Shown here one piece after another: positions 1-15,824 of a stretch of DNA of 15,824 nucleotides (the first letter of the stretch is position 1; every line of letters begins with the position of its first letter). Under the pieces are notes generated by a model. It searched no databases and was not told where the DNA came from. It saw only the letters and a list, made by a program, of their open reading frames with translations. Where the stretch lies: the IMG/VR virus record IMGVR_UViG_2663763282_000011; one strand, written 5' to 3'. The translations under genes and the position numbers were made by a program. Source of the stretch: a virus. Lineage: Duplodnaviria > Heunggongvirae > Uroviricota > Caudoviricetes.

Positions 1-1230
1 ATGAGCAGAGCACTTAACAAACTGAGCGATACACAGCTGAGGAAAATCAACGGCACACCCGCCCAAAAAACAGCCTTTCTTAATGACGGTGGAAACCTGA
101 GCGTCAGGCATTCAACCAGTGGCCTTTTAACCTGGTATTTCACTTACAGGGCCGGAACGGGAAGGGGGGCACCACCGGAACGCATTAAGCTGGGAAATTA
201 TCCTGATCTGAGCCTGAAATCAGCCAGGGAAAAAGCCGCCCAGTGTCGCGCATGGCTGGCAGAGGGGAAAAATCCACGTCATGAGCTTAATTACACCGTA
301 CAGGAAGCGTTAAAGCCGGTAACGGTTGGCGATGCGCTCACCTACTGGCTTGAGTCGTACGCAAAGGAAAACCGCGTGGATTATGCCGCCCTGAAAAAGC
401 GCCTTAATAATCACGTAATACAGCACATTGGTGCTATGCCGCTGGATAAATGCGAGCTACGGCACTGGCTGGCCTGTTTTGACCAGGTGGCAAAGCGAAC
501 GCCTGTTACTGCCGGATTCTTGCTACAGACGTGCAAACAGGCGCTTAAGTTCTGCCGGAGGCGGCGCTATGCAATCAGCAACGTTCTTGATGATATGAGT
601 GTGGCGGACGTTGGGAAAAAACCGGATATAAGCGAGCGTGTCTTAAGCACCAAAGAACTGGGCGAATTATTGCAGGCACTGGACAAAAAAATATTCTCCC
701 CCTACTACATCGCGTTAATCCGCCTCCTGATTGTGTTCGGATGCCGGACGGTAGAACTGAGGTTATCGGAGATCAGCGAGTGGGATTTTACCGAAATGCT
801 CTGGACCGTGCCGAAAGAACACAGCAAAACGAAGGTGGCAATATTCCGGCCCATACCGGAAGCAATACTGCCGTTCGTCACGCAGCTGGTGGAGCAGAAC
901 AGGCACACGGGCTTATTGCTGGGGGAAGTGAAACAGGAAACAAGCGTGTCGCAGTACGGCAGATTAGCGCACAGGAGGCTAAATCACCCTCACTGGTCAC
1001 TACATGACATCCGGCGCACCTTTACAACGATGCTGAACGATTTAGGCGTGGATCCTCACGTCGTGGAGCAGCTTACAGGCCACCAGATGCCAGGAATGCA
1101 GCGAGTTTATAATCATTCCCGTTATCTGGATGCTAAACGCAATGCGCTGGATATGTGGACGGAGCGGTTAGGGATACTGGCGGGAACACATGAAAACGTA
1201 ACCACGCTACCAGTAGCCAGAAGAAAATAA
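1..1230 (+). CDS. int: Site-specific tyrosine recombinase (P4-type integrase), 409 aa
   Basis: The C-terminal region has the catalytic signature of tyrosine recombinases (HDIRRTFTT...LTGHQ...VYNHSRYLD, i.e. R, H-x-x-R and Y). The N-terminal 'LSDTQLRK...GNLSVRHSTSG...YFTYR' resembles the arm-binding domain of P4-like integrases. The ORF starts at the ATG at position 1, so the true 5' context is outside the window. Confidence 0.9.
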   Translation: MSRALNKLSDTQLRKINGTPAQKTAFLNDGGNLSVRHSTSGLLTWYFTYRAGTGRGAPPERIKLGNYPDLSLKSAREKAAQCRAWLAEGKNPRHELNYTVQEALKPVTVGDALTYWLESYAKENRVDYAALKKRLNNHVIQHIGAMPLDKCELRHWLACFDQVAKRTPVTAGFLLQTCKQALKFCRRRRYAISNVLDDMSVADVGKKPDISERVLSTKELGELLQALDKKIFSPYYIALIRLLIVFGCRTVELRLSEISEWDFTEMLWTVPKEHSKTKVAIFRPIPEAILPFVTQLVEQNRHTGLLLGEVKQETSVSQYGRLAHRRLNHPHWSLHDIRRTFTTMLNDLGVDPHVVEQLTGHQMPGMQRVYNHSRYLDAKRNALDMWTERLGILAGTHENVTTLPVARRK

Positions 1231-1269
1231 TTTTTTTCGTGTTTTTTCAGTATGCGCATACTGGATATG

Positions 1270-1325
1270 CGAACAGATACAACGTGCAACAATGAGCAAC
1301 AATGCGGAACAACTACGAACAAGAG
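1270..1325 (+). repeat. Tandem array of about 10-bp units each containing AACA(A) (gcaacaatga / gcaacaatgc / ggaacaacta / cgaacaagag, with weaker units upstream), phased at 10 bp
   Basis: Read directly: units start at 1286, 1296, 1306 and 1316 with an AACAA core, in the AT-rich int-alpA intergenic region. Confidence 0.45.
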
Positions 1326-1604
1326 GTGAAAAAGTGTACAGATTTATAAGTAGCTGATTTTTAATGTGTTACTGATTTTTTATACACTAGCGAATCACTC
1401 TTTAAATAGCGAGAAAAAAGGCATGAAACAATATTTTATGCCTTTGTATTAACATGAATTTAAAGGATTTTATCCTGATTATTCCTCTTTCTGTAAACCA
1501 TACGGCCTCAACATTTGCCAACTCTGAATCATCCTGACACAATCAGACACATCCCAACGCAATAGAACACGAAATAACTCTTTAAGAAACGAAAGGGGGC
1601 AATA

Positions 1605-1793
1605 GTGTTAAGCACTGATCGGTTTATACGTGAAAAAGAATGCGAAAAGCTAACAGGCCTTAGCCGCTCATGCCGCTACCGCCTGGAAAAGGCCGGACAA
1701 TTCCCATCACGTCGTAAACTTGGCGGTCGTTCCGTTGGCTGGTCTTTATCCGAGGTTCTGGCCTGGAAGGATAGCTGCAAGGCAGTTCATTAA
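1605..1793 (+). CDS. alpA: AlpA-family phage transcriptional regulator / excisionase-like HTH protein, 62 aa, GTG start
   Basis: Translation 'FIREKECEKLTGLSRSCRYRLEKAGQFPSRRKLGGRSVGWSLSEVLAWK' matches the AlpA/MerR-like winged-HTH pattern. Strong SD (AAAGGGGG) lies 6-7 nt upstream of the GTG. Position directly downstream of int is typical for Gram-negative PICIs and P4-like islands. Confidence 0.85.
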   Translation: MLSTDRFIREKECEKLTGLSRSCRYRLEKAGQFPSRRKLGGRSVGWSLSEVLAWKDSCKAVH

Positions 1794-2062
1794 TCACGCT
1801 GGCGGCACGCAGCCGCCACACATCAATCATCTGAACACAGAGCTATAACCATGAAGATTGAATATACGCCAGAACGTGGGCGGGGATTCGTTCGCCCTGG
1901 TGAAACTGGAAAACCACAAAATTGGGGTTTTTCAGGCATAAAAAAAGCGGCCCCGAAATGGAGCCGCCTTTCTGAACAGATAACCCGCTGCGCCGTTTGT
2001 GTGTGTGATCCCAAACATAAGCACGGGGATGATAGCCGCTATCAGGCTGGTGGGCAATGCAA

Positions 2063-2239
2063 TCAGTCTGGTTCAGTGCGTTGCCATAACTGCGAAGTTC
2101 TCTCCTTTGATGAGTATTCTTTAAGGTACTTCTCAAGGGCAAAAGAACACGGCGCGAATCGTTCTGATTCATGCTCTTTCTTTCTGCGTCGTCTTTTTCG
2201 TGCAGGTGATGTTTTTTCGGTTGATTCTTCGTTGGTCAT
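2063..2239 (-). CDS. Hypothetical small basic protein, 58 aa (MTNEESTEKTSPARKRRRRKKEHESERF...)
   Basis: Open frame on the minus strand co-directional with and just downstream of the RHH gene. No convincing SD. Below the ORF-track length cutoff, found by manual translation. Confidence 0.2.
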   Translation of the reverse strand: MTNEESTEKTSPARKRRRRKKEHESERFAPCSFALEKYLKEYSSKERTSQLWQRTEPD

Positions 2240-2296
2240 TGTGTGCGCCTGTAAAGCAATGCGCCGTAGTACCTCACACCACGGCGCTGATAGTTT

Positions 2297-2476
2297 TTAT
2301 CCTTTGGGTTCTATGCCGCGTTGCTGTAATTCTTTGCGGATTATTCGCTTTATCCAGGCAGCAAGAGAATCATCGCCGTCCTGTTGTTGTGCCTTTTCCA
2401 TCTTTTCCCGTAAGTCAGGATCTAAACGGAACTGGAACGGAGGATTACCACGCCTTTCGTTTTTGTGTGTTGACAC
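2297..2476 (-). CDS. Arc/MetJ-type ribbon-helix-helix DNA-binding protein, 59 aa, GTG start
   Basis: Manual minus-strand translation '(M)STHKNERRGNPPFQFRLDPDLREKMEKAQQQDGDDSLAAWIKRIIRKELQQRGIEPKG' aligns position by position with phage P22 Arc (beta strand 'FQFRLDP', helix A, G-x-S, helix B). GAGGTG SD lies about 8 nt upstream of the GTG. The overlapping + strand ORF 2200-2481 looks non-protein-like. Confidence 0.55.
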   Translation of the reverse strand: MSTHKNERRGNPPFQFRLDPDLREKMEKAQQQDGDDSLAAWIKRIIRKELQQRGIEPKG

Positions 2477-2477
2477 G

Positions 2478-2526
2478 TTAATTACACCTCAGGTAATGTA
2501 TTTATGTGTAGTGACACATTACACAC
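2478..2526. promoter_or_regulatory. Operator-like region in the divergent RHH / 2606-ORF intergenic region: inverted repeat GTAATGT-N16-ACATTAC (2493-2499 / 2516-2522) and direct repeat ATTACAC (2481-2487, 2518-2524)
   Basis: Repeats read directly. Location between two divergently oriented genes and the presence of an RHH repressor-type gene suggest an operator (inference). Confidence 0.4.
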
Positions 2527-2605
2527 AATCAACACAAAAAGCAAAGCCCCGCACTGTAGGAGCAGTAACGGGGCTTCTAACCAACAACGTAAACTAGGAG
2601 CCGTT

Positions 2606-2806
2606 ATGGTTGCCGTAAATCATATACCACACCTTGTACACACACAAACGGCCTTTGTGTGGCGTTTTCTGGCACTGAGTGCCGGAGAATCCCAAATCAT
2701 CCACGTAACCGCTTGGACGGAACGCGAAGCGCGTAGCCGTTGCCCGTCCGGTTGTGTTGCTGTATTCGCCGCCCGTATTCGTCAGGGGGAAACCTATGCA
2801 CAATAA
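2606..2806 (+). CDS. Small protein, 66 aa, possibly Icd-like (host cell-division inhibitor family); assignment tentative
   Basis: Strong SD (TAGGAG) 5 nt upstream of ATG 2606. The annotated 2504 start adds a low-complexity N-terminus without an RBS. Motif 'HVTAWTEREARSR' resembles what I recall of Icd-like proteins of P4-type elements; this is from memory and unverified. Confidence 0.4.
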   Translation: MVAVNHIPHLVHTQTAFVWRFLALSAGESQIIHVTAWTEREARSRCPSGCVAVFAARIRQGETYAQ

Positions 2807-3017
2807 AACCACACCGAACGCAGCAGCCGCCGCACTCACTACGCTGATGCACGCGCTTATTGATATTGAATGCACGGCAGAGCTTGCGCAGGGAGAAGAA
2901 CAGAAAGACCGGACACAGTTCGCCCTGGAATGTATCCGATACATCGCAACGCGGTCACTGAATGACGCTAAAAATATTCTTGTTGCCGATTGTGAAAATG
3001 GGGGGGGTTATGCGTGA
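2796..3017 (+). CDS. Hypothetical protein, 73 aa
   Basis: Internal ATG 2796 preceded by AGGGGGA SD; overlaps the end of the previous ORF, consistent with translational coupling. Contains a G8 homopolymer at 3000-3007. Confidence 0.45.
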   Translation: MHNKTTPNAAAAALTTLMHALIDIECTAELAQGEEQKDRTQFALECIRYIATRSLNDAKNILVADCENGGGYA

Positions 3018-3162
3018 TGATCGTTTTAATTCCCTGAAACAGGAATTTTCCGGCGTTCCTGATGATGCGGCTGATGCGCTTTCGTCAATGCCAGAACTTA
3101 TTAGAGCGGCTTTTTTCTTACTTTCCACGAGAGAATATAAATCAACGGGCTTGATGTACTGA
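3010..3162 (+). CDS. Hypothetical protein, 50 aa
   Basis: ATG 3010 directly follows a G-rich SD (the G8 run) and lies next to the stop of the upstream ORF. No recognisable domain. Confidence 0.35.
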   Translation: MRDDRFNSLKQEFSGVPDDAADALSSMPELIRAAFFLLSTREYKSTGLMY

Positions 3163-3231
3163 ATATCGCCGCCGATTATGCTGATTTCGTGACAGAGGTT
3201 ATTTTAAGAAAAACGACGGACGGGGATTAAT

Positions 3232-3465
3232 ATGCGTGATATTTACCACGAAACAATAGACCGCGCATTTCTTGCACTTTCTCACAGTGAAAACATGCTG
3301 GAAATATTGCGCATATGGCTTGAAACACTTGGCGACAATGAACGCGACAAACAAAAATCAAGAATTGCCACGGCATTAATAACGCTTCTTGAGCCTGTAA
3401 TAATGGAACTGCAAGAAATAGATCTATTGCACGACAGATATAAAGAACAACACACCGGAGAATAA
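3232..3465 (+). CDS. Hypothetical protein, 77 aa
   Basis: ATG preceded by CGGGGA SD at 5-nt spacing. Helical-looking, charged sequence with no recognisable family. Confidence 0.5.
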   Translation: MRDIYHETIDRAFLALSHSENMLEILRIWLETLGDNERDKQKSRIATALITLLEPVIMELQEIDLLHDRYKEQHTGE

Positions 3466-3470
3466 AAATA

Positions 3471-3770
3471 ATGAAACTTAAATATTCTGGCTTAACTGCC
3501 AGTGGCAACACTCACCCTAAATTTACGCGCGGTGATATTTACCGCGACCAGTACGGCGGCATGGTAACGATTAAAGGCGTGGCAGAACGGCGCATCACCT
3601 ACCGCCGTGAAGGTTACGAATATGATTGCGTGATGCCTGTTTATCAATTCCGGCGTGATTTCACGCTGGTACAGGCAGCGCCCCGCAGTAAACCAACCAG
3701 CAGGGAGAAAGCACGCGCCAATATTCAGGAAATAAAAAAGATGCTTAACGTATTCAGGGGTAAAAAATGA
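3471..3770 (+). CDS. Hypothetical protein, 99 aa, translationally coupled to the primase
   Basis: GGAGA SD upstream; its stop overlaps the primase start (ATGA at 3767-3770). Confidence 0.55.
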   Translation: MKLKYSGLTASGNTHPKFTRGDIYRDQYGGMVTIKGVAERRITYRREGYEYDCVMPVYQFRRDFTLVQAAPRSKPTSREKARANIQEIKKMLNVFRGKK

Positions 3771-5515
3771 AACTGGCACCGAACGTAAAAAAACAGCCAC
3801 GCGGAATAAAACACAAAGACACAGAGGTAATTATCTTTGCGGGTAGTGATGCCTGGTCGCACGCGAAACAATGGCAGGAGCAGGATGGCCCCGCATCCGG
3901 CGATAATGTGCCGCCTGTGTGGCTTGGGCCAAATCAGCTTGCCGAACTTGATGCACTGAAAATTGTTCCGGATGGAAAAAAACGCGTAAGGCTGTACCAG
4001 GCCGGAGAACTGGATTTGGTGGAGACCAAAAAGATTGGTCAGAAGCTGGCGGCGGCAGATATTCAGGACGCAAATTTTTACCCCGAAGGAATGCACGTCC
4101 AGAAGTGTGAAAACTGGCGGCGCTATCTGAATGCTGAGCGTGAAAATATTGCCGCAGGGCTTACCATGCCGGAGCAGAAAAATACGCAACTGGCACAAAT
4201 GGCAGACAGTGAGCGCGCGCAGCTGCTTGCCGAGCGCTTTGATGGCGTTTGTGTGCATCAGGAAAGTGAAATCGTTCACGTATGGCGCGGCGGGGTATGG
4301 TGTCCGGTCAGCACAATGGAACTTAGCCGCGAAATGGTGGTGATCTATTCAGAGCACAGGGCCACTTTCAGCAAGCGCGTAATCAATAACGCCGTGGAAG
4401 CGTTAAAAGTTATTGCCGAACCAATGGGCGAGCCGTCCGGCGATTTGCTGCCGTTCGCCAATGGTGCGCTTGACCTGAAAACGGGGGAATTTTCCCCGCA
4501 CACGCCGGAGAACTGGATCACCACGCACAACGGCATTGAGTACACGCCACCAGCACCAGGGGAGAACATCCGCGATAACGCGCTAAACTTTCATAAATGG
4601 CTTGAGCACGCAGCCGGAAAAGACCAGCGCAAGATGATGCGTATATGTGCCGCGCTGTACATGATTATGGCGAACCGGTACGACTGGCAGATGTTTATTG
4701 AGGCCACCGGAGACGGCGGGAGCGGTAAAAGTACATTCACACACATAGCCAGCCTTCTGGCAGGGAAACAGAACACGGTAAGCGCTGAAATGACATCGCT
4801 TGATGATGCTGGTGGACGTGCGCAGGTTGTCGGGAGTCGTCTTATCGTCCTGGCTGACCAGCCGAAATATACAGGCGAAGGAACGGGCATCAAGAAAATC
4901 ACGGGCGGTGACCCCGTGGAAATTAACCCGAAATACGAAAAGCGTTTCACGGCTGTAATCAGGGCGGTGGTGCTGGCGACCAACAATAACCCGATGATAT
5001 TCACCGAACGGGCCGGAGGTGTGGCACGTCGTCGCGTGATTTTCCGTTTCGACAATATCGTTAGTGAGGCCGAAAAAGACAGGGAGCTACCGGAAAAGAT
5101 TGCGGCTGAAATCCCTGTCATTATCCGCCGATTGCTGGCGAACTTTACCGACTCTGAGAAAGCACGGGCTTTACTACTGGAACAGCGTGACGGTGATGAA
5201 GCTCTGGCAATAAAGCAACAGACGGATCCGGTTATTGAGTTTTGCCAGTTCCTGAATTTTCTGGAGGAAGCACGCGGCCTGATGATGGGCGGCGGTGGCG
5301 ATTCAGTGAAGTACACGACCAGAAACAGCCTTTACCGCGTCTATCTGGCGTTTATGGCGTACGCAGGCAGGAGCAAACCGCTAAACGTAAATGACTTTGG
5401 CAAGGCTATGAAGCCAGCCGCGAAAGTTTACGGACATGAATATATTACGCGGAAAGTTAAGGGAGTAACGCAGACTAACGCAATAACAACAGACGAGTGC
5501 GACGCGTTTTTATAA
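3767..5515 (+). CDS. Replication initiator: phage/plasmid primase-helicase (P4 alpha C-terminal domain type, SF3 NTPase), 582 aa
   Basis: Walker A 'TGDGGSGKST' and Walker B-like 'RLIVLADQ' read in the translation. Size and position (followed directly by iterons) match the PICI pri-rep gene. The N-terminal domain is not confidently assigned. Confidence 0.88.
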   Translation: MKLAPNVKKQPRGIKHKDTEVIIFAGSDAWSHAKQWQEQDGPASGDNVPPVWLGPNQLAELDALKIVPDGKKRVRLYQAGELDLVETKKIGQKLAAADIQDANFYPEGMHVQKCENWRRYLNAERENIAAGLTMPEQKNTQLAQMADSERAQLLAERFDGVCVHQESEIVHVWRGGVWCPVSTMELSREMVVIYSEHRATFSKRVINNAVEALKVIAEPMGEPSGDLLPFANGALDLKTGEFSPHTPENWITTHNGIEYTPPAPGENIRDNALNFHKWLEHAAGKDQRKMMRICAALYMIMANRYDWQMFIEATGDGGSGKSTFTHIASLLAGKQNTVSAEMTSLDDAGGRAQVVGSRLIVLADQPKYTGEGTGIKKITGGDPVEINPKYEKRFTAVIRAVVLATNNNPMIFTERAGGVARRRVIFRFDNIVSEAEKDRELPEKIAAEIPVIIRRLLANFTDSEKARALLLEQRDGDEALAIKQQTDPVIEFCQFLNFLEEARGLMMGGGGDSVKYTTRNSLYRVYLAFMAYAGRSKPLNVNDFGKAMKPAAKVYGHEYITRKVKGVTQTNAITTDECDAFL

Positions 5516-5530
5516 TTTTTTGTAATTGCT

Positions 5531-5765
5531 GTCTACCCTGTCTACCTGAGTAAAGAAAAATACATTTAATTCAGTGCATTAAGTTAGGTAGATAGCCTTT
5601 TTTTACTGTCTACCCACTATCTACCCTCTCTACCTGATTTTACCTGAATCAGACAGGGAGGTAGACACGGGGTAGATAGTGGATAAAAGCACTCTACCCC
5701 GCTGAAAGCAGCGCCATTACTGGCATGAGGGCCACTAAGGTAGATAAGGTAGACAAGGGGAGGCA
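5531..5765. repeat. Replication origin: iteron cluster of about 14 copies of a 7-8 bp motif GTCTACC / GGTAGA(C/T)A in both orientations, with an AT-rich spacer
   Basis: Read directly: GTCTACC at 5531, 5540, 5608; ATCTACC 5619; CTCTACC 5627, 5693; GGTAGATA 5587, 5671, 5749; GGTAGACA 5660, 5758. Lies immediately 3' of the primase/rep gene, as in PICI and SaPI origins. Confidence 0.75.
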
Positions 5766-5803
5766 CAACTCAAAACTTTTTAAACGAGGGGGTAAAAATA
5801 AAT

Positions 5804-6082
5804 ATGCACACTTCAGGGAAATTTAATAAATCATTCAAAAAACGCAGAGACAGAACAGAACCGAAATATCGCGCGTTAGACATGACAGAGCACGCTTTAA
5901 AGGTGGCAATCAGAACGATAGACCGCCACGCGGGGGAAGGATACGCGAAAGCACATCCCGAACTGATAAGCGCATTCATGACCACGACGGCGGCAAATTT
6001 TGCCACGCTGACAGAGCGGGAGATTGCCGAAGCGGAACAGGTAACAACAATCAACGTTAAAACCGGAGAGGTGGAATCATGA
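5804..6082 (+). CDS. Hypothetical protein, 92 aa
   Basis: GAGGGGG SD about 11 nt upstream (long spacing). First gene after the ori. No recognisable family. Confidence 0.5.
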   Translation: MHTSGKFNKSFKKRRDRTEPKYRALDMTEHALKVAIRTIDRHAGEGYAKAHPELISAFMTTTAANFATLTEREIAEAEQVTTINVKTGEVES

Positions 6083-6384
6083 GCGAACCAAAATTTGGTG
6101 AAAAATTTTACAAGCACAACGGACGGATCACGATTCTGCAAATAAGCGCAGCTACACCAGGCTGGTGGGTTGAAACAGACGAAGGATCCTCACCCGTGGC
6201 ATCATGGGAGCTTTGTGTGCTTAGTTACCCTGACCGCGATGTGTATCAGGATATTCTGCCTGTGATATCCACTGACAAAGGCATGAAACCCGTAGACATC
6301 AAAAACATGGGGTTTCAGTGCGTAATGCTCACTGAAAAAATGATGGAAGAGATGAAAAAGAACAATGCCGGATCGCTTCACTGA
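6079..6384 (+). CDS. Hypothetical protein, 101 aa
   Basis: GGAGAGGTGG SD; ATGA overlap with the upstream ORF indicates translational coupling. Confidence 0.55.
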   Translation: MSEPKFGEKFYKHNGRITILQISAATPGWWVETDEGSSPVASWELCVLSYPDRDVYQDILPVISTDKGMKPVDIKNMGFQCVMLTEKMMEEMKKNNAGSLH

Positions 6385-6393
6385 GGTGGCAAT

Positions 6394-6555
6394 ATGACAG
6401 CACAAATTGCAGCTTACGGGCAGCTGGTGGGCGACCCGCTGGTAAAACAGAGCAGCAAGGGCACACCGGAGCCGCCAACGGAGAACTACGCAGACCTGAG
6501 AAATGCAGTAAATCGCACTTACGCAGACATGGGGCTGAGCAAATTAGCAGAGTAG
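6394..6555 (+). CDS. Hypothetical protein, 53 aa (MTAQIAAYGQLVGDPLVKQSSKG...)
   Basis: GAGGTGG SD 5 nt upstream of the ATG. Below the ORF-track cutoff, found by manual translation. Followed by an intrinsic terminator. Confidence 0.4.
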   Translation: MTAQIAAYGQLVGDPLVKQSSKGTPEPPTENYADLRNAVNRTYADMGLSKLAE

Positions 6556-6577
6556 GAATATCAGAACCACACCACGC

Positions 6578-6610
6578 AGCCGGAGCAATCCGGCTTTTTG
6601 TTATTTTTTG
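6578..6610 (+). terminator. Rho-independent terminator closing the replication-module operon
   Basis: 7-bp GC-rich stem AGCCGGA/TCCGGCT with GCAA tetraloop, followed by TTTTTGTTATTTTTT. Confidence 0.65.
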
Positions 6611-6858
6611 TAAATTATTTGTTCGTGGTTGTTCCACGTTGTTCACTGAGCGGATCGGCATATTTTACCCGAACTGAATCATGATTATTCTCGCCCGTGG
6701 TGCCAGGACGCTGGGGCCACTTTCCCGCCTGTTAATGTGCTCGCCAATATTCATTACCAGGCGGGAAAACGATCGGTGCGATTACTGATTTCCTTATGAA
6801 AAACGGTTGAGTGTTTGCCGCGTCCTGGAGTTCCTTACTTAACCCCAGGACTTTTTTT
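6611..6858 (+). promoter_or_regulatory. Control region of the capsid/packaging operon: TTGTTC repeats with inverted repeat CGTGG-N5-CCACG (6617-6646), 10-bp inverted repeat TTCCCGCCTG-N26-CAGGCGGGAA (6722-6767), and hairpin GTCCTGG/CCAGGAC plus T7 (6822-6858) abutting the capsid ATG
   Basis: All elements read directly. A promoter-like TTGTTC-N16-TATTTT is present. Function is inferred. Confidence 0.45.
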
Positions 6859-14297: not shown

Positions 14298-14363
14298 TGG
14301 CACTTTTTCAATGAAAATTGTTTGATCGAATCAATGACTTGATGTAGTGGTAAAAGGACATAT

Positions 14364-15824
14364 TTATTCATCTTTCGGCGCAGAATGCTGGCGACCAAAA
14401 ATCACCTCCATCCGCGCACCGCCCAGCATGCTCTCTCCGGCGACGATTTTACCCTCATATTGCTCGGTGATTTCGCGGGCTACCGCCAGCCCTACACCTT
14501 GCCCAGGGCGTAAAGTATCAACCCGTTGACCACGGTCGAAAATGACCTCTCGCTTGCTTAATGGAATACCGGGGCCATCATCCTCGACCACAATATAGAG
14601 ATGCTCGTCGGTTTGCCTTGCAGAAATTTCGACAAACTCGAGGCAATATTTACAGGCATTATCCAGCACGTTGCCCATCACCTCGACAAAATCGTTCTGC
14701 TCACCGACAAAGCTGATCTCTGGCGAAATATCGAGAGAGATATTGACCCCTTTGCGTTGATACACTTTGTTCAGCGCTGAGGTGAGATTGTCCAGCAGTG
14801 GGGCGACCGGATGCAGCTCGCGGCTGAGCAATGTCCCGCCGCGCATACTGGCACGATGCAGGTAGTAGCCAATTTGCTGTGAAATGCGGCTGATTTGCTC
14901 CAGCATTACCGGCTCAGCATCACTGACGCTCATCTTTTCACTACGCAGAGAACGCAGCGTACTTTGCAGCACCGCCAGTGGCGTTTTCAGACTATGGGTC
15001 AGGTCGGTGAGCGTCGTACGGTATTTGTCGTAACGTTCGCGTTCACTTTTTAACAATCGGTTCAGGTTTCGTACCAGACTGGTCAGTTCTCGCGTTGTGG
15101 CTGGATTGAGCAATTCGCGGTTATGTTCTTCCAGTTCGCGGACTTCTTTTGCCAGGGCTTCGATGGGGCGTAAACTCCACCAGGCGGCGACCCACAGCAG
15201 CGGGATCACTAACAGCAGATTGGCTGAGAGCACATAGATAAACCAGCTCCAGACCATATAGGAACTTTTTAGCTCCACCGGAATGGTATCCACCACCACA
15301 ATGGTTAATTTTGGCATCCGCGATGTTGCCGGGTAGACGTTTACCGCCACCGAGTGGGTCATCTCCGCGTCGTCATCATCTTCCCGCACTTCCTGCAACT
15401 GTTGCTGTATCGAATGATCTCCACTCAGCAAGAGGCTGGTATCGTTAACATCCGCTTCAATTTCATGAAAACCATTCGATTTCAGCCAGTCAGGCTGGAT
15501 CATTTTCATCAGCCAGGGCACGTCACGTTGCGCCCATAAAAGCTGCCCGTTCTCATCATAAATTAGCGTCATGGTGGGGCTTTGCTTGTCGATATTTTCG
15601 GGTAACTCGACATGCAACTTATTGTTTTCCCACTGCGCAAGGGTATAGAACAGATTGCTCTCGCCACGTAACAGCCGAAACGTAGTTTTATCGAAACTGA
15701 CGCTATAACCGATCAGCGCGACCATTCCGTAGGCAAGCGAAAGCACCAGTACTACCGCTGCCGTTGCCAACAGAAAACGTACCCGCAGCGAGAGCGGGAA
15801 AAAAAGACGCAGTAATTTTTTCAT
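14364..15824 (-). CDS. phoQ: Sensor histidine kinase PhoQ (PhoP/PhoQ two-component system), 486 aa, complete
   Basis: The translation is, from memory, essentially the E. coli PhoQ sequence ([49 protein letters not shown]...). Two transmembrane segments, an acidic periplasmic patch (EDDDDAE), an H-box ([12 protein letters not shown]) and an ATPase domain are all visible. Confidence 0.97.

Follow-up and report, generated by a model that had tools for sequence, protein, structure and literature searches.

The gap between int and alpA in a phage-inducible chromosomal island carries five tandem 10-bp units that, on the evidence presented here, form a real, conserved and helically phased element that probably binds a protein. 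This array, referred to as array B, is one of four AACAA/TTGTTC arrays, found in attL, in the int–alpA gap, upstream of the capsid gene and in attR, and it is best read as a predicted alpA operator. We favor, with moderate confidence, the prediction that the units of all four arrays are head-to-tail AlpA sites, one per turn of DNA, and that AlpA acts as the excision factor (RDF) of the island and as an activator.

The window, by which we mean the whole stretch of 15,824 nucleotides that was analyzed, corresponds to a capsid-forming phage-inducible chromosomal island (cf-PICI) whose insertion site lies between roxA and the phoQ 3′ end. It begins with int (1–1230, + strand), a tyrosine integrase with an N-terminal Arm-DNA-bind_3 domain plus Phage_integrase, followed by alpA (1605–1793, + strand), which encodes the proposed array binder, a 62-aa winged-helix protein of family PF05930 (Pfam E = 5e-18). 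Downstream are a D5-type primase (3767–5515), a module of HK97-type capsid, protease, portal, HNH and terminase genes with the capsid ATG at 6859, and phoQ, which runs on the − strand from 14364. Over its first 2 kb, the window shares 99.3% identity with the E. coli IAI39 island, its first 6.6 kb differ by one base from a Shigella flexneri genome (L007), and relatives of the island are present in ~1100 of 5426 complete E. coli genomes. A contig search with AlpA returned three loci, one being the near-identical Shigella locus L007 and the other two distant; a word-based protein search with AlpA yielded 19 relatives, including the informative distant island L106. The int ATG is the first codon of the window, which leaves the attL arm just beyond its edge; this arm was read from the near-identical IAI39 and Shigella loci.

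Other features of this island copy were recorded separately. The major capsid gene (6859–8016) is split by an in-frame stop at 7684–7686, with both halves matching Phage_capsid; the IAI39 homolog is a single 390-aa gene, and the copy in the window may not make capsids. A 53-aa ORF at 6394–6555 (+ strand of the window) matches the C-terminal portion of PerC only weakly, and relative to IAI39 this island seems to have a truncated or replaced ssb/perC region. Repeats of 9–12 bp belonging to several families (CTGTCTACC, ACTATCTACCC, TAAGGTAGA) lie in both orientations just after the primase gene, at 5507–5758, and are probably the replication origin of the island. Array B was considered as a set of replication-origin iterons and rejected, as the ori-type repeats at 5507–5758 (CTGTCTACC/GGTAGA) carry a different motif.

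Structure and conservation of the int–alpA array

Array B spans positions 1276–1326 on the + strand and consists of five 10-bp units, GATACAACGT, GCAACAATGA, GCAACAATGC, GGAACAACTA and CGAACAAGAG, with the consensus G-R-A-A-C-A-A-Y-N-N. An earlier note on this DNA had described four consecutive 10-bp units, and all four are present with the sequences it listed, starting at 1286, 1296, 1306 and 1316 with exact 10-bp spacing. It had also pointed to weaker units upstream; one of these, at 1276 (ATACAA), precedes the four strong units in phase, but GAACAG at 1271 is offset by 6, is out of phase and falls outside the array. Tandem Repeats Finder reports a period of 10 over 1286–1312 with a score of 40. 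The only match in the window to four consecutive copies of SAACAA-N4 is array B, with 0 expected from 200 dinucleotide shuffles. Chains of at least three ACAA units at 10-bp spacing appeared in 0.2% of 2000 window shuffles, chains of at least four appeared in 0 of the 2000, and phased AACAA arrays were absent from 157 kb of non-island DNA that included a lambdoid prophage and chromosomal flanks.

Conservation across homologous islands, the check proposed in the earlier note, bears the array out: it is kept in 76 loci whose AlpA is at least 90% identical, which reduce to 25 haplotypes. Information content is 1.8–2.0 bits at the four core positions versus 0.2–0.5 bits at positions 8–10, in a set of loci that was selected by requiring three ACAA units and therefore somewhat favors the core. 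Differences among the three main lineages fall at 2 of 60 positions in the ACAA core and at 41 of 90 elsewhere in the array (Fisher 2e-9), and the surrounding DNA is ~70–87% identical between lineages. Copy number is mostly 5–6, and a few loci have only 3 unbroken ACAA units. Gain of a unit adds exactly 10 bp, and locus L047 shows a clean 10-bp unit duplication. As in the site arrays of RDFs, a unit is thus repeated at a fixed interval, with five units exactly 10 bp apart and the phasing held across the 25 haplotypes.

Sister arrays at the att arms and upstream of the capsid gene

Array A is located in the attL arm, 55–90 bp upstream of int and outside the window, and is present in every related locus. 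Array C (6596–6645, − strand) has GAACAA at 6619, 6629 and 6639 plus weaker, T-rich TTGTTA and TTGTAA units, the weak units overlapping the T-tract of an upstream intrinsic terminator (6578–6595). A gap of 215 bp separates the strong part of array C, 6619–6644, from the capsid ATG at 6859. In 7 cf-PICIs, the capsids of which range from near-identical to 61% identity with that of the window, array C precedes the capsid gene by 194–216 bp, and it is retained as a ~45-bp module between non-homologous flanks. Array D (14221–14247, − strand) occupies the attR arm and reads TTGTGT, TTGTTC and TTGTTT on the + strand with 10-bp spacing; equivalents are found in the IAI39, CFT073 and 042 islands, and TTGTTCG versions in L005, L087 and L090. 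The orientation of array B is opposite to that of arrays A, C and D.

The att core GGACATATTT (14356–14365), which overlaps the stop codon of phoQ, is also present in attL, upstream of int. It is flanked by arrays A and D, and a 12-bp tandem is located 10–17 bp beyond each of them. In the attR arm of the window this tandem is GGTGTAGTTAAT GGTGTAGTCAAT (14264–14287, + strand), with a twin copy just upstream of int, outside the window; two copies of GGTGTAGTTAAT are found at both att arms (window 14264–14287, L001 15955–15978). The AACAA/TTGTTC(G) motif is present in attL and attR of every island examined, amounting to 6 att sites with Int proteins 55–100% identical. EcCICFT073 has the same att site as the window and carries arrays A, B and D with 4, 6 and 3 units, respectively. 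On the int side of attL, a core-proximal block of GTTTC, GTTCG and GTGTTCG units with 10-bp spacing was also observed (L001 15846–15886, L005 ~8840–8865), and this block of the island mirrors the I1;2 block of KplE1.

These positions change the picture drawn in the earlier note, which had opposed a left-end motif to a different one at the right end. AACAA/TTGTTC also occurs in the attR arm, in attL and before the capsid operon, and is not a left-end motif. The right-end array with which it had been contrasted consists of four GTGAC units with exact 10-bp spacing (GTGACGGAGA, GTGACAACCA, GTGACACACC and GTGACAAAAA; 13817–13851, + strand). Its motif does differ from that of the AACAA arrays, but it is located after the last ORF and ~500 bp inside attR and is not an att-arm counterpart. 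The GTGAC array is kept with other AlpA alleles and capsid modules (L005 17942–17977; E. coli 042).

RDF sites are placed in att arms, from the core to the Int arm-type sites, and this is where the attL and attR arrays are found. Array B is 1.3 kb from the attL core, and for that reason fits only the promoter-array class of dual-function RDFs. The arrangement typical of Apl and Cox, in which the same motif is found at att and at a regulated promoter, is seen here, with arrays in both att arms and ahead of both alpA and the capsid operon.

AlpA and other candidate binders

The AlphaFold model of AlpA is a winged helix (pLDDT 87), and its best PDB matches are excisionases: GIsul2 Xis 8C3T (TM 0.83, 38% identity), RdfS, Pukovnik Xis and TorI. 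With these matches and its assignment to PF05930, AlpA has the features of a small winged-helix RDF encoded by the element itself, and it is the sole island protein with an excisionase fold. Residues R21, R24, Y25, R36 and G40–W46, which make up the predicted recognition helix and wing, are invariant across alleles that are 50–66% identical; after more distant homologs were added, all of them but R42 were at least 90% conserved. The AACAA/TTGTTC(G) motif likewise persists with AlpA alleles 50–66% identical and with Int proteins down to 55%.

Published experiments with EcCICFT073 show that AlpA activates PalpA-lacZ, and that AlpA overexpression leads to int-dependent excision and replication with Pint-lacZ unchanged. 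In the same system pBAD-alpA alone, without a helper, activates the PalpA fragment and triggers excision. We mapped the published primers onto L101. The AlpA-responsive PalpA fragment (L101 8128–8583) holds array B and no other array, and the unresponsive Pint fragment (about 6621–7469) holds the attL arrays. The earlier suggestion that array B is the operator for both int and alpA is therefore plausible for alpA, as the responsive fragment spans the array, but fails for int, as AlpA left Pint-lacZ unchanged.

Islands with other alpA upstream regions keep the motif near alpA, which supports autoregulation of alpA as a common theme. In L005-type islands, three or four GAAC units lie 110–150 bp upstream of alpA; these islands had seemed to be without array B, which would oppose AlpA as the binder, until the GAAC array was found nearer alpA. 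Where an extra ORF separates int from alpA, the islands have no array B and carry two GTTCG units in a hairpin loop just before the alpA ATG. Arrays comparable to the AACAA arrays were not seen in the GC-rich locus L103, and a search with exact 4-mers found no phased arrays in CP4-57, from which AlpA was originally described. Islands that have the other AlpA allele show three AAATATC copies with 10-bp spacing right after the int stop (L005 10292–10317; L094 and L095 1292–1317), an unrelated array that accompanies their GAAC units closer to alpA.

The closest resemblance in sequence is to KplE1/CPS-53, in which the mutationally defined TorI sites I1–I5 in attL have the core GTTCG (Panis et al. 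2010, PMC2951348). Three adjacent sites, CAGTTCGTCA, TGGTTCGCTT and CAGATCGTTG, abut PintS with a 10-bp period, and a second block is located near the core; the sites are placed between the core, on one side, and the int promoter and arm-type sites, on the other (PMC2951348). The island arrays are like these sites in core sequence (TTGTTCG versus GTTCG), 10-bp period, layout and orientation toward int, and the TorI binder is a ~65-aa winged-helix excisionase, of which the 62-aa AlpA is the island counterpart. However, TorI and AlpA are 26% identical over 42 aa, TorI does not belong to PF05930 and the integrases are 22% identical. TorI sites, moreover, are known only at att, whereas the island arrays are also found 1.3 kb and >6 kb from the core.

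In arrangement, the parallel is with phage 186 Apl and P2 Cox, each of which is described (PMC7498355, PMC3936717) as a single small protein whose binding sites, direct repeats spaced by one helix turn, lie both at att and at promoters, which couples excision to the control of transcription. This is the layout that the four-array map predicts for AlpA. The sequences and motifs are unrelated to those of AlpA. At their own promoters Apl and Cox act mainly as repressors, whereas AlpA is an activator, and the promoter arrays of Apl and Cox overlap or abut promoters whereas array B is ~200 bp upstream. The X1–X1.5–X2 sites of lambda Xis also conform to the array model, with a winged-helix excisionase bound cooperatively and head-to-tail to sites ~10 bp apart in an att arm, but they occupy one arm only, differ in sequence (TATGTWGT...) and are not GTTCG-like; a comparison of lambda Xis with AlpA found no significant similarity.

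The P. aeruginosa protein of the same name is a Q-like antiterminator that recognizes an ABE, GGGACG, and rides with RNA polymerase (PMC7969949, PMC9371919). It shares with the island AlpA the name and a DNA element needed for positive control. We rejected it as a model because it is a larger protein with a 21Q-like fold and a single site between −35 and −10, and the protein here is a 62-aa winged helix; array B, with five units far from promoter hexamers, does not have the form of a Q-like single site. By analogy, then, the island arrays would work like Apl/Cox operator arrays and look like TorI sites, and by sequence they are not of the TorI family. No description of AlpA binding sites was found in the openly accessible PICI papers searched.

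Several points count against AlpA as the binder. The match to the TorI motif may be a coincidence, given the limited similarity of TorI (26% identity over 42 residues, not PF05930), and a single specificity would have to be common to AlpA alleles 50–55% identical. Array B is ~190–270 bp from the best promoter candidate, with a terminator hairpin between them, and its orientation is reversed. The Pint fragment with the attL arrays is unaffected by AlpA, whereas TorI represses PintS, and islands with an ORF between int and alpA have no array B. Small proteins conserved in the islands (DUF4222, Icd-like and YlcI/YnfO) are other possible binders.

The main alternative to AlpA is that the arrays bind a different protein, whether another island protein, a host reader of direct repeats such as the OmpR-family TorR, or a helper-phage inducer of alpA. 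We consider this unlikely, but a serious competitor nonetheless. Helper phages induce the alpA promoter region, in EcCIMP1 apparently even without alpA according to published work, and the motif is constant across AlpA alleles that are only 50–55% identical. Every island locus examined has an annotated DUF4222 protein, and Icd-like proteins are present in all islands whose gene tables were read. Tor boxes of TorR are CTGTTCATAT decamers, and units near the attL core, reading TGTTCATTAT, resemble a tor box. On the other side, the position of the arrays in both att arms beside Int arm sites, together with the GTTCG core, matches a mapped RDF, and AlpA is the only island protein with an excisionase fold. 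In addition, pBAD-alpA alone activates the array-bearing fragment and triggers excision, and the arrays are absent from the lambdoid prophage and chromosomal flanks in the 157 kb examined.

Int itself is an improbable reader of the AACAA units, although it has an Arm-DNA-bind_3 domain and the arrays sit in both att arms; on this account the units would be arm-type sites for the Int N-terminal domain and array B would let Int regulate alpA. The arm-type sites of lambda are also tandem and ~10 bp apart. What distinguishes the two elements is their behavior when Int changes. The 12-bp tandem GGTGTAGTTAAT pairs with the reference Int N-terminal domain (SVRHSTSGLL), GGTGTAGTCACT with SVKYLTSGKL and TGTGTGGTCAGT with EIKHSKGGKL, and the matching version is found at both island ends, up to 10.8 kb apart, next to an unchanged TTGTTC array. 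This covariation with the Int N-terminal domain, seen at either end of the island, marks the 12-bp tandem as a likely Int arm-type site; and as the tandem tracks Int, the AACAA arrays probably belong to another protein. The AACAA/TTGTTC motif does not covary in this way. It is constant at Int N-terminal identities of 54–80%, where the 12-bp tandem changes at both ends, and it is unchanged from 54% to 100% identity. Arrays B and C are also 1.3 kb and >6 kb from the core. The idea of different proteins at the two ends is thus upheld as to two site types and two proteins, but both types are present on both arms.

A further reading combines two binders: a helper-encoded, excisionase-type winged-helix protein, produced when the prophage is induced, would cross-bind the GRAACAAY units ahead of alpA and fire the first alpA transcription, after which AlpA would take over at att, alpA and the capsid operon. 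We judge this sequence of events improbable as well.

Two readings that do without a DNA-binding protein can be set aside as very improbable. A neutral replication-slippage minisatellite in an AT-rich spacer, with no function, would account for the variable unit number (mostly 5 or 6) and the one clean 10-bp duplication, but not for a core that is invariant next to free spacers where the surrounding DNA is ~70% identical, nor for a motif that recurs at three other places in both orientations, with array C between unrelated flanks. An element acting in RNA, which would lie ahead of the terminator in the int 3′ untranslated region and might be a CA-rich site for protein binding or transcript stability, has in its favor the conserved + strand RNA hairpin ~90 nt downstream, which suggests that the array is transcribed with int; against it are the 10-nt period, which is that of the DNA helix, the occurrence of the motif in both orientations and in att arms, where a common transcript is not expected, and the lack of any Rfam match in the window.

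Proposed control of alpA by array B and implications

Between array B and alpA we identified a hairpin with a flanking A-run and T-run at 1417–1445 (+ strand), upstream of the best alpA promoter candidate. The stem is kept in nearly all of 17 haplotypes, and G-U and compensatory changes pair only in + strand RNA; for this reason the hairpin is probably an intrinsic terminator that ends the int transcript. The promoter candidate at 1515–1543 (+ strand) has the form TTGCCA-17-CACAAT with a TG before the −10. Its −35 is kept in 8 of 8 aligned islands and its −10, (C/A)ACAAT, in all 8 but one weakly aligned row, with divergent spacers. Consensus promoter scans found no sigma-70 promoter adjoining array A, B or C. 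A class-II promoter right after array B was considered and rejected, as the distance to −10-like hexamers varies between lineages. The spacer holding array B is 35% GC, and a conserved block is present between the array and alpA; by our own reading of its letters, the conserved AATCACTCTTTAA block resembles an IHF site with two mismatches.

Two further kinds of element were observed. A direct repeat with ACTCTTTAA occurs at 1393–1412 and 1573–1592, 180 bp apart, and is conserved across lineages; the second copy adjoins the alpA ribosome-binding site. The repeat is a candidate binding site for a further factor. The capsid ATG is directly preceded (6824–6861) by a hairpin that carries the Shine-Dalgarno sequence on its 3′ arm, is followed by a T-run and, in the window, has a stem of only 5 bp. 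A stronger hairpin of this kind is found directly before the alpA ATG elsewhere (L014 ~3060–3095; L106 ~9960–10003), with GTTCG-N5-GTTCG in the loop. Such a hairpin before the capsid or alpA ATG may be a terminator or a translational lock.

If AlpA is the binder, array B would supply the documented positive autoregulation of alpA from ~190–270 bp upstream of the promoter candidate. By binding cooperatively along the five or six units as a filament, AlpA would activate alpA from a distance, possibly by DNA bending or wrapping, perhaps with a host bending protein, or by relief of silencing. This activation at a distance is the weakest part of the account; we infer both AlpA as the array binder and the route from binding to transcription. 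The att-arm arrays, beside the Int arm-type sites, would serve AlpA in excision, and AlpA would thereby couple excision to transcription control in the manner of P2 Cox, 186 Apl and KplE1 TorI.

The kind of element described here is familiar, and none of the PICI papers searched maps AlpA sites in these islands. Gram-negative phage-inducible chromosomal islands have AlpA as their master switch, and the four-site map, the 10-bp unit and the separate Int arm-site motif together give a directly testable wiring diagram for this protein. The map would explain how AlpA overexpression leads to excision without raised int transcription, and it offers sequence handles for PICI-based delivery vehicles and for annotation of att arms. 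If the arrays are first read by a helper protein, they would be the entry point of the long-sought helper-phage signal into Gram-negative PICIs. With AlpA as the binder, excision, self-amplification and, in capsid-forming islands, the expression of late genes could all be linked through a single small protein.

Follow-up and report, generated by a model that had tools for sequence, protein, structure and literature searches.

The window, a stretch of 15,824 nucleotides, harbours a locus that is probably the immunity region of a mobile island. An autoregulated ribbon-helix-helix (RHH) repressor and a cis-antisense RNA would silence an internal early promoter, and upstream transcription driven by AlpA would bypass both. 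From conservation and gene layout, we infer that the locus is the immunity or switch region of a capsid-forming PICI-type satellite, laid out like the vis-eta/kil region of P4. Comparative support comes from a predicted Arc-like RHH DNA-binding protein of 59 aa, whose gene begins inside the -35 hexamer of a strong plus-strand promoter, P(+); from two palindromic candidate operators, with half-sites 11 bp apart, lying over the spacer and -10 of P(+) and over the start and -10 of the RHH-gene promoter, P(-); and from a predicted antisense RNA of about 75 nt, transcribed from a promoter inside the first plus-strand gene, which would pair with the ribosome-binding site and start codon of that gene. 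By these comparisons, the RHH protein most likely represses the replication operon of this phage-parasitising island. The sequence-only reading had named it a candidate island repressor; the fold, the conserved operator-like repeats, the promoter position and the gene placement are in agreement with this, while the repressor role itself is what we infer from them.

The RHH gene (2297..2476, minus strand) starts with GTG and encodes 59 aa, exactly as described from the sequence alone. A GAGG ribosome-binding site is located 10 nt upstream of the start, and a terminator-like hairpin with a 12-bp stem including 7 GC pairs (2261..2287, minus strand) follows directly 3' of the stop. Given this hairpin, the gene looks monocistronic. 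Homologues form 117 clusters, drawn from Enterobacterales, Orbales, and Pasteurellales. A public assembly collection indexes one protein variant in 1457 blocks, and about 10% of complete E. coli genomes carry the module or most of it. The tblastn search of the RHH protein against phages gave matches in four phage records, P22 not among them, and P4 was matched by neither the RHH nor the Icd-like protein. Some islands carry tandem RHH paralogues of different type. In RefSeq, the O157:H7-type RHH variant is left unannotated.

The codon positions of the RHH gene show entropies of 0.78/0.59/1.33, which indicates coding. It is extremely unlikely that the 59-aa ORF is unexpressed and a mere shadow of the long plus-strand frame that runs through it. 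This frame stays open over the RHH gene in 51 of 69 loci, where 24 ± 3.3 were expected, and in O157:H7-type islands PGAP annotates it while leaving out the RHH variant; both would fit a shadow. However, pN/pS is 0.35 in the RHH frame versus 0.52 in the opposite frame, and the start, ribosome-binding site, length and terminator of the RHH gene are all conserved. The RHH product, moreover, has a confident RHH-like predicted fold and a PHROG profile match, whereas the plus-strand product is Cys-rich and without family match.

The 59-aa protein is predicted with confidence to consist of an N-terminal beta-strand and two subsequent helices, a fold that matches RHH proteins, including Arc. R17 in the strand and G34 are invariant, S37 is at least 90% conserved, and G34 to S37 form the turn, so that the protein possesses the G-x-S/T/N inter-helix turn and the basic strand residue of the RHH group. 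The sequence-only reading had reported a clear Arc/MetJ signature and proposed a profile search. One PHROG profile, 228 'Arc-like repressor', matched the protein (E=2.1e-6). Nonetheless, Pfam contained no RHH-family match for it or for its 56 homologues and no Arc/Mnt match for the protein itself, and none of the NCBIfam and PDB sequence profiles for RHH was above threshold. The predicted fold and the PHROG match point to an Arc-like protein, but the curated Pfam RHH models miss it, so that from sequence alone the signature cannot be called clear. Distant relatives match RHH_1, HicB, and DUF6290, all below cut-off. The structure model is that of a monomer, and binding of repeated DNA sites by a dimer with a two-stranded antiparallel sheet is suggested indirectly by half-sites 11 bp apart that are conserved and co-vary with the N-terminus. 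By conservation and predicted fold, the 59-residue gene is real and widespread and encodes a predicted Arc-like DNA-binding protein.

P(+) is the putative early promoter of the operon with the kil-like and primase genes (2470..2497, plus strand), with the -35 TTGACA at 2470-2475, a 16-nt spacer and the -10 GGTAAT at 2492-2497. The -35 overlaps RHH codons 1-3 on the opposite strand, and transcription would start near 2504. TTGACA is perfect in 57 of the 65 distinct loci, in all immunity types, and is followed at 16-18 nt by TGTAAT, TATAGT, TATATT and similar hexamers; most relatives combine a perfect -35 with a 5/6 -10. The Ser2 codon of the RHH gene is TCA in 64 of 66 genes, compared with 23% at other Ser codons of the same genes, a choice that the overlapping TTGACA would force. 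GTGACA at 2511-2516, a -35 candidate for P(+) chosen by eye, was dropped once the conserved TTGACA emerged. The putative promoter of the RHH gene, P(-) (2516..2544, minus strand), consists of the -35 TTGCTT (reverse complement of 2539-2544), a 17-nt spacer and the -10 TAATGT (reverse complement of 2516-2521). Its start would be near 2509, and its -35 sits in the terminator tail of the antisense RNA. The spacing to TAATGT is exactly 17 nt in 33 loci of the PPFQFRL type, and three others have TAACAT or TAATAT; in other types the -10 is TACACT or TACAAT, with TAnnnT present in 47 of 61. A generic sigma-70 scan at its threshold listed neither P(+), P(-) nor the antisense promoter, and their assignment as probable promoters is drawn from conservation. 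The arrangement had been described as divergent; the two putative promoters, however, overlap and face each other.

The repeats reported from the sequence alone, GTAATGT (2493-2499) and ACATTAC (2516-2522) with 16 nt between them, and the ATTACAC direct repeats at 2481-2487 and 2518-2524, were all present. By chance alone, a stretch of about 130 nt should contain roughly 0.5 inverted repeats of 7 nt (our own arithmetic), and ATTACA occurs 9 times in the whole window against 6.8 expected. Because of this chance expectation and the lack of window-wide enrichment, the repeats alone are not significant; it is their conservation that confers significance on them as operator-like elements. Among 36 distinct loci with the same beta-strand type, from Escherichia, Xenorhabdus, Pantoea, Gilliamella and others, ATGTGT-N4-ACACATTAC, GTAATGT and ATTACAC are 80-100% conserved, whereas the synonymous sites of the adjoining RHH gene are near saturation (pS 0.77). 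These operator-like repeats are positioned over the putative promoter of the plus-strand operon. Candidate operator O1 (2481..2497) combines ATTACA (2481-2486) with the inverted partner GGTAAT (2492-2497; family consensus TGTAAT); its half-sites are 11 bp apart centre to centre, and it spans the spacer and -10 of P(+). Candidate operator O2 (2504..2523) is a nested palindrome, ATGTGT (2504-2509) and ACACAT (2514-2519), located within the GTAATGT/ACATTAC pair, with ATTACA at 2518-2523. It spans both putative transcription starts and the -10 of P(-), and its columns are at least 90% conserved among the 36 loci. The intergenic region had been described as a palindromic operator region; this applies to its left half, with conserved, operator-like repeats, but the right half is not operator and appears to encode a structured antisense RNA.

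Every N-terminal or beta-strand type has its own repeat set within the same 60-70 nt. Operator identity tracks RHH N-terminal identity (Spearman rho 0.75), and the N-terminal part, which holds the DNA-reading strand, changes together with the repeats. Between types, operator identity is about random (0.575 vs 0.50 shuffled), whereas the adjacent RNA element stays at 0.72. Proteins with the KQIALRV strand adjoin at least three different repeat sets, and the co-variation could in part reflect physical linkage in recombination modules. Small RHH proteins can also activate transcription, as AmrZ does and Mnt at Pmnt. It is accordingly conceivable, although quite improbable, that the RHH protein regulates helper or host promoters elsewhere, in interference or superinfection exclusion, or that it activates P(-) or P(+). 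The tandem paralogues of different type in some islands would suit such a function. However, the matching repeats adjoin the RHH gene and co-vary with it, and no further cluster of the motif was found elsewhere in the window. In the sister island L002, the same slot holds a different small repressor and three direct repeats around a textbook promoter, TTGACG-17-TAATAT.

The predicted cis-antisense RNA of about 75 nt (2534..2612, minus strand) covers the Shine-Dalgarno sequence (SD) and ATG of the kil-like gene. It comprises a 5' hairpin with the anti-Shine-Dalgarno sequence in its loop (2586-2605), the linker UGGUUAGA (2576-2583), a terminator hairpin (2544-2576) and a U-rich tail (2534-2543). 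The -10 hexamer of its promoter, TATGAT (2619..2624, minus strand), lies within codons 5-7 of the kil-like gene. TAnnnT is found at nt 14-19 of the kil-like ORF in 54 of 55 loci despite differing encoded residues (background 1.1% per position). The G-U pair counts, 145 versus 19, identify the minus strand as the structured one; it folds better in 61 of 61 loci, with 94.8% of cells paired compared with 83.6% on the plus strand. Compensatory changes were found at 15 of 19 pairs, and the covariation was 0.414, versus 0.174 in shuffled and at most 0.10 in slid alignments. The covariance model R1 detected one copy per locus, including loci outside its building set. By comparison among loci, the element thus appears to possess its own promoter, a conserved antisense-strand structure and an intrinsic terminator, as a cis-antisense RNA would. 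No Rfam family matches it, and an antisense RNA next to the RHH gene is previously undescribed. A sense-strand immunity RNA of the P1/P4 C4/CI type upstream of the Icd-like gene was also considered and rejected; Rfam C4 (CI) and isrK (seqA) were absent from the window at the gathering threshold and at E up to 10, whereas both were detected in P4 and in two Pasteurellaceae loci.

The first gene of the plus-strand operon (2606..2806) encodes an 'Icd-like' protein of 66 aa that is homologous to P4 Kil (NCBIfam phage_ICD_like, 6e-18). It aligns over its full length with P4 Kil in a multiple alignment; BLASTP against the annotated P4 'cI' ORF returned nothing, and the Kil part was aligned in the multiple alignment. 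Upstream, alpA (1605..1793, plus strand; Pfam Phage_AlpA, 5e-18) belongs to the activators of Gram-negative PICIs (PMC6092414), and its promoter is likely the analogue of P4 PLL. AlpA overexpression alone induces the island EcCICFT073, and the global repressor of Gram-negative PICIs has been called 'unclear', with only the activator AlpA known (PMC6092414). With AlpA alone inducing such islands in published work, the RHH protein may not be the master switch. The RHH gene had been noted to lie next to alpA, and in PICI-type satellites its location between alpA and the replication genes proved conserved. Most loci share the gene order int, alpA, (cargo), RHH on the opposite strand, small ORFs, DUF4222, primase.

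An eta-like long plus-strand frame (1851..2597) is open from 1794 in the frame of alpA, with its first ATG at 1851. It covers the entire RHH gene in antisense, continues across the operators and the RNA element, and ends with the TAG at 2595-2597, inside the kil SD and 8 nt short of the ATG; its reading frame is not that of kil. In only about 56% of loci does it extend as far as the first gene. A bidirectional terminator-like hairpin (1936..1971) follows alpA inside the frame, with only weak terminator-type look-alikes in Rfam. The 248-aa product had no Pfam or PHROG match and was rejected as a functional protein, but the frame was kept as a possibly translated leader.

A role of the RHH protein as a type II antitoxin, with an unrecognised partner or the Kil/Icd-like protein as toxin, is very improbable, and this alternative from the sequence-only reading is disfavoured. 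Pointing towards it are a weak NCBIfam VapB match (0.012), weak HicB-type look-alikes, the label 'HicB family' that JGI gives to some homologues, and the neighbouring Kil/Icd-like protein, which is a toxin in P4/P1 (PMC10111431). Nevertheless, no conserved co-oriented neighbour was found in 70 loci. ORFs 2063-2239 and 1843-2172, tried as toxin partners, have no family matches and are confined to near-identical E. coli/Shigella islands; in Xenorhabdus loci, the distance from the end of alpA to the RHH stop is 115 nt. The terminator follows this stop directly, and the model leaves about 7 residues past helix 2, which suggests no toxin-binding tail. Kil is also divergently transcribed and predicted to be controlled by antisense RNA, which is type I logic.

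In the quiescent island of the preferred immunity-region reading, RHH dimers of dimers would occupy O1 and O2, shutting P(+) and limiting their own synthesis. On transcripts that escape, the antisense RNA would block translation of the toxic Kil/Icd-like protein, and by analogy with P4 these transcripts would then terminate before the primase genes. A helper phage would turn on alpA, and upstream transcription would cross the region while the eta-like frame is translated. Transcription from the alpA promoter would bypass both blocks, run head-on through the RHH gene, and switch on the replication and packaging genes.

The same parts, operators, antisense RNA, P(+) and P(-), could serve a governor of replication or copy number, much as with CopG and RNAII in plasmid pMV158. 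The RHH protein and the antisense RNA would then restrain expression of the primase operon once induction has occurred, and the off state would simply be the absence of AlpA. Uncontrolled replication is toxic, and induction of EcCICFT073 by AlpA alone means that repressor removal is not required (PMC6092414). However, P(+), with its perfect -35 and 5/6 -10, should fire constitutively unless repressed, a problem that P4 handles by immunity (PMC10111431), and we consider the governor unlikely. It differs from the immunity-region reading in timing, not in mechanism. More tentatively, and with less than even chances, the RHH protein and antisense RNA may be the immunity or master-repression system that Gram-negative PICIs and cf-PICIs have been missing. 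It would work as a transcription-collision toggle, with the repressor gene lying antisense within a translated eta-like leader. AlpA-driven transcription and translation arriving from upstream would have three simultaneous effects: head-on interference would silence the repressor, the antisense RNA would be stripped off the kil start, and Rho termination would be avoided. If true, the beta-strand/operator types would be satellite immunity groups, with several islands coexisting per cell.

Gram-negative PICIs and capsid-forming PICIs are abundant, and the locus offers a testable repressor candidate for islands thought to be without one. Later surveys list genes like the RHH gene as accessory ('HicB', 'YlcI/YnfO') or omit them. 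With coordinates for the protein, the operator, three promoters and the antisense RNA, the off state of these islands becomes directly testable. The locus also links PICI regulation to P4 immunity and defines likely immunity types, which would matter for the engineering of PICI delivery vehicles and for understanding island coexistence.

Among known systems, YlcI/YnfO (NF041551, DUF3950) provides a 59-aa member in the identical slot of sister islands, with the same antisense RNA and a similar pattern of strand, helix, G-x-S/T and helix. However, its operator type is three direct repeats, the 59-aa protein of the window scores 20 bits against the NCBIfam cut-off of 30, and hhalign of the RHH family with the sister-island protein gave no significant relation (E 0.41). 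Similar to P1/P7 immI (c4 RNA-icd-ant) and to type I toxin-antitoxin systems, a small RNA pairing with the ribosome-binding site would block a small toxic Icd/Kil-type protein. The c4 RNA, in contrast, arises on the sense strand by processing of the same transcript and works in trans. Rfam C4 is absent here; the RNA of the window is predicted to be a true cis-antisense RNA with its own promoter.

In pMV158, the RHH protein CopG and the antisense RNAII control repB. The window would resemble it in combining an RHH repressor of about 45-60 aa with a small antisense RNA over a translation start, a dual control of a replication gene. CopG, however, shares with repB a transcript made from the very promoter that CopG represses, whereas the candidate repressor gene of the window has a putative promoter of its own on the opposite strand, and the antisense RNA would directly target the kil-like gene and not a replication gene. 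P22 immI contains the RHH repressors Mnt and Arc, the promoters Pant/Pmnt and the sar antisense RNA. In both, a small RHH gene faces an operon across overlapping promoters and a palindromic operator, and a short antisense RNA that originates within the operon overlies the ribosome-binding site of a downstream gene; for the window, this layout is suggested by comparison. The protein also matches Arc in predicted fold, and its PHROG is named Arc-like. The differences are that the operon of the window contains Kil/Icd-like and primase genes instead of an antirepressor, that mnt/arc/ant homology was not found, and that the window has one RHH gene, lying antisense within a long ORF, in a satellite and not a phage.

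Stl/Rpr of SaPIs and Gram-positive PICIs are likewise quiescence repressors at the junction of integration and replication modules, the role proposed here for the RHH protein. They are large and not RHH proteins, share transcription with int, and are displaced when they bind a helper-phage protein, whereas the RHH protein has 59 aa, lies opposite to int, and is non-homologous, and known induction runs via AlpA (PMC6092414). P4 lacks a protein repressor or RHH protein and a cis-antisense RNA; it has instead two sense-strand elements, an immunity RNA of the C4 family and seqA of the isrK family, neither of which the window has. The long ORF of the window stops 8 nt before kil, whereas that of P4, in which vis is followed by eta with kil nested, is in frame. 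Nonetheless, the window shares with P4 the order int, AlpA-family (AlpA/Vis) gene, long ORF, Kil homologue as the first gene after an internal promoter, and primase, and, as in the immunity logic of P4, translation of Kil would be the controlled step (PMC10111431).

Comparison of the window with related loci supports, from sequence, a protein of the Arc-like kind, operators that overlie two face-to-face promoters, a structured antisense RNA across the start of kil, and a layout like that of P4. The window harbours a capsid-forming PICI-type phage satellite (cf-PICI). It encodes an integrase (1-1230) and alpA (1605-1793, + strand; Pfam Phage_AlpA, 5e-18), followed by small ORFs clustered on the + strand, then genes for a DUF4222 protein and a D5/primase (3767-5515), and those for capsid, protease, portal, HNH and terminase proteins; phoQ lies at the right end. 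A Shigella flexneri chromosome differs from the window by 1 base in 6476. The major capsid gene (6811-8016) is broken by a single in-frame TGA (7684-7686) into ORFs of 291 and 109 aa. This TGA, which may reflect a nonsense mutation or an error of sequencing, would leave the cf-PICI of the window capsid-defective. Masked runs of N occupy 8612-8699, in the protease/portal junction, and 11191-11352, in the small-terminase region.

The 59-aa minus-strand ORF described in the sequence-only reading was found at 2297-2476, with a GTG start. Its homologues, in 117 clusters, come from Enterobacterales, Orbales and Pasteurellales; nearly every one is 55-60 aa long and bears no functional name ('hypothetical', 'Phage protein' or, in JGI annotation, 'HicB family'). 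The family is narrow, since only 54 relatives emerged when 1.84 billion representatives were searched exhaustively with a profile. Codon-position entropy (0.78/0.59/1.33) and a pN/pS of 0.35 show, at the sequence level, a frame under selection; that the ORF is a non-expressed shadow is extremely improbable.

The same reading had assigned the protein a ribbon-helix-helix (RHH) signature. Pfam, NCBIfam and the PDB sequence profile gave no qualifying match, the best NCBIfam score being 20 bits for YlcI/YnfO, under the cut-off of 30. Nonetheless, PHROG 228, 'Arc-like repressor', matched residues 5-57 (E=2.1e-6), and two residues never vary in the family, R17 of the strand and G34 of the turn between the helices; S37 is conserved in at least 90%. 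Distant relatives match RHH_1, HicB and DUF6290, all sub-threshold. We conclude that the protein is an RHH-superfamily member whose own family is outside all curated domain libraries. The other role first considered for it, type II antitoxin, is very doubtful and is disfavoured by the lack of a conserved partner for the gene, a terminator directly after its stop, and a protein without a C-terminal tail.

In O157-type islands (L001, 3351-3944; L081, 2058-2651), the RefSeq annotation over the repressor gene is a pseudogene on the + strand, 'Icd-like protein, incomplete', and the RHH variant, of PPYQMRL type, is wholly unannotated. Four loci (L025, L034, L053 and L059, around 3720-4400) possess RHH paralogues in tandem pairs that differ in beta-strand type, with the antisense RNA element past the second copy. 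The commonest E. coli variant, P0036, is indexed in 1457 assembly-collection blocks; its islands (L073-L076) are flanked by prophage capsid and portal genes and have alpA separated from the RHH gene by a defence gene with a TIR domain.

Both repeats noticed earlier next to the RHH gene, GTAATGT/ACATTAC and ATTACAC, are present at their positions. Alone they are not beyond chance, because about 0.5 inverted repeats of 7 nt are expected in 130 nt and ATTACA is not enriched across the window; the evidence is the comparison with 70 related loci. ATTACAC, GTAATGT and ATGTGT-N4-ACACATTAC are 80-100% conserved among 36 distinct loci that share the N-terminal type of the window and span widely different genera, in contrast to the synonymous sites of the adjacent gene, which are near saturation. 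Across the 70 loci, the stretch from the RHH start to the first + gene consists of two parts. The left part (2477 to about 2533) varies with the type of RHH protein (PPFQFRL, KQIALRV, KQIAFRV, PFQLRL or PPYQMRL), and each type possesses its own inverted or direct repeats at the same location. Operator identity correlates with the N-terminal identity of the protein (rho 0.75); between types it is near-random (0.575, shuffles 0.50), against 0.72 in the adjacent right part. The family consensus comprises two palindromes with half-sites 11 bp apart, the spacing of the Arc operator. Putative operator O1 (ATTACA-N5-TGTAAT) lies over the spacer and -10 of P(+), the predicted promoter of the kil-like/primase operon; O2, formed by TGTAAT-N5-ATTACA together with ATGTGT-N4-ACACAT, spans the two start points along with the -10 of P(-), the predicted promoter of the RHH gene.

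These promoters were located by alignment over all RHH types. A generic promoter scan listed neither of them, so that conservation is what places them. For P(+), a perfect TTGACA covers repressor codons 1-3 in 57 of 65 distinct loci, followed after 16-18 nt by TGTAAT, TATAGT, TATATT and similar hexamers; in the window, the elements would be TTGACA (2470-2475) and GGTAAT (2492-2497) on the + strand. This hexamer requires TCA as the Ser2 codon, which is found in 64/66 genes, against just 23% for their remaining Ser codons. For P(-), the tail of the adjacent terminator contributes a TTGnnn, which is followed after exactly 17 nt by TAATGT in 33 PPFQFRL-type loci, and by TAACAT or TAATAT in three others; other types carry TACACT or TACAAT as the -10. 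In the window, P(-) would comprise the reverse complements of 2539-2544 (-35) and 2516-2521 (-10). With starts inferred at about 2504 (+) and 2509 (-), the two promoters would stand face-to-face and overlap. Sister island L002 (2795-3175) possesses a different 59-aa protein in the same slot, annotated YlcI/YnfO, with three direct repeats GTGGCTGACA around a textbook TTGACG-17-TAATAT promoter, and the same antisense RNA as the window. This layout suggests that YlcI/YnfO proteins may be repressors too.

The right part (2534-2612) is conserved in all types and comprises two hairpins joined by the linker TCTAACCA; the loop of the second contains the Shine-Dalgarno sequence. As judged from the alignments, its structured strand is the minus strand, which folds more stably in 61/61 loci and contains 145 G-U pairs against 19 on the + strand. 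On the minus strand 94.8% of cells are paired, with compensatory changes in 15/19 pairs and a covariation score of 0.414 (shuffles 0.174; slid partners at most 0.10); on the + strand the figure is just 83.6%, the G-U pairs of the minus strand being replaced there by A-C mismatches. The long minus-strand hairpin is followed by a U-rich tail and is terminator-like. At nt 14-19 of the first + ORF, TAnnnT is present in 54/55 loci despite differing encoded residues (background 1.1% per position), and its conservation marks TATGAT, the reverse complement of 2619-2624, as a putative minus-strand -10. These features predict a cis-antisense RNA of about 75 nt on the minus strand, which would begin a few bases within the first + gene, extend over the ATG and Shine-Dalgarno sequence of that gene and expose the anti-SD in a loop. 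A covariance model found a single copy in every locus, always on the strand of the repressor gene, including loci outside its building set and the YlcI/YnfO-type island; it had no match in P4, and Rfam has no family for the element in the window or 16 other loci. Across islands, the RNA lies upstream of unrelated first genes, encoding Kil/Icd-like proteins, a primase-like zinc-finger protein, or proteins of about 120 aa. The linker (2576-2583; UGGUUAGA on the RNA strand) is nearly invariant across all immunity types and may serve as a site for a chaperone or a nuclease, or as a seed for some target in trans.

The first + gene (2606-2806), 'Icd-like' by NCBIfam (6e-18), aligns over its full length with P4 Kil. 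The PHROG families matching it are labelled 'transcriptional repressor', which probably stems from the old P4 'cI ORF' annotation. In P4, the long ORF eta comes after vis, the AlpA homologue; kil forms the C-terminal part of eta, which also contains CI (Rfam C4) and seqA (Rfam isrK). Kil of P4 is a truncated product, the late promoter upstream is the only one from which eta is translated, and translation of eta prevents termination (PMC10111431). The window has the same gene order: AlpA-family gene, long frame, kil. Its long + frame opens directly after the alpA stop (1794), in the frame of alpA, with a first ATG at 1851; in antisense it crosses the RHH gene from end to end, then the operators and the RNA element, and stops at TAG 2595-2597, within the kil Shine-Dalgarno sequence, 8 nt upstream of the ATG. 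The frame is open across the RHH gene in 51/69 loci (24 +/- 3.3 expected from synonymous-codon resampling), and in being unusually often open it resembles eta. Among the 55 loci whose first gene aligns on the ATG, it runs in frame into this gene in 21, ends at most 15 nt upstream of the ATG in 10, and does neither in 24. A functional protein was set aside, as the product has no family match and looks like a mirror image of the RHH sequence. That the frame is a translated leader is the least secure part of our proposal. Pasteurellaceae islands L064 (2960-3732) and L071 (3518-3725) possess P4-type isrK (seqA) and C4 (CI) RNAs besides the RHH gene, downstream of the antisense-RNA element and within the long ORF. 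The Rfam int-alpA RNA motif is present in both and in L055.

In the proposed mechanism, the RHH protein would repress P(+) and its own gene, and the antisense RNA would block Kil translation, leading, as in P4, to premature termination ahead of the primase genes. When AlpA activates transcription upstream and the long frame is translated along with it, both controls would be overridden, and this transcription may collide with that of the RHH gene. For Gram-negative PICIs, AlpA acts as an activator and suffices, when overexpressed, to induce the island, and a global repressor is not known (PMC6092414); the mechanism is consistent with these experiments. Alternatively, the RHH protein and antisense RNA could act as a copy-number governor like CopG/RNAII, which is rather unlikely, or the protein could regulate other targets or be an activator, which we consider less probable still.

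Genes like the RHH gene are listed as accessory or missed in satellite surveys. The region, or most of it, is present in 556/5426 complete E. coli genomes, and with the proposed repressor the 'missing repressor' question of Gram-negative PICIs becomes directly testable. Single components have precedents in the P22 Mnt/Arc and sar system, in pMV158 CopG and RNAII, and in P4 eta/kil; no description of their combination was found in the literature searched. This combination joins an RHH family that is unclassified, with its gene nested antisense in an eta-like frame, to a putative -35 hexamer inside the repressor's first three codons and a new, predicted antisense RNA family in the place that CI holds in P4.

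Follow-up and report, generated by a model that had tools for sequence, protein, structure and literature searches.

The window analysed here is a stretch of 15,824 nucleotides from a virus of the class Caudoviricetes (IMG/VR record IMGVR_UViG_2663763282_000011). Its left part carries a tyrosine integrase (1-1230), small ORFs, a DUF4222 gene, the gene for a 582-aa initiator and the intergenic region that is the subject of this analysis; the ORF at 1605-1793 corresponds in size and position to the annotated AlpA gene of another island of this kind (L001). The right part encodes an HK97-type capsid protein, a prohead protease, a portal, head-completion and connector proteins, an HNH endonuclease and a large terminase. 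Tail genes are absent from the window and the host gene phoQ lies at its end. This gene content—a capsid module without tail genes—identifies the window as a capsid-forming PICI (cf-PICI) of E. coli/Shigella, inserted between roxA and phoQ. Shigella flexneri SFBU1023 encodes the same initiator protein at 100% identity. Of 5,426 complete E. coli genomes, 602 contain the 500 bp around the repeat array described below, on the chromosome every time.

The HK97-type major capsid gene (6811-8016) contains an in-frame TGA (7684-7686) that divides it into ORFs 6811-7686 and 7687-8016, each of which matches half of Pfam Phage_capsid. This break is probably a nonsense mutation, and capsid production by this cf-PICI may have ceased. 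In related islands the small ORF 3' of the ori is followed by a gene for a 140-aa SSB; only a remnant of that gene is present here (ORF 6394-6555, whose first ~25 residues match SSB), preceded by an unrelated 101-aa ORF (6079-6384, phrog_27268). Given the nonsense codon in the capsid gene and the SSB remnant, the island looks partly decayed, and its origin may therefore be unused in this host. Masked runs of N at 8612-8699, in the protease gene, and at 11191-11352, in ORF 11174-11467, leave the readings of both ORFs incomplete. The same int-alpA-pri-ori left half is found joined to at least four right halves (L001, L003, L004, L009, L010 and the window), which comprise capsid plus decoration proteins without terminase, a ClpP-capsid fusion, terS, and the full HK97-type head module; by this comparison of sequences, modular exchange occurs at or just past the ori.

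The initiator gene (3767-5515, plus strand; 582 aa) is the Pri-Rep gene of E. coli PICIs and is annotated as a “P4-family primase”. The intergenic region of 288 bp (5516-5803) begins 1 nt past its stop codon (5513-5515). A T-tract (5507-5521) overlaps this stop codon on the left flank and is among the two least stable 30-bp segments near the ori; it is mirrored on the other outer flank by an A/T tract at 5771-5785. At the right end of the region an invariant block, CAAAACTTTTTAAAC, is followed by a ribosome-binding site, GAGGGGG (5786-5792), and this whole segment (5771-5803, plus strand) is invariant in ten E. coli alleles. The first gene 3' of the ori (5804-6082, plus strand) encodes a 92-aa protein (phrog_1231) that is a conserved partner of the module.

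The intergenic region is occupied by a cluster of short repeats. Counted on both strands, TCTACC occurs 13 times in the 15.8-kb window, 11 times inside 5532-5753 and otherwise at 750 and 15332; dinucleotide-preserving shuffles of the whole window average 3.74 occurrences and do not exceed 9. For the 9-mer YNTCTACCY, 10 of the 11 matches in the window fall inside the region (0.81 expected). The cluster is far beyond chance. Extended outwards, the sites have the consensus YTRTCTACCY in the window; read as 8-mers, nine of the 11 copies match TRTCTACC perfectly, and the other two are TCTCTACC (5627-5634) and ACTCTACC (5691-5698). Together they span 226 bp (5530-5755). Placed by motif counts, iterons 1 (TGTCTACC, 5530-5537) and 2 (TGTCTACC, 5539-5546, 9 bp past iteron 1) lie on the plus strand, the core of the former being invariant in the alignment of E. 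coli alleles; iteron 3 (TATCTACC, 5587-5594) is inverted, on the minus strand; and iterons 4 (TGTCTACC, 5607-5614), 5 (TATCTACC, 5618-5625) and 6 (TCTCTACC) are again on the plus strand. Beyond these come the inverted iterons 7 (TGTCTACC, 5660-5667, minus) and 8 (TATCTACC, 5671-5678, minus), then iteron 9 (ACTCTACC, plus), which retains the core only, a core that is kept in all E. coli alleles, and finally the inverted iterons 10 (TATCTACC, 5739-5746, minus) and 11 (TGTCTACC, 5748-5755, minus).

The sites are arranged about a dyad. Start-to-start spacings along the array are 9, 45, 23, 11, 9, 30, 11, 23, 45 and 9, and the orientations run > > < > > > in the first six sites and < < > < < in the last five. 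The symmetry point lies at 5642.5, within a segment (5635-5653) that contains a small palindrome, CTGATT / AATCAG, and is marked by the inverted repeats I1 and I2 (both long) and I9 from the repeat finder. When the right arm (5660-5755) is reverse-complemented its five sites fall exactly on the offsets of left-arm sites 1 to 5, with 100% identity between the arms in the cores and 38% outside them. Iterons 2 and 3 are separated by a spacer (5547-5586) that is 77% A+T, compared with 48% for the window, and whose 30-bp nearest-neighbour duplex stability ranks in the lowest 0.2% for the window, making it a candidate DNA-unwinding element. Two iterons lie to its left and nine to its right, and the sites on either side point toward one another. 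Most of what the sequence-only reading had seen here stands: a cluster at these coordinates, forward copies on the left with mostly inverted copies on the right, and an AT-rich stretch, which it had placed at 5551-5585. Its figure of about 14 copies does not, the copy number being 11; 14 is reached only by admitting degenerate look-alikes such as TTTTACCT (5639-5646) or TTATCCAC (complement, 5679-5686), which show no conservation as sites.

The protein encoded next to this array has Pfam matches to D5_N, DUF5906 (SF3 helicase) and Pox_D5 and also matches TIGR01613. Residues 141-577 align with residues 326-762 of the P4 alpha protein (40% identity, E = 2e-109), and residues 486-577 match PDB 1KA8, the C-terminal part of P4 alpha, known as the winged-helix origin-binding domain of that protein (phmmer E = 7.3e-7). 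The putative winged-helix origin-binding domain of the initiator (aa 486-582) is thus encoded at 5222-5512 on the plus strand. Residues 176-430, the D5_N/ATPase region, match the PriRep of SaPI5 (7OLA, E = 6.5e-16); SaPI Reps are self-loading helicases whose C-terminal winged helix binds iterons without ATP (PMC9371898). Homology to P4 alpha, 1KA8 and SaPI5 PriRep makes the adjacent protein a credible origin-binding helicase.

The name “primase” fits this protein less well. Residues 1-325 of P4 alpha, which hold the zinc finger and a TOPRIM domain with EGYATA, have no counterpart in the initiator. Its own N-terminal 140 residues (encoded at 3767-4186, plus strand) have no Pfam match and no PDB sequence match, and hhalign of these residues against the alpha primase region gives a probability of 1.6%. 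This domain has a TOPRIM-like fold only, without a zinc finger, and the canonical glutamate and DxD positions of TOPRIM are not conserved in the initiator family. The same domain is fused to RepA/AAA_25-type (PF13481) helicases in two database proteins (P0052 and P0077), and by its fusion to different replicative helicases it behaves as a movable module. The “primase” label is inherited from TIGR01613, which covers the helicase part; priming by this protein is doubtful, and the name is probably a misnomer. What had been called a primase gene from the sequence alone does encode helicase and origin-binding domains as in P4 alpha, but the primase domain of alpha is absent.

An ortholog of this region has already been studied experimentally. 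The origins of E. coli PICIs lie immediately after pri-rep and have iterons on both sides of an A+T-rich stretch (Fillol-Salom et al. 2018, ISME J, PMC6092414). One of these islands, EcCICFT073 of E. coli CFT073, lies like the window between roxA and phoQ; its Pri-Rep is 90% identical to the initiator of the window, with residues 486-575 identical, and its ori has the same position 3' of pri-rep. The two intergenic regions (L010:13997-14284 in EcCICFT073) align at ~96% identity without rearrangement, with a few point differences and all 11 cores in place. The islands diverge in their right halves, where the window has its HK97-type capsid/protease/portal/HNH/TerL module and EcCICFT073 instead has capsid and decoration homologs together with phage cos sites. 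On a thermosensitive plasmid (pKO3-blue) the pri-ori segment of EcCICFT073 gave colonies at 44 °C and a rep mutant gave none, and deletion of the ori in the same assay made colonies significantly fewer without abolishing them (PMC6092414). By primer mapping, the delta-ori primer is an exact match to L010 13980-14000 and ends 4 nt past the pri stop, and the ori construct ends ~24 nt into the next ORF; the cloned fragment is therefore equivalent to 5520-5827 of the window. The intergenic region of the window is thus, by alignment, primers and literature, the counterpart of what functional work in EcCICFT073 defined as the ori, and the replication check proposed with the sequence-only reading has in essence been done on a ~96% ortholog, in cis and not in trans. 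That reading's placement of an ori directly downstream of the initiator gene is upheld by this orthology. Three features of Gram-negative PICI origins are present—a position 3' of pri in an int-alpA-pri island, iterons flanking an A+T-rich region, and orthology to EcCICFT073—and we regard the origin as genuine but already known, as a class and as this very allele, its ortholog having been mapped and tested in 2018.

Conservation within the region follows the sites. In an alignment of ten E. coli alleles with identity down to ~78%, 55 of 66 columns in the cores are invariant, compared with 48 of 192 in the rest of the intergenic region (Fisher p = 5e-17). Across Rosenbergiella, Xenorhabdus, Symbiopectobacterium, Raoultella and Yersinia the position and orientation of the sites are kept and the spacers are partly unalignable, and in the left A+T spacer the sequence varies among alleles while the A+T richness is retained. 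These comparisons indicate that selection acts on the region as sites, not as sequence. The right-arm spacer is only 42% A+T, unlike that of the class of relatives with TTCACC sites, in which it is A+T-rich. It contains a conserved G+C-rich block, CTGAAAGCAGCGCCATTACTGGC (5702-5724), with the general form CTGAAAGC(A/C)GCGCCATTACTGGC, which is all but invariant among E. coli alleles and still discernible in other genera; position 5711 is A in the window and C in all other alleles. Free of iterons, this block mirrors the position of the A+T-rich spacer of the left arm; no promoter or terminator was found in it, and inspection of the alignment revealed no consistent hairpin pairing.

Scans for other signals returned little. 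Nothing resembling a sigma-70 promoter or a terminator was found beyond chance in 5300-6100, and an Rfam scan of the whole window gave zero matches, which leaves the region without a known RNA element. A candidate DnaA box, AGTGGATAA (5678-5686, 8 of 9 positions), was rejected: it is missing from the other E. coli ori alleles and is probably a chance occurrence. The 11-mer GTGGATAAAAG at this near-DnaA box also occurs just outside P4 crr (L012 ~4272-4290). The island, EcCICFT073 and L001 each lack a second, crr-like cluster of TCTACC.

We compared the initiator with 80 relatives encoded in bacterial genomes and with the induced element vB_KppS-Ant, scanning the 450 bp 3' of each gene. Most have a repeated short motif there, which falls into the classes TCTACC, TTCACC (the core of the P4 octamer), GTGTTCAT, GTATACC, CCTACC, GTCACT and GGACAGT. 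Where initiators are 40-60% identical the layout is kept and the sites are changed (TGTTCACC, GTGTTCAT, GTATACC and others); vB_KppS-Ant and islands of Klebsiella, Raoultella, Kluyvera, Citrobacter and Pectobacterium combine the same 11-site layout with the exact P4 octamer TGTTCACC. Origin-binding domains are 59% identical between relatives of the same site class and 41% between those of different classes, compared with 60% and 54% for the helicase, the pairs being phylogenetically non-independent. Individual loci show clear contrasts: L014, L016, L017 and L018 have helicases 61-63% identical to that of the window, domains at 31-34% and different sites, and L075 and L076 have helicases at 45%, domains at ~52% and the same sites. 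Exceptions exist. In Aeromonas, similar domains accompany different repeats, and in Escherichia ruysiae (L027) and Kluyvera georgiana (L074) GTCTAC sites accompany a TTCACC-type domain; five residues (GPDKG) are inserted into the C-terminal wing of the latter two domains, which is a candidate natural specificity switch. Because of these exceptions and the non-independence of the pairs, the co-variation supports but does not prove a link, and we take it as supporting evidence that site class tracks the origin-binding domain much more than the helicase. Many Xenorhabdus/Photorhabdus loci (L034-L065) have no clear repeated 6-mer in the 450 bp downstream; their origins may lie elsewhere or have longer, degenerate sites. 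Several initiator copies per genome occur in, for example, X. innexi and X. yunnanensis.

Outside the PICIs, the initiator and the site layout come closest to those of phage P4, whose ori, crr and alpha are the subject of classical work by Calendar, Lanka, Ziegelin and others. In the P4 record (NC_001609) the ori core has six annotated type-I octamers and crr has ten, and crr lies directly 3' of alpha, as the array of the window lies 3' of pri. Read in the orientation of alpha, the P4 ori core is > 10 > 43 < 22 > 11 > 10 >, and the left arm of the window (5530-5634) is > 9 > 45 < 23 > 11 > 9 >, with a long spacer that is 83% A+T in P4 and 77% in the window. Both have 8-bp sites in both orientations (consensus CTGTTCACC in P4, CTGTCTACC in the window), and site by site the two layouts correspond. 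The P4 type-I octamer TGTTCACC differs from TGTCTACC of the window in its two central bases. The units of P4 crr share a module, > about 41 < 9 <, with the array of the window, and each unit ends with a tract like AAAACTTTT. The systems differ in that P4 alpha has a zinc-finger/TOPRIM primase that the initiator of the window is without, and in that P4 needs two clusters, ori and crr, ~4.5 kb apart, where the window has two inverted arms in one 226-bp block.

Since the right-arm sites fall at left-arm offsets and I1 and I2 are centred at 5642.5, the array can be read as an inverted duplication of a P4-ori-like module. We put forward tentatively, as a serious but still somewhat doubtful proposition, that the E. 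coli-type PICI/cf-PICI origin is an inverted duplication of the six-site P4 ori core, read by an origin-binding domain of the P4 alpha type, and is not PICI-specific. If this is true, the distant ori and crr of P4 would correspond to two abutting arms that load two head-to-head helicase rings; the initiator would have lost the alpha primase, with a degenerate TOPRIM left behind, and the satellites would depend on host priming; and site specificity would have been repeatedly re-tuned (TCTACC, TTCACC, GTTCAT and others) through changes in the winged helix. It has been remarked that the organisation of PICI origins is common to no other known replicon (PMC6092414), and that the primase-replicases of satellites are analogs, not homologs. 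As far as sequence comparison goes, the P4-like layout and the homology to alpha contradict both remarks for this lineage. In the open-access literature, a scope to which the classical P4 papers do not belong, we found no prior statement of an origin layout shared by PICIs and P4, and we claim no priority; the P4-ori-core layout, its inverted duplicate and the PICI initiator as an alpha homolog without primase may be unreported in the searchable literature.

Taken with the orthology to a pri-dependent plasmid origin, the site cluster, the conservation of the sites and the homology to P4 alpha and 1KA8 lead us to regard 5516-5803, with high confidence, as the vegetative replication origin of a PICI, here a capsid-forming one between roxA and phoQ. 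A plausible course of events is that a helper phage induces the island and the operon with the 582-aa initiator is transcribed, whereupon the C-terminal winged-helix domain, the homolog of that of P4 alpha, would bind the eleven 8-bp sites, neighbouring sites 9-11 bp apart presenting themselves on one face of the helix. The sites would act as two inverted P4-ori-like arms about the dyad at 5642.5, on which protomers would assemble into SF3-type hexameric rings, probably one per arm and head to head; melting would then occur in the 77% A+T spacer (5547-5586), in the A/T tracts on the flanks, or in both, and the excised circle would replicate. As an alpha-type zinc-finger/TOPRIM primase is absent in recognisable active form, the probable source of primers is host DnaG or else some unrecognised activity in the TOPRIM-like N-terminal domain. 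The domain-site contacts, double-hexamer loading, the place of melting and the source of primers are all inferred, with P4 alpha, SaPI Reps and the SF3 initiators of eukaryotic viruses serving as analogues for assembly, melting and priming.

Other functions for the array deserve consideration. Because its place directly 3' of the initiator gene is that of crr in P4, and because it shares with P4 crr the > about 41 < 9 < module and AAAACTTTT-type tracts, it might be a crr-like enhancer or a “handcuffing” copy-control site that binds the initiator while synthesis starts elsewhere, as ori and crr are separate in P4. We consider this very unlikely: the left arm agrees with the P4 ori core at every site and not with crr only, the island, EcCICFT073 and L001 have no second TCTACC cluster, and in EcCICFT073 the pri-ori fragment alone maintains a plasmid.

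Initiators often autoregulate through their own binding sites, and terminase small subunits often bind repeated sites, so that two further roles come to mind. The repeats could be operators for the downstream packaging operon, bound by an AlpA-/PerC-type regulator or by the initiator itself, in a region that is mainly promoter and operator; such autoregulation is common, the genes on either side are co-directional, and the invariant block and ribosome-binding site come next. Yet neither a sigma-70-like promoter nor a terminator stands out from chance in the region, the class of site goes with the origin-binding domain of the initiator, the layout equals that of a known origin, and deletion of the region impairs replication in EcCICFT073, which together render a mainly regulatory role highly improbable. 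A packaging site (cos or pac) for the island terminase is scarcely credible. The island does have its own TerL and HNH, but this array is also found in islands whose packaging modules are quite different or which, like EcCICFT073, have no terminase, the cos sites of EcCICFT073 are mapped as separate elements, and the array always travels with the initiator gene.

For annotation, reading 5516-5803 as the PICI origin means that it can be labelled rep_origin with eleven named sites. More broadly, a stereotyped 11-site dyad layout appears to be shared from P4 to the PICIs and cf-PICIs of many enterobacterial genera, and its natural variants of site and domain specificity are a ready-made system for asking how an SF3 initiator reads its origin; such variants may also explain replicon incompatibility or cross-talk among satellites in one cell.

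Set beside better-known replicons, the origin has partial counterparts in several. Plasmid iteron origins (pSC101, R6K, RK2, P1, F) place initiator-binding repeats beside an A+T-rich unwinding element, with the initiator encoded alongside. Their iterons are 17-22 bp long and mostly tandem direct repeats, and winged-helix initiators of the RepA/pi/TrfA type, as dimers or monomers, recruit DnaA and DnaB. The window is not of this type, its sites being 8 bp long, of mixed orientation and arranged about a dyad, and the neighbouring protein being itself an SF3 helicase. SV40 large T antigen and papillomavirus E1 are likewise SF3 helicases with their own origin-binding domains, which act on inverted groups of short sites around a dyad with A/T tracts flanking. 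They offer an analogy of mechanism, from which head-to-head double hexamers would be expected; their origin-binding folds and sites are unrelated and the system is eukaryotic/viral, and we claim homology for the SF3 ATPase only.

SaPI-type origins come closer. They are defined by 6-12 short sites just past the rep gene and a region rich in A+T, with two or more opposed sites per side (PMC9371898), a definition that also describes the window, with its eleven sites opposed about an A+T spacer; the SaPI initiator is likewise a helicase with a C-terminal winged helix, and its ATPase region is homologous (7OLA). The SaPI sites are penta- or hexanucleotides unrelated in sequence to the 8-mers of the window, no P4-type layout has been reported for SaPI origins, and their DNA-binding domain shows no detectable homology to the C-terminal domain of the window, which matches P4 alpha instead. 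The suggestion from the sequence alone of a “PICI/SaPI-type ori” is thus right as to the PICI origin and too general as to the type, initiator and layout being closest to P4 alpha and P4 ori and not generically SaPI-type. It is a modest side-finding that the architecture of this origin appears P4-like rather than unique to PICIs.
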